A DNA stretch of 11,971 bases from a virus. Taxonomy: Duplodnaviria > Heunggongvirae > Uroviricota > Caudoviricetes. Shown here piece by piece: positions 1-11,971 of this stretch. How positions within the stretch are numbered: the first letter of the stretch is position 1; each line of letters opens with the position of its first letter. Made by a program: the position numbers and the translations under genes. The notes beneath the pieces were generated by a model. That model was not told the DNA's origin. It saw nothing but the letters and a program-made list of their open reading frames with translations, and did not search any database. The stretch lies in the IMG/VR virus record IMGVR_UViG_2778261454_000011, positions 1 to 11,971 of that record; one strand, given 5' to 3'.

Positions 1-112
1 AACTGAAGTTGCCCTGAAAATGAAATTTTTTTGCACAACCGCAGAACTTTTCCGCAGGGCATCAGTCTTAATTAGTGCCACTGCTTTTCTTTGATGTCCC
101 CATTTTGTGGAG

Positions 113-155
113 CCCATCAACCCCGCCATTTCGGTTCAAGGTTGATGGGTTTTTT
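113..155 (+). terminator. Rho-independent terminator-like hairpin (CCCATCAACC ... GGTTGATGGG followed by TTTTTT)
   Basis: A 10-bp perfect inverted repeat at 113..122 and 140..149 is followed by a T6 tract at 150..155 on the + strand. It may mark the 3' end of a flanking host transcript or sRNA just outside the prophage end. Confidence 0.4.
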
Positions 156-235
156 GTTGCCTGAAATTTATGCCTTTTAAAATCATGATGTTAGAAGCAG
201 TGTTTTTTAACGATGGCGACAAATTGGCGGCAGAG

Positions 236-454
236 TCAAAGAGAGAGCGCCACCTGTCCTGATTTCATTGGATGCGGCTGAACCGGATTTGACTCTTTTG
301 GCGTTGCAATCGAACGAACAAAAGTTTCATGGGTAACAAAAGTATGGCTGCAGTTAATGTTCTGGCACTGGTTGTAACGCTCTTTGGTCAATGAAGATAC
401 CTGAAAACTGCTGCGAGTATGGGCGGCACTTCCACACAGTGGGCAAATCATCAT
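236..454 (-). CDS. ogr: Ogr/Delta-family zinc-finger late-gene transcriptional activator
   Basis: A 72-codon ORF starts at ATG 454..452 and translates to MMICPLCGSAAH...YNQCQNINCSHTF, with the C-x2-C ... C-x4-C spacing and size of P2 Ogr. It sits at the end of the element directly downstream of the D-like ORF, as in P2. The longer track ORF starting at 487 has no homology support for its first 11 codons. Confidence 0.85.
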   Translation of the reverse strand: MMICPLCGSAAHTRSSFQVSSLTKERYNQCQNINCSHTFVTHETFVRSIATPKESNPVQPHPMKSGQVALSL

Positions 455-544
455 TTTTCGAGTTCTCCCCATTTTTGCTAAATTCACAATAATGATACCG
501 CATTATTCCATTTTGAAAACTTAAAAGTTCTCCATTGCGAAGAA

Positions 545-1162
545 TCATTCAATTTCGAAATCATCAATCTTCACTTCAAGCTCCAGACTGGTCGTAAAAC
601 CGTTATCCGGGCTGACAGTATGCGTCAGGGTGGTAATGGTCCATTCCGCATCATCTATCGGCTGTTTAAAGCCACTGACCTTCACAGGCATTTCCGTGTA
701 GAGATCTGCCCGACCTTCTGCCAGTTGTAGCGAGAATGACGCAACGCCGCGTTGCAGGCGTTCCCACTGCATTTTCGCCGCTCGTTCGGCGTTGCTCCGG
801 TTGGCATAAGTGCGATTAAGTACCAGCACGTTTTCATCCGTACCCACCAGGTAATCGCCCTGCTTCGCTTCCGGCTCTTTCTTCTGCTTCTTAGTCCTGC
901 GCTTACGCTTCACCGTGGTGCTTTCTTTCTTCTCGGGTTCCAGATTGCCGCCCAGACTCAGCAGCACCACCTGCTCACCTTCCGATGGTCGCCACCATGT
1001 GCGGGCATTACCCGCGCGCAGCGTCAGCCAGTTAATCCAGTTGGTTTCAAGGTCGCCCGTTTTCACCCGACAAAGCCAGTGTTCCCGGTCCACTTCGGTG
1101 ACTACACCAGTGCGGATCAGGTTGGTGATAAGGCGCATGATTTCGGTTAATTGTGCGTTCAT
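545..1162 (-). CDS. Chimeric tail ORF: baseplate spike gpV N-terminal domain fused to a probable late control gene D C-terminal fragment
   Basis: The N-terminal ~75 aa (LIRTGVVTEVD...CRVKTGDLETNWINWLTLRAGNARTWWRPSEGEQVVLLSLGGNLE) match the gpV N-terminal domain of P2 as recalled. The rest follows a K/R-rich linker and does not resemble the gpV C-terminus. Its position immediately upstream of ogr is where the 3' end of D lies in P2. At 205 aa it is far too short for an intact D. Confidence 0.55.
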   Translation of the reverse strand: MNAQLTEIMRLITNLIRTGVVTEVDREHWLCRVKTGDLETNWINWLTLRAGNARTWWRPSEGEQVVLLSLGGNLEPEKKESTTVKRKRRTKKQKKEPEAKQGDYLVGTDENVLVLNRTYANRSNAERAAKMQWERLQRGVASFSLQLAEGRADLYTEMPVKVSGFKQPIDDAEWTITTLTHTVSPDNGFTTSLELEVKIDDFEIE

Positions 1163-1262
1163 AATTTAATCATGCCGAGATAAGATTGATAAAAAAACTC
1201 TTTAGTTTTGTGCCAGTTATGATACAAAGTGCATTTACTCATGGACTAAATAAAGGATTCCT

Positions 1263-2522
1263 ATGTTTAGATTATCTAGTGTCAAGATTGAAGGTTTTTG
1301 GGGAAGACTAAATGCATCATGTTCATTTAATGAAGATGTAAATATTATTATTGGTCGAAATGGGACCGGTAAAACAACCTTTATGAATATTCTTCACTCA
1401 GTTCTGGCATTAGAACTCGAATCACTAAATGAGAATAGTTTTGATAATGTAACAATAAAAATAAAAGAAGGAAGCAAAACTAAAACAATAAAAGTTGTGA
1501 GTAAATTTGACATAACTAAAGCTTTGCCTACGTTTGAATATACAATTTCTAGAAAGAAATATATTATCAGATCCTTTGAAGATCGTAGACTACCTATATA
1601 TATGAGGAGAAAATATCAGGAAGACGTTGAAAAACTTAAGTTAGAGTTAGATAAATTAGTTGCTTTATCTTCTCTATCAGTTTACCGACTTAGAAGCGGT
1701 GAAGATTTTGAAATCAGAGACAAATATGGCTCAAAATTAATCAACCCTGTTGATTACCGATTAGAACAATTATTGCAGAACCTAACAAAATATCAACTTT
1801 ATTTATCACAAAGAGCTCGTGATGTTTCTGCAATATTACAGAAAGAGGTTCTTGCTTCTATTCTTTATAGTAAAGAAGATGGTATCGATGACACATTTAA
1901 CTTTTCTTTTGATAAAGAAAAAGAACGTAGAAATTTAATAGCTGCATATTCTCAGCTTGGAGCTTTTGATAGTGATGTCAGAAAGAAGATTAACTTTCAC
2001 GTTGAATCTATTGCCAATACATTTGAAGAATTACGACTTGCAGAAAAAAATAACAGAAATATTTTAAATGTAGATTACAGATCATTTGAGGCATTACGAA
2101 AGACGCAAAGAATTATAAAGATGTCTTTAAAATCCGAGGAGAAAATAAAAAACATATTTCTTCCTATAAATCTATTTTTAGAAACATTACATGAGTTCAT
2201 AACCGATAAAAAATTTAATTTTATCTCCGGTGAGTTAGTAATAGAAAATGAGCATGGGCCGATTAGCCATAGTAATTTATCGTCTGGTGAAAAACAGCTA
2301 TTAATTCTTTTTATTGAAACTTTGCTACAGCAAAACAAACCTTTCATCTATCTTACTGATGAACCAGAATTATCGCTACATATTGCATGGCAACGAAAAA
2401 TAATACCTGCAATCAAACAACTTAATCCTAATGCGCAAATTATCGCCGCTACGCATTCACCAGAAGTGGCTTCTAAATATCGAAATGCAATCTTTGATAT
2501 GGAGAAATTGGTTCATGGATGA
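1263..2522 (+). CDS. ariA: ABC-type / AAA_15-AAA_21 family ATPase, PARIS AriA-like
   Basis: A 419-aa ORF with an AAGGA ribosome-binding site 7 nt upstream. It carries Walker A GRNGTGKTT (K37), an ABC-signature-like LSSGEKQ, Walker B FIYLTDEPELSLH and an H-loop AATHSPE. The region is strongly AT-rich compared with the flanking phage genes. Its stop overlaps the start of the next gene (ATGGATGA). Confidence 0.7.
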   Translation: MFRLSSVKIEGFWGRLNASCSFNEDVNIIIGRNGTGKTTFMNILHSVLALELESLNENSFDNVTIKIKEGSKTKTIKVVSKFDITKALPTFEYTISRKKYIIRSFEDRRLPIYMRRKYQEDVEKLKLELDKLVALSSLSVYRLRSGEDFEIRDKYGSKLINPVDYRLEQLLQNLTKYQLYLSQRARDVSAILQKEVLASILYSKEDGIDDTFNFSFDKEKERRNLIAAYSQLGAFDSDVRKKINFHVESIANTFEELRLAEKNNRNILNVDYRSFEALRKTQRIIKMSLKSEEKIKNIFLPINLFLETLHEFITDKKFNFISGELVIENEHGPISHSNLSSGEKQLLILFIETLLQQNKPFIYLTDEPELSLHIAWQRKIIPAIKQLNPNAQIIAATHSPEVASKYRNAIFDMEKLVHG

Positions 2523-3366
2523 TTTCCATTATTCTGCCGAAGCAGAAAATGTAATGAATTTATTTTACCAAGCTGAAGCCATGGTTTATGTTGAAGGCCC
2601 AGATGATATTTGCTTTTGGGAAATCATCTTTAATAAAGCTAGTTCATTAAAGGTTGAAATCAAAGATGTTGGCGGCTGTGAAGAATTAAAAAAATATATT
2701 GATAGAGTTACTGATGAAGATCTTCAAATTATAATTGCATGTGATGCAGACTTCACTACATTTGAAAATGAGGAAAACGCTGATAGTCGTATTGTAAAAA
2801 CTTATGGGCACTCCATCGAAAACACGTTTATTGACAAAACAGGCATATATAAGGCAATAAAAACTCTCGGAAAATTACCTCAAAAGATAATGAACGATGT
2901 CAACGTCGATTCTTGGACAGAAGACTTTTATACCAAAATGGACCCCCTAATAAAACTTGATATATACAATCATATTTATAGAAAAGGCATTTCAGTTATT
3001 GGTGACAGTGCAGATCGTTTCATGAAATCTAGAAAATCAAATGAAATTTGCGAGCAAAAAATCACGAGTTACAAAAACACCATCATTGAAAAATTAGGTG
3101 TGGAATCAGATAACATCGATTCATCTTTCAAATCAAAATCGATAGAATACAGAAAGTGGCTTAGAGGTCATTTTCTATTTTCTGCAGTACATAGGTACAT
3201 TAGCACAACTGCAGAAAAAAATGGAAAAAAAGTATCCTTATCATATGAATCATTATATTCCAATTTAATGAATACATTTGAATCCAATTTTACCAATACT
3301 CATATTGAGTTTAATCATTACCACGAAAAAATTAAAGCCATAAATATGCCACACGAAATGAAATAA
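2515..3366 (+). CDS. ariB: DUF4435 / TOPRIM-like nuclease partner, PARIS AriB-like
   Basis: A 283-aa ORF starting at ATG 2515 with a GGAG 7 nt upstream, overlapping the ariA stop by 8 nt. Conserved acidic motifs VYVEGPDD (E27), IIACDADF (D-x-D) and YGHSIEN fit a TOPRIM-type catalytic core. It has the same AT-rich composition as the ATPase gene. Confidence 0.65.
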   Translation: MDDFHYSAEAENVMNLFYQAEAMVYVEGPDDICFWEIIFNKASSLKVEIKDVGGCEELKKYIDRVTDEDLQIIIACDADFTTFENEENADSRIVKTYGHSIENTFIDKTGIYKAIKTLGKLPQKIMNDVNVDSWTEDFYTKMDPLIKLDIYNHIYRKGISVIGDSADRFMKSRKSNEICEQKITSYKNTIIEKLGVESDNIDSSFKSKSIEYRKWLRGHFLFSAVHRYISTTAEKNGKKVSLSYESLYSNLMNTFESNFTNTHIEFNHYHEKIKAINMPHEMK

Positions 3367-3367
3367 G

Positions 3368-3390
3368 AAAAAATACAGATGTATTTTTAT
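3368..3390. terminator. AT-rich hairpin between convergent ariB and gene S, possible bidirectional terminator
   Basis: AAAAATACA..TGTATTTTT inverted repeat lying between the ariB stop (3366) and the S stop (3392). The stem is A/T only, so it is weak. Confidence 0.25.
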
Positions 3391-3391
3391 A

Positions 3392-3838
3392 TTATTTAGA
3401 TAACCATTCAAATAGGGTATCCTTGATTTGATAATATTCTTTATCGTGGATACCCAATAGCTTACGCTCTGCGTAACGGACCTCAGGTCCTTTGCGACTG
3501 ACGCGATCACGCAGGCCGTAGTGATGAACGCGGGCAATGCGCTGCACCTTGCCTTCAAACTGCACGCTGGCAGAATCGGCGCTGGCGGCAGTTTTCAGGT
3601 ATTTTGTGGTGCGCAGCTTCGCAAACATCTGACGTTTGATGCGCCCCTTTTTGCTGCGTGCTGTTACTCTGCGCGGCTCATAACTGCTGCCATCTGGATT
3701 GCGCTGCATCCTGATGTTCTGCTGCTGTGTCCGGCGCAGTTCCTGCGCCAGCTGGCGCATCATGCGGCTTCTGGCGGCTGGCTCCAGATTCGCCAGCAAG
3801 GCACTCAGCCAGTCGTCCACTTTCTGCAGTTCAGCCAC
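3392..3838 (-). CDS. S: Phage tail completion protein S (P2 gpS family)
   Basis: A 148-aa ORF, MAELQKVDDWLSALLANLEPAARSRMMRQLAQELRRTQQQ..., matching the P2-like gpS virion morphogenesis family. It overlaps the upstream R gene by 8 nt, as in P2. Confidence 0.8.
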   Translation of the reverse strand: MAELQKVDDWLSALLANLEPAARSRMMRQLAQELRRTQQQNIRMQRNPDGSSYEPRRVTARSKKGRIKRQMFAKLRTTKYLKTAASADSASVQFEGKVQRIARVHHYGLRDRVSRKGPEVRYAERKLLGIHDKEYYQIKDTLFEWLSK

Positions 3839-4262
3839 GTTTTACCGTCCACATTTCTTCAGGTTCATCGGGTTCCGCTACCGCTTCAACACTCGACACA
3901 CTGCCGTCAGTGCTGACAAGCACACGCTCCGTCAGTTGCAGGTTCAGGCTGATATCACAGACATCGTTGCGCAGAATATCCACCTCAAAGGTGAATAGTT
4001 TTTCCCGTAACGTCGGGTTATTGATGGCATCAGGCTGGTTATCCCGCAGCCACAGCAAAACCGGGGCCATCAGCAGATTCTGGTCGCCGCTGAAATCCTC
4101 AATCACCACGTTCAGGGTGTAGCGGTACTCCCATGACATGGAGCTGGTCCCCGTGGCAACCAGCGAACCGTTATCCACAAACAGATGCAGTTTGTCCGGG
4201 TTATTGCGGACATAAGGCACCGCTTTATTGAGGGCGCGGCGCAGGGATTGTGGTTTGTTCAC
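3831..4262 (-). CDS. R: Phage tail completion protein R (P2 gpR family)
   Basis: The translation ...KPQSLRRALNKAVPYVRNNPDKLHLFVDNGS...LLWLRDNQPD... aligns with P2 gpR. The start is set at GTG 4262..4260, which is preceded by AGGAG with 7-nt spacing and matches where P2 gpR begins. The track ORF extends to a TTG at 4283. Confidence 0.75.
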   Translation of the reverse strand: MNKPQSLRRALNKAVPYVRNNPDKLHLFVDNGSLVATGTSSMSWEYRYTLNVVIEDFSGDQNLLMAPVLLWLRDNQPDAINNPTLREKLFTFEVDILRNDVCDISLNLQLTERVLVSTDGSVSSVEAVAEPDEPEEMWTVKRG

Positions 4263-4515
4263 TGTTTCGCTCCTGACACGCAATAATCATGTCCACTTTG
4301 TCTGCACAGGCCGCCCAGGCGGCCTCCGTTTCGTCCAGCAACGCGTTCAGATCACCGTTAGTGTGCGGCGCCGCCTGATCCAACCGACACGGCGTCACTC
4401 GCGGACAACCACTGACGGTAAGCTGCACCTCCGGTGAGTGTCGGACGTTTCCGCAGCCGGATAATGTCAGCAGGCAAAGGAGTATCAGCCCAGCGGCGTA
4501 AATCCTCGTTCTCAC
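4225..4515 (-). CDS. lysC: Outer-membrane spanin lipoprotein (LysC / Rz1-like)
   Basis: The ORF lies in an alternative frame overlapping the 3' part of lysB and the start of R. Its N-terminus MRTRIYAAGLILLCLLTLSGC has a signal peptide and an L-S-G-C lipobox. The GTG start is uncertain. Confidence 0.55.
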   Translation of the reverse strand: MRTRIYAAGLILLCLLTLSGCGNVRHSPEVQLTVSGCPRVTPCRLDQAAPHTNGDLNALLDETEAAWAACADKVDMIIACQERNSEQTTIPAPRPQ

Positions 4516-4786
4516 GTTTCAGTTCCTCGATCCGGTGTTGTCGTTGTCTCAGCAGCGCGCTGGTCTGTTCTGCTTCGGCATAGAGCCGCGCCTGCTCCCG
4601 GTTATTGGTTTCAGTCAGAATGGACAGGCTGATAAGCTGGCTGTTGCTCTTTGCCAGTGCCTGGCTTTTGCTCTGCAGCTCGTCTGCCTGCGTGCTGATG
4701 GTCTGGCTGGCATCAGCCAGCCGCCACGTCTGCCAGCCCAGCACCGCCAGTAATAACGCCAGCATAACCAGCAGCAACCGGTTCAT
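4358..4786 (-). CDS. lysB: Inner-membrane spanin (LysB / Rz-like)
   Basis: A 142-aa ORF with an N-terminal transmembrane segment (MNRLLLVMLALLLAVLGWQTW) followed by a Q/E/R-rich coiled-coil-like region. Its ATG overlaps the lysA stop. Size and position match P2 lysB. Confidence 0.7.
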   Translation of the reverse strand: MNRLLLVMLALLLAVLGWQTWRLADASQTISTQADELQSKSQALAKSNSQLISLSILTETNNREQARLYAEAEQTSALLRQRQHRIEELKRENEDLRRWADTPLPADIIRLRKRPTLTGGAAYRQWLSASDAVSVGSGGAAH

Positions 4787-5160
4787 GCTGCTACCTGTTG
4801 CGCCATCTGATTACGGGTGATCCAGAAGGCAATAACGGTCAGCAGATAAAAGACCAGGGTAATAGCCCACCCCGTCCAGGCGAGACTGACGACAATCAGC
4901 ACTCGCATCACCCAGCTGATAAATACGTTTTCTTTTCGGGTAATTGTCTTCAGCAAAGATGCCCTCAACTCCTGCCAGAGCGAGCCATTCTTAATTAACG
5001 CAGCCAGTGCTACCGGAATTACCGCCCATGTCAGTAAACAGGCTACCCAAACGCCGGACGCTGCCAGTACCGGAAAAATCCCCTGCGGATACACCATTGC
5101 TGCAATTAACAGCGCCATCCATAACATCAGAAACAGCCCGCTGATTAATTTCTTTTTCAT
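4783..5160 (-). CDS. lysA: Membrane protein LysA-like (lysis timing accessory)
   Basis: A 125-aa ORF starting at ATG 5160..5158 (MKKKLISGLFLMLWMALLIAA...) with several hydrophobic helices, lying immediately upstream of lysB. The longer track ORF to 5310 is a read-through extension antisense to the terminase fragment. Confidence 0.6.
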   Translation of the reverse strand: MKKKLISGLFLMLWMALLIAAMVYPQGIFPVLAASGVWVACLLTWAVIPVALAALIKNGSLWQELRASLLKTITRKENVFISWVMRVLIVVSLAWTGWAITLVFYLLTVIAFWITRNQMAQQVAA

Positions 5161-5179
5161 TTCAGTTTGCTCCCTGTAA

Positions 5180-6388
5180 ACACCAGGCCATCTCCCGCGC
5201 ACGGCGGTTAAGGCACAGGCCCACGTCTTTAAGCAGTACATCATCGACTTCGCCAAAGAAGTGGAGGTGGAGCTGAAAGGCGATCCGATGGTGCTTCCCA
5301 ACGGGGCCACGCTTTACTTCCTCGGCACCAATGCCCGCACGGCCCAGAGTTACCACGGCAACCTGTATCTGGATGAATATTTCTGGATACCGAAATTCCA
5401 GGAGCTGCGCAAAGTGGCTTCCGGTATGGCTATTCACAAAAAATGGCGACAAACCTATTTTTCCACGCCATCCAGCCTGACACACAGTGCTTATCCGTTC
5501 TGGTCCGGTGCGCTGTTCAACCGTGGGCGCAACAAAGCCGATAAGGTGGACATCGACCTGTCCCACAGCAATCTGGCCCCCGGCCTGCTGTGCGCAGACG
5601 GGCAATACCGCCAGATAGTCACCGTGGAAGATGCGGTGCGCGGCGGCTGTAACCTGTTCGACCTTGACCAGTTGCGCATGGAGTACAGCCCGGACGAATA
5701 CCAGAACCTGCTGATGTGCGAGTTTGTGGACGATCTCGCGTCCGTGTTCCCGCTCAGCGAGCTGCAGGCGTGCATGGTAGACAGCTGGGAAGTCTGGACT
5801 GACTTTCATGCACTGGCCCTGCGCCCGTTTGGCTGGCGCGAAGTATGGATCGGTTATGACCCGGCGAAAGGTACGCAGAATGGCGACAGCGCCGGATGCG
5901 TGGTGGTGGCACCGCCAGCCGTGCCGGGCGGCAAGTTCCGCATTCTTGAGCGTCACCAGTGGCGCGGAATGGACTTTCGCGCCCAGGCTGACGCCATCAA
6001 AAACCTGACCGAACAGTACAACGTGACCTACATCGGCATCGACTCGACAGGTGTCGGCCACGGGGTTTACGAGAACGTGAAAGCGTTTTTTCCAGCCGTC
6101 CGGGAGTTTGTCTACAACCCCAACGTTAAAAACGCCCTGGTACTCAAGGCCTACGACATTATCAGTCACCGCCGTCTGGAGTTTGACGCCGGACACACCG
6201 ACATAGCGCAGTCATTTATGGCAATCCGTCGCGCCACCACCGCCAGCGGCAACCGCCCGACCTATGAAGCCAGCCGCAGCGAAGAAGCCAGCCATGCCGA
6301 TCTGGCCTGGGCAACCATGCACGCACTGTTTAACGAACCGCTGCAGGGCGAGTCCGCCAATACCAGCAATATTGTGGAGATTTTTTGA
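5180..6388 (+). pseudogene. P: Terminase large (ATPase) subunit gpP, N-terminally truncated fragment
   Basis: The open frame begins just after a stop at 5177..5179 with no start codon. Its translation (...KAQAHVFKQYIIDFAKEVEVELKGDPMVLPNGATLYFLGTNARTAQSYHGNLYLDEYFWIPKF...) matches the central and C-terminal parts of P2-type terminase P. About 400 aa remain against roughly 590 for intact P, and the fragment abuts lysA on the opposite strand with about 20 bp between them. Confidence 0.7.
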
Positions 6389-7413
6389 TGGGAAAGAGTA
6401 AGAAAAAACGCGCTGCGGCGACGAATCAGATCCAGCATAAAAACCAAACTTCAGCCGAAGCATTCAGCTTCGGTGATCCCGTTCCTGTTCTGGACCGCCG
6501 CGAACTGCTGGACTATGTGGAATGCGTACAGATGGATCGTTGGTATGAGCCGCCTGTGAGTTTCGACGGACTGGCGCGAACCTTCCGCGCCGCCGTGCAT
6601 CACAGCTCACCGATTGCAGTGAAGTGCAACATTCTGACCAGCACCTACATCCCTCACCCGCTGCTCAGCCAGCAGGCTTTTTCGCGTTTTGTGCAGGACT
6701 ATCTGGTTTTTGGTAACGCCTACCTGGAGAAACGCACGAACCGCTTCGGTGAAGTTATCGCCCTTGAGCCTGCACTGGCAAAATACACCCGACGCGGGTT
6801 AGACCTGGATACCTACTGGTTTGTGCAATACGGTATGACAACCCAGCCGTATCAGTTCACGAAAGGCAGCATCTTTCATCTGATGGAACCCGATATCAAC
6901 CAGGAGATCTACGGCCTGCCCGGTTATCTTTCTGCCATTCCGTCAGCTCTGCTCAACGAGTCCGCCACGCTGTTCCGACGCAAATATTATATTAATGGCA
7001 GCCATGCAGGATTCATAATGTACATGACCGATGCCGCTCAGAACCAGGAGGATGTGAACAACCTCCGCAACGCGATGAAAAGCGCCAAAGGGCCAGGCAA
7101 CTTCCGCAACCTGTTTATGTACTCGCCTAACGGCAAAAAAGACGGGCTTCAGATCATCCCATTGTCAGAAGTCGCGGCGAAGGATGAGTTTTTGAATATC
7201 AAAAATGTTAGTCGCGATGACATGATGGCGGCACACCGCGTGCCGCCGCAGATGATGGGGATTATGCCTAATAATGTTGGGGGATTTGGGGATGTGGAGA
7301 AGGCAAGCAAAGTGTTTGTGCGGAATGAGTTAATGCCATTGCAAAAGAATTTTGAATCACTGAATAACTGGGCTGGAAAAGAAATTATTTCATTTAATGA
7401 CTACTGTTTTTAA
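6388..7413 (+). CDS. Q: Portal (capsid) protein gpQ
   Basis: A 341-aa ORF starting at ATG 6388 with GGAGA 8 nt upstream, overlapping the P stop (TGATG). Size and position downstream of P match P2 portal Q. Confidence 0.75.
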   Translation: MGKSKKKRAAATNQIQHKNQTSAEAFSFGDPVPVLDRRELLDYVECVQMDRWYEPPVSFDGLARTFRAAVHHSSPIAVKCNILTSTYIPHPLLSQQAFSRFVQDYLVFGNAYLEKRTNRFGEVIALEPALAKYTRRGLDLDTYWFVQYGMTTQPYQFTKGSIFHLMEPDINQEIYGLPGYLSAIPSALLNESATLFRRKYYINGSHAGFIMYMTDAAQNQEDVNNLRNAMKSAKGPGNFRNLFMYSPNGKKDGLQIIPLSEVAAKDEFLNIKNVSRDDMMAAHRVPPQMMGIMPNNVGGFGDVEKASKVFVRNELMPLQKNFESLNNWAGKEIISFNDYCF

Positions 7414-7442
7414 GAAAATGCGCATGGAAATTTTCATGCGCA
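7411..7442 (-). terminator. Rho-independent terminator hairpin downstream of the RT gene
   Basis: An 8-bp stem TGCGCATG (7419..7426) pairs with CATGCGCA (7435..7442) around an 8-nt loop. On the - strand it is followed by TTTTCTT. It lies between the convergent Q and RT genes. Confidence 0.45.
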
Positions 7443-7448
7443 CACACG

Positions 7449-8378
7449 TTATTCTGATACTTCAGGTTGATATCTCTGGATTTCATCAATCAGCTCTGAT
7501 GAATATTTCGCACAAAGCCTATTAATAAATAATGGCTCAACACTTTTGCAATACGATAAATATCCTTGAAGAAATAGCCTTTTCTTCTCATCAAGAGCCT
7601 CCCATTTAAAAATAAGCGATTTAACCATCCTTTTTTTATCTCTCCCTAAGGATACTCCACCATCTGTTGTCAAAGTCACACCCGTAACCATCATTTTATT
7701 TTTCTTTGACATATGCAGTGTCTTTTTTCTATTAATCCATAGTTTTGATGGGTATTTTAAAGTTTTTAAATTCGAGCGTAAAAAAGGTGGTATTTGCTTC
7801 AATACATTTTCTTCGTTTGTTGAGAAGTACATATCATCAGCATAGCGTGTATATGTTACACCTTTTGAAAGACAAAATTCATTCAATATATGATCTAATT
7901 CATAGCATATAGCATTGCTTACCACAGGGGAACTAACAGCACCCATAGTCAGTCTCCCGTTAAAGCATACTATTTTTACCAGCAAATCAGTATCATCCTT
8001 TGACCAATCATCACTGAAGAAATGCTTGTTGTCGTTTATAAATCTCTCAACATCACTTTTCTTAATTGAATCAAAAAAACCTTCAAAGTCCATCTTAAGC
8101 ATAAAACGTTTAGCTTTGTGAATGCTTGCATGTTTGAACACTGATGAACCCTGCTGATATGCTACAGCATTTGGATGAATCGGCAATTTCGACAGAACAT
8201 TATCATGAAGTAATCTCTGCAAAACTTTTAATTCTTTAGAGGGCTGATAGACGATTCTTGTCCCACCGCCTTTTTTAGGTACAGAAAATTTACCATAATG
8301 CGAGTTAGCATCATTTGCAACTTTTAATATAAAATCAGCTTCTAACAGTAAAACTTTAGCTAGATACTCAATTAACAT
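7449..8378 (-). CDS. Retron-type reverse transcriptase
   Basis: A 309-aa ORF with RT motifs: IVYQPSKELKVLQ (finger region), KMDFEGFFDSI (motif A), YTRYADDMYFS (Y-x-D-D catalytic motif C) and a VTG triplet (MMVTGVTL) typical of retron RTs. Its ATG lies 1 nt after the stop of the upstream ORF. Confidence 0.8.
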   Translation of the reverse strand: MLIEYLAKVLLLEADFILKVANDANSHYGKFSVPKKGGGTRIVYQPSKELKVLQRLLHDNVLSKLPIHPNAVAYQQGSSVFKHASIHKAKRFMLKMDFEGFFDSIKKSDVERFINDNKHFFSDDWSKDDTDLLVKIVCFNGRLTMGAVSSPVVSNAICYELDHILNEFCLSKGVTYTRYADDMYFSTNEENVLKQIPPFLRSNLKTLKYPSKLWINRKKTLHMSKKNKMMVTGVTLTTDGGVSLGRDKKRMVKSLIFKWEALDEKKRLFLQGYLSYCKSVEPLFINRLCAKYSSELIDEIQRYQPEVSE

Positions 8379-8379
8379 A

Positions 8380-8622
8380 TCACATGATCCTTTCTAATTC
8401 TGCTTTGAATTTAGATATCATTATTAAATCGGATAATGATCTAGCTCTACTTCGTTGAATACTTTCAACTAAATCTTTCATCTTTTCATGATTAAAAAAT
8501 TTAATATAATCGACACATGAATAATGGGTCACGCCCTCAAATCGACTTTCCTTAAAAATCCCAAGAGCAACTCCAATAGAAACAATAAATGAAATATTTT
8601 TATTAATTTTATAATTTATCAA
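8380..8622 (-). CDS. Small ORF in frame with the upstream effector ORF (possible C-terminal effector fragment with a hydrophobic segment)
   Basis: An 80-codon ORF with a TTG start. It is in the same reading frame as 8665..9432 and separated from it by 14 sense codons and a single TAA. It contains the hydrophobic stretch ISFIVSIGVALGIF. Confidence 0.35.
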   Translation of the reverse strand: MINYKINKNISFIVSIGVALGIFKESRFEGVTHYSCVDYIKFFNHEKMKDLVESIQRSRARSLSDLIMISKFKAELERIM

Positions 8623-8664
8623 CCTGCCTGTGATATTAAATATCTCAGGAATTGTTATTGTACA

Positions 8665-9432
8665 TTAAGAAGATATAAGAACGAGAACAATAAATAATAT
8701 TATTTTTGGTGATTTTTTGTAATCTCCTATTGAATTTGTATTAGTTATGTTTGATTGAACTTTCCTATTTAGCCTTTCATTTATTTTAGGCATACACGTT
8801 AAAATTGTCTCAAATTCAGTATAGATTGTAGGGCCAAATTTGGATTCACTATCAACCCATTTTACGGGCCCTGTATTGATAAATGACTTATGACTTTCAA
8901 ACTTTTTATCTAATATAGGAAGAAGTTTTTTACGTAAAACAGGACTTAATGAAAATGCGCCCAATTCAGCTACAGTGCCATAACTCTCTACGAGAATAAT
9001 TACCACATCAGAAAAATCCGCAAGCCATTCTTCAAGTGATAACGCATTCACATTACTATGAGTTCCTAAATTGCTAATTACTTCCCATGCTAATTCTGCT
9101 CGAAAAGTAACAAATTCTTTATGATGCTTAGCAATATATTTTTCCAGCACCCCTCTATTTGAACAATAAGTCTCATCTCCTCCACAAATAAATAATACTT
9201 TTGGCAGGATATAATTAAAAGAATTCAAGTTACTTGGAAAAAAACTTGAAATAAAATTTTCTTTTGCTCGTAAATATCTAGGATGTTTAAACCACATAAC
9301 AATTAATGCCCATACAAGAGTTCCCGAGACACAAGTTAGCCTGGTGTCTATAAATGACACAAGGCTAACTTGTGTCGAGATACCAAGCAATCCATACGAG
9401 TTGGCTAAACACCAACCACTAGAAAGTAACAT
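8665..9432 (-). CDS. Retron effector candidate with a nucleoside 2-deoxyribosyltransferase-like (NDT-like) domain
   Basis: A 255-aa ORF carrying ...KVLFICGGDE... and ...VVIILVESYGTVAELGAFS..., which resemble the NDT-family motifs including the D/E-x-G-T-x-x-E-L-G catalytic region. The ATG at 9432 is preceded by AGGAAAG. It ends in a hydrophobic tail (KIILFIVLVLISS) followed by TAA. The start codon is uncertain. Confidence 0.55.
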   Translation of the reverse strand: MLLSSGWCLANSYGLLGISTQVSLVSFIDTRLTCVSGTLVWALIVMWFKHPRYLRAKENFISSFFPSNLNSFNYILPKVLFICGGDETYCSNRGVLEKYIAKHHKEFVTFRAELAWEVISNLGTHSNVNALSLEEWLADFSDVVIILVESYGTVAELGAFSLSPVLRKKLLPILDKKFESHKSFINTGPVKWVDSESKFGPTIYTEFETILTCMPKINERLNRKVQSNITNTNSIGDYKKSPKIILFIVLVLISS

Positions 9433-9455
9433 ATTGAATGTACTTTCCTGCTAAG

Positions 9456-9700
9456 GGCACAGCTAGGCTAGCACTAACATACGGATTATTCAAGTGAATG
9501 CAGCTCAGCGCGCGCTCGTATCCCCGCCACGCCTGCCCGCTTTATGTAGTGGTTTTCATGCAGGTGCATGATCTACGCAAAAGCCCGCCAGTTCTGGCGG
9601 GCCTTAGCAAAAACGATCCTCAAACGATCATGCAATCTCATGCAGCATAGACATGCACAGACGAGTAAAGCGAATCGGACTTTACGCAAGGTGAACTCCT
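9456..9700 (-). ncRNA. Candidate retron non-coding RNA (msr-msd) region
   Basis: A non-coding stretch upstream of the effector and RT operon that is dense in nested inverted repeats: TGCATGATC / GATCATGCA arms (about 9558..9660) enclose a GCCCGCCAG-N4-CTGGCGGGC hairpin (9584..9605), and a 12-bp palindrome CAGCGCGCGCTG lies near 9506..9517. An 8-9 bp inverted pair TGCTAAGG / CCTTAGCA near 9604..9612 and 9456..9464 could be a1/a2-like flanking repeats. The boundaries are not defined. Confidence 0.35.
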
Positions 9701-9874
9701 CAGCGGGTATAATCAGTATGTCGGAAAATCTCTAAAAATAAATAATTCGGTTAACAGGTATGCTTACAAAAGCATATATTTGATTAAAAATCATGTAAGG
9801 GGGAGGATCTCAAACTGAATCGCCACGGTTTTACAAATTTCGATAGTCTCTCTAACGTTTCGGCTGAGGTCAAA

Positions 9875-10300
9875 ATGAAAAGCTTTTACGTATTAATTTT
9901 AATTCTGGTTGCAAGCTTTGTTAGCGTCCCAGTTCAGGCGGTAACAGCTAAAAACTATGAGAAAGGAACTAAAGCTCAACAGAAATCAATATCTTACCTT
10001 TCATGTGCATTCTATGGCAGTAGCACACAATTAGATCCTAGCTACACGGGGCAAGTACCTACAGCCGATATCAAGATATTACAGAAAGCAGCTTACCACG
10101 CTTACAACGATGCGCTCTCATACTTTGGCTATGAGGAACCAGATCACGAACAACGCATAATTGATTATGCTGAATTTGTGGCGTCGCAAGAAGCTGTGTT
10201 ATGGGATAAGCCGGGAATGAATGGAAAGCAGGTAACACTAATTGCTCGTTCTCTCTACAATGAGAGTAACTGTAACTTGTTACTGGACTCAATTAAGTAG
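9875..10300 (+). CDS. Secreted or periplasmic protein of unknown function (signal peptide)
   Basis: A 141-aa ORF with GAGG 6 nt upstream of the ATG. The N-terminus MKSFYVLILILVASFVSVPVQA-VTA is a typical Sec signal peptide with an A-x-A cleavage site. I recognise no family for the mature part. Confidence 0.6.
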   Translation: MKSFYVLILILVASFVSVPVQAVTAKNYEKGTKAQQKSISYLSCAFYGSSTQLDPSYTGQVPTADIKILQKAAYHAYNDALSYFGYEEPDHEQRIIDYAEFVASQEAVLWDKPGMNGKQVTLIARSLYNESNCNLLLDSIK

Positions 10301-10459
10301 GAAAAAGATGGTATTTTGCCCGTAGTTTCAACCTTAATCTCCGAACCTGTCGCAGAACGGGCATTCACTCATCAAATAAACGCCACACCTAACGCCTCAC
10401 TGTACTCGTTGTTCAACCTTGCTGACGCCAGAACCAAGTTCAGACGCCAGCAACTTTTC

Positions 10460-10693
10460 TTAATGCAGCCAGCTGTCGTCTTCCCACACCTTCTGCATAA
10501 TTTTCATCACTTGTTTTCTTTCTTCGTCCAGTTGCAGTCCGGTCAGTTCCACACCGTTAGAGCTACCTTTGCGGATGCGAATTACCGTTTTGGGATACAG
10601 GGGGCGCAGATTGCGGTAAAGCTCTGATTCAAGGGCGTCCAGGGTAGACTGGCTAATCTTCTGCTCTTTATCGATCATTATTTCAATGCGCAT
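10460..10693 (-). CDS. dinI: DinI-family protein (SOS-associated RecA modulator homolog)
   Basis: A 77-aa ORF from ATG 10693..10691 with GAGGTG 6 nt upstream. The translation MRIEIMIDKEQKISQSTLDALESELYRNL...VMKIMQKVWEDDSWL aligns along its length with E. coli DinI (MRIEVTIAKTSPLPAGAIDALAGELSRRI...ILQETWESADDW). The track ORF start at 10765 is an unsupported extension. Confidence 0.75.
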   Translation of the reverse strand: MRIEIMIDKEQKISQSTLDALESELYRNLRPLYPKTVIRIRKGSSNGVELTGLQLDEERKQVMKIMQKVWEDDSWLH

Positions 10694-10703
10694 AAAAGTC
10701 ACC

Positions 10704-10892
10704 TCAACTGATGACGTCCATTGAGCGGTTGTATTCGTGAGTTCTGATTTTTGCCATGAGTTCATCAGTCAACTCAGAAACCCACTGCAGAGCCAGCCCC
10801 TTCTCTTCATCACTACACTCACTAGCCGCTACAAGCTTAAGAAAAAAATCAATGCGCTGGAGCTTCAAAGACTCCAAAAAATAGTCCTGCAT
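10704..10892 (-). CDS. Hypothetical 62-aa protein, first gene of a LexA-box-controlled operon
   Basis: A strong AGGAGG 4 nt upstream of ATG 10892. It ends 11 nt before the dinI-like start and lies directly downstream of the LexA boxes. No family was recognised. Confidence 0.5.
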   Translation of the reverse strand: MQDYFLESLKLQRIDFFLKLVAASECSDEEKGLALQWVSELTDELMAKIRTHEYNRSMDVIS

Positions 10893-10917
10893 CTTTCCTC
10901 CTATGACACCAAAACAA

Positions 10918-10950
10918 TACTGTATATATAATCACTGTTTATATTTACAG
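10918..10950. promoter_or_regulatory. LexA (SOS) operator: one consensus box plus an overlapping half-site
   Basis: CTGTTTATATTTACAG at 10935..10950 is a perfect CTGT-N8-ACAG SOS box with an AT-rich spacer. An overlapping TACTGTATATATAA left half-site lies at 10918..10931. Both sit in an AT-rich promoter-like region upstream of the orf62 and dinI-like genes on the - strand. Confidence 0.65.
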
Positions 10951-11212
10951 TATATAATAATCTTACTGATGTAAAACGTTTTTTTACGTTCATCAGCCTG
11001 ATATACCTGGTATTATTAAGAGCACGAATTGTTAACCCGCGTAATTAATACAGCTCCCGCCACTTATCATCTTCCTGCAAACGCTGGTTCCGATAGAAGA
11101 TACGCAGGCCTGCTCCTGACGGAATACTGCCGCCGCGAAGGAGTAAATCGACTTCTTTCTCGCTGCCATCAAATCCTCTGGACTTCAGTTCATAGACGAG
11201 CTGCTGTCGCTG

Positions 11213-11971
11213 ATGGTCTGTAATCCCCTTGCAACCGATCTCACATCTAAAATGTTTGCCCATTATCGAGATAAACGACTGACAGGTGAGATCTACTTCA
11301 GCGAGAAATGGAAGAAAGGGGCCAGCCCGGTCACCATTAACCTGGAGCAAAGCTATCTAAGTAGTGTTTTTAGCGAACTATCCCGCCTGGGCGAATGGTC
11401 GTATCCAAACCCACTGGAGAACATGCGAAAATTCACCATCGCAGAAAAAGAGATGGCATGGCTTACCCATGAGCAGATTGTTGAACTGCTGGATGATTGC
11501 AAACGTCAGGACCCAATTCTGGCACTGGTAGTCAAGATATGCTTAAGCACAGGCGCACGCTGGCGAGAAGCAATAAACCTTACCCGCTCACAGGTGACCA
11601 AATACCGAATTACCTTTGTCAGAACGAAGGGGAAGAAAAACAGAAGCATCCCTATCAGTAAAGAGCTTTACGAAGAGATCATGGCGCTCGATGGGTTCAA
11701 TTTCTTCACAGACTGCTATTTTCAATTTTTATCCGTGATGGAAAAAACGTCTATCGTGCTCCCTCGCGGTCAACTGACACACGTTCTGCGCCATACGTTT
11801 GCGGCGCATTTTATGATGTCGGGTGGAAATATCCTTGCTTTGCAAAAAATCCTCGGACATCACGACATAAAAATGACTATGCGTTACGCACATCTAGCAC
11901 CGGATCACCTGGAAACTGCATTACGGTTTAATCCGCTGGCAACACTACCAACATCAATAGCAAGTTTTTGA
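11213..11971 (+). CDS. int: Tyrosine recombinase / P2-type integrase, catalytic C-terminal part (N-terminus missing or frameshifted)
   Basis: The translation contains the catalytic signature of tyrosine recombinases: ...[11 protein letters not shown]... (Arg), ...[17 protein letters not shown]... (His-x-x-Arg), ...[15 protein letters not shown] (His, Tyr). It aligns with the C-terminal roughly 240 aa of P2 Int as recalled. The frame has an in-frame stop at 11144 and no arm-binding N-terminal domain. It runs to the window end at a TGA. Confidence 0.75.

Follow-up and report, generated by a model that had tools for sequence, protein, structure and literature searches.

The 11,971-nucleotide stretch of DNA analysed here (the window), which belongs to the draft genome GCA_002518125.1, holds a P2-like prophage remnant inserted at the 3′ end of the small RNA gene rybB. 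Host rybB (80-158, plus strand; Rfam RybB, 105 bits) and attL together span positions 80-171. The att core ATGGGTTTTTTGTT (145-158) coincides with the rybB terminator, is common to attL, attR and the empty site attB, and continues as imperfect att similarity to about position 171, where alignments of empty-site genomes to the window stop. The original prediction placed both prophage ends, ogr and int, within about 12 kb; ogr is indeed found at the left (236-454, minus strand) and an int fragment at the right (11225-11971, plus strand), although the true right end falls outside the window, with attR ~450 bp past its edge.

The gene order of P2 is still recognizable as ogr-D ... V-(slot)-S-R-lysCBA ... 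P-Q-(slot)-cos ... A ... int, based on Pfam domains, the P2 reference map and collinearity with the prophage of E. coli EC21Z-063, a full-length relative that occupies the same site and maps segment by segment at 99.8% identity. Relative to EC21Z-063, 23.3 kb are missing, reducing an ancestral ~35.6 kb to a remnant of ~12.3 kb in which genes A, CI, cox-like, O, N, M, L, Y, K, FI, FII, T, U, W, J, I and H are absent and P, D, V and int are truncated. With its replication, lysogeny, capsid, tail and lysis set incomplete, the element was rejected as a complete functional prophage; it is unable to excise, replicate, assemble particles or lyse the cell, and its immunity repressor is lost. The surviving phage backbone (the V′-′D fusion, S, R, lysC/B/A, the terminase fragment, the intact portal gene, A′ and int′) amounts to ~5.6 kb of the 12.3 kb (~45%), and the earlier description of the element as retaining mainly cargo was therefore overstated.

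Retained regulators and backbone genes

The late-gene activator ogr encodes an intact 72-aa protein (Pfam Ogr_Delta, E = 6.7e-22) identical to WP_000972391.1 of intact prophages and BL21. It is followed by an in-frame fusion ORF of 205 aa (545-1162, minus strand) that joins the gpV N-terminus to the gpD C-terminus (Pfam Phage_base_V and Phage_GPD). Upstream of V, a TGT-N12-ACA dyad found by pattern matching (1209-1226, plus strand) is a candidate Ogr-binding site of the late promoter pV; the pattern has three matches in the window, which equals chance expectation, and this one sits where the activator site of pV is annotated in P2, suggesting that pV-V′-′D-ogr has been retained.

A minus-strand backbone block (3392-5210; assigned by Pfam, the EC21Z-063 annotation and the NCBIfam DNZ54_00345 family) comprises gpS (3392-3838), gpR (3831-4262), lysC (4225-4473), lysB (4358-4786), a lysA-like gene (4783-5160) and the last ~16 codons of the endolysin gene K (5162-5210). 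On the plus strand (5211-7413) there follow a 3′ fragment of terminase gene P, running to 6388, and the intact portal gene Q (6388-7413), identified by Pfam Terminase_6N/6C and Phage_portal, and identical proteins occur in intact prophages. A cos-like site, GGCGTGGCGGGGATACGAG (9515-9533, minus strand), was recognized by aligning it locally with the joined cos ends of P2; it agrees with P2 at 13 of the 19 bases of the cohesive end, and both its flanks are conserved. The surrounding block (9503-9658) is conserved in many P2-like phages.

Right of cos, a 141-aa protein with an N-terminal signal peptide (9875-10300, plus strand) matches phrog_7437, a family of unknown function (E = 1.5e-98), while searches of Pfam, PADLOC and NCBIfam returned no match. 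It is a widespread accessory gene of this P2 subgroup, present in 906 index blocks beside many different cargo sets. The adjacent SOS module (10460-10950, minus strand) consists of orf62 (10704-10892) and a dinI-like gene (10460-10693; Pfam DinI, E = 1.3e-22), with a perfect LexA box, CTGTTTATATTTACAG, at 10935-10950 (pattern search, zero mismatches), and the orf62-dinI operon is predicted to be LexA-controlled. The operon, the 141-aa protein and ogr are all identical to their intact-prophage copies. Replication endonuclease gene A is reduced to its last ~59 codons (11045-11224, minus strand; EC21Z-063 annotation and segment mapping), and because the nick site of the P2 origin is situated 427 bp ahead of the A stop, the origin has presumably been lost as well. 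The integrase fragment corresponds to residues 95-343 of the 343-aa EC21Z-063 protein (Pfam Phage_integrase) and is without the N-terminal arm-binding part and the promoter.

Two AT-rich defence modules

Two cargo modules were predicted to be AT-rich, and their GC content of 29-35%, compared with 50-60% in the backbone, agrees with this. The first pairs ariA (1263-2522, plus strand), which encodes an intact ABC/AAA_15 ATPase of 419 aa (PADLOC AriA, E = 5.8e-40; Pfam AAA_21 and AAA_15), with ariB (2515-3366, plus strand), which overlaps it by 8 bp and encodes an intact 283-aa DUF4435/TOPRIM nuclease partner (Pfam DUF4435, E = 5.7e-26; PADLOC AriB, E = 7.7e-25). The AriA translation contains GRNGTGKT, LSSGEKQ and LTDEPE as Walker A, signature and Walker B motifs and matches the AriA structure 8UX9 over its C-terminal third only (E = 1.3e-16); for AriB, no sequence-level match was found in the PDB. 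The exact AriA protein is present in 276 index blocks, mostly full-length P2-like prophages, whereas AriB carries one substitution, E143D, private to the window's lineage. By profiles and operon layout the pair appears to be of the PARIS type, although it is distant from the solved AriA. PARIS of E. coli B185 likewise combines an ABC ATPase with a DUF4435/TOPRIM protein in the same operon layout, but its sequences are distant from those of the window. Accessory genes of the ancestral prophage would have sat in two known variable slots, with the pair in the one between S and V. By analogy with PARIS, the TOPRIM nuclease AriB would be held by the ATPase AriA and set free by an anti-restriction protein of the phage, upon which AriB would cleave tRNA and the infection would abort.

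The second module is a retron that occupies the variable slot between cos and Q. Its reverse transcriptase (7449-8378, minus strand; 309 aa) is intact, has a YADD motif and matches NCBIfam retron_St85_RT with 325.8 bits (cutoff 235), PADLOC RT_II-A (E = 5.8e-105) and retron reverse transcriptases in the PDB, being nearer in sequence to solved type I-A enzymes than to Ec86. The msr-msd RNA (9307-9460, minus strand; fold z-score -4.9) is identical to the intact-prophage copy and displays an a2/a1 closing stem and, after CCCTTAG, the branching G; its msr part forms two hairpins and its msd part a long one. The four-species consensus structure has compensatory changes in 12 of 42 pairs, and an Rfam search returned no match for the RNA. 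Between them lies an effector (toxin) gene of the STM3845/RcaT family (NDT-like; 8380-9297, minus strand), whose sibling allele matches NCBIfam STM3845_fam with 177.9 bits (cutoff 100) and PADLOC NDT_II-A (E = 1.4e-53). Homologues from Pectobacterium and Yersinia fix its true start at 9297, whereas databases annotate it to 9432. The reverse transcriptase and msr-msd RNA indicate a type II-A retron (St85/Sen2 family), and retron-Sen2 (St85) of Salmonella has the same gene order of msr-msd, RcaT-family toxin and reverse transcriptase, but is distant in sequence. The retron of the ancestor would have lain between cos and the portal gene in this order of non-coding RNA, toxin and reverse transcriptase, and the reverse transcriptase and msDNA would act as antitoxin to the NDT-like toxin.

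A full-length effector is excluded in the window by an in-frame TAA at 8665-8667, which cuts off the last 95 residues, while siblings carry the full gene; the retron appears functional in sibling strains, with a toxin that is truncated in the window sequence as written. The stop belongs to a cluster of 14 substitutions at 8640-8725, all transversions and without indels, which alter seven further codons by missense and four synonymously. If the cluster is real, the retron is dead in the window's strain and PARIS would be its sole working defence, leaving the claim of intact cargo half wrong. This is possible, though we think the opposite likelier. In its favour, premature stops in the homologous retron-Sen2 toxin abolish activity, with the near-C-terminal D296 being critical (bioRxiv 10.1101/2020.06.22.160168), and ~16 kb of the same contig are free of other oddities. 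The cluster allele, however, is unique to GCA_002518125.1, consists exclusively of transversions, and overlaps the 100 bp of lowest GC in the window. Moreover, sample SRR3993847, otherwise identical over 16.2 kb, shows the normal allele at 13 of these 14 positions, with contig breaks at 8722/8726, which suggests that poor reads were used to span a gap in coverage. The stop and cluster are probably an artefact of the draft assembly. As 13 of the 14 changes are purine to T on one or other strand, as expected from abasic-site bypass, and the rest of the locus matches siblings, a single localized mutation shower was also considered, which would have put 14 transversions into 86 bp and inactivated the toxin at a stroke; it is unlikely, but if true a link with the N-glycosidase-like toxin or with single-stranded DNA made by the retron would be conceivable.

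Of the parts originally listed as comparatively intact, ogr, orf62-dinI, the 141-aa protein, AriA/AriB and the retron reverse transcriptase and RNA hold up, whereas the retron effector, with its stop codon, does not. The parts that may still act are PARIS, the retron, ogr and the LexA-controlled dinI-like operon.

Three deletion junctions at base resolution

Segment mapping and junction sequences identified exactly three internal junctions relative to the EC21Z-063 prophage, matching the expectation of at least three internal deletions that removed structural, lytic and replication functions. The first (J1, 940/941; 3 bp of microhomology, TTC) deleted 12,320 bp comprising the 5′ part of D, U, T, E, FII, FI, the invertase, the tail fibres, I, J, W and the 3′ part of V. 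The second (J2, 5210/5211; 2 bp, TA) deleted 4,717 bp with most of K, the holin gene Y, X, L, M, N, O, the pO/pP promoters and the first ~196 codons of terminase P. The third (J3, 11224/11225; 3 bp, AAT) deleted 6,263 bp with most of A, dam, the early operon, the CII-like gene, the apl/cox-like gene, CI and int codons 1-94. Between them, the deletions cost the prophage its tail, capsid, holin/endolysin and replication functions, its immunity switch and the start of int (94 codons). Three illegitimate deletions at microhomologies of 2-3 bp shrank the ancestral prophage.

A shared, vertically inherited remnant

At least five independent assemblies carry all three junctions at once (GCA_002518125.1, GCA_964205775.1, SRR31598950, SRR31598949 and SRR3993847). 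The exact V′-′D fusion protein is present on seven contigs and the junction-specific 252-aa int ORF of J3 on eight, and the truncated 373-aa terminase of J2 is seen only alongside J1 and J3. Recurrence of the same junctions in at least five separately assembled samples, from both NCBI and Logan, indicates a trait of the lineage. It is extremely improbable that the window is instead a misassembly or chimeric contig whose junctions arose when the assembler joined pieces of a normal prophage. The draft status of the assembly and its one suspicious local patch speak for that reading; against it, the host flanks are collinear at both sides and intermediate or alternative joins were not found. The comparison across strains proposed in the original prediction thus shows the deletions to be common to a lineage in at least five separate samples, and cargo disrupted in close relatives, which would have spoken against it, was not observed, as sibling strains carry both systems undisrupted.

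Sibling copies differ by 0-2 SNPs over 15-20 kb, with both SNPs outside the cargo. The near-identical flanks and identical junctions in at least five samples, together with the truncated int and the absence of cox, A and ori, point to loss of mobility and vertical inheritance, by which the mini-prophage would be passed on within a clonal lineage. The window very probably represents a defective P2-like (Peduoviridae-type) E. coli prophage, a vertically inherited three-deletion remnant that carries two anti-phage modules.

Mobilization by a helper phage was also weighed. P4 has a size of 11.6 kb, and since the remnant is close to this at ~12.3 kb and keeps ogr, a cos-like site and both att sites, it is conceivable that a P2-like helper could excise and package it like a satellite, spreading the defence genes. 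Packaging that depends on cos is common to P2 and P4, according to Rousset et al. (PMC9122126). Such spread is nonetheless very improbable: the replication gene, origin and cox are absent and int is truncated; among the window ORFs there are no helper-subversion genes of the sid/psu/delta type, only cos and the Ogr/Delta-family gene; and the remnant is known from a single chromosomal site in near-identical backgrounds, where inheritance looks vertical. A P4-like phage satellite was rejected as a class, because primase/replication, integrase and helper-subversion genes of its own were not found.

Selection for cargo or neutral decay

The remnant has a close counterpart in the cryptic P2-like prophage of BL21(DE3)/E. 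coli B, which carries retron Ec86 (Retron-Eco1), lies at the same site beside ybjL/rybB and encodes an identical Ogr protein. This prophage likewise has three internal deletions, hitting D, the endolysin-capsid block and gene A, with a D-side breakpoint 7 bp from that of the window. Here, too, an St85-family retron has survived by the portal gene, the S-V slot is occupied by a gene, and orf62-dinI is present. It differs in being larger (~20 kb), having kept tail-fibre and baseplate genes, the full terminase, CI and a full int; in its retron, Ec86, whose RNA lies between the effector and the reverse transcriptase; and in its S-V slot, which holds a DUF6216 gene instead of PARIS. The backbones of the two remnants are 89-98% identical.

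The structural part of the original prediction is borne out; its evolutionary part, in which the host retains the cargo as the phage decays, is weakly supported. When three deletions were placed at random, both modules were spared in ~1.2% of 200,000 trials, and in 0.8% when ogr had to survive too, in a test that is post hoc; in addition, siblings are undisrupted. On the other side, at least four other independently decayed copies of this prophage lack the PARIS pair (GF31, GCA_043236985.1, GCA_053151415.1 and E300010), S, R, lysA/B/C and the portal gene are as intact as the cargo, and the window's retron toxin gene has a nonsense mutation. The cargo proteins are identical to the intact-prophage versions except for AriB E143D and the effector cluster. 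With 0-2 SNPs over 15-20 kb, the lineage is too young for conservation of cargo and backbone to be compared.

These observations leave room for recent neutral decay, in which the deletions occurred by chance, or loss of lysis and replication was itself advantageous, and the cargo is a passenger not yet hit; we would put this at somewhat less than an even chance. The youth of the lineage, the equally intact backbone genes between the cargo modules and the loss of PARIS from independent remnants of the same prophage are all consistent with it; furthermore, edge genes (ogr and int′) persist in many remnants for plain geometric reasons, and the window was chosen for its pattern. Against it stand the low frequencies under random placement, the parallel three-deletion remnant of BL21(DE3), in which both variable slots were likewise spared, and a published survey reporting that in defective P2 elements the defence genes are conserved and remain almost the same as in intact elements (Moura de Sousa et al., NAR 2026, PMC13586616). 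Survival of the cargo by selection rather than chance is plausible, resting on one post-hoc pattern, and we infer that the defence systems would be expressed and protective.

Relation to documented prophage decay

Decay of defence-carrying prophages is an already documented, published pattern with an analogue in BL21(DE3) at the same site, so the window adds detail and no new principle. Two surveys, the second of which deals with the cos-proximal defence hotspot of P2, locate defence genes at the gpA-gpQ/cos slot and inside the region of tail genes (PMC13586616; Rousset et al. 2022, PMC9122126). Both are survey-level, and in the parts consulted they do not describe the 12.3-kb element with its junctions and lineage; the authors of the former (PMC13586616) leave the domestication of defective P2 elements open. 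The window offers a clean, base-resolved case of a temperate phage turning into a fixed chromosomal defence island. An intact ancestor, exact junctions and several independently decayed sisters at the same site make the rybB-site P2 family a good natural series, suited to asking whether defence cargo outlives its carrier phage. The end stage of the same decay path is represented by PR-X of E. coli K-12 (ogrK and yegZ), a P2 remnant by the sRNA gene cyaR that consists of ogr and a C-terminal fragment of D, the left-end configuration seen at 236-940 of the window, but with 629 bp left and zero cargo.

Three deletions separate the window from a full-length prophage

ORF listing and profile searches of the window indicate a P2-type gene series interrupted by two AT-rich inserts, with gene-family assignments from the profile libraries that are unambiguous. 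The host sRNA gene rybB (80-158; Rfam, 105 bits) is followed by ogr (236-454, minus strand), which is unchanged relative to intact prophages and BL21, a 205-aa ORF, one half gpV and the other gpD (545-1162, minus), and an AAA_15/AAA_21 ATPase (1263-2522, plus) overlapping the gene for a DUF4435 protein (2515-3366, plus). Next are gpS, gpR, lysC, lysB and a lysA-like gene (3392-5160, minus), a terminase fragment with a full portal gene (5211-7413, plus), and a retron reverse transcriptase (7449-8378, minus) preceded by a St85-family effector gene (8380-9297, minus). The right part holds a 141-aa signal-peptide protein (9875-10300, plus), a dinI-like gene with orf62 (10460-10892, minus), a stub of replication gene A between orf62 and the int fragment, and the 3' three-quarters of int (11225-11971, plus). 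The cargo blocks have 29-35% GC versus 50-60% in the backbone, in agreement with the two AT-rich cargo modules originally proposed.

No collinear copy of the window was found by megablast among 5,426 complete E. coli genomes. The same method identified a full-length prophage at the same chromosomal site in E. coli EC21Z-063 (99.8% identity), onto which the window maps as four collinear segments with three junctions; the predicted internal deletions are therefore real, and number exactly three. J1 (940/941; microhomology TTC) deletes 12,320 bp, from the 5' part of D through the 3' part of V, with loss of nearly all tail genes. J2 (5210/5211; microhomology TA) deletes 4,717 bp comprising most of endolysin K, the holin, X, L, M, N, O, the pO/pP promoters and the first third of terminase P, while J3 (11224/11225; microhomology AAT) deletes 6,263 bp comprising most of A, dam, the early operon, the CII-like, apl/cox-like and CI genes, and int codons 1-94. 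The element has shrunk from an ancestral ~35.6 kb to ~12.3 kb. As P2 is nicked at ori 427 bp upstream of the stop codon of A, and the window keeps 180 bp of A, the replication origin has presumably been lost.

Contig NODD01000017.1 of GCA_002518125.1 matches the window at 100% identity. Junction-dependent proteins were looked up by exact sequence: the V'-'D fusion occurs in 7 contigs, the 252-aa int ORF in 8 and the 373-aa terminase stub in 7. The three always co-occur at the same site, samples with all junctions include GCA_964205775.1, SRR31598950, SRR31598949 and SRR3993847, and, apart from one patch (8640-8725), lineage copies show 0-2 SNPs relative to the window; this look-up returned no intermediates with one or two of the three deletions. 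The deletions are therefore common to several strains, as anticipated, and neither a misassembled or chimeric contig nor disrupted cargo in close relatives is what these copies reveal.

J1 joins V and D in frame, and the Ogr-dependent pV region reads through the 205-aa chimeric ORF towards ogr (545-1262). A TGT-N12-ACA dyad (1209-1226), a candidate activator site, lies at the position of that of P2 pV, and a self-activating loop from pV through the V'-'D chimera to ogr is possible. Among rybB-site P2-like prophages (the window and comparison loci L016, L018 and L031), the left breakpoints of four independent deletions fall within the 3' part of gene D, at window-equivalent positions 846, 940, 947 and 1245 (span 846-1245), those of the window and BL21 being separated by 7 bp. 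This clustering could be due to edge geometry, a breakpoint hotspot or selection for ogr.

The cargo comprises a PARIS pair and a St85-type retron

The ATPase matches PADLOC AriA (E = 5.8e-40) and the DUF4435 protein matches AriB (E = 7.7e-25), and the translations of the pair show ABC motifs and an E...DxD pattern of TOPRIM type. The solved AriA is only a distant relative of the window AriA (E = 1e-16), and the PDB gave no sequence-level match for AriB. Exact copies of the AriA protein are widespread and lie, in almost every case, between S and V of a full-length P2-like prophage. AriB E143D (2941-2943) is private to the mini-prophage lineage, with Glu present in 9/9 full-length prophage copies examined.

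Scores against NCBIfam profiles are 325.8 bits for the reverse transcriptase (retron_St85_RT; cutoff 235) and 177.9 bits for the effector as it occurs in sibling strains (STM3845_fam; cutoff 100). Rfam returned no match for the retron RNA, which was located instead by folding and homologue comparison at 9307-9460 (minus). An a2/a1 stem closes the structure, which has two msr hairpins and a long msd hairpin, and a G follows CCCTTAG. Its fold z-score is -4.9, and a consensus fold built with the homologues from Pectobacterium, Yersinia and Amphritea has compensatory changes in 12 of its 42 pairs. The order of RNA, toxin and reverse transcriptase is that of retron-Sen2. Pectobacterium and Yersinia homologues of the effector start at MWFKHP, directly after a stop codon, placing the true start at window position 9297; the database start at 9432 is thus 45 codons too early and reads through the msd hairpin, which the extra codons overlie (9297-9432).

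A direct search of the window for the P2 cos 19-mer, allowing up to 3 mismatches, gave no match. Local alignment instead placed a cos-like site at 9515-9533, which P2 cos matches together with both flanks, and the retron therefore sits in the cos-Q slot, a defence hotspot described by Rousset et al. (2022; PMC9122126). Klebsiella phage 4LV2017 carries the same retron; across its upstream (RNA) region and the cos segment beside it, nucleotide identity is 95.7%.

A substitution cluster, probably an assembly artefact, interrupts the retron effector of the window

The divergent patch of the effector has 14 substitutions in 86 bp (8640-8725), all transversions (A:T>T:A x10, G:C>T:A x3, G:C>C:G x1) and no indels. 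TTA becomes TAA at 8665-8667, leaving the protein 95 residues shorter. The homologous toxin of retron-Sen2 is inactivated by premature stops and depends on a residue close to its C-terminus (bioRxiv 10.1101/2020.06.22.160168); by analogy, the retron of the window would be defence-dead as written. The original prediction of intact cargo holds for the full effector allele of sibling strains and fails for that of the window as written.

We lean towards a draft-assembly artefact as the source of the cluster, given that the allele occurs in one draft assembly only (GCA_002518125.1), consists of transversions without indels, and falls partly on the most GC-poor 100 bp in the window (20% GC). Furthermore, the SRR3993847 Logan assembly, identical to GCA_002518125.1 over 16.2 kb elsewhere, has the normal allele at 13/14 cluster sites and breaks at 8722/8726. 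Other sources were considered and rejected: a small inversion, as the reverse-complemented patch leaves at least 51 mismatches; gene conversion, as megablast/blastn of 5,426 complete E. coli genomes gave no better-matching donor; and DGR-like adenine mutagenesis, as there is no template repeat, adenines change to T only and five sites are non-A. With regard to templated (quasi-palindrome) mutation, the mutant allele forms a local 14-nt AT palindrome, with no convincing template nearby.

Retention of the cargo may reflect selection or chance

That the host kept the cargo by selection while the phage decayed, as originally proposed, is plausible but unproven. When three deletions of the observed sizes were placed at random on a 35.6-kb prophage, both modules were spared in 1.2% of 200,000 trials. 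BL21(DE3) offers a parallel: its remnant at this site likewise has three deletions and spares a retron (Ec86) and an S-V gene. Retention by chance is a plausible alternative, and both results speak against it, but the random-placement test was post hoc and the lineage is too young to compare conservation of cargo and backbone. Moreover, ~5.6 kb of the 12.3-kb remnant is phage backbone, whose S, R, lysA/B/C and portal genes are no less intact than the cargo, and PARIS was lost from four other independently decayed copies of the same prophage (GF31, GCA_043236985.1, GCA_053151415.1 and E300010). Those four copies were located via the reverse transcriptase, so their retron retention is by construction; likewise, look-ups that start from the reverse transcriptase or from AriA select for the cargo and give no unbiased retention count. 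A look-up via the 141-aa gene gave only intact-looking contexts in 6-kb flanks, except GF31. The original interpretation as a whole is partly supported, its selective part weakly, and the observation beneath it is partly confirmed.

At least four further, independent routes of decay are seen for the same retron-bearing prophage (L010, which is GF31, L016, L017 and L018), and in E300010 an IS100 insertion adjoins the retron. Together, the independently decayed copies form a natural series for the study of prophage decay. K-12 PR-X, with ogrK and yegZ beside cyaR, retains ogr and a D fragment, like the left end of the window; the BL21 Ec86 prophage and K-12 PR-X are an earlier and a later stage, respectively, of the same decay path. 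This kind of decayed P2 prophage is already known, and the locus is a well-resolved further member. A recent study (PMC13586616) lists gpA-gpQ, tail-region and int-att hotspots in P2 and leaves domestication of defective P2 elements as an open question.

Regulators and attachment sites

A perfect LexA box, CTGTTTATATTTACAG (10935-10950), lies ~40 bp upstream of orf62-dinI and substantiates the predicted SOS module. The gene for the 141-aa protein (phrog_7437 family) is not swapped cargo but an accessory gene common in this P2 subgroup.

Prophage-free genomes align to the window only as far as position 171, with rcdA 3 bp further on, and the core ATGGGTTTTTTGTT, which is the rybB terminator, is common to attL, attR and the empty site. 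About 1,105 of the 5,426 complete E. coli genomes carry ogr beside rybB. attR lies ~450 bp past the right end of the window, beyond an 89-aa ORF between int and att; of the two prophage ends placed in the window, both terminal genes are thus inside and the right att site is outside. The 89-aa ORF (10818-11087 of L006, a comparison locus that includes attR; about 60-330 bp right of the window end) has no family match. The int-att position has recently been described as a minor P2 defence hotspot.

The ~12.3-kb remnant retains a P2-type cos and both att sites and is near satellite P4 in size; it is without replication and helper-subversion genes and was observed at one site only. The P2-like phages compared here integrate in sRNA-gene terminators, namely rybB in this lineage and BL21 and cyaR in K-12, and the terminator is rebuilt from phage sequence after integration (window 145-171; 7115-7201 of comparison locus L075).

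Follow-up and report, generated by a model that had tools for sequence, protein, structure and literature searches.

A likely PARIS-family gene pair as AT-rich cargo of the orf30 slot in a reduced P2-like prophage

Results and discussion

We analysed a stretch of 11,971 nucleotides of viral DNA, referred to in the following as the window. Positions 1263-3366 very probably encode a two-gene abortive-infection system of the PARIS family, carried as AT-rich cargo of the orf30 slot in a P2-like prophage that has since been reduced. For each of the two gene products, the closest sequence or structural relative is the respective solved PARIS protein. The cassette is a divergent member of an already known system; as such the find is ordinary, and the current understanding of PARIS or P2 is unchanged by it.

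Organization of the gene pair

As originally predicted, the block consists of two overlapping intact genes (Table 1), and both its AT-richness and its orientation were confirmed by the ORFs and the base composition. The GC content is 0.31 at positions 1232-3391, compared to 0.54 at 545-1162 and 0.55 at 3392-5200, and the flanking phage genes are all found on the minus strand, whereas ariA and ariB both lie on the plus strand. The geometry of the 8-base overlap is identical in the homologous pairs of Cronobacter, Yersinia and Shewanella. By their overlap the two genes form an operon, probably with translational coupling.

Chance as an origin of these ORFs is ruled out by the Pfam scores given below and by the presence of the cassette at the S/V site in 18 other genomes (out of 5,426 complete E. 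coli genomes), in which the DNA is 99.6-99.8% identical. The same slot is occupied by the cassette in phage vB_EcoM-813R9 (one phage record) and in two IMG/VR contigs, and in Cronobacter by a pair that is 64-79% identical.

Table 1. Coordinates of the features in and around the cassette (positions are those of the window).
Feature	Position	Strand	Remarks
V::D fusion ORF	545-1162	−	flanks the cassette
Whole exchangeable module	1164..3464	.	blastn of the window against loci L008, L013, L035 and L081
TGT-N12-ACA dyad	1209..1226	−	centre 55.5 nt upstream of the V start codon (1162)
ariA-like gene (ORF1)	1263..2522	+	419-aa ABC/SMC-type ATPase
Walker A, GRNGTGKT	1353-1376	+	ORF1 residues 31-38 (K37)
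Signature, LSSGE (LSSGEKQ)	2277-2291	+	ORF1 residues 339-343
Walker B, LTDEPE	2352-2369	+	ORF1 residues 364-369 (D366, E367)
H-loop, ATHS	2448-2459	+	ORF1 residues 396-399 (H398)
ariA/ariB overlap, ATGGATGA	2515..2522	+	ORF2 ATG overlaps the GGA TGA end of ORF1
ariB-like gene (ORF2)	2515..3366	+	283-aa DUF4435/TOPRIM protein, predicted nuclease; read from the ATG at 2515
YVEG	2593-2607 (E27 and D31)	+	ORF2 residues 25-28 (E27)
CDAD	2743-2751 (D77, D79)	+	ORF2 residues 76-79
SIEN	2818-2820 (E102)	+	ORF2 residues 100-103
Perfect 9-bp AT-rich inverted repeat, AAAAATACA GA TGTATTTTT	3369..3388	.	read from the sequence
S	3392-3838	−	flanks the cassette
R	3831-4283	−	flanking phage gene

Assignment to PARIS

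The published rule for the detection of PARIS consists of an ATPase with at least 32 bits for AAA_15 or at least 27 bits for AAA_21, adjacent to a DUF4435 protein with at least 27 bits (PMC9122126, Rousset 2022). ORF1 scores 82 bits with AAA_21 (cut-off 27) and 65.3 bits with AAA_15 (cut-off 32.1), and ORF2 scores 92.6 bits with DUF4435 (cut-off 27); with their genes overlapping by 8 bases, the two proteins are thus detected as PARIS by this rule. In PADLOC, ORF1 matched the AriA profile with an E-value of 5.8e-40 and ORF2 the AriB profile with 7.7e-25. All of the Pfam profiles that had been named as a check (AAA_15/AAA_21, DUF4435) were matched, and the AriA/AriB identity put forward in the original prediction is backed both by the PADLOC profiles and by Pfam scores over the PARIS thresholds.

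In the case of ORF1, the predicted motifs of an ABC ATPase (K37, LSSGEKQ, DEPE and the H-loop) are all present. An alignment of 30 homologues of the ORF1 subfamily showed K37, E367, LSSGEKQ and H398 to be invariant, the exception being the aspartate of DEPE, which falls outside the conserved columns. The best PDB sequence match was AriA (phmmer, 1.3e-16), followed by a second match at 6e-8, and in the structure comparison the runner-up among ATPase folds was 7 Z units behind AriA. ORF1 also matches the PtuA and mad3 profiles of PADLOC, at 1e-21 to 1e-23. With NCBIfam, ORF1 gave only matches far under the cut-off, the best one being PtuA with 65 bits against a cut-off of 500, and ORF2 gave no match. 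In RefSeq the pair is named ‘AAA family ATPase’ and ‘DUF4435 domain-containing protein’. Because these names are generic and NCBIfam is without a model for the pair, annotation pipelines miss the system.

In the case of ORF2, the residues of the predicted TOPRIM-like acidic core (E27, CDAD) are present in the 283-aa protein, and E27, D31, D77, D79 and E102 are invariant in an alignment of 33 homologues. At E ≤ 0.01, ORF2 matches AriB/AriAB and DUF4435 profiles only. At E ≤ 10, a limit at which the HMMER filters discard most matches above about 0.1, four PADLOC families were matched, and the sole addition was mad4 at 0.037. Searches of the PDB at E ≤ 1 did not find AriB, neither with the single ORF2 sequence (phmmer) nor with a profile of 33 ORF2 sequences. 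The link between ORF2 and AriB of E. coli B185 thus runs solely via the DUF4435/AriB profile libraries and the fold comparison, in which Foldseek aligned the predicted AriB model to 8ux9_A with a probability of 1.00 and a TM of 0.50. OLD nucleases were the second-best folds.

These secondary matches (PtuA and mad3 for ORF1, OLD nucleases for ORF2), together with an identity of AriB to its B185 counterpart of below 20%, speak for a different OLD-like system of an ATPase and a TOPRIM protein, of the kind of AbiL, MADS3-4, Gabija or P2 Old, whose nuclease would attack DNA and not tRNA and which would have nothing but the domain pair in common with PARIS. All of these systems indeed combine a TOPRIM nuclease with an AAA_15/21 ATPase, as PARIS does (PMC11464382). 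However, in PADLOC at E ≤ 10 ORF2 matched no AbiL or OLD model, and mad4 only at the E-value given above; the distance in Z units between AriA and the next ATPase fold also argues against such a system, and two genes including DUF4435 correspond to the published definition of PARIS (PMC9122126). We therefore consider the OLD-like reading to be quite improbable.

AbiL deserves separate mention, as the original prediction had offered AbiL-like pairs as an alternative. The lactococcal AbiLi/AbiLii pair likewise combines an ABC/Rad50-like ATPase with a TOPRIM/OLD-like nuclease, and AbiL has an abortive-infection phenotype. However, an AbiL model was absent among the four PADLOC families matched by ORF2 at E ≤ 10 (PADLOC-DB 2.0.0 may hold no AbiLii model), and according to a 2026 review AbiLii is without sequence similarity to AriB, whereas ORF2 matches the DUF4435/AriB models. 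On these two grounds the AbiL reading was rejected. P2 Old and Gabija GajA (class 1 and class 2 OLD nucleases, respectively) also pair an ATPase with TOPRIM, and Old is likewise P2 cargo, but in these nucleases the two domains belong to a single polypeptide chain, and the target is DNA.

Comparison with B185 PARIS and proposed mechanism

The PARIS system of B185, for which structures are available (PDB 8UX9, 8V45-8V49; Rousset 2022; Burman 2024; Deep 2024), has the same overall design, in which an operon of two genes encodes first an ABC ATPase of the AAA_15/21 type and then a DUF4435 TOPRIM protein. The Walker A lysine, the Walker B glutamate and the TOPRIM residues in the order E…D…DxD/E…E are shared, and both systems are AT-rich cargo of a mobile viral element. 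The motifs of ORF1 align with AriA in the phmmer alignment, where K37 and E367 correspond to K39 and E393, both of which are required for defence (PMC11464382). In ORF2, the residues E27, D31, D77, D79 and E102 mirror E26, D30, D88, E90 and E122 of B185 AriB, a match made by motif order and spacing and not by residue-level superposition; E26A abolishes defence in B185 (PMC11464382).

The comparison with B185 AriA/AriB hence bears out the catalytic residues, but overall identity is just 16-19%. This low identity counts against PARIS, as does the length of AriA, which with 419 aa is 45 residues shorter than the 464 aa of B185; AriB has 283 aa here versus 305-306. In addition, R28 and R31 of B185 AriB, which are located on α2 and bind AriA, are P29 and I32 here, by offset from E27, and consequently the AriA-AriB interface is not kept residue for residue. 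The genomic location also differs, since B185 PARIS sits in the psu-int hotspot of a P4-like satellite and the present cassette between S and V in a P2-like phage.

A mechanism can be proposed by analogy with B185 PARIS (PMC11464382, PMC12409363). The AriA ATPase scaffold would keep AriB inactive; for B185, an AriA hexamer that sequesters AriB has been described. A phage protein would then bind AriA in an ATP-dependent manner, the trigger in B185 being the DNA mimic Ocr (PMC11464382, PMC12409363). AriB would thereby be freed and dimerise, and its two-metal TOPRIM site (E27, D31, D77, D79, E102) would nick host tRNA, so that translation would halt and the infection abort. Cleavage of tRNA by a PARIS effector is known for B185 alone, where the targets of AriB are Lys-UUU, Thr-UGU and Asn-GUU (PMC11464382, PMC12409363). 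PARIS comprises 11 clades, among which the pore residues that sense the trigger show poor conservation (PMC11464382; clade trees in Burman et al. 2024). For this reason, trigger and target are not transferable from B185. A divergent clade borne by a prophage could serve as material for testing the variation of both specificities, for the trigger and for tRNA, within the family.

The S/V (orf30) slot

The original prediction regarded S and V as adjacent in P2, and explained the position of the cassette by a third insertion site or by rearrangement. This was wrong on both counts. [quoted passage not shown] Rearrangement was rejected, as the cassette has the same position in intact prophages. The notion of two usual cargo loci holds for recent papers on defence hotspots, which treat A-Q and Z/fun only and do not cover the S/V slot, but not for the older P2 literature with its three regions.

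Comparing the S/V junction across 79 related viral contigs, we found the site empty in 61 and occupied in 18, by 10 kinds of cargo. At all 18 occupied loci the GC content is 0.31-0.34; in 15 of them, as in P2, the cargo and the tail genes are on opposite strands. The window corresponds to this description of the orf30 slot, with cargo of foreign composition that is antisense to the tail genes and lies between the S stop codon and the V late promoter. Like in the case of P2 orf30, the cassette has low GC and is nonessential for the phage, and it has the same position. The content is different, as orf30 encodes a single 261-aa protein without a Pfam or PADLOC match, compared to a predicted two-gene defence system here. 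S/V cargo proteins of 481, 503, 304, 250 and 245 aa gave no significant family match, and the unannotated cargo at this site offers candidate defence genes at low cost.

When compared to P2-like phages whose S/V site is empty or holds other cargo, the window loses similarity at 1163 (V start codon) and regains it at 3465. Therefore, the module brings along a V-promoter region of its own together with the final 24 codons of S. S 3' ends and V upstream regions vary with the cargo. As a tentative extension, which we regard as possible rather than probable, S/V could be a third true defence hotspot missed by recent surveys. Whole modules would be exchanged by recombination inside the S 3' end and at the V start codon, each with its own Ogr-dependent V promoter, and the resident PARIS clade, with AriB less than 20% identical to B185 and without the known docking residues, would differ from B185 in its trigger, which would not be Ocr, or in the set of tRNAs that it cuts.

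Integrity and expression in the prophage remnant

Relative to the copy in an intact prophage, AriA is identical, AriB has one change (E143D), and the block 934-5210 contains 7 mismatches. Both ORFs are full length, so that the cassette is intact in the remnant as predicted. Values of dN/dS versus homologues were 0.04-0.19 where dS was calculable, with dS saturated in half of the comparisons, which may be taken as a rough sign of purifying selection. Most genes of the P2-like prophage that carries the cassette in the window have since disappeared through three deletions, by which about 60% of this prophage was removed.

That the cassette outlived these deletions would suit a module acting chiefly in addiction, in which AriB as toxin and AriA as antitoxin would keep the remnant stably in the chromosome instead of providing phage defence. 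PDB depositors have labelled AriA an ‘antitoxin’, and PARIS is called a type II TA in a review. We hold this to be highly improbable: a toxin-antitoxin system was excluded by the authors of PMC9122126, AriB alone requires activation through AriA, and a single remnant keeping a 2-kb block is an anecdote.

A promoter and terminator scan of 1000-3600 reported no site, and in particular no sigma-70-like promoter, at 1163-1262, that is, within 100 nt upstream of ariA. This would be in line with a cassette that looks intact but is a silent or inactive relic in this host, deprived of its promoter or of partner functions when the rest of the prophage disappeared. The stop codon that breaks the neighbouring retron effector would point the same way. 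Moreover, PARIS-1, a characterised system, was active only from an artificial promoter (PMC9122126). The scan as a whole gave fewer sites than shuffles. However, a consensus scan is a weak test. The full-length ORFs, with 0 and 1 amino-acid changes, and the upstream region, which has been kept as far as the V start codon and agrees with that of the intact prophage, make such a relic highly improbable, and we retain a functional PARIS cassette as the preferred reading.

Apart from its stop codon, the retron effector near the cassette carries an odd cluster of 14 apparent substitutions, within 8640-8725. A nearby repeat that could have served as template, as in diversity-generating retroelements, was not found for this cluster, nor was its allele found in the viral contigs or E. 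coli genomes searched. Rfam and tRNA scans detected only RybB and no retron RNA family.

Two further elements are located at the edges of the cassette. TGT-N12-ACA is the consensus of P2 late promoters, and the dyad of this type upstream of V has a spacing equal to that of the annotated P2 activator site (10239-10266, with V starting at 10308). Equivalent dyads are present in empty and otherwise occupied S/V sites. The dyad fits an activator site for Ogr in the late promoter of V and is a phage feature outside the defence operon, leaving 36 nt to the ATG of ariA. At the other end, ariB and S converge with 25 nt between their stop codons, and the inverted repeat sits in this gap. The repeat was not reported by the terminator scan, which demands at least 3 G-C pairs; from its sequence, it may act as a weak bidirectional terminator.

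The gene pair and its family assignment

The two overlapping, AT-rich genes antisense to the phage genes, together with the motifs that the original prediction had named, are all present in the sequence (see table). Bases 2515-2522, ATGGATGA, overlap the start codon of ORF2, the ariB-like gene, with the stop codon of ORF1, the ariA-like ATPase gene, and the GC content of the cassette block is 31%, against 54-55% in the minus-strand phage genes on both flanks. ORF1 carries GRNGTGKT (K37), LSSGE at 339-343, LTDEPE at 364-369 and ATHS (H398), while ORF2 carries YVEG (E27), CDAD at 76-79 and SIEN (E102).

Features of the window and their positions
Feature	Position	Strand	Details
RybB small RNA gene	80-158	+	Rfam RF00110, 105 bits
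ogr gene	236-487		
V::D fusion ORF	545-1162	−	gpV N-terminus (Phage_base_V, residues 17-75) and gpD C-terminus (Phage_GPD)
TGT-N12-ACA dyad	1209-1226		centre 55.5 nt from V ATG, a distance equal to the P2 annotation
ORF1 (ariA-like)	1263-2522	+	419 aa
ORF2 (ariB-like)	2431/2515-3366	+	283 aa from ATG at 2515
gpS	3392-3838	−	flanking gene
gpR	3831-4283	−	flanking gene
Retron module	7449-9432	−	RT_II-A (5.8e-105), then NDT_II-A effector (2.4e-44)
Retron effector gene	9432→8380	−	
Substitution patch	8640-8725		in retron effector gene
Putative integrase ORF	11213 onward		

In PADLOC, the top match of ORF1 was AriA (PDLC04164, 5.8e-40), followed by PtuA and mad3 at about 1e-21 to 1e-23. ORF2 matched solely AriB (7.7e-25 and 1.4e-9) and the fused AriAB model; loosening the limit to E ≤ 10 added only mad4 (0.037) for ORF2, and AbiL models were absent. 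Pfam scores were 82 bits for AAA_21, 65 for AAA_15 and 92.6 for DUF4435, so that the pair satisfies the computational definition of PARIS by Rousset et al. 2022 (AAA_15 ≥ 32 or AAA_21 ≥ 27 bits, adjoining DUF4435 ≥ 27; PMC9122126). The predicted PARIS-type identity of the pair is thus borne out by both resources.

The closest PDB match of ORF1 was likewise AriA (8ux9/8v45, 1.3e-16; runner-up 6e-8), in an alignment spanning both halves of the ATPase head. For ORF2, a PDB search with either the single sequence or a 33-sequence profile gave no match at E ≤ 1. Structure models of both proteins were built from homologue alignments, and with the ORF2 model (pLDDT 92.1) the best Foldseek match was the AriB chain 8ux9_A (E 2.2e-5, probability 1.00, 16% identity). 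Compared with PARIS of E. coli B185, the characterised reference system, the proteins of the window are 16-19% identical. Altogether, the profile, sequence and fold matches indicate that both proteins are whole-length homologues of PARIS components, and the cassette is very probably a member of the PARIS family.

Catalytic residues and proposed mechanism

Among 33 aligned ORF2 homologues (28-70% identity), E27, D31, D77, D79 and E102 are invariant. In B185 AriB, the two-metal TOPRIM site consists of E26, D30, D88, E90 and E122, and E26A kills defence (Burman et al., PMC11464382). In the alignment of 30 AriA sequences, the invariant stretches were G31-F40 (except R32 and T35), L339-L346 (LSSGEKQL) and D366-I374, together with H398; the tested B185 counterparts of K37 and E367 are K39 and E393 (PMC11464382). 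Where dS could be estimated, dN/dS against homologues was 0.04-0.19. The ATPase was consistently more conserved than the nuclease across homologue pairs, and searches returned over 4,800 relatives of the ATPase as opposed to only 51 AriB-like proteins.

The arginines of B185 AriB that dock onto AriA, R28 and R31 (PMC11464382), are replaced in the window by P29 and I32, as counted by offset from the catalytic glutamate; therefore, the AriA-AriB contact is not conserved residue for residue. The reported co-evolution of ariA and ariB within 11 clades and the poor conservation of the trigger-sensing pores (PMC11464382) are in keeping with this.

By homology, AriA with ATP (K37, E367) would form a scaffold that keeps AriB monomers inactive, and binding of a phage protein to AriA would release AriB. 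AriB dimers would then use their TOPRIM two-metal site to nick the anticodon stem-loop of host tRNAs, and the ensuing halt of translation would abort the infection. We lean moderately towards this detailed mechanism holding for the cassette of the window, of which the trigger and tRNA set may be different from those of B185.

The S-V slot and its cargo

The original prediction had considered S and V to be adjacent in P2, which they are not: in GenBank AF063097, orf30 separates them on the opposite strand, marked 'nonessential', with the O-operon terminator on one side and the activator site of the V promoter on the other. The P2 literature describes three moron-containing regions, namely the TO region, orf30 and Z/fun (PMC6823313; PMC3091744). 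Among the surveys of defence hotspots, Rousset covered the A-Q locus only, Vassallo A-Q and Z/fun, and iLund4u A-Q and Z/fun plus a third hotspot beside CI. The 'two usual cargo loci' of the prediction therefore mirror that recent literature, but the S/V junction is not a new site, as the orf30 slot was already known. The cassette is a known system type in a known cargo slot, correctly recognised as to the system and wrongly as to the site.

The S-V slot was surveyed in the 80 IMG/VR loci with the closest gpS relatives, the interval being measured in the 79 in which V is present too. The gap is 62-65 bp, holding just the TGT-N12-ACA dyad, in 61 of them; the other 18 have inserts of 0.8-2.2 kb, all of 31-34% GC and of 10 kinds. 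Two loci (L004, L005) hold the PARIS pair as in the window. Elsewhere the cargo includes a protein resembling AIPR/AbiU (1.6e-25 and 1.7e-24), one resembling ApeA (1.4e-13), a membrane protein with DUF6216, one weak match to HNH and a 503-aa P-loop protein. The cargo of these other loci (L010, L018, L035, L016, L015, L082, L081, L090) also includes proteins of 481, 503, 304, 250 and 245 aa for which PADLOC and Pfam gave no significant match. In one complete E. coli genome, a GmrSD gene occupies the same position. The family-less proteins, together with the ApeA-like, AIPR/AbiU-like and GmrSD genes, are candidate unexplored defence genes. The most useful by-product of this work is the evidence for defence cargo in the orf30 slot, along with uncharacterised candidates, outside the coverage of the hotspot surveys.

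Compared with loci of other S-V contents, similarity to the window ends at 1163 and restarts at 3465, and therefore the exchanged unit is 1164-3464. This unit spans the final 24 codons of S and brings its own variant of the V-promoter region, with the dyad upstream of V, which we take to be an Ogr-binding site. Only 36 nt separate the dyad from the ariA start, and a sequence scan of this upstream gap found no consensus promoter. It was also observed that the gpS end (3392-3464) and the Ogr-type dyad vary along with the cargo, so that every module comes with an S C-terminus and a V-promoter variant that differ from those of the others.

Distribution of the cassette

At 99.6-99.8% identity, the cassette occurs in 18 of 5,426 complete E. 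coli genomes, always chromosomal and single-copy; those inspected have a full P2-like prophage with the cassette between V and S. It is also present in the phage record vB_EcoM-813R9. A homologous pair (AriA 79%, AriB 64% identical) lies in the same slot of P2-like prophages in Cronobacter and another E. coli, a more distant Yersinia pair (65% and 44%) belongs to a P2/186-like prophage, where it adjoins the CI repressor, and a further pair is found in a Shewanella chromosome.

The prophage remnant and neighbouring elements

The window derives by deletion from the prophage of E. coli EC21Z-063: window positions 934-5210 and 5209-11224 match two blocks of that prophage at 99.7-99.8% identity. 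Three deletions define the remnant. At 933/934, a V-to-D deletion produced the in-frame fusion ORF of 205 aa; at 5209/5210, about 4.7 kb are absent, which in the intact prophage run from the endolysin gene across Y, X, L, M, N and O into the 5' part of P; and at 11224, just short of the putative integrase ORF, similarity is lost. AriA is identical to the intact EC21Z-063 copy and AriB differs by E143D; the original prediction rightly counted the cassette among the few intact modules of the remnant.

A second defence module, a type II-A retron, lies in the A-Q (tin/old) hotspot beside the portal gene Q. The copy in the intact prophage is labelled 'retron St85 family' by RefSeq, and a search of Rfam gave no family for the presumed msr/msd RNA. 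Its effector gene differs from that of the intact 350-aa St85-family effector in EC21Z-063 by 14 substitutions within 86 bp, as opposed to only 9 mismatches in the rest of the shared DNA (~10.2 kb). On the plus strand, nine of these substitutions are A→T; there is no indel, and one substitution introduces a TAA stop, which breaks the effector up into ORFs of 255 and 80 aa. This allele was found in no complete E. coli genome (best 94.4%) nor in viral contigs, and no template repeat was found nearby.

Because of the RybB gene, host chromosome may make up the left end of the window, with the prophage boundary between 158 and ogr. This could also account for the match of almost every E. coli genome to some portion of the window.

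What the first reader, a model, noticed from the sequence alone, without database searches (positions are those of the whole stretch)
5140..5200. lysA start abuts a headless terminase fragment: deletion of the capsid genes, holin and endolysin
The lysA ATG (5160) and the first terminase-like codon (5180) on the opposite strand are about 20 bp apart. In P2 the divergent P and O promoters and genes O, N, M, L, X, Y and K lie between them. The terminase fragment has no start codon and lacks the N-terminal part of the protein. What remains (lysA, lysB, lysC, R, S, part of P, Q) cannot form particles or lyse the cell. A second junction of this kind lies between the dinI module and the integrase fragment, where immunity and replication genes are missing.
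Basis: partly seen in the sequence, partly recalled or inferred. Interest (0 to 1): 0.45.

Follow-up and report, generated by a model that had tools for sequence, protein, structure and literature searches.

The report
Deletion scar in decayed P2-like prophage
This is the scar of a 4.7-kb deletion that removed the capsid and lysis genes from a P2-like prophage in E. coli; prophage decay of this kind is ordinary, but the same base in the endolysin gene is the breakpoint in at least twelve independent deletions, which random decay does not explain.

Summary
The finding is real, but its coordinates are about 30 nt off. The junction lies at window 5209/5210, on a shared TA. Bases 5162-5210 are the last 49 nt of the endolysin gene K, not spacer. 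Terminase P resumes at codon 197 of 588.

The nearest intact relative is E. coli EC21Z-063 (99.7-99.8% identical). Against it, 4,717 bp are missing: most of K, the holin, X, L, M, N, O, the O/P control region and P codons 1-196.

Two more scars lie in the window: D'|V' at 934-940 (about 12.3 kb lost) and A'|int' at 11222-11224 (6,263 bp lost). What remains is a ~12-kb remnant of a ~35.6-kb prophage at rybB/ybjL-rcdA. It keeps an intact PARIS system and a retron reverse transcriptase.

An independent assembly carries the identical junction. None of 5,426 complete E. coli genomes does.

The K-side endpoint is reused base for base with at least twelve different partners (P, Q, cII, L, D three times, lysB, tail fibre, U, E, T), and either flank can be the one retained. 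The window's P endpoint and sites in lysA, cII, Q and D recur too. Half of the mapped junctions share a TA. The cause is unknown. The deletion is ordinary; the hot spots are not.

The parts
80..158 (+). Host RybB sRNA gene. Its terminator holds the prophage attL core ATGGGTTTTTTGTT (145-158).
   Evidence: Rfam RF00110, 105 bits. The 14-bp direct repeat is shared with the attR side in strain GF31.
236..454 (-). ogr/delta-type late-gene activator, intact.
   Evidence: Window 1-940 is 100% identical to GF31 (L004 6001-6940), where this gene is annotated as an ogr/Delta-like zinc finger protein.
545..1162 (-). In-frame fusion ORF: baseplate V residues 1 to about 75 joined to the C-terminal ~130 residues of tail protein D. 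This is deletion scar J1, at 934-940 (shared TTC). About 12.3 kb of tail genes are lost.
   Evidence: Pfam Phage_base_V plus Phage_GPD. BLAST blocks and junction sequences.
1263..3366 (+). PARIS defence system: AriA ATPase (1263-2522) and AriB DUF4435/Toprim (2515-3366). Both are intact and sit in the S/V cargo hotspot.
   Evidence: PADLOC AriA 5.8e-40 and AriB 7.7e-25. Pfam AAA_15/AAA_21 and DUF4435. Same gene lengths as in L003.
3392..4786 (-). Retained late genes: S (3392-3838), R (3831-4262), lysC (4225-4473), lysB (4358-4786).
   Evidence: Collinear with L003 14459-15853, where they are annotated as such.
4783..5160 (-). lysA-type gene (125 aa), intact.
   Evidence: PF28015 LysA / DNZ54_00345 family.
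5162..5210 (-). Remnant of endolysin gene K: the last 15 codons, the stop codon and 1 extra nt.
   Evidence: 100% identical to the 3' end of annotated lysozyme genes in intact prophages. Translates to NRRAREMAWCLQGAN*.
5209..5210 (.). Deletion junction J2. The dinucleotide TA is shared by the K side (GGCGGT[TA]TCCAG) and the P side (GCCAG[TA]AGGCAC). 4,717 bp are lost.
   Evidence: The same K endpoint is seen with at least 12 different partners.
5211..6388 (+). Headless terminase large-subunit fragment: P codons 197-588. It has no start codon and no promoter, and lacks the N-terminal DNA-binding domain and the P-loop-like motif.
   Evidence: No substitutions against L003.
6388..7413 (+). Portal gene Q, intact.
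   Evidence: Pfam Phage_portal. Collinear with L003 22172-23197.
7449..9432 (-). Retron type II-A (St85 family): RT (7449-8378, intact) and NDT-type effector (8380-9432). The effector is broken in this window by a stop codon at 8665-8667, inside a patch of 14 substitutions (8640-8725).
   Evidence: PADLOC RT_II-A 5.8e-105 and NDT_II-A. RefSeq annotation of L003. Comparison with L003 and L010.
9515..9533 (-). Candidate cohesive-end (cos) site.
   Evidence: Best match in the window to P2 cosL, 14 of 19 bases. This is weak: the next best matches score 13 of 19.
10460..10892 (-). DinI-like gene (10460-10693) and a small hypothetical gene (10704-10892).
   Evidence: Collinear with L003 26244-26676.
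11045..11224 (-). Last ~60 codons of replication gene A. Deletion scar J3 lies at 11222-11224 (shared AAT). 6,263 bp are lost: most of A, dam, the early genes, cII, cI and int codons 1 to about 95.
11225..11971 (+). Integrase fragment, from about codon 96 to the stop.
   Evidence: 100% identical to L003 33272-34018. Pfam Int_N (partial) and Phage_integrase.

Best explanation
The window is a ~12-kb cryptic remnant of a ~35.6-kb P2/186-like prophage integrated at the 3' end of rybB, between ybjL and rcdA, in E. coli. It derives from a prophage almost identical to that of strain EC21Z-063 by three separate homology-independent (illegitimate) deletions.

The deletion in the finding removed 4,717 bp. 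It joins the base 49 nt from the end of endolysin gene K to codon 197 of terminase gene P, at a shared TA dinucleotide. This is shown.

The deletion is recent: the retained P' and Q sequences carry no substitutions against the intact relative. This is shown.

The remnant has lost capsid, scaffold, small terminase, head completion, holin, most of the endolysin, nearly all tail genes, replication, immunity and the integrase N-terminus. It should therefore be unable to excise, replicate, assemble or lyse, while still carrying an intact PARIS system and a retron RT. This is inferred from gene content.

The K-side endpoint was probably not hit at random. The same phosphodiester is an endpoint in at least twelve independent deletions in other strains. 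My reading is that a DNA end forms preferentially at this TA, by a nick or a 2-nt staggered break, and is then joined to a second end with 0-6 nt of microhomology, usually another TA. This is inferred, and the agent is unknown.
For: Deletion:
- Collinearity with L003 at 99.7-99.8% identity in three blocks, with 2-3-nt overlaps.
- Annotated gene content of the missing segment.
- Terminase profile truncated at position 37 of 215; the fragment starts at codon 197.
- The same junction is in an independent assembly.
- No IS or foreign DNA at the junction.
- No substitutions in window 5211-8639 against L003.

Hot spot:
- The identical K endpoint is joined to Q (13C1079T), cII (L007), L (L014), D (BE2-5, L031, L032), lysB (L030), tail fibre H, U, E and T (L023, L019, L020, L021/22/24).
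- The left flanks fall into four haplotypes, two of them identical to intact prophages, so the events are independent.
- Seven of nine junction types seen in the last 27 codons of K fall at codon 155, p = 3e-9.
- The window's P endpoint is reused in L032 with the opposite flank kept.
- The Q endpoint 22273|22274 is reused exactly in L001 and L031.
- A site in lysA is used three times and a site in cII twice.
- Ten of 21 mapped junctions have TA inside the shared microhomology, against 1.55 expected.
Against: - No experiment was possible. Loss of function is inferred from gene content only.
- No nuclease, recombinase or mobile element could be tied to the hot spot.
- The octamer GGTTATCC at the site occurs five times in the intact prophage, and the other four copies were not seen as endpoints, so the sequence alone does not explain it.
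- Two K-site junctions (L and Q partners) have no TA in the partner.
- Part of the sample was ascertained through fusion ORFs next to K and lysA. That favours junctions in this region, though not at one particular base.
- Selection for losing the lysis genes could enrich endpoints near K, but it cannot select a single phosphodiester.
Confidence: 0.9

Rival explanations
1. The deletion is one random microhomology-mediated event (replication slippage or alternative end joining). The shared endpoint in other strains is coincidence, or is inherited from one ancestral scar.
For: Microhomologies of 0-7 nt are typical of illegitimate recombination. Many other endpoints exist in these prophages, for example inside lysA.
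Against: At least twelve different partners join at the same base, with either flank retained. The flanks fall into four haplotypes. Carriers sit at different chromosomal sites: ybjL and ssrA. Homologous recombination can move a scar into a new background but cannot pair one half-scar with a new partner. Seven of nine junction types fall at one codon, p = 3e-9.
Confidence: 0.07
2. A mobile element with a TA target (for example an IS630/Tc1-type IS or a MITE) once sat at this TA in K. Faulty excision, or element-mediated deletion, removed the element together with DNA on one side, leaving a clean scar.
For: Both flanks appear to keep the TA. Left-retained flanks end ...GGTTA with no microhomology (L014). 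All seven right-retained K fusions keep the GAT codon, and in at least four the next codon starts with A. That pattern resembles a 2-bp target duplication.
Against: No copy of K interrupted by foreign DNA was found. Every tail attached to K at this codon is phage sequence. Pattern scans of viral, metagenome and species-representative genome collections found no insertion at the site. The model needs the same rare insertion in many lineages and at several other hot spots. IS2 end similarity is not significant.
Confidence: 0.12
3. A sequence-preferring nuclease or recombinase cuts induced or replicating P2-like DNA at a limited set of sites, and survivors re-join the fragments. The agent could be an OLD/Toprim-family defence nuclease such as Gabija GajA, or a serine-type recombinase acting on pseudo-sites.
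For: - Endpoints come from a small reused set, and both flanks of each site are used: K, lysA, P, Q, cII, D.
- TA-TA joins look like cohesive 2-nt ends.
- Eleven of 14 TA sites have GG(N)TA on at least one strand, against a 23% background. This test is post hoc.
- The lysA site TTTTCGGGTAA matches the published optimal GajA motif TNNNC|GGGNNA exactly, and the K site CGGTTAT resembles its optimal half-site GGGTTAT (PMC8136825).
Against: - The published GajA nick lies 5 nt upstream of the observed breaks, and the K site is only near-cognate.
- The prophage's own invertase sites have a central AA and do not resemble the hot spots.
- The A-protein ori nick sequence, cos, the att core and Chi do not match.
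- No shared defence gene is seen among the carrier prophages.
Confidence: 0.3
4. The remnant is not decay. It is a streamlined helper-dependent element (satellite-like) that keeps cos, Q, ogr and defence cargo on purpose.
For: A cos-like sequence, an intact portal gene, ogr and an intact PARIS system are retained.
Against: The integrase lacks about 95 N-terminal residues. There is no replication gene. The terminase fragment has no start codon or P-loop. The cos match is weak at 14 of 19 bases. With no substitutions since the deletion, there has been no time for selection to show. The retron effector is broken in this copy.
Confidence: 0.03
5. The junction is a misassembly.
For: None of 5,426 complete E. 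coli genomes carries this junction.
Against: An independent Logan assembly (L010, with 4 similar places) has the same junction and the same two other scars within its span. A 2-nt overlap cannot cause a graph-assembly chimera.
Confidence: 0.01

Closest known systems
Cryptic (defective) P2-like prophages of E. coli that keep their defence cargo, as described for P2-like elements in PMC13586616 and for the cargo hotspots in PMC9122126
   Same: P2 gene order. Cargo at the S/V position (PARIS) and next to Q/cos (retron). Mobility and structural genes are lost while the defence genes stay near-identical to those of intact relatives.
   Different: Here the intact parent is available at about 99.8% identity, so all three scars are mapped to the base. 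The published survey reports 'no obvious pattern' in which core genes are lost and does not mention breakpoints or microhomology. Base-precise reuse of endpoints is not described there.
Bacteriophage P2 (AF063097) late region Q-P / O-N-M-L-X-Y-K-lysA-lysB-lysC-R-S
   Same: Same order and orientation. P and Q diverge from the O operon, and lysA-lysB-lysC-R-S follow K.
   Different: The early region is 186-like (cI, cII, fil, dam) in the intact relative. K and lysA differ from the P2 alleles. The cargo differs: PARIS and a retron instead of orf30 and old/tin. The integration site is rybB.
Deletions with one endpoint fixed at a replication-origin nick site, as described for M13 and pC194 (recalled from memory, not checked against a paper here)
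   Same: One endpoint fixed to the base, with variable partners showing little or no homology.
   Different: The fixed site here is not the phage ori. The P2 nick sequence GCGCCTCG|GAGTCC, and its counterpart in this phage, do not resemble GGCGGTTA|TCCAG. There are several fixed sites, and both flanks of each are used.
Recognition sequence of the Gabija nuclease GajA (PMC8136825)
   Same: A G-rich core followed by an AT wing. The lysA hot spot TTTTCGGGTAA equals the optimal motif TNNNC|GGGNNA, and the K hot spot contains CGGTTAT against the optimal GGGTTAT.
   Different: The published nick is 5 nt upstream of the observed breakpoints. The K site is not a full match. No Gabija gene was linked to the carrier strains. 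The resemblance was found post hoc.

Membership tests
P2-like (Peduoviridae) prophage | Late-gene synteny: Q-P divergent from O..K-lysA-lysB-lysC-R-S-V..D-ogr | tested here: met
   The remaining genes keep P2 order and orientation. The intact relative has the full set.
P2-like (Peduoviridae) prophage | P2-type terminase, portal, tail and activator proteins | tested here: met
   Pfam Terminase_6N/6C, Phage_portal, Phage_base_V and Phage_GPD. Neighbouring genes carry P2_Phage_GpR, Phage_tail_S and Ogr_Delta.
P2-like (Peduoviridae) prophage | Integrated between direct att core repeats | tested here: inconclusive
   The attL core ATGGGTTTTTTGTT is at window 145-158. attR lies about 460 bp beyond the window end and was seen only in strain GF31.
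Cryptic / defective prophage | Lacks genes essential for particle formation, lysis, replication and excision | tested here: met
   O, N, M, L, X, Y, most of K, P codons 1-196, W to U, most of D, most of A, cI, cII and the int N-terminus are all absent.
Cryptic / defective prophage | No particles and no lysis on induction | not testable with these tools
   Needs mitomycin C induction of the source strain.
Illegitimate (short- or no-homology) deletion | Junction with 0 to a few nt of microhomology and no recombinase site or repeat | tested here: met
   TA (J2), TTC (J1) and AAT (J3). The att core, invertase sites, cos and ori do not match.
Illegitimate (short- or no-homology) deletion | RecA independence and the enzymes involved | not testable with these tools
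   Needs genetics.
IS-mediated adjacent deletion | An IS copy remains at the junction | tested here: not met
   The junction is phage DNA on both sides to the base. There are no transposase ORFs in the window.
Invertase (Cin/Gin/Hin-type) recombination at pseudo-sites | Sites resemble TTCTCCCAAACC-AA-GGTATGCGAGAA, with crossover at the central dinucleotide | tested here: not met
   The prophage's own sites have a central AA/TT. The hot spots cross over at TA, 3 nt inside any GGT half-site.
GajA (Gabija) cleavage site | TNNNC|GGGNNA motif with a nick between C and GGG | tested here: inconclusive
   The motif is exact at the lysA hot spot and on the bottom strand of one T-gene site. It is only partial at the K site (window junction). 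The observed breaks lie 5 nt downstream of the published nick.
PARIS defence system | Adjacent AriA (ABC ATPase) and AriB (DUF4435/Toprim) genes | tested here: met
   PADLOC and Pfam hits; full-length ORFs. Activity was not tested.
Retron type II-A (St85 family) | RT plus an NDT-type effector, both intact | tested here: not met
   The RT is intact. The effector carries a premature stop at 8665-8667 in this window. It is intact in L003, and L010 has the L003 bases at all 14 changed positions.
Retron type II-A (St85 family) | msr/msd non-coding RNA | not tested
   There was no Rfam hit at gathering threshold. No dedicated search was made.

The most novel reading that the evidence does not exclude
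P2-like prophages do not decay by random deletion. They break at a small set of defined sites, of which the strongest is the TA in GGCGGT-TA-TCCAG, 49 nt from the end of the endolysin gene. The breaks would be made by a still unidentified TA-centred staggered nuclease or recombinase, possibly an OLD/Toprim-type defence enzyme activated when the prophage is induced. Survivors re-join the fragments, which produces domesticated remnants that keep their defence cargo.
Probability: 0.25. Interest if true: 0.75.

Novelty: new member of a known kind. Interest (0 to 1): 0.45.

Why it matters
As first described, the finding is a well-documented example of how a temperate phage becomes a harmless, defence-carrying genomic island, with the parent sequence in hand and every scar mapped to the base.

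What would matter more is the reuse of endpoints. If prophage decay proceeds through defined break sites, then domestication is partly a deterministic, enzyme-driven process. The sites would allow the responsible activity to be found by comparative genomics and by break-mapping in induced lysogens. Prophage remnants could also be dated and related to one another through their scars.

Tried and rejected
Explanations for the fixed K endpoint that were tested and not supported:
- DNA hairpins or palindromes. Both strands were folded at three hot spots and all z-scores lay between -0.6 and +0.8.
- The phage A-protein (rolling-circle) nick site. The P2 site is GCGCCTCG|GAGTCC and the homologous region of this phage is unrelated to the hot spot.
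- cos. There is no P2 cos within 3 mismatches, and the best cos-like site is at 9515-9533, far from K.
- The integrase att core.
- The invertase crossover sites, which have a central AA.
- Chi and Chi-like octamers, checked by eye with no match at the expected offset.
- IS2 terminal repeats. The similarity is no better than for 8-15% of random 30-mers.
- An inversion as the cause of the 14-substitution patch.

Motifs compared from memory only, and dropped because the cut position or sequence did not fit: the IS5 (YTAR) target, IS1 ends, IS91 (GTTC), IS608 (TTAC), integron G|TT, the gyrase consensus, dif/Xer, DnaA box, IHF, RuvC and RusA preferences, EcoKI, and relaxase nic sites.

Searches with little yield:
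- The species-representative genome collection gave no hit to the left-flank pattern, and only 4 hits to the reciprocal right-flank pattern, all in organisms with no similarity to the prophage.
- A literature search for the P2 nick site returned nothing directly useful.
Full report
WHAT IS AT THE COORDINATES

On the minus strand, an ORF with ATG at 5160 encodes a 125-aa LysA-family protein (PF28015 / DNZ54_00345).

On the plus strand, a terminase frame is open from 5180, just after a TAA, to 6388. It matches Pfam Terminase_6N only from profile position 37 of 215, plus a full Terminase_6C.

The true junction is not at 5180. Phage and E. coli matches to the terminase side begin at window 5209. 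Matches to the lysA side run on to 5210 and are annotated 'DNZ54_00345 family protein | lysozyme'. Window 5162-5210 is therefore the last 49 nt of endolysin gene K. It translates to NRRAREMAWCLQGAN*, and the stop lies 1 nt from the lysA ATG.

THE DELETION

The prophage of E. coli EC21Z-063 (locus L003) matches window 934-5210, 5209-11224 and 11222-11971 at 99.8%, 99.7% and 100% identity.

The sequences around the junction are:
- K side: GGCGGT[TA]TCCAGCC
- P side: CTGCCAG[TA]AGGCACAGG
- window: GGCGGT[TA]AGGCACAGG

L003 16278-20994 (4,717 bp) is missing. It holds:
- the lysozyme gene except its last 49 nt
- the HP1-family holin
- tail protein X
- head completion protein L
- the terminase endonuclease subunit M
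- the major capsid protein N
- the scaffold O
- the divergent O/P control region
- P codons 1-196

The intact P protein is 588 aa. The fragment starts at K197, directly after ...NQIFLSAS, so it lacks the N-terminal Terminase_5 domain and the SRQIGAT P-loop-like motif.

No IS, repeat or foreign DNA lies at the junction.

Window 5211-8639 has no substitution against L003. The event is therefore recent, and the intact look of Q and P' says nothing about selection.

IS IT REAL?

None of 5,426 complete E. coli genomes has this junction. However, a Logan assembly of SRR31598950 (L010, with four similar places not shown) has the same gene arrangement, and L010 is identical to the window over 8,378 nt apart from one patch. 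It is not a misassembly.

THE REST OF THE ELEMENT

- Window 1-940 is 100% identical to strain GF31 starting right after ybjL.
- RybB lies at 80-158, and its terminator holds the 14-bp att core at 145-158.
- Scar J1 (934-940, shared TTC) fuses V residues 1 to about 75 in frame to the C-terminal part of D. It removes about 12.3 kb of tail genes.
- Scar J3 (11222-11224, shared AAT) joins the last ~60 codons of replication gene A to int at about codon 96. It removes 6,263 bp holding replication, dam, cII, cI and the other early genes.

The window thus spans the remnant from attL to the end of int. No capsid genes are hidden elsewhere in it.

What survives intact:
- ogr
- PARIS AriA/AriB
- S, R, lysC, lysB, lysA
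- portal Q
- a type II-A retron RT
- a DinI-like gene

Retention of defence cargo in defective P2-like elements is already described in general terms (PMC13586616; hotspots in PMC9122126).

THE UNEXPECTED PART: REUSED BREAKPOINTS

In strain 13C1079T, a different prophage lineage at the same locus ends its K remnant at the same base but continues into portal Q at about codon 36: GGCGGTTA|CTGGACC.

I then looked for other sequences that follow ...CACGGCGGTTA with anything but the normal T, and for LysA and K proteins with foreign extensions. Mapping the contigs onto L003 gave these junctions at the same TA (L003 16276/16277).

With the lysA side kept:
- P (window, L010)
- Q (L001)
- cII (L007; fusion ORFs P0014, P0019 and P0022, the first on 18 contigs)
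- L codon 9 (L014)

With the K side kept:
- D at three different positions (BE2-5/L008, L031, L032)
- lysB (L030)
- tail fibre H (L023)
- U (L019)
- E (L020)
- T (L021, L022, L024)

That makes at least twelve partner types. Carriers sit at two chromosomal sites, ybjL and ssrA. Their left flanks fall into four haplotypes, two of them shared with intact prophages. The events are therefore independent.

Among the K homologues whose sequence diverges within the last 27 codons because of a large deletion, seven of nine junction types fall at codon 155 (p = 3e-9).

Other endpoints recur too:
- The window's own P endpoint (20993-20996) is used in L032 with the opposite flank kept.
- Q 22273|22274 is used exactly in L001 and L031, with opposite flanks.
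- A site in lysA (16009...TTTTCGGGTA|A) is used in three junctions.
- A site in cII is used in two.
- Two D endpoints lie 7 nt apart, one of them the window's J1.

PATTERN AT THE JUNCTIONS

- Microhomologies run from 0 to 7 nt.
- Ten of 21 mapped junctions have TA inside the shared bases, against 1.55 expected from a TA frequency of 4.4%.
- Seven of the nine K-site junctions in that set pair the TA with a TA in the partner.
- Flanks kept on the left end in ...GGTTA even when there is no microhomology (L014).
- All seven K fusions keep the GAT codon, and at least four continue with an A-initial codon. Both flanks therefore seem to keep the TA. A 2-nt staggered break or a lost 2-bp target duplication would give that result.
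- Eleven of 14 TA sites have GG(N)TA on at least one strand, against a 23% background. This test is post hoc.
- GGTTATCC occurs five times in the prophage, so the motif alone is not sufficient.

MECHANISM

Shown: a homology-independent deletion with a 2-nt TA overlap, and a K endpoint that is a strong recurrent breakpoint.

Inferred: DNA ends form preferentially at this TA and are then joined by a microhomology-assisted route.

Tested and not supported:
- hairpins
- the A-protein ori nick
- cos
- the att core
- invertase sites
- IS2 ends
- an IS left at the junction
- an element inserted at the site

The closest resemblance I found is to the published recognition sequence of the Gabija nuclease GajA: optimal TNNNC|GGGNNA, best half-site CC|GGGTTATT. 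The lysA hot spot matches it exactly and the K site partly. However, the published nick lies 5 nt from the observed breaks, and I could not link any such gene to the carriers. I treat this as a lead, not a result.

VERDICT

The junction coordinate and gene content need correcting.

As a feature it is a new member of a well-known kind, a cryptic P2-like prophage that keeps its defence cargo. The reuse of its breakpoints across strains is not explained by anything I could test, and it is the part that deserves follow-up.

Noticed in passing
window 8640-8725: There are 14 substitutions in 86 nt of the retron effector gene, all transversions (9 of the 14 are A-to-T on the plus strand), including a premature stop at 8665-8667. 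The rest of the 8.4-kb overlap with the sister contig L010 is identical. The patch is absent from L010, from L003 and from all complete E. coli genomes (best match 94.2%). It is not an inversion. It could be a sequencing or assembly error, or local hypermutation.
   Followed up: partly
window 545-1162 (junction 934-940): An in-frame V'-D' fusion ORF of 205 aa was created by a ~12.3-kb deletion of the tail genes. It still lies downstream of the V-operon promoter region. Another remnant (L031) has a D endpoint only 7 nt away.
   Followed up: partly
window 11045-11971 (junction 11222-11224): The last ~60 codons of replication gene A are joined to int at about codon 96 through a shared AAT. A new ATG at 11213 opens a 252-aa ORF that reads into the integrase catalytic domain.
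   Followed up: partly
window 80-158: The host sRNA gene rybB is present. The prophage att core (145-158) is the RybB terminator, so integration rebuilds the 3' end of the sRNA gene.
   Followed up: partly
window 1263-3366: An intact PARIS (AriA/AriB) system sits between S and V, the position of orf30 in P2. It has 4 substitutions against the intact relative.
   Followed up: partly
window 9433-9870: The non-coding stretch between the retron effector and a 141-aa secreted-looking ORF holds the best cos-like match (9515-9533, 14 of 19 to P2 cosL) and presumably the retron msr/msd. Here the retron cargo lies between Q and cos, unlike old/tin in P2. There was no Rfam hit.
   Followed up: partly
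window 9875-10300: A 141-aa ORF with a signal-peptide-like N-terminus. It has no Pfam or PADLOC hit and is annotated as hypothetical in relatives.
   Followed up: no
L003 16229-16280 region; proteins P0099-P0146: Dozens of 276-296-aa K-LysA fusion proteins (one of them, P0106, on 30 contigs, some from complete genomes) arise from small frameshifts in the last ~10 codons of K (for example ...NRRAREMA|CVYREQTEM...). This is either a recurrent sequencing error or a real slippery site that fuses endolysin to LysA.
   Followed up: no
L004 10132 (strain GF31); L001 (strain 13C1079T); BL21(DE3) hit H144: The same rybB/ybjL locus holds independently decayed versions of this prophage family. GF31 lost 17.5 kb, from tape measure T to just upstream of P. 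13C1079T has at least two scars. In BL21(DE3), hit elsewhere on the chromosome, the homology to K stops inside the gene and the matched stretch also overlaps an annotated GPO scaffold gene; that locus was not examined further.
   Followed up: partly
L003 17560-17600 (gene L start): The partner site in L (junction of L014) lies in a tandem 12-nt repeat, CCTGTTCTGGTG CCTGTTCTGGCG, which encodes APEQAPEQ.
   Followed up: no

Follow-up and report, generated by a model that had tools for sequence, protein, structure and literature searches.

A probable type II-A1 retron as cargo between cosL and gene Q of a P2-like prophage

Introduction

The closest described relatives of the element reported here are Retron-Sen2 (St85) of Salmonella Typhimurium and Retron-Eco9 of E. 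coli NILS-16, type II-A1 retrons organised as the tripartite toxin–antitoxin system msrmsd-rcaT-rrtT. The toxin/antitoxin mechanism of such relatives has been set out in preprints (Bobonis 2020), and that of Retron-Eco1 (Ec86) has been summarised more recently: NAD(P)+-hydrolysing filaments, triggered by phage Dcm methylation of msDNA (PMC12673091). Type II-A1 retrons (Sen2, Ec73, Vc81) and type I-A retrons have their RT-ncRNA module in common (Mestre 2020, PMC7736814), and the type I-A msr is reported to be similar to that of type II-A (PMC12673091; Mestre 2020, PMC7736814). Retron reverse transcriptases (RTs) carry the catalytic motif YxDD, VTG in region Y and NAxxH in region X (Mestre 2020, PMC7736814). 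The gpA-gpQ interval of P2 is a hotspot for which 169 systems, retrons among them, have been described (Rousset 2022).

The window analysed here is a stretch of 11,971 nt from a Caudoviricetes record (IMGVR_UViG_2778261454_000011, positions 1 to 11,971), for which an original prediction, made from the letters alone, proposed a retron-like module next to the portal gene Q. The locus reads as a type II-A1 retron (St85/Sen2 family) that forms cargo of a P2-like prophage and occupies the interval from cosL to the 3' end of Q (probability about 0.88).

Results

Layout and borders of the locus

On the minus strand, an ncRNA is followed by an NDT-like effector gene and then by an RT gene, the whole lying between a P2-type cos site and the end of Q, and the three-part retron is supported as it was first read. 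Of 18 related loci, 17 likewise have the RT gene downstream of that for the effector. The effector stop (TGA, 8382-8380) and the RT start (ATG, 8378-8376) are separated by the single base 8379, as had been noted. The predicted terminator was found as well, at 7443-7418 (-): an intrinsic terminator-like hairpin with a 9-bp stem containing five GC pairs and a T-run, TTTTCTT, standing 5 nt beyond the stop of the RT and at an equal distance from that of Q, which closes the retron operon. The portal gene (Pfam Phage_portal) ends at 7413, and the module directly adjoins it. The AT-richness of the module is equally evident, the GC content being 0.26-0.35 over 7400-9200, whereas the phage genes on either side have 0.50-0.62.

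The range originally given, 7411-9720, does contain the retron, but its upstream part has to be trimmed, the ncRNA covering only 9465-9301 and approximately 9475-9720 being the phage cos region. The cos site itself (9515..9533, -) marks the cargo boundary and lies outside the retron; it matches the annotated cosL of P2, reading GGCGTGGCGGGGATACGAG followed by CGCGCGCTGA in the window and GGCGAGGCGGGGAAAGCAC followed by TGCGCGCTGA in P2. A cos-region hairpin is found at 9577-9608, and the stretch 9505-9720 is common to more than 1,200 E. coli genomes. The AT-rich genes between the end of Q (7413) and cos (9533-9515) occupy the place of variable cargo that the P2-like context had led the original prediction to expect, and in the intact relative EC21Z-063 gene A is located 1.6 kb beyond the retron.

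The ncRNA

The retron ncRNA (msr-msd; 9301..9465, -) is delineated by its fold, by covariation and by an independent msr model. Its parts, in the order of transcription, are the repeat a2 (9460-9452), a putative branching G at 9451 immediately after it, msr stem-loop 1 (9449-9421), which shows compensatory changes, the conserved msr stem-loop 2 (9417-9399), the msd hairpin (9376-9328) with 21-nt arms that are 95% complementary, and a1 (9314-9306), the inverted repeat that pairs with a2 and changes in a compensatory manner with it across loci. The minimum free energy is -68.4 kcal/mol (z = -5.4), and none of 200 shuffled sequences folds as well. In an alignment of 13 loci, compensatory changes affect 9 of the 19 consensus pairs, 93.5% of cells are paired, and the observed covariation values were reached by none of 500 shuffles. 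The fold is shared by all 17 related ncRNAs, each locus having a long msd hairpin of its own. A msr model built without the window matches 9465-9376 (-) with 62.1 bits (E = 8.6e-12) and has no second significant match. The absence of a conserved msr/msd from homologous loci had been named as grounds for rejecting the retron; the structure is present there, with compensatory changes in 13-17 distant loci. Two findings count against the retron reading: a search of Rfam returned no matching family, and the a1/a2 helix of this lineage contains a U-U mismatch.

A promoter-like extended -10 element (TGcTAGCCT; 9465..9473, -) is located approximately 7 nt upstream of the a2 start. Most of the homologous loci in the alignment have TGnTAnnnT at an equal distance before CCCTTAG, and the element may act as a promoter, although a generic -35/-10 scan left it unflagged.

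The reverse transcriptase and the retron subtype

The RT gene (7449..8378, -) encodes 309 aa with the motifs read at the outset, YADD (residues 179-182) and VTG (231-233). In region X it has HASIH (83-87), which keeps the A and the most conserved H of NAxxH and replaces N with H, as do about half of 17 related RTs. The protein matches Pfam RVT_1 (82 bits), the PADLOC model RT_II-A (PDLC02939; 5.8e-105, full length) and, in the retron-specific HMM check that had been proposed, NF038233 (retron_St85_RT) with 325.8 bits against a curated cut-off of 235. That this is a non-retron RT, from a group II intron, a DGR, or an Abi or DRT system, lying near a structured RNA by coincidence is next to inconceivable: the generic RVT_1 domain is all that speaks for it, while the models for group II intron, Drt2 and AbiA reach 38.8, 28.6 and 19.5 bits against cut-offs of 300, 390 and 250, and the conserved ncRNA and synteny also speak against it.

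The placement among retron subtypes draws on the ranking of profiles and solved structures, which points to type II-A1. Both the RT and the effector clear the NCBI curated cut-offs for the "retron St85 family". Among PADLOC models, the window RT scores best with PDLC02939 (349 bits), followed by RT_I-A (278) and PDLC02941 (225), whereas the Ec86 RT is best matched by PDLC02941 (424 bits) and gives 235 with PDLC02939. The nearest solved RTs are of the Ec78-type I-A (E = 6e-54 to 1e-48), Ec86 following at 5e-32. The original description as an NDT-effector retron of the Eco1/Ec86 type thus holds for layout and effector family but not for the RT-ncRNA module, which is that of II-A1 rather than II-A3; its remark that the RT differs from Ec86 was accurate, the identity being 31%. 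An Eco1-type (II-A3) retron shares the gene order and the effector family, and the effector model does match the Eco1 effector over its full length (N-domain 2.9e-17); with so distant an RT, PDLC02941 only the third-best model and solved I-A RTs much closer than Ec86, that assignment is very improbable. Type II-A2, whose RT carries the DNA-binding domain as an N-terminal fusion, was also considered and rejected: the 309-aa RT lacks an extension at its N-terminus, its alignment to the PDLC02940 profile (477 positions) running from 196 to 474, and the C-terminal effector fragment is out of the RT frame.

The effector gene

The NDT/N-glycosidase-like effector gene (8380..9297, -) has 305 codons and matches PADLOC NDT_II-A and NCBIfam NF038232. 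The upstream ORF gives 2.4e-44 with NDT_II-A, in agreement with the NDT-like motifs first recognised, but the gene is seen as two ORFs, a split that the original prediction missed. NF038232, the retron St85 family effector, matches with 153 bits (cut-off 100) and covers positions 8-180 of its 277-position profile in the window and 8-274 in an intact relative. The gene starts at ATG 9297, and this ATG-TGG start is conserved among homologues. The long ORF (9432..8665) overlaps the msr/msd with its first 45 codons; the 350-codon effector call of PGAP crosses the msr/msd, and the true gene is the one of 305 codons. An AlphaFold2 (AF2) model of an 80%-identical homologue (pLDDT 86) comprises a Rossmann-like domain (1-176) and a winged helix from residue 197, and matches the whole Eco1 effector (8qbl_E, 7xjg_J, 8qbk_E; E ~1e-11) as well as NDT/DNPH1 enzymes. 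The invariant E111 aligns with Eco1 E106, the residue mutated in the 'inactive effector' entry 8qbl.

The interrupted effector reading frame

In this record the effector is cut at codon 211 by an in-frame TAA (8665..8667, -), which replaces L211 (TTA in all relatives) and separates ORF 9432..8665 from ORF 8622..8380. The stop belongs to a patch of 14 substitutions within 86 bp (8640..8725), private to this assembly and also altering G212, which is invariant, and P213, which is nearly so. All 14 are transversions, compared with six transitions among nine scattered differences, and the other 2.2 kb of the retron have no substitutions. The TAA is absent, and the sequence intact, in two assemblies of independent read sets that contain the same deletion-bearing prophage remnant: L033 is identical to the window across 11,162 nt except for the 14 patch positions and two SNPs, and L035 across 8,722 nt except for 13 patch positions, its contig stopping at 8722, within the patch. 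Contigs of other drafts break here, and six 'partial' proteins terminate in the same stretch. The truncated product is known from one contig only and is carried by RefSeq as 255 aa, whereas the ORF is intact in seven of nine E. coli records, in phage 4LV2017 and in the independent assemblies of the same remnant.

Most likely, the stop and the patch are an assembly error private to GCA_002518125.1, because the patch consists entirely of transversions and two independent assemblies are intact, one of them ending inside it; the retron of this lineage would then be intact. This reading is drawn from assembled sequences, and SRR3993847 may or may not be the same isolate; a cluster of errors consisting of substitutions only would, moreover, be unusual on any sequencing platform. 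It is rather unlikely that the stop and patch are real and that the retron of this isolate no longer has its toxin. What remains would be a product of 210 aa, with an intact N-glycosidase-like domain and no winged-helix domain, beside an intact RT and ncRNA, so that msDNA may still be made and defence would be lost. The stop stands in the public record, the prophage is decaying, and toxin-inactivating mutations are the usual escape route in Retron-Sen2, where 28 of 29 suppressors mapped in rcaT, premature stops among them (Bobonis 2020). Strain A37 likewise pairs a frameshifted effector with an intact RT, but its changes sit in homopolymer runs and may be long-read errors. A real loss of the toxin fits poorly with the crowding of the substitutions, with their uniform type, with the ancestral sequence in the sister assemblies and with the lack, among 5,426 E. 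coli genomes, of a donor for the patch.

A still more doubtful way for the patch to be real is one localised burst of hypermutation that abolished the first winged-helix helix and added the stop; if true, the prophage remnant would be left with an 'orphan' RT-msDNA antitoxin, and this would imply either a clustered-mutation process of unknown kind or, once the prophage was domesticated, selection against the toxin. Hardly credible is an effector made naturally in two pieces, as in type II-A2, where a frameshift separates the DNA-binding domain. The 94-codon segment past the stop does remain in frame, but relatives with 99.4% identity have a single uninterrupted ORF, the nonsense codon falls at the end of the first winged-helix helix and off the domain boundary, the C-terminal piece and the RT are in different frames, and the earliest possible start of that piece, TTG 8622, has no convincing ribosome-binding site.

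Discussion

The working of the element can be drawn by homology with Retron-Sen2, Retron-Eco9 and Retron-Eco1. A single transcript would begin approximately 45-60 nt inside cos, carry the msr-msd, the effector and the RT, and stop at the hairpin before Q. The RNA folds through a2-a1 pairing into two msr stem-loops and the long msd hairpin, as fold and covariation show, and the RT would prime on the 2'-OH of G 9451 and copy the msd into a msDNA of ~70-80 nt. By analogy with Sen2, Eco9 and Eco1, the RT-msDNA would bind and restrain the effector, presumably an N-glycosidase-like toxin that carries a DNA-binding winged helix. Its release would follow when phage functions degrade or modify the msDNA, and the infected cell would cease to grow, an abortive infection. 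The msDNA, toxicity and defence proposed here for the window retron are extrapolated from homologues that are at most ~50-60% identical in RT.

As a presumed anti-phage retron the element is ordinary: its type has already been classified and its hotspot is known, the mechanism in relatives and the cos-proximal home in P2 have likewise been described in print, and near-identical copies of both genes already bear names in RefSeq. What it represents is an uncharacterised II-A1 retron circulating on functional P2-like Klebsiella and E. coli phages, a possible object for defence-range testing and as an editing retron. Contigs with the exact RT protein number 92, and those with a relative of 90% identity at least 1,000; the same element lies between gpA and gpQ in 8 of 5,426 complete E. 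coli genomes, where RefSeq names both genes. The prophage remnant has undergone three large deletions and is missing most of its genes, with ~23 kb of phage genes lost (tail, head, lysis, replication), keeping two defence cargos, the retron and PARIS, a case of defence cargo outliving its phage. There is also a practical lesson, that a stop codon in a draft assembly should be read as pseudogenisation only after sister assemblies have been checked.

The closest RTs of solved structure (E = 6e-54 to 1.5e-43) are those of the type I-A retrons Eco7 (Ec78) and Eco4 (Ec83). Their effectors differ, an ATPase, either alone or together with an HNH nuclease, standing in place of an NDT-like protein. Retron-Eco1 resembles the locus in layout and effector family, the effector model superposing over ~310 columns (E ~1e-11), and differs in RT subgroup, in msd sequence and length, and in its effector (20-22% identical). 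Sen2 and Eco9 share the order of ncRNA, RcaT-family effector and RT, as well as the kind of module found in type I-A, and by analogy the expected logic is that of an RT-msDNA antitoxin and an effector toxin. The serines reported for RcaT-Eco9 are at 155, 181, 254 and 292 and coincide with none of those at 150, 152, 182, 251 and 289 in the window effector; judged by these serine positions, the window retron and Retron-Eco9 are different elements. In contrast to Sen2 and Eco9, the window retron travels on P2-like phages beside cos. P2 itself carries old/tin on the cosR side, whereas this retron is on the cosL side, in place of the 167-bp cos-Q spacer of P2. The same element is likewise found between gpA and gpQ in the Klebsiella phage 4LV2017 (Peduoviridae) and in 11 Kp48xx phages, whose records annotate only a 'hypothetical protein' and an 'RNA-directed DNA polymerase'. 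In 4LV2017 the RT is 97.7% identical and the DNA 97.3% over 2,277 nt, and in the ~210 nt compared for the ncRNA a single base differs, upstream of the -10 element. Unlike the remnant studied here, these are complete, inducible phage genomes, in which the effector gene is uninterrupted.

Anatomy of the retron

The minus strand carries a 309-aa reverse transcriptase ORF (8378..7449; Pfam RVT_1, 82 bits) with YADD at residues 179-182 and VTG at residues 231-233. The stop codon of the upstream ORF (8382-8380) lies one base 5' of the RT start, a hairpin with a T-run (7443-7418, minus strand) follows the gene, and the GC content of the module is 0.26-0.35 versus 0.50-0.62 in phage genes. All the features listed in the original prediction, namely the RT with its YxDD and VTG motifs, the 1-nt junction, the terminator hairpin, the AT-richness and the position by Q, are thus present in the window. 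The RT matches the PADLOC model RT_II-A over its full length (5.8e-105) and scores 325.8 bits on the curated NCBI model retron_St85_RT (cut-off 235). On the non-retron models it reaches 39 bits for group II intron (cut-off 300), 29 for Drt2 (390) and 20 for AbiA (250), which upholds its reading as a retron RT rather than a group II intron or Abi enzyme.

A structured non-coding region had also been proposed upstream of the effector. Its part at 9465-9301 (minus strand) does fold (z = -5.4); the remainder (~9475-9720) is phage cos DNA common to >1,200 E. coli genomes. Against Rfam (E <= 1), the whole window matched RybB only and no retron RNA family, and structural evidence was therefore drawn from 18 loci with related effectors (Yersinia, Pantoea, Pectobacterium, Vibrio, Shewanella, Colwellia, a spirochaete and others), in 17 of which the RT gene directly follows the effector. 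All usable loci carry CCCTTAG 5' of the effector, plus GTAAGGG just before the start codon, with compensatory changes between the two (TCCTTA with TAAGGA; CCCCTA with TAGGGG). The consensus structure comprises an a2:a1 helix and two stem-loops, of which the first is variable and the second conserved; double changes occur at 9/19 consensus pairs and 93.5% of cells are paired, values reached by none of 500 shuffles. Individually, 17/17 RNAs fold to one plan with a long msd hairpin, the sequences of which are unrelated. An msr covariance model built from 14 other loci finds a single match in the window, at 9465-9376 on the minus strand (62.1 bits, E = 8.6e-12). Covariation, individual folds and the independent covariance model all point to a conserved msr/msd structure at homologous loci, even with no Rfam family to represent it.

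A position-conserved extended -10-like element (9473-9465, minus strand) lies ~40-60 nt inside cos. In the lineage of the window, the Klebsiella phage included, a1 (9306-9314) reads TATGGG versus TAAGGG in the family, resulting in a U-U mismatch in the a1:a2 helix (9306-9314 with 9452-9460). Two loci, L015 and L023, have no recognisable a2/CCCTTAG 5' of the effector and may be retrons with damaged ncRNA; the upstream DNA of L023 appears replaced, possibly via a mobile element.

The prophage remnant

The window is a P2-like prophage adjoining the sRNA gene rybB (80-158, plus strand; Rfam RF00110 RybB, 105 bits), which borders ogr at the prophage edge; ybjL ends just before base 1. The public source of the sequence is contig NODD01000017.1 of GCA_002518125.1. 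It is equal to the prophage that E. coli EC21Z-063 carries intact, apart from three deletions with junctions at 940, 5210 and 11224 (~12.3, ~4.7 and ~6.3 kb; microhomology of 2-7 nt at every junction). One removed tail genes and created a V'-'D fusion ORF (545-1162, minus strand), another took out the 5' part of P along with the head and lysis genes, and the third extends from gene A through the first 282 nt of int. The remnant has consequently lost tail, head/lysis and replication/immunity genes, with P and the integrase truncated. The same deleted remnant is present in several independent samples.

Both defence cargos, the retron and PARIS, are retained despite the deletions. PARIS (1263-3366, plus strand; GC ~0.30) sits between baseplate gene V and tail gene S and consists of AriA, an AAA_15/AAA_21 ATPase (1263-2522; PADLOC AriA 5.8e-40), and AriB, a DUF4435 protein (~2515-3366; PADLOC AriB 9.5e-25). 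The portal gene Q ends at 7413 (Pfam), and 9533-9515 on the minus strand matches the annotated cosL of P2 plus the bases after it, so that the retron takes the place of the short cos-Q spacer of P2. On the opposite side of cos, a 141-aa ORF with a signal-peptide-like N-terminus (9875-10300, plus strand), without Pfam or PADLOC match, is possibly further hotspot cargo; it is kept in EC21Z-063 and GF31 (hypothetical protein WP_021561694.1).

The effector gene and its interruption

The original prediction described an ORF with NDT-like motifs and overlooked an in-frame stop. A single TAA (8667-8665) parts an N-terminal ORF (9432..8665, minus strand; PADLOC NDT_II-A 2.4e-44) from a C-terminal ORF in the same frame (8622..8380, minus strand), whereas in relatives reading continues uninterrupted. 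The NCBI STM3845/St85 effector model scores 153 bits (cut-off 100), covering only profile positions 8-180 of 277. RefSeq/PGAP calls a 350-aa effector from the equivalent of 9432. Such a start falls inside msr, and the additional 45 codons (9297-9432; L001 9888-10022) cross the msd hairpin. Because the homologues (305-316 aa) and their conserved ATG-TGG place the start at 9297, the effector gene has 305 codons from that position, the 45 upstream codons being an annotation over-extension.

For a homologue with 80% identity, AlphaFold (pLDDT 86) gives a Rossmann-like domain at residues 1-176 and a winged-helix domain that begins at helix 197-211. Structurally, this model matches the full-length Retron-Eco1 effector best (E ~1e-11); DNPH1 and nucleoside deoxyribosyltransferases come next. 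E111 aligns with Eco1 E106 and is invariant in 84 homologues.

Over the 2.4-kb retron region, the window differs from EC21Z-063 at 14 positions, all inside a patch at 8640-8725. All 14 are transversions, as against 6 transitions among the 9 differences scattered over the rest of the window; the patch turns L211 into the stop and alters G212, which is invariant, and P213, which is nearly so. Mutational origins for it were considered and rejected. A small inversion leaves at least 40 mismatches in reverse complement, and for a templated or quasi-palindrome mutation the variant-containing 9-mers match elsewhere in the window only as trivial AT-rich sequence. Gene conversion finds as its best match in 5,426 E. 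coli genomes an ordinary retron allele (86.8%) and is also contradicted by new residues that breach invariant positions of the homologue alignment.

The truncated product occurs in one contig among ~15 billion proteins. The stretch is a frequent breakpoint of assemblies, since six 'partial' proteins of other drafts terminate at positions equivalent to 8625-8757. The decisive test came from the V'-'D fusion protein, which served as a marker of the deleted remnant and was recovered in independent read-set assemblies. One of them (L033) is identical to the window across 11,162 nt bar two SNPs and the patch, at whose 14 positions it has the ancestral base; another (L035) is identical across 8,722 nt bar 13 patch positions, its contig ending at 8722, within the patch. 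Because these assemblies of the same remnant differ from the window at the patch, the stop is probably (about 75-80%) an assembly artefact; otherwise it would be real, a private event in one isolate. The effector of E. coli A37 has 1-bp and 2-bp deletions (equivalent of 8931 and 8606-8607) beside an intact RT. Since both sit in A/T homopolymer runs, long-read error may explain them without any real loss of the toxin, and they were set aside as evidence of recurrent loss.

Distribution and comparison with known retrons

Among 5,426 complete E. coli genomes, 8 contain the retron; its products are named there by RefSeq as 'retron St85 family effector protein' and 'RNA-directed DNA polymerase'. 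The exact RT protein is found in 92 contigs. The plasmid record pCombat13F7-1 (45 kb) duplicates the P2-like prophage of the chromosome, with portal and replication genes frameshifted and the RT uncalled; its appearance is that of a misassembled contig or an error-rich one from excised phage. A literature search with six protein accessions and sequence strings of the retron gave no match. Identity with Retron-Eco9, the sequence of which is absent from the Palka 2022 supplements, was rejected solely from serine positions, which is weak evidence. What we take to be the Ec73 RT is 33% identical to the window RT, only a hint that the retron is not Ec73.

The Ec86 RT, its sequence checked against PDB 7v9u, shares 31% identity with the window RT, in agreement with the difference originally noted. 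Its top PADLOC model is PDLC02941 (424 bits); the window RT ranks PDLC02939 (349 bits) above RT_I-A (278) and PDLC02941 (225), and solved Ec78-type I-A RTs are much closer to it than Ec86. Type II-A1 (Sen2/St85, Ec73, Vc81) has an RT-ncRNA module in common with type I-A, whereas Ec86 belongs to type II-A3, a different RT clade (Mestre 2020, PMC7736814). Because both rankings match this II-A1/I-A pattern, the retron is assigned from sequence to the St85 type, not the Ec86 type. Of the proposed Eco1/Ec86-type NDT-effector retron, the effector family and layout, common to both types, stand and the subtype does not.

The anatomy, fold, covariation and homology of the retron are direct observations; its working is proposed by homology. 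In Sen2, 28/29 suppressors of antitoxin loss mapped in the toxin gene rcaT, and the toxin is triggered by phage functions acting on msDNA (Bobonis 2020 preprints). Eco9 defends against T2 and T7. The Eco1 complex forms filaments, and once msDNA has been methylated by phage Dcm, its N-glycosidase effector hydrolyses NAD(P)+ (PMC12673091). By analogy, the operon would be transcribed, the RT would prime at G9451 and yield an msDNA of ~70-80 nt, the toxin would be neutralised, and abortive infection would be the outcome.

The gpA-gpQ interval is a defence hotspot that includes retrons (Rousset et al. 2022). In Klebsiella phage 4LV2017, as in 11 related phages, this interval holds the same retron. 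Together with the cosL match and the end of Q at 7413, this siting confirms the retron as cargo of the P2-like variable locus. The 4LV2017 RT is 97.7% identical to that of the window, and across the ncRNA (~210 nt compared) one base differs, upstream of the -10 element. The original prediction correctly spotted the system and needs two amendments, a corrected subtype and the interrupted effector gene as a caveat; the system itself is ordinary, a further, uncharacterised retron of known type in a known phage hotspot.

What the first reader, a model, noticed from the sequence alone, without database searches (positions are those of the whole stretch)
8623..8667. Single in-frame TAA splits the retron effector reading frame
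ORFs 8665..9432 and 8380..8622 are in the same frame. They are separated only by a TAA (8667..8665 on the - strand) and 14 sense codons. Upstream of the stop lies a hydrophobic stretch (KIILFIVLVLISS) and downstream a second one (ISFIVSIGVALGIF). Either an ancestral longer effector with a C-terminal membrane or other domain has been inactivated by a nonsense mutation, or the stop is genuine and a small downstream protein is translated separately and coupled to the RT. The two readings give opposite answers on whether the retron toxin is still active.
Basis: seen in the sequence. Interest (0 to 1): 0.55.

Follow-up and report, generated by a model that had tools for sequence, protein, structure and literature searches.

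The report
Retron toxin stop codon: likely artefact
The stop codon that splits this retron toxin gene is really in the sequence, but it lies in a 14-error patch found in only one draft assembly, so it is most likely a sequencing or assembly mistake in an ordinary intact gene.

Summary
TAA at 8667..8665 (- strand) splits one reading frame (9432..8380) upstream of the retron RT.

The two halves are one gene. The read-through product matches the retron St85/RcaT effector profile end to end. 109 of the 120 best homologues span the site. 22 of 24 genomic loci have a single effector ORF that abuts the RT. No locus has a separate small gene.

The "hydrophobic stretches" are helices of a C-terminal HTH domain shared with the solved Retron-Eco1 effector. 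They are not membrane segments.

The stop is one of 14 substitutions packed into 86 nt (8640-8725). All 14 are transversions. They are the only differences from near-identical E. coli retrons across 2.3 kb. The allele exists in one record only (NODD01000017.1).

An independent assembly of run SRR3993847 is identical over 23 kb, including private SNPs and an IS30 junction. It carries the wild-type TTA, and its contigs break inside the patch. Other draft assemblies also break there.

A transversion-only spectrum is what two-colour Illumina errors look like.

Verdict: probably an assembly artefact at a coverage gap (about 0.72). Otherwise it is a private pseudogenising lesion (about 0.22). A native split gene is refuted. 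Interest is low.

The parts
8665..8667 (-). In-frame TAA. It is codon 256 of the annotated 350-codon frame and codon 211 of the 305-aa protein counted from the conserved start. All relatives have TTA (Leu) here.
8640..8725 (.). 86-nt patch holding all 14 differences from the closest relatives. All are transversions. On the coding strand they are 9 T>A, 1 A>T, 1 G>C, 2 G>T and 1 C>A. Consequences: the stop, 7 amino-acid changes (including the family-invariant Gly of the LGP motif, G257C, and P258T) and 4 silent changes.
8665..9297 (-). Effector, N-terminal part as it stands in the window (210 codons plus stop). It starts at the family-conserved MWFKHP (Met46 of the annotated ORF, whose start is at 9432) and holds the NDT-like (nucleoside deoxyribosyltransferase-like) N-glycosidase domain.
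8380..8664 (-). Remainder of the same effector frame (94 codons plus native TGA at 8382..8380). It is most of the C-terminal HTH domain and is not a separate gene.
7449..8378 (-). Retron St85-family reverse transcriptase, intact, 309 aa. Its ATG lies 1 nt after the effector's native stop. The exact protein is seen on 92 contigs.
9291..9550 (-). Putative retron ncRNA (msr-msd). A closing helix ACUACAUAA/UUAUGUGGU (9550-9542 with 9299-9291) appears in both the MFE and centroid folds. A long 21-bp-arm hairpin lies at 9328-9376. The fold z-score is -5.2. Sequence conservation among relatives begins at about 9550. The boundaries are inferred and there is no Rfam match.

Best explanation
The locus is an ordinary type II-A (St85/Sen2-like) retron in a P2-like prophage. 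Its order is ncRNA, one effector gene, then an RT that starts 1 nt after the effector's stop. The effector is 305 aa from the conserved start: an N-terminal NDT-like N-glycosidase domain plus a C-terminal HTH domain. The TAA that splits the effector in this window is most likely not in the bacterium. It is one of 14 miscalled bases in an 86-nt, very AT-rich stretch where short-read coverage collapses. The deposited assembly bridged the gap with one or a few low-quality reads. The error spectrum contains only transversions, so every change is a flip of a single colour channel. That is what two-colour Illumina chemistry produces. Shown here: gene unity, the private and clustered nature of the changes, the wild-type allele and contig break in an independent assembly of the same strain or clone, and breaks at the same place in other drafts. 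Inferred: that the bridging reads were erroneous, and which instrument was used.
For: One gene: the read-through product matches NF038232 over 8-274/277 and NDT_II-A over 3-270/279. L001, L002, L004, L006 and L008 have an intact 1053-nt CDS with TTA. 109 of 120 homologues span the site. 22 of 24 loci have one ORF ending at the RT.

Clustering: all 14 differences from L001 over 2301 nt lie in 8640-8725 and all are transversions. The rest of the window shows about 9 differences in about 11.9 kb, 6 of them transitions. The Poisson probability of at least 14 changes in 86 nt is 3e-28.

Private allele: the exact 255-aa product (WP_157921313.1) is on one contig and in no Logan read-based assembly, whereas the RT is on 92 contigs. 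The same triple-deleted prophage occurs in 7-8 contigs. At least one (SRR31598950) is read through with an intact effector, and four further contigs were reported as similar places.

Same strain, different answer: Logan contigs SRR3993847_55 and SRR3993847_239 are identical to the NODD contig over 12,469 and 10,707 nt. They share its private SNPs and its IS30 insertion point in the nitroreductase gene. They carry the wild-type base at all 13 patch sites they cover. Their ends lie at 8722 and 8726, inside the patch.

Coverage trough: 6 of 7 'partial' homologous proteins from other drafts stop at contig ends between codons 225 and 269.

Spectrum: NextSeq two-colour data give very few A/G and C/T errors (PMC5374548).
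Against: I could not see reads, qualities or the instrument model. I could not prove that SRR3993847 is the run behind GCA_002518125.1 rather than a clonal sister isolate. Fourteen errors in 86 nt is a lot even for a poor read tail. The miscalled bases do not simply copy their neighbours, so simple phasing does not explain them (my inspection). The patch (22% GC) is not the most AT-rich 86-mer in the window, and the others assembled cleanly. Prophages in this lineage are decaying (three deletions), so a real pseudogene would not be out of character.
Confidence: 0.72

Rival explanations
1. The patch is real. A private multi-base mutation event in this isolate introduced a nonsense codon and seven missense changes. 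The effector becomes a pseudogene: it keeps the NDT-like domain and loses nearly the whole C-terminal HTH domain. The retron toxin is then dead and the RT/ncRNA are orphaned.
For: The bases are in the deposited record. The prophage is already degraded by three deletions. In Retron-Sen2, toxin-inactivating mutations arise readily, and premature stops and substitutions of D296 in the 320-aa RcaT abolish toxicity (bioRxiv 10.1101/2020.06.22.160168; PMC11701397). Loss of the last 95 residues would therefore plausibly inactivate the effector. Four silent and ten coding changes look unselected.
Against: No known in vivo process gives 14 of 14 transversions at 16% density in 86 nt while leaving 23 kb around it untouched. 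A single nonsense change would suffice. The allele is absent from every other assembly of the clone, including one identical at private markers. The patch coincides with a contig-break hot spot.
Confidence: 0.22
2. The patch is the footprint of a targeted or templated diversification process acting on the toxin gene: DGR-like mutagenic retrohoming, cDNA-mediated conversion by the retron RT, or quasi-palindrome template switching.
For: An RT is encoded 290 nt downstream. The changes are clustered and strand-biased (9 of 14 are T>A on the coding strand). Three groups of changes create perfect palindromes: AAATAATATTATTT, TGTACA and GATATTTAATATC.
Against: No second copy or template of the patch was found in 50 kb of held context. 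The substitutions are not restricted to one template base, and all A-site changes go to a single base, unlike DGR. The patch residues are invariant or nearly so in all homologues, so there is no population-level hypervariability. Palindrome gain is not significant against spectrum-matched random mutation (P 0.07-0.18).
Confidence: 0.03
3. The stop is native. The effector ends at codon 255 and a small downstream protein (80-94 aa) is translated separately, or the TAA is read through by recoding.
For: Only that the downstream frame stays open and ends right at the RT start.
Against: Every close relative has a sense codon. 109 of 120 homologues and 22 of 24 loci are single ORFs. The downstream piece has no family of its own and no exact copy in 15 billion proteins. 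It would lack the first helix of its domain. TTG 8622 has no convincing ribosome-binding site (read).
Confidence: 0.02

Closest known systems
Retron-Sen2 (St85) of Salmonella Typhimurium: msrmsd-rcaT-rrtT tripartite toxin/antitoxin
   Same: Same NCBIfam families for both proteins (NF038232 effector, NF038233 RT). Same order: ncRNA, effector, RT. [quoted passage not shown] In Sen2, truncations and C-terminal substitutions inactivate the toxin.
   Different: [quoted passage not shown] As deposited, its effector frame is interrupted. msDNA production and toxicity are untested.
Retron-Eco1 (Ec86) N-glycosidase effector (PDB 7XJG, 8QBK, 8QBL)
   Same: It is the best structural match to the AlphaFold model of the intact homologue, over the whole length (about 310 aligned columns, E 1e-10, TM 0.55-0.57). 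Both have the two-domain architecture of an NDT-like domain plus an HTH domain with five helices and a beta-hairpin (bioRxiv 10.64898/2026.07.14.738597).
   Different: Only 20-22% identity. Filament formation and NAD+ hydrolysis are shown for Eco1 and not tested here.
Defence hot spots of P2-like prophages
   Same: The retron lies between the portal gene and the replication region. A PARIS (AriA/AriB) pair lies between the V and S tail genes. That P2-like phages carry anti-phage systems at such variable loci is my own knowledge.
   Different: In this strain the prophage has lost head, tail, lysis, replication and immunity genes through three deletions while keeping both defence loci.

Membership tests
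Type II-A / St85-family retron (RcaT-like tripartite TA) | Retron-type RT of the St85 family | tested here: met
   NF038233 at 325.8 bits (cut-off 235) over 3-289/289. PADLOC RT_II-A at 349 bits.
Type II-A / St85-family retron (RcaT-like tripartite TA) | NDT-like effector of the STM3845/RcaT family encoded next to the RT | tested here: met
   NF038232 at 152 bits for the truncated ORF and 172 bits for the read-through product (cut-off 100). NDT_II-A at 175 bits. The fold matches NDT, CMP hydrolase and the Ec86 effector.
Type II-A / St85-family retron (RcaT-like tripartite TA) | Effector is one uninterrupted ORF with the C-terminal HTH domain, ending at the RT start | tested here: not met
   It is interrupted by TAA 8667..8665 in the window as deposited. 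It is met in all checked near-identical copies (L001, L002, L004, L006, L008) and in 22 of 24 distant loci. The failure is probably an artefact.
Type II-A / St85-family retron (RcaT-like tripartite TA) | msr-msd ncRNA upstream, with terminal inverted repeats and an msd hairpin | tested here: inconclusive
   The predicted structure has a closing helix and a long hairpin, with z -5.2 to -5.8. No Rfam family matched. No covariation analysis was done.
Type II-A / St85-family retron (RcaT-like tripartite TA) | msDNA synthesis; effector toxicity neutralised by RT-msDNA | not testable with these tools
   Needs experiments.
   0 of 24 loci show it. 109 of 120 homologues cover at least 95% of the full length.
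Membrane-anchored retron effector (transmembrane C-terminus) | Hydrophobic segments form membrane-spanning helices | tested here: inconclusive
   In the AlphaFold model (pLDDT about 90 in this region) the two segments are 15- and 13-residue helices (197-211 and 232-244) packed in a globular domain. That domain aligns with the Eco1 effector, which was solved within the retron filament complex. No dedicated TM predictor was available. One paper calls a homologue a 'putative inner membrane protein' (PMC11701397).
Diversity-generating retroelement-like targeted mutagenesis | Template repeat / variable repeat pair with adenine-specific substitutions | tested here: not met
   No second copy of the patch in the held context. 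Five kinds of substitution, not specific to one base. The patch is invariant across homologues.

The most novel reading that the evidence does not exclude
The 14-transversion patch is real. It records a localised, possibly RT- or error-prone-polymerase-mediated hypermutation event that knocked out a retron toxin in a single isolate. If so, retron-bearing cells could escape their own toxin through a burst of clustered mutation rather than single hits.
Probability: 0.04. Interest if true: 0.6.

Novelty: not a real feature. Interest (0 to 1): 0.1.

Why it matters
The main value is as a caution. A RefSeq protein (WP_157921313.1, 255 aa) and an apparent 'dead toxin' retron probably rest on a handful of bad base calls in an AT-rich coverage gap. 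Surveys that count pseudogenised defence systems from draft assemblies would score this locus wrongly.

The work also corrects two features of how this family has been annotated. First, the first 45 codons of the commonly annotated 350-aa ORF lie inside the retron ncRNA. Second, the hydrophobic C-terminal segments are helices of an HTH domain rather than membrane anchors.

If the stop were real, the result would be an ordinary pseudogene in a decaying prophage.

Tried and rejected
(1) Quasi-palindrome or template-switch origin. The window allele creates three perfect palindromes. Spectrum-matched random mutation of the wild type does as well in 7-18% of 20,000 trials, so I rejected this as unsupported.

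(2) Ectopic donor or gene conversion. No k-mer of 12 nt or more spanning a changed site recurs elsewhere in the window.

(3) DGR-like mutagenesis. There is no template repeat and no base specificity.

(4) AT-richness alone as the cause of the gap. The patch is 22% GC, but an 18.6% GC stretch at about 2139 assembled without trouble. Composition alone does not explain the trough.

(5) Simple phasing errors. The miscalled bases are not copies of their neighbours (inspection).

(6) Scanning one-genome-per-species contigs for either allele of the patch found nothing.

(7) Rfam has no match for the ncRNA at gathering or relaxed thresholds.

(8) The local Pfam copy lacks PF28093 (STM3845), so Pfam added nothing.

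(9) A literature search for SRR3993847 found nothing. The Carabias 2024 and Wang 2024 papers on Eco1 are not held.

(10) The Salmonella RcaT-Sen2 sequence could not be retrieved, so D296 was placed only by its distance from the C-terminus of the 320-aa protein. It was not placed by alignment.

Full report
**Observation.** On the - strand the frame 9432..8380 reads 255 sense codons, then TAA (8667..8665), then 14 sense codons, then the 80-codon ORF listed from TTG 8622. It ends in TGA at 8382..8380, 1 nt before the ATG of the next gene. The window is 100% identical to NODD01000017.1 of the E. coli draft assembly GCA_002518125.1.

**What the genes are.** The downstream gene (7449-8378) is a retron St85-family reverse transcriptase. 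It scores 326 bits against NF038233 (cut-off 235) and 349 bits against PADLOC RT_II-A.
- The 255-aa ORF matches the retron St85 effector family NF038232, but only over profile positions 8-180 of 277.
- Joining the two ORFs across the stop extends the match to 8-274 in one stretch and raises the score from 152 to 172 bits.
- PADLOC NDT_II-A likewise covers 3-270 of 279.
- The 94-codon remainder on its own matches nothing and has no exact copy among 15 billion proteins.

The two ORFs are therefore two pieces of one effector gene.

**Homologues run through the site.**
- Eight complete E. coli genomes carry this retron at 98-99.4% identity. In L001, L002, L004 and L006 the effector is an intact 1053-nt CDS with TTA (Leu) where the window has TAA.
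- Of the 120 best homologues of the wild-type protein (down to 39% identity; Yersinia, Pectobacterium, Vibrio, Shewanella and others), 109 cover at least 95% of its 305 residues. They are mostly 305-330 aa long.
- In 24 loci from species-representative genomes with enough context, 22 have one uninterrupted effector frame whose stop overlaps or abuts the RT start. The two exceptions are metagenome bins with breaks at other positions. No locus has a separate small gene.

**The start codon.** The alignment shows that the family starts at a conserved MW(F)KHPKY. That is Met46 of the annotated 350-codon ORF (window 9297). The first 45 annotated codons lie inside the predicted retron ncRNA.

**What the C-terminal part is.** I built an AlphaFold model of an 80%-identical intact homologue (P0031) with a 42-sequence alignment. 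It has mean pLDDT 86.6 and pTM 0.87.
- Residues 197-305 (pLDDT about 90) form helices 197-211, 216-227 and 232-244, a beta-hairpin at 248-261, and helices 264-268, 271-291 and 295-304.
- The best Foldseek matches, over the whole length, are the Retron-Eco1/Ec86 effector chains 8QBL_E, 7XJG_J and 8QBK_E (E about 1e-10, about 310 aligned columns).
They are too short for membrane spans and are packed in the core. The stop falls at residue 211, at the end of the first helix, so the deposited ORF would lack almost the whole HTH domain.

In Sen2, spontaneous loss-of-toxicity mutants include frameshifts, premature stops and repeated hits at D296 of the 320-aa toxin. By inference, such a truncation would inactivate the toxin.

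**The stop is not an isolated change.** Across 2301 nt (7400-9700) the window differs from L001 at 14 positions. All 14 lie within 8640-8725 (86 nt) and all are transversions. On the coding strand they are 9 T>A, 1 A>T, 1 G>C, 2 G>T and 1 C>A.
- Besides the stop, they cause K240 for Y, I245 for F, I248 for F, L252 for V, C257 for G, T258 for P and F265 for I, plus four silent changes.
- These residues are invariant or nearly so in close homologues. G257 is invariant and P258 at least 90% conserved in the 42-sequence family alignment.
- Elsewhere the window differs from its closest relatives at about 9 sites in about 11.9 kb, 6 of them transitions.
- At that background rate, 0.065 changes are expected in 86 nt. 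The probability of at least 14 is 3e-28.

**The allele is private to one assembly.** The exact 255-aa product is WP_157921313.1. It is seen on one contig only and in no read-based Logan assembly, whereas the exact RT protein is on 92 contigs.

The window's prophage is a deletion derivative of the intact P2-like prophage of strain EC21Z-063. There are three junctions, at about 934-940, 5209-5210 and 11222-11224. The fusion proteins made by these deletions mark the clone, and 7-8 contigs carry them.
- SRR31598950_26 reads straight through with an intact 350-aa effector. Across 11,162 nt it differs from the window only at the 14 patch sites and 2 SNPs.
- Two contigs of SRR3993847 are identical to the NODD contig over 12,469 and 10,707 nt. 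They share both private SNPs and the exact insertion point of an IS30 copy in the nitroreductase (nfsA-like) gene where the NODD contig ends.
- The SRR3993847 contigs carry the wild-type base at all 13 patch sites they cover. One ends at 8726 and the other starts at 8722, so the assembly breaks inside the patch.

An independent assembly of the same strain, or of an indistinguishable sister, therefore supports TTA and shows a coverage gap there.

Other drafts break at the same place. Of seven "partial" homologous proteins cut by contig ends, six stop between codons 225 and 269, at scattered positions. That pattern fits a coverage trough and does not fit a repeat boundary.

**Why the spectrum points to an artefact.** Natural E. 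coli divergence is transition-rich, as the background in this window shows. Fourteen of fourteen transversions has probability 2e-7 at the background ratio and 0.003 with no bias.

In two-colour Illumina chemistry, A gives both signals, C gives red, T gives green and G gives none. Every transversion is therefore a flip of one channel, and every transition needs both channels to flip. NextSeq data indeed show very few A/G and C/T errors (PMC5374548). All 14 changes are single-channel flips whichever strand was read.

My inference is that the assembler bridged the gap with one or a few low-quality two-colour reads. I could not check the reads or the instrument.

**Alternatives.**
- A real private lesion remains possible (about 0.22). 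The prophage is decaying and retron toxins are readily lost. In that case the effector would be a pseudogene and the RT/ncRNA orphaned.
- Template switching at quasi-palindromes, an ectopic donor and DGR-like mutagenesis were tested and found no support.
- A native split or recoding is excluded by the homologue survey.

**Comparison with known systems, and novelty.** The locus is a member of the St85/Sen2-type (PADLOC type II-A) retron family. It sits in the variable region next to the portal gene of a P2-like prophage. Its intact form occurs in several E. coli genomes and is annotated as such. Nothing about its architecture is new.

**Verdict.** The stop is probably an assembly artefact and otherwise a private pseudogenising lesion. 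Interest 0.1.

Noticed in passing
window 1263-2522 (+) and 2515-3366 (+): A PARIS-like defence pair sits between the prophage V and S tail genes: AriA (AAA ATPase, PADLOC AriA 135 bits) and AriB (DUF4435, AriB 86 bits). It is intact and identical in arrangement to strain EC21Z-063.
   Followed up: partly
window ~934-940, 5209-5210, 11222-11224: Compared with the intact P2-like prophage of EC21Z-063, the window has three deletions with 2-7 nt junction microhomology. They create a V-D fusion protein (545-1162), a truncated terminase (5261-6388) and a truncated integrase (11213-11971). Head, tail, lysis, replication and immunity genes are lost, while both defence loci are kept. The same triple deletion is in 7-8 public contigs.
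   Followed up: yes
window 9298-9432 (-): The first 45 codons of the commonly annotated 350-aa effector CDS overlap the predicted retron ncRNA, including the long msd-like hairpin at 9328-9376. The family-conserved start MWFKHP is at 9297, inside the 3' arm of the closing helix.
   Followed up: partly
window 8626-8758 (equivalent positions in other assemblies): This is a contig-break hot spot. Six of seven partial homologous proteins in other draft genomes end here at scattered positions, and so does the Logan assembly of SRR3993847. That suggests a recurrent short-read coverage trough around the A5-T7-A-T6 tract. The cause (library bias or something else) was not established.
   Followed up: partly
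L009 14888-14964 (NODD01000017.1 contig end, outside the window): An IS30 end is inserted in the nitroreductase (nfsA-like) gene about 3.7 kb beyond the window. The insertion is shared with SRR3993847 and absent from SRR31598950. From my own knowledge, nfsA disruption is a known route to nitrofurantoin resistance.
   Followed up: partly
L003 1727-2779 (E. coli A37, NZ_CP029327.1): The effector in this 'complete' genome is out of frame from about codon 169 to about codon 275 and the locus is 3 nt shorter overall. That fits about three homopolymer single-base deletions (my inference) and may be long-read errors. It is another probably artefactual 'broken' retron toxin.
   Followed up: no
NZ_CP019246.1 (45,156-bp record of strain Combat13F7), hits H8 and H54: A second copy of the P2-like phage with this retron is deposited as a 45-kb 'plasmid' alongside the chromosomal prophage. 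It may be an excised or episomal phage genome, or an assembly duplicate.
   Followed up: no
window 80-158 (+): The RybB sRNA (Rfam RF00110, 105 bits) lies immediately outside the ogr end of the prophage. The prophage sits between ybjL/rybB and rcdA.
   Followed up: partly
L032 and L036 (metagenome bins): Two distant homologous loci have an interrupted or shortened effector frame ahead of an intact RT. The breaks are at positions different from the window's stop. I did not establish whether they are real pseudogenes or bin errors.
   Followed up: no

Follow-up and report, generated by a model that had tools for sequence, protein, structure and literature searches.

A small predicted periplasmic protein carried beside cos in a 186/P2-type prophage remnant: its family, its contexts and its candidate roles at the cell envelope

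Spackle (Sp, gp61.3) of phage T4 is a periplasmic superinfection-exclusion protein of 75 aa with a cleaved targeting signal, and it folds into a compact helical bundle whose one disulfide links a cysteine near the N-terminus to another near the C-terminus; the protein is non-enzymatic and inhibits the gp5 lysozyme stoichiometrically (PMC7677548). In the P2 family (Peduoviridae), Vibrio phage K139 encodes Glo, a protein of 137 aa annotated as 'periplasmic protein; involved in phage exclusion'. Glo was reportedly first described, by Reidl and Mekalanos in 1995, as a virulence-associated factor. Phage 186 carries orf97, annotated 'expression from plasmid blocks 186 infection'. The cos-proximal region between gpA and gpQ is a hotspot of anti-phage genes (Rousset et al. 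2022, PMC9122126). Surveys of defence hotspots have so far centred on cytoplasmic systems.

Here we compare with these systems a gene for a 141-aa protein found in a stretch of 11,971 nucleotides of Caudoviricetes DNA (IMG/VR record IMGVR_UViG_2778261454_000011, hereafter the window). A first-pass annotation, made from the letters and their open reading frames, had read it as an orphan secreted protein between a retron and an SOS module, and had named superinfection exclusion, inhibition of lysozymes or toxins, and immunity as candidate roles. This interpretation is plausible, and its retron framing is incidental: the gene is a genuine, ordinary-looking prophage accessory gene of a rare, uncharacterised family, most likely a stand-alone lysogenic-conversion (moron) gene.

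The insertion between cos and the SOS operon

The window derives, by deletion, from a prophage of the 186/P2 type whose integration site is between ybjL/rybB and rcdA. Aligned with E. coli GF31 and EC21Z-063 it falls into three matching blocks, with junctions near 940, 5209 and 11200-11224, and the three internal deletions relative to intact relatives have left mostly cargo (PARIS, the retron, the 141-aa gene and DinI). The phage genes retained are ogr, tail R/S, part of the lysis genes, part of the terminase, portal and the 3' part of the integrase, together with a type II-A (St85) retron and a DinI-like gene. The host chromosome flank on the ybjL side contains the RybB sRNA (80-158, + strand; Rfam RF00110, 105 bits). 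The ORF at 545-1162 (- strand) is an in-frame fusion of the N-terminus of gpV with the C-terminus of gpD made by one deletion, and a PARIS-like pair of AriA (AAA_21/AAA_15) and AriB (DUF4435), which lies between tail V and S in EC21Z-063, occupies 1263-3366 (+ strand).

In E. coli FDAARGOS_1287 the equivalents of 9504-9658 and 10389-10950 lie just 7 bp apart, and therefore the 141-aa gene sits in a discrete 730-bp insertion (9659..10388) that this gene-less sibling lacks, which bears out the earlier assignment of the gene to a variable cargo region of the prophage. The inserted cassette is low in GC, 0.38 in its upstream part and 0.41 in the ORF against 0.55 for the cos region and 0.54 for the terminase and portal genes, and it holds a putative promoter, a gene stub and the ORF. 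The promoter is a predicted sigma-70 site, TTAACA-18-TATATT (9751..9780, + strand; 10/12 in a consensus scan), ~95 nt upstream of the ATG, and is largely conserved in Klebsiella-type loci as CTAACA/TATGTT. No convincing intrinsic terminator was found downstream of the ORF. Compared with phage morons, the cassette is alike in being a presence/absence insertion, here between cos and DinI, whose breakpoints are exact and whose GC deviates, and in having a promoter-like site of its own, whereas it differs in the want of a clear terminator and in containing the stub of a former upstream gene. Given that stub, the cassette is better described as a two-gene unit cut short than as an intact moron of one gene.

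The left boundary of the cassette is the conserved cos region of a 186/P2-type phage (9504..9658, - strand). The minus strand, …CATAAAGCGGGCA|GGCGTGGCGGGGATACGAG…, matches phage 186 where its right and left ends are joined (78% over 93 nt), and alignment with phage 186 places the 19-nt cohesive end GGCGTGGCGGGGATACGAG at 9533->9515 (- strand), with 14 of its 19 bases the same as in phage 186. The stretch 9504-9658 is cos and not the msr-msd of the retron, since it is conserved in 1275 E. coli genomes, whichever cassette adjoins it, and aligns to the joined ends of 186. A 13-nt inverted repeat (9477-9489/9709-9721) with a long hairpin (9565-9634) was considered as msr-msd and rejected. An Rfam search of 9150-10500 gave no match. 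Within 9300-9500 (- strand), a near-perfect, msd-like hairpin with 21-bp arms (9328-9376; fold z-score -4) falls within what RefSeq annotates as the N-terminal part of the 'retron St85 effector'; the NDT domain of that protein begins only at residue 57. The msr-msd of the retron probably lies in 9300-9500, and the start of the effector is probably annotated too far upstream. The effector gene is also the site of 14 of the 15 differences between window 5209-11224 and GF31, all 14 lying within an 86-nt patch (8640-8725). Nine of the changes in this patch are from reference A to T on the + strand, eight amino acids are changed, and the allele has a TAA stop at codon 256 (8665-8667). It was found in zero complete E. 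coli genomes (best match 94%), and a recombination patch, local hypermutation and sequencing error are candidate origins.

To the right of the cassette lie a DinI-like gene (10460-10693, - strand; Pfam DinI, E 1.3e-22) and a 62-aa gene (phrog_698; 10704-10892, - strand), and upstream of both is a perfect LexA box, CTGTTTATATTTACAG, at 10935-10950. The layout of this 62-aa/DinI operon mirrors the p95-tum SOS operon of phage 186, and the operon is convergent toward the 141-aa ORF, so SOS induction could yield antisense RNA to the gene. DinI is optional, as Klebsiella-type loci run from the 141-aa gene directly to the 62-aa gene. The 141-aa gene lies on the strand opposite to both of its neighbours, the retron effector (8380-9432, - strand) and DinI, in the orientation that had been noted before. 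It is the payload of a self-contained insertion between cos and the LexA-controlled DinI/tum-like operon, and belongs to neither the retron nor the SOS operon.

The description 'between the retron and the SOS module' is thus right as a map position and fails as a functional grouping, because cos intervenes, only 2 of the 101 E. coli genomes with the gene have the retron contiguous with it, and the cassettes across cos vary. Close copies of the gene were compared in 48 loci, and cos is directly upstream in 45 of them; the 43 loci with enough sequence carry 26 different cassettes on its other side, those that could be named being AIPR, nSTAND1, a DUF4325 system, P-loop/KAP NTPases, HIRAN and DUF262. 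The gene might serve as an accessory of the adjacent type II-A (St85) retron or of a neighbouring defence cassette, a reading that draws on physical closeness in this window only and that we consider extremely improbable; it is effectively refuted by the distribution just given, together with the retron effector segment matching only 8 E. coli genomes and the presence of the same retron in Klebsiella phage 4LV2017 without the 141-aa gene. No consistent co-occurrence of the gene with the St85 (type II-A) set of RT, NDT effector and msr-msd was found, and homologues also occur far from any such cassette.

Since cos separates them, the retron and the gene come to opposite ends of the genome once the DNA is packaged: the retron cassette is at the left end beside the portal gene, and the 141-aa gene is last at the right end. 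The gpA-gpQ 'hotspot' is thus split by cos into two independent slots, one on either side, and this matters for parsing hotspot contents into 'systems'. The slot on the DinI/gpA side is empty in FDAARGOS_1287, holds the 141-aa cassette in the window and holds orf97 in phage 186. In 4LV2017 the same slot has a 225-aa ORF (4275-4952, - strand) with a lipoprotein-like signal and lipobox (…ILTGC…), of which RefSeq annotates a 62-aa piece only. Envelope-directed or exclusion genes are found on this side of cos in three phages (the 141-aa gene, the lipoprotein-like ORF and 186 orf97).

The predicted exported protein and its family

The coding sequence extends over 9875..10300 (+ strand, 141 codons from an ATG start, stop included), with a GAGG Shine-Dalgarno at 9866..9869, 5 nt before the ATG, that is also kept in Klebsiella-type loci. 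Codons 1-22 (9875..9940) specify a predicted Sec (SPase I) signal peptide, MKSFYVLILILVASFVSVPVQA: a rule-based n/h/c analysis of MKSFYVLILILVASFVSVPVQA|VT gives one K, a hydrophobic core of 10 residues with a Kyte-Doolittle mean of 3.3, and a V-Q-A site after residue 22. No lipobox was found in this signal peptide. The same charged, hydrophobic and small-x-small layout was recovered by these rules in 21 of 21 family members checked. Hence the first-pass reading of the gene itself stands in its exact coordinates, its good ribosome-binding site and its Sec signal, and the ORF is a genuine gene under selection. The mature part (residues 23-141) would be 119 aa, 13.3 kDa, with a pI of 5.3.

At ≥99% identity and with an intact ORF, the gene is present in 101 of 5426 complete E. 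coli genomes, and every record listed among these genomes has the RefSeq label 'hypothetical protein'. Orthologues at 91% and 77% protein identity were found in Klebsiella aerogenes, Hafnia alvei and one further contig set, and a homologue is also present in Enterobacter roggenkampii. A word-indexed search of 5.8 billion proteins returned close enterobacterial homologues only, whereas an exhaustive profile search of 1.84 billion representatives reached full-length relatives of 126-145 aa at 24-40% identity, with one further relative predicted at 168 aa by virtue of an upstream extension; all relatives from the profile search are named 'hypothetical'. A scan of one-genome-per-species representative contigs gave zero relatives, a tblastn search of the 141-aa protein against phage records gave no match, and a metagenome scan gave mostly E. 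coli-type copies. The named sources are Escherichia, Klebsiella, Siccibacter, Rahnella, Hafnia, Enterobacter, Salmonella and Citrobacter; thus far the rare family has been seen only in Enterobacterales and their phage, prophage and plasmid sequences, within the searches made. A literature search by accession found no publication on the protein, and the supplement of Rousset et al. 2022 (PMC9122126) lists WP_021561694 / WP_000834899 at P2 hotspot loci with the label 'hypothetical' only.

The protein matches PHROG 7437 (phrog_7437, function unknown) over its full length, residues 1-141 against profile positions 1-141 of 141 (E 1.5e-98), and gave zero matches in Pfam, NCBIfam and PADLOC. The earlier statement that no family is recognised consequently holds for Pfam, NCBIfam, PADLOC and characterised families and not for PHROGs, and 'orphan' must be given up, as a small family exists on phages, prophages and plasmids. 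Both cysteines, C44 and C133, are conserved in all full-length members, as are W110, Y128, N132 and the motif DYAEFVASQEAVLWDKPGMN…NCxLLLxxIK, and the signal peptide, the cysteines and the core motif persist down to 24% identity. No catalytic-looking constellation of residues is conserved across the family. The E. roggenkampii member (P0005) begins MKLNYLISLLIGLSAC…, with a lipobox-like LSAC, and ends early at 125 aa; therefore at least this member of the family may be a lipoprotein and not soluble in the periplasm. Pairwise dN/dS values of 0.15-0.27 among four lineages, the partner-less ones (see below) included, point to purifying selection on the gene.

A profile search and a structure prediction had been proposed for the mature protein; these supplied a family profile and a confident fold, and failed to supply a characterised relative. 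AlphaFold2, run on the 119 mature residues with a 21-sequence alignment, gave five helices at pLDDT 95.6 and pTM 0.88, so the mature protein is confidently modelled as a five-helix bundle. This model superseded an earlier one, built with the signal peptide and 7 sequences (pLDDT 76), that had drawn matches to membrane proteins. A BFVD fold search with the mature model returned nothing at E≤0.001, and a PDB sequence-profile search returned nothing for the protein, leaving no specific PDB match. The lysozyme inhibitors Ivy, MliC/PliC, PliG and LprI/DUF1311 matched neither by profile nor by fold. The five-helix model and the lack of any specific fold or profile match therefore make the protein look like a small non-enzymatic periplasmic binding module, which is probably stabilised by a disulfide.

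Contexts of relatives and a candidate membrane-protein partner

The Hafnia copy, 77% identical, belongs to a P2-like phage, where tail genes S and V flank its slot and the PADLOC candidate PDC-S11 is next to it. In this H. alvei prophage (L002) a 215-aa gene with two transmembrane segments (9333-9980) is upstream of the homologue, and downstream of it, at 10624-11640, is a gene for a 338-aa NucS/Cas4-like protein (PDC-S11 match, E 8e-110). The S-V slot is occupied by PARIS in the intact relative EC21Z-063 and by the pair of 215-aa gene and homologue, together with PDC-S11, in the Hafnia phage. Phage defence hotspots are a recurrent setting of the gene. Another 77% copy follows the tail spike gene at one end of a lambdoid-type prophage. 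Distant members are found beside integrases or within early operons of other prophages, and also on IncFIB, ~110-kb, non-mobilisable, phage-plasmid-like replicons; one is on an 84-kb record, where its neighbours are IS and mer genes. No universal partner gene was found across the family contexts examined.

In the Hafnia phage and in a K. aerogenes prophage, homologous proteins of ~215/219 aa are encoded immediately upstream of the family members. The two are 29% identical to each other (E 3e-18), and the family members that they adjoin are very divergent. The ~215-aa protein has two N-terminal transmembrane helices and a C-terminal domain of ~150 aa that is probably periplasmic; searches with it gave two further homologues only (K. 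aerogenes and P0050), and no holin, toxin or other family. In the window, nucleotide homology to the Hafnia locus begins at 9769, and 9769..9846 (+ strand) is a degraded 3' stub of this gene, reading ...KGEDLK.. / ..FYKFR* against ...GKWEDLKPWEFYRFRDAL* in Hafnia. The last ~26 codons of the partner gene are kept in the window and in Klebsiella-type loci, and L007-L012 have a 28-codon stub at 64% identity. Since the stub immediately precedes the ORF, the E. coli cassette appears to stem from a unit of two genes, the first of which has been lost.

This history makes it conceivable that the 141-aa protein serves to neutralise or regulate a membrane-anchored partner in the periplasm, much as in a toxin/immunity pair or in holin T and antiholin RI of T4, and that the E. 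coli copy is now an orphan, either an immunity gene against relatives of the partner or a leftover. The order of toxin gene and then immunity gene is typical of such pairs, and the recurrence of the membrane protein ahead of two so divergent family members (Hafnia and K. aerogenes), with its stub directly upstream of the ORF in the window and in Klebsiella-type loci, speaks for the proposal. We nevertheless think it unlikely. A third homologue of the partner, on a metagenomic contig (P0050, L064), is followed by the gene of an unrelated 163-aa protein, and most family contexts are without the partner, so that the pairing of the membrane protein with the exported protein is not obligatory; moreover the E. 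coli and Klebsiella copies that lack it are still under purifying selection (dN/dS 0.17), and the partner resembles no holin, toxin or other known family. The same stub, together with a window that is a deletion-ridden prophage remnant with a stop codon in its retron effector, could also mean that the 141-aa ORF is a decaying hitch-hiker left by truncation of a larger module. This is very improbable in view of the dN/dS range of 0.15-0.27, the intact ORF in all 101 genomes at ≥99% identity, and the signal, cysteines and motif that are kept to 24% identity.

Candidate roles and comparison with exclusion proteins

In our model, the sigma-70 promoter of the cassette would drive the 141-aa gene in the lysogen while LexA silences the convergent DinI operon. 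The product would be exported, cut after VQA22 and held by a C44-C133 disulfide, and alone it would act as a stoichiometric periplasmic binder shielding the envelope of the lysogen. The outcome would be superinfection exclusion, in which a periplasmic step of genome delivery by incoming phages is blocked. The 141-aa protein probably protects the cell envelope, and we tentatively favour exclusion at this step as its role, because exclusion genes abound in the slot and in the hotspots, the contexts are nearly all phage-derived, and Spackle and Glo provide precedents. Association with a hotspot is a weak argument for the role of one small gene, and the plasmid and early-operon contexts of the distant members fit other roles equally well.

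Exclusion, inhibitor and immunity roles all fit the context and the predicted architecture, and none is singled out by homology or structure. One immunity role would be that of an orphan periplasmic protein against the peptidoglycan-degrading toxins of competitors, such as T6SS amidases (e.g. Tae4) or pesticin- and colicin M-like bacteriocins; we rate this version as quite improbable. Outside defence against phages and toxins, the gene might encode a factor for host fitness or virulence conversion, for example a chaperone-like or stress protein of the periplasm, or a protein that modulates signalling or transport proteins of the envelope, which the mobile element would carry because the lysogen benefits. 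The spread of the family over several kinds of mobile element, including the 84-kb mer/IS record and the IncFIB phage-plasmid-like replicons, is consistent with such a factor, as are a product that is small, acidic, non-enzymatic-looking and predicted periplasmic, and the reported association of Glo, a periplasmic protein of a P2-family phage, with virulence. We regard this as rather unlikely and keep superinfection exclusion as the preferred reading.

In its widest form, the proposal would be that these proteins form a class of periplasmic exclusion or immunity factors not recognised before, whose helical fold is without a close relative among solved structures; they would once have been the soluble half of a two-gene envelope module and would now stand alone at several hotspots of defence genes, in phages of the P2/186 type, other enterobacterial phages and phage-plasmids. 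We hold this to be possible and somewhat doubtful. If the protein does block phage entry or neutralise an envelope toxin, single-gene protection in the periplasm would join the cargo repertoire of P2/186 phages, and a new small fold would be available for inhibitor studies. If it is merely an ordinary conversion gene, a clean annotation remains.

Of the known systems, Spackle is like the 141-aa protein in architecture: the latter is predicted to be exported, small and helical, with two conserved cysteines that would form a disulfide, while no sequence or fold homology between the two was found. Glo is alike as the product of a temperate-phage accessory gene with a signal peptide and two cysteines in its mature part; it differs in that glo belongs to the int-cI lysogenic operon, and is not beside cos, and in the clade of its host. 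Homology to Glo was rejected, as hhalign of the family profile gave a probability of 3.8%, with the signal peptide alone aligning. Homology to Spackle and to Glo was therefore tested and not found, and the comparison is one of 'works like' and not of 'is a member of'. The old and tin genes of P2 are likewise cargo of the cos-proximal variable region, and Old and Tin are cytoplasmic, whereas the 141-aa product is predicted to be exported. Phage 186 orf97 shares the slot, with tum (DinI-like and under LexA control) on one side of it and cos on the other, and its plasmid-borne expression blocks 186; in contrast with the 141-aa gene it encodes 243 aa, is co-directional with tum on the p95 transcript and is unrelated in sequence, the search of the phage collection having given no match.

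What the first reader, a model, noticed from the sequence alone, without database searches (positions are those of the whole stretch)
10460..10960. LexA-box-controlled orf62 and dinI-like operon next to the cargo region
A perfect CTGT-N8-ACAG box overlaps a second half-site in an AT-rich promoter region upstream of a 62-aa ORF with a strong ribosome-binding site and a DinI-family gene. An SOS-inducible module like this in a P2/186-type element usually drives prophage induction or modulates RecA. Here the prophage cannot be induced, so the module may instead tune the host SOS response. The 62-aa protein has no recognisable family and could be a small antirepressor-like regulator.
Basis: partly seen in the sequence, partly recalled or inferred. 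Interest (0 to 1): 0.45.

Follow-up and report, generated by a model that had tools for sequence, protein, structure and literature searches.

The report
Stranded Tum–DinI SOS switch of prophage
This is the well-known DNA-damage switch (LexA-repressed Tum antirepressor plus a DinI-like protein) of Fels-2/186-type P2-family phages, left behind in a badly deleted E. coli prophage that has lost the repressor it acts on. It is ordinary and already characterised.

Summary
On the minus strand a conserved promoter (TTTACA-17-TACTGT) is overlapped by a perfect LexA box. That box shares one base with a second, weaker box. A strong Shine-Dalgarno precedes a 62-aa ORF, which is followed 10 nt later by a 77-aa DinI-family gene.

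The 62-aa protein does have a family. It is 61/62 identical to tum (ECHS_RS04495) of the E. coli HS prophage DuoHS. In-frame deletion of that gene, like lexA(Ind-), abolishes mitomycin-C induction (PMC12055606). Profile searches also link it to the N-terminal half of phage 186 Tum and to PsP3 TumA. The pair is the split tumA/tumB form of the 186 SOS operon, as already described for Fels-2 and PsP3.

The two boxes have the same 31-bp layout as the ColE1 colicin operator. This layout is conserved in the six phage promoters of this Tum type that were compared. Phage 186 and PsP3 have a single box.

The window's prophage carries three deletions and lacks cI, apl, cII, most of gene A and the head, tail and lysis genes, so the switch has no local target. 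The module is 100% identical to copies in intact prophages, so nothing suggests it has been repurposed. Verdict: already known, low interest.

The parts
10966..10998 (-). Hairpin (GCUGAUGAACGU-loop-ACGUUUUACAUCAG) about 50 nt after the stop of the gene A remnant. Its 3' arm contains the -35 hexamer. It is the likely terminator or insulator between the early operon and the SOS promoter.
   Evidence: RNA fold -12.3 kcal/mol, z = -6.0, 0 of 200 shuffles fold as well. Lemire 2011 describes analogous palindromes before the LexA boxes of Gifsy prophages.
10947..10975 (-). Sigma-70-type promoter equivalent to 186 p95: -35 TTTACA (10975..10970), 17-nt spacer, -10 TACTGT (10952..10947). An A-tract lies just upstream of the -35.
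   Evidence: Read. 186 p95 is annotated with -10 TACTGT overlapping its LexA box. The -35 hexamer and the spacer length are invariant in 6 phages while the spacer sequence is only 50% identical. The generic scan did not call it, because TACTGT matches TATAAT at only 3 of 6 positions.
10935..10950 (-). Distal LexA box CTGTAAATATAAACAG (20-mer 10952..10933, 17/20 to consensus). It overlaps the -10 hexamer.
10920..10935 (-). Proximal LexA box GTGATTATATATACAG (20-mer 10937..10918, 16/20 to consensus). It shares G10935 with the distal box and covers the expected transcription start.
   Evidence: Same 31-bp layout as the ColE1 cea operator. Conserved in Fels-2, 500465-1, SopEPhi, YpM_MLG42 and Klebsiella phi4.1.
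10897..10902 (-). Shine-Dalgarno AGGAGG of tum/orf62.
   Evidence: Conserved in all six promoters of this type.
10704..10892 (-). tum (tumA-type), 62 aa: the LexA-controlled antirepressor.
   Evidence: 61/62 identical to ECHS_RS04495, the tum gene of DuoHS (PMC12055606). PHROG 698 at E=3.6e-38, with cross-hits to the Tum families PHROG 8554 and 1993.
10460..10693 (-). dinI-like gene (tumB-type), 77 aa. Its Shine-Dalgarno GAGGTG overlaps the tum stop codon, and the gap between the two genes is 10 nt.
   Evidence: Pfam DinI at E=6.6e-23. E. coli DinI structure 1GHH at E=2.7e-6. The RefSeq annotations of L001, L003 and E. coli HS give this gene the same protein accession, WP_001217575.1. Close match to PsP3 TumB.
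10419..10453 (-). Stable hairpin immediately after the dinI stop codon, with no U-run after it. It is a possible partial terminator or 3' stabiliser and marks the boundary with the variable cargo region.
   Evidence: -21 kcal/mol, z = -3.5. The DuoHS sequence diverges from the window right after the dinI stop.
11045..11224 (-). Remnant of replication gene A: the last 59 codons plus the stop.
   Evidence: Maps to L003 16329..16508. The rest of gene A is absent.
11222..11971 (+). C-terminal fragment of the integrase, lacking about 94 N-terminal codons. The deletion joint with the gene A remnant is at 11222..11224.
   Evidence: 100% identical to L003 22769..23518. No complete E. coli genome spans this joint.

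Best explanation
This is the SOS (tum) operon of a DuoHS/Fels-2/SopEPhi-type P2-family prophage, in the split tumA-tumB form.

**In an intact phage**
1. Two LexA dimers bind a tandem, one-base-overlapping operator that covers the -10 hexamer and the transcription start, and keep the promoter shut.
2. DNA damage activates RecA, and LexA cleaves itself.
3. The operon is transcribed.
4. The 62-aa Tum binds the phage CI repressor and stops it binding its operators, which starts lytic growth.
5. The co-translated DinI-like protein binds RecA filaments and modulates the SOS signal.

**In this window**
The prophage has lost cI, apl, cII, most of gene A and most structural and lysis genes through three deletions. 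The operon is therefore probably still SOS-inducible but has no local target. It is a stranded induction switch, not a new regulator.

**Shown versus inferred**
- Shown here: the sequence features, the homology, the conservation of the operator, and the deletions.
- Shown elsewhere: the requirement for tum and for cleavable LexA in induction, for a 98%-identical gene in E. coli HS.
- From literature recall, paper not read here: Tum binding to CI, for phage 186.
- Inferred: LexA binding to this particular operator, cooperative binding at the two boxes, and expression in this host.
For: - orf62 is 61/62 identical to ECHS_RS04495. The Phollow paper names that gene as tum, deleted it in frame, and found that both the tum deletion and lexA(Ind-) abolish mitomycin-C-induced lysis and viral foci.
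- DuoHS sits at the same rcdA/ybjL site and has the same gene order: A, tum, dinI, cargo, portal.
- The module DNA is 97% identical to DuoHS over the 623 aligned columns.
- Lemire 2011 states that Fels-2 and PsP3 carry tum split by a stop codon, with the upstream gene encoding the antirepressor and the downstream gene the DinI homologue. Fels-2 STM2728 is 98.4% identical to orf62.
- SopEPhi Tum is 88.7% identical and is reported to be SOS-induced.
- Profile links: 186 Tum residues 7-44 hit PHROG 698 at 2.7e-5. orf62 hits PHROG 8554 at 2.4e-8, and 186 Tum hits it at 1.4e-11. Reciprocal HMM searches score 16-20 bits. hhalign gives P=7e-4 over 41 columns. The shared motif is R[IV]..[FMI]..[LM].A....C...[ED][KR]..A[LI]..[IVL].E[LIM].
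- The DinI assignment rests.
- The operator and promoter are conserved across diverged lineages, and the operator has the same layout as the ColE1 operator.
- The exact 62-aa protein is recorded in more than 55,000 blocks of the assembly collection. In all 10 sampled contexts the order is gpA, tum, DinI, variable cargo, portal.
- The deletions are shown.
Against: - Pairwise BLASTP between orf62 and 186 Tum finds nothing, and the hhalign probability is only 26% because both alignments are shallow. The link to 186 Tum itself therefore rests on profiles, a bridging family and synteny.
- No experiment addresses this exact copy or this host.
- I could not read Bunny et al. 2002 or Shearwin et al. 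1998.
- The generic promoter scan did not call the minus-strand promoter.
- The identical Tum protein co-occurs with CI proteins that are only 53% identical, so its target surface or specificity is not understood.
Confidence: 0.9

Rival explanations
1. Domesticated SOS modulator. With the prophage dead, the host keeps the operon because the DinI-like protein, and perhaps the small protein, tune RecA and LexA dynamics after DNA damage.
For: The DinI domain is intact and resembles E. coli DinI, a RecA-filament binder. The promoter, operator, ribosome-binding sites and both ORFs are intact. The 186 record annotates the DinI-like Tum72 as modulating SOS induction.
Against: The module is 100% identical to copies in eight complete E. 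coli genomes, and in the two inspected it follows a full-length gene A. The deletion joint is unique among 5,426 complete genomes, so there has been no time for selection to show. Lemire 2011 saw no effect on induction when prophage dinI homologues were deleted. A neighbouring cargo gene, the retron effector, carries a premature stop, which suggests decay rather than domestication. All 10 sampled contexts of the exact protein have a full gene A.
Confidence: 0.08
2. Trans-acting inducer. The orphan Tum still works on CI repressors of co-resident or incoming Fels-2/DuoHS-type phages, adding a second SOS-triggered antirepressor source (prophage crosstalk) or biasing superinfecting relatives towards lysis.
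For: Trans-acting antirepressor crosstalk is documented for Gifsy and Fels-1 prophages. The identical Tum protein occurs with CI proteins only 53% identical, which suggests broad specificity or a conserved target surface. About 1,126 of 5,426 complete E. coli genomes carry this module, and some carry up to three copies, so co-residence is plausible.
Against: Nothing is known about other prophages in the source genome. Even if true, this would be a by-product of the known activity rather than a new function. No data show cross-immunity activity for this Tum type.
Confidence: 0.25
3. Chance AT-rich palindrome and spurious small ORF, with no LexA regulation.
For: The region is 74% A+T, and the generic promoter scan missed the minus-strand promoter.
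Against: The consensus 20-mer match never occurred in 200 shuffles. The operator and -35 are conserved while the spacer diverges. The ORF is conserved across Escherichia, Salmonella, Klebsiella, Yersinia and other Enterobacterales. Genetic evidence exists for the 98%-identical gene.
Confidence: 0.01

Closest known systems
tum (ECHS_RS04495) and dinI-like gene (ECHS_RS04500) of the E. coli HS P2-like prophage DuoHS (Nat Microbiol 2025, PMC12055606)
   Same: Tum is 61/62 identical, and the RefSeq annotations give the DinI-like gene the same protein accession (WP_001217575.1). The DNA is 97% identical over the 623 aligned columns. The chromosomal site (rcdA ... ogr-ybjL) and the gene order are the same. 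The distal box is identical, and the proximal box differs at two inner positions while keeping the same layout.
   Different: DuoHS is intact and inducible. The window's element has lost cI, apl, cII, most of gene A and most morphogenesis and lysis genes. The cargo downstream of dinI differs.
Fels-2 STM2728 / STM2726.1 and SopEPhi orf10 / orf11 (Felsduovirus)
   Same: 98.4% and 88.7% identity to orf62. Same dual LexA operator, promoter and DinI partner. Lemire 2011 describes the Fels-2 tum as split by a stop codon.
   Different: They are in Salmonella phages with different cargo. The Fels-2 proximal box is identical to that of ColE1, while the window's differs at two positions.
Phage 186 SOS operon (p95, tum, orf97) and PsP3 tumA/tumB
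   Same: Same position after gene A. A LexA box overlaps a TACTGT -10 hexamer. An antirepressor module is followed by a DinI module. Homology is detectable at profile level.
   Different: In 186 the two modules are fused into one 146-aa protein with internal starts. 186 and PsP3 each have a single LexA box. The Tum N-domain is too diverged for pairwise BLAST to detect.
Colicin operators with two overlapping SOS boxes (for example ColE1 cea)
   Same: Identical 31-bp layout CTGT-N9-CAGTG-N10-CAG in the same orientation relative to the gene. 26/31 bases are identical for the window and 28/31 for Fels-2. Colicin genes are reported to bind two LexA dimers at such sites, giving very tight repression (PMC2994835).
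   Different: This is a resemblance of operator design only. The regulated genes are unrelated. Both of the window's boxes are closer to the consensus (17/20 and 16/20) than those of ColE1 (15/20 and 15/20).
Gifsy-type LexA-controlled dinI-antirepressor (gfoA/gftA) operons
   Same: A LexA-repressed operon encoding a small antirepressor plus a DinI homologue, preceded by a terminator-like palindrome.
   Different: The gene order is reversed (dinI first), the antirepressors are unrelated in sequence, and the phages are lambdoid.

Membership tests
Tum / TumA antirepressor of 186-type Peduoviridae | Sequence homology to a characterised Tum | tested here: met
   98% identity to DuoHS tum. PHROG 698 cross-hits with 186 Tum, PHROG 8554 and PHROG 1993. 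Reciprocal HMM hits. hhalign P=7e-4. Pairwise BLAST to 186 Tum is negative.
Tum / TumA antirepressor of 186-type Peduoviridae | First gene of an operon just downstream of replication gene A, followed by or fused to a DinI-like module | tested here: met
   In the window only the last 59 codons of gene A remain.
Tum / TumA antirepressor of 186-type Peduoviridae | Promoter repressed by LexA (SOS box overlapping the -10 hexamer) | tested here: met
   Sequence-level test only. LexA binding itself was not tested.
Tum / TumA antirepressor of 186-type Peduoviridae | Binds the cognate CI repressor and is required for SOS induction of the prophage | not testable with these tools
   Genetic requirement shown for the 98%-identical DuoHS gene. 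Biochemistry was reported for 186 Tum (Shearwin 1998, cited). This copy has no cognate CI in the window.
DinI family (PF06183) | Match to the family profile above the curated cut-off | tested here: met
   81.3 bits against a cut-off of 24.2, covering profile positions 1-63 of 63. 1GHH at E=2.7e-6.
DinI family (PF06183) | Acidic C-terminal helix that contacts RecA | tested here: inconclusive
   The C-terminus LDEERKQVMKIMQKVWEDDSWLH aligns with the DinI C-terminal region. No structure or binding test was done.
LexA operator (E. coli-type SOS box) | CTGT-N8-ACAG palindrome close to TACTGTATATATATACAGTA | tested here: met
   Distal box 17/20 with a perfect core. Proximal box 16/20 with GTG in place of CTG.
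LexA operator (E. coli-type SOS box) | LexA binding and SOS-dependent derepression | not testable with these tools
   Needs a gel shift or footprint and a reporter in lexA(Ind-). Indirect support comes from the DuoHS lexA(Ind-) phenotype.
Colicin-type tandem overlapping SOS boxes | Two 16-bp boxes that share one base pair, immediately downstream of or overlapping the -10 hexamer | tested here: met
Colicin-type tandem overlapping SOS boxes | Binding of two LexA dimers, giving tight and delayed induction | not testable with these tools
   Reported for colicin operators. Not tested for tum promoters.

The most novel reading that the evidence does not exclude
The Fels-2/DuoHS-type tum promoters use a colicin-style tandem LexA operator, whereas 186 and PsP3 use a single box. 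This may make these phages late, threshold-type responders to DNA damage. In this remnant the surviving operon could then act as a damage-gated, trans-acting inducer of related prophages, or as a RecA modulator, instead of being inert. I did not find the tandem-box design of tum promoters described in the papers I could read. Its kinetic consequence, and any role for the orphan copy, are untested.
Probability: 0.12. Interest if true: 0.35.

Novelty: already known. Interest (0 to 1): 0.1.

Why it matters
It matters little as a discovery. The module is the standard induction switch of a very common group of enterobacterial P2-family prophages. It is present in about a fifth of complete E. coli genomes, and its function has been shown genetically in a near-identical copy.

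The result has some practical value for annotation:
- The widespread 62-aa 'hypothetical protein' (WP_001154434-type, PHROG 698, no Pfam) should be labelled Tum/TumA antirepressor.
- The 101-aa ORF call for the DinI gene should be trimmed to 77 aa.

The colicin-like tandem LexA operator is a small point that may deserve a kinetic comparison with single-box 186.

Tried and rejected
- **Pfam on orf62, PsP3 TumA and the Tum N-domain:** no family found.
- **PDB sequence search with orf62:** nothing found.
- **Pairwise BLASTP of orf62 against 186 Tum:** no alignment. Homology had to be shown through profiles and a bridging family.
- **hhalign:** probability only 26% because both alignments are shallow (Neff 1.4 and 2.1). 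I treat it as supportive, not decisive.
- **Two database searches:** the listed hits were mostly close relatives and did not by themselves bridge the two families.
- **Bunny et al. 2002 (PMC151935):** not held.
- **Literature search for TumA/TumB:** returned only unrelated papers.
- **Generic promoter and terminator scan:** it missed the conserved minus-strand promoter. It reported a plus-strand ATGACA-18-TATAAT site, which I regard as a by-product of the palindromic operator and the reverse complement of the ribosome-binding-site region. It also reported a weak 'terminator' at 10715..10698, which is more likely a small hairpin over the dinI Shine-Dalgarno than a terminator.
- **Heterology index for the boxes:** not computed, because I did not have the published matrix. 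I used mismatch counts and comparison with ColE1 instead.
- **Structure prediction:** not run, because 98% identity to a characterised gene settled the assignment.
- **Domestication reading:** considered and rejected as the main reading, for the reasons given under rival explanations.

Full report
**What is in the sequence**

All features lie on the minus strand and were read directly.
- A hairpin at 10998..10966 overlaps the -35 hexamer (-12.3 kcal/mol, z = -6.0).
- The promoter has a -35 hexamer TTTACA (10975..10970), a 17-nt spacer and a -10 hexamer TACTGT (10952..10947).
- The distal LexA box CTGTAAATATAAACAG lies at 10950..10935.
- The proximal box GTGATTATATATACAG lies at 10935..10920 and shares one G with the distal box.
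- A Shine-Dalgarno AGGAGG lies at 10902..10897.
- The 62-aa ORF spans 10892..10704.
- After a 10-nt gap that contains GAGGTG, a 77-aa ORF spans 10693..10460. The mechanical ORF list gives a 101-aa version starting at 10765. The homologues and the RefSeq annotation use the 77-aa start.

The perfect box is the only zero-mismatch CTGT-N8-ACAG in the window. Its 20-mer matches the LexA consensus at 17/20, and none of 200 shuffles produced such a match. The proximal 20-mer matches at 16/20. The 'second half-site' is better described as a complete, weaker second box.

**What the two genes are**

The downstream gene is a clear DinI-family member. It scores 81 bits on Pfam PF06183 against a cut-off of 24, and it matches E. 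coli DinI structure 1GHH at E=2.7e-6. It closely resembles PsP3 TumB.

The 62-aa protein has no Pfam or PDB match, but it is not an orphan.
- It is PHROG 698 (E=3.6e-38) and also hits PHROG 8554 (2.4e-8) and PHROG 1993 (2e-3).
- The N-terminal part of phage 186 Tum (residues 7-44) hits the same three families, at 2.7e-5, 1.4e-11 and 1.4e-22. PsP3 TumA is PHROG 1993.
- A multiple alignment shows a graded series: orf62, then ESSI-2/ev040, then Yersinia 'Tum', then 186 Tum-N and PsP3 TumA. They share a core motif around a conserved Cys and an ...[ED][KR]..A[LI]..[IVL].E[LIM] segment.
- Independent profiles built from the two database searches find each other reciprocally at 16-20 bits. hhalign gives P=7e-4 over 41 columns.
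- Pairwise BLASTP sees nothing.

**The decisive link**

The module is common. It occurs in 1,126 of 5,426 complete E. coli genomes and in many Felsduovirus-like phages of Salmonella, Klebsiella and Yersinia.

E. coli HS carries an intact relative, DuoHS, at the same chromosomal site (rcdA | int ... ogr | ybjL). Its gene ECHS_RS04495 lies between the replication endonuclease and the DinI-like gene and is 61/62 identical to orf62. The RefSeq annotations give the DinI-like gene the same protein accession, WP_001217575.1, in E. coli HS and in L001 and L003, whose DNA is 100% identical to the window across this gene. The module DNA is 97% identical to DuoHS over the 623 aligned columns.

The Phollow paper (PMC12055606) names ECHS_RS04495 as tum and deleted it in frame. 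It shows that both the tum deletion and lexA(Ind-) abolish mitomycin-C-triggered lysis and virion foci. Lemire et al. 2011 (PMC3121763) state that Fels-2 and PsP3 carry the 186 tum reading frame split by a stop codon. [quoted passage not shown] Fels-2 STM2728 is 98.4% identical to orf62, and SopEPhi orf10 is 88.7% identical. SopEPhi Tum is described as SOS-induced during gut inflammation. The 186 and PsP3 records annotate p95, the LexA site, tum, tumA and tumB in the same positions. The finding is thus the known SOS operon of 186-type phages in its split form.

**The operator**

The 31-mer CTGTAAATATAAACAGTGATTATATATACAG has the same layout as the ColE1 cea operator CTGTATATAAAACCAGTGGTTATATGTACAG. 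In both, two 16-bp boxes share one G, and the orientation relative to the gene is the same. Identity to ColE1 is 26/31 for the window and 28/31 for Fels-2. [quoted passage not shown]

All six PHROG-698-type promoters examined have the tandem arrangement: the window, Fels-2, 500465-1, SopEPhi, Yersinia MLG42 and Klebsiella phi4.1. Phage 186, PsP3, ESSI-2, ev040 and YenM_06.16-2 have a single box.

Across the four diverged lineages the -35 hexamer is invariant and the spacer length is fixed at 17 nt. The operator is 88% identical, whereas the spacer sequence is only 50% identical and the 30 nt upstream 56% identical. This is a clear phylogenetic footprint. Cooperative binding at the two boxes and the resulting induction kinetics are inferred by analogy only.

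**The context: a wrecked prophage**

The window was compared with the closest intact prophage (L003, E. coli EC21Z-063, annotation) and with DuoHS. It is colinear with both except for three deletions.
1. From inside baseplate gene V to inside gene D, with the joint near 934..940. This removes the tail genes.
2. From the lysozyme gene to inside terminase gene P, with the joint at 5209..5210. This removes the holin, head completion, small terminase, capsid and scaffold genes.
3. From gene A (only the last 59 codons remain, 11045..11224) to codon ~94 of int, with the joint at 11222..11224. This removes dam, traR, cII, the apl-like gene and cI.

No complete E. coli genome spans the third joint.

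What survives, apart from ogr, a few tail and lysis genes, part of P and the portal gene Q:
- a PARIS system (AriA/AriB, 1263..3366);
- a type II-A/St85 retron, whose effector carries a premature stop;
- a 141-aa unknown ORF that converges on dinI;
- the tum-dinI operon.

**Does the orphan module have a new role?**

Nothing in the sequence says so. It is 100% identical over 661 nt to copies in eight complete E. coli genomes, and in the two inspected (L001, L003) it follows a full-length gene A. The flanks are 99.7-100% identical to L003, so the deletions are recent on the scale of point mutation. In all ten sampled contexts of the exact protein, gene A is full length.

On SOS induction the remnant would presumably still make Tum and the DinI-like protein. 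The DinI-like protein could still touch RecA, and Tum could still act on a related CI in trans. Such crosstalk is known for other prophages. The identical Tum also occurs with CI proteins only 53% identical. These are possibilities, not findings.

**Verdict**

It is wrong in calling the small protein family-less, and it is unsupported in proposing a host-tuning role. The system is already known and interest is low. The only mildly new point is the colicin-style tandem LexA operator that distinguishes the Fels-2/DuoHS-type tum promoters from those of 186 and PsP3.

Noticed in passing
window 8640-8725 (inside the retron effector gene, 8380-9432, minus strand): Fourteen substitutions, mostly A/T transversions, are packed into 86 bp of a 6-kb stretch that has only two other differences from E. 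coli EC21Z-063. They create an in-frame stop that splits the St85/type II-A NDT effector into 255-aa and 80-aa ORFs. None of the 8 complete genomes that carry this gene shares the patch.
   Followed up: partly
window 1263-2522 and 2431-3366 (+): A PARIS defence pair (AriA ATPase and AriB DUF4435/Toprim) is inserted between baseplate gene V and the tail-completion genes. It survives intact in the remnant.
   Followed up: partly
window 7449-8378 (-): A retron reverse transcriptase (best PADLOC match RT_II-A, E=5.8e-105) lies next to the disrupted effector. The msr/msd RNA should lie near 9433-9800, but Rfam reported nothing there at gathering threshold.
   Followed up: no
window 934-940, 5209-5210, 11222-11224: Three deletion joints relative to the intact relatives (DuoHS and EC21Z-063), each with 2-7 bp of overlap between the flanking alignments. 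The first creates a chimeric V'-'D ORF (545-1162, minus strand). The third creates a chimeric ATG-int ORF (11213-11971).
   Followed up: partly
window 80-158 (+): The RybB sRNA gene (Rfam RF00110, 105 bits) lies just outside the ogr end of the prophage, marking the host flank.
   Followed up: no
L001 18804-19754 versus L003 21524-22093: The same Tum protein (WP_001154434.1) occurs in prophages whose CI repressors are only 53% identical. One of them (316 aa) has a duplicated N-terminal DNA-binding domain. This raises the question of what surface Tum recognises.
   Followed up: partly
window 9875-10300 (+): A 141-aa ORF with no PADLOC match (the Pfam scan that included it failed to run) converges on dinI. 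It recurs next to dinI in at least one other cargo variant (L021).
   Followed up: no
loci L014-L023: In 8 of 10 sampled phages the first cargo or defence gene after dinI points the same way as tum-dinI. As with 186 orf97, the SOS promoter may read into the defence hotspot. In this window the first cargo gene is convergent instead.
   Followed up: no
window 10903-10932 (+): A promoter-like site, ATGACA-18-TATAAT (11 of 12 matches), faces away from tum and overlaps the LexA boxes. It is probably a by-product of the palindromic operator.
   Followed up: no
window 10698-10715 (-): A small hairpin (-9 kcal/mol) pairs the end of tum with the dinI Shine-Dalgarno. It could couple dinI translation to termination of tum translation.
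   Followed up: no
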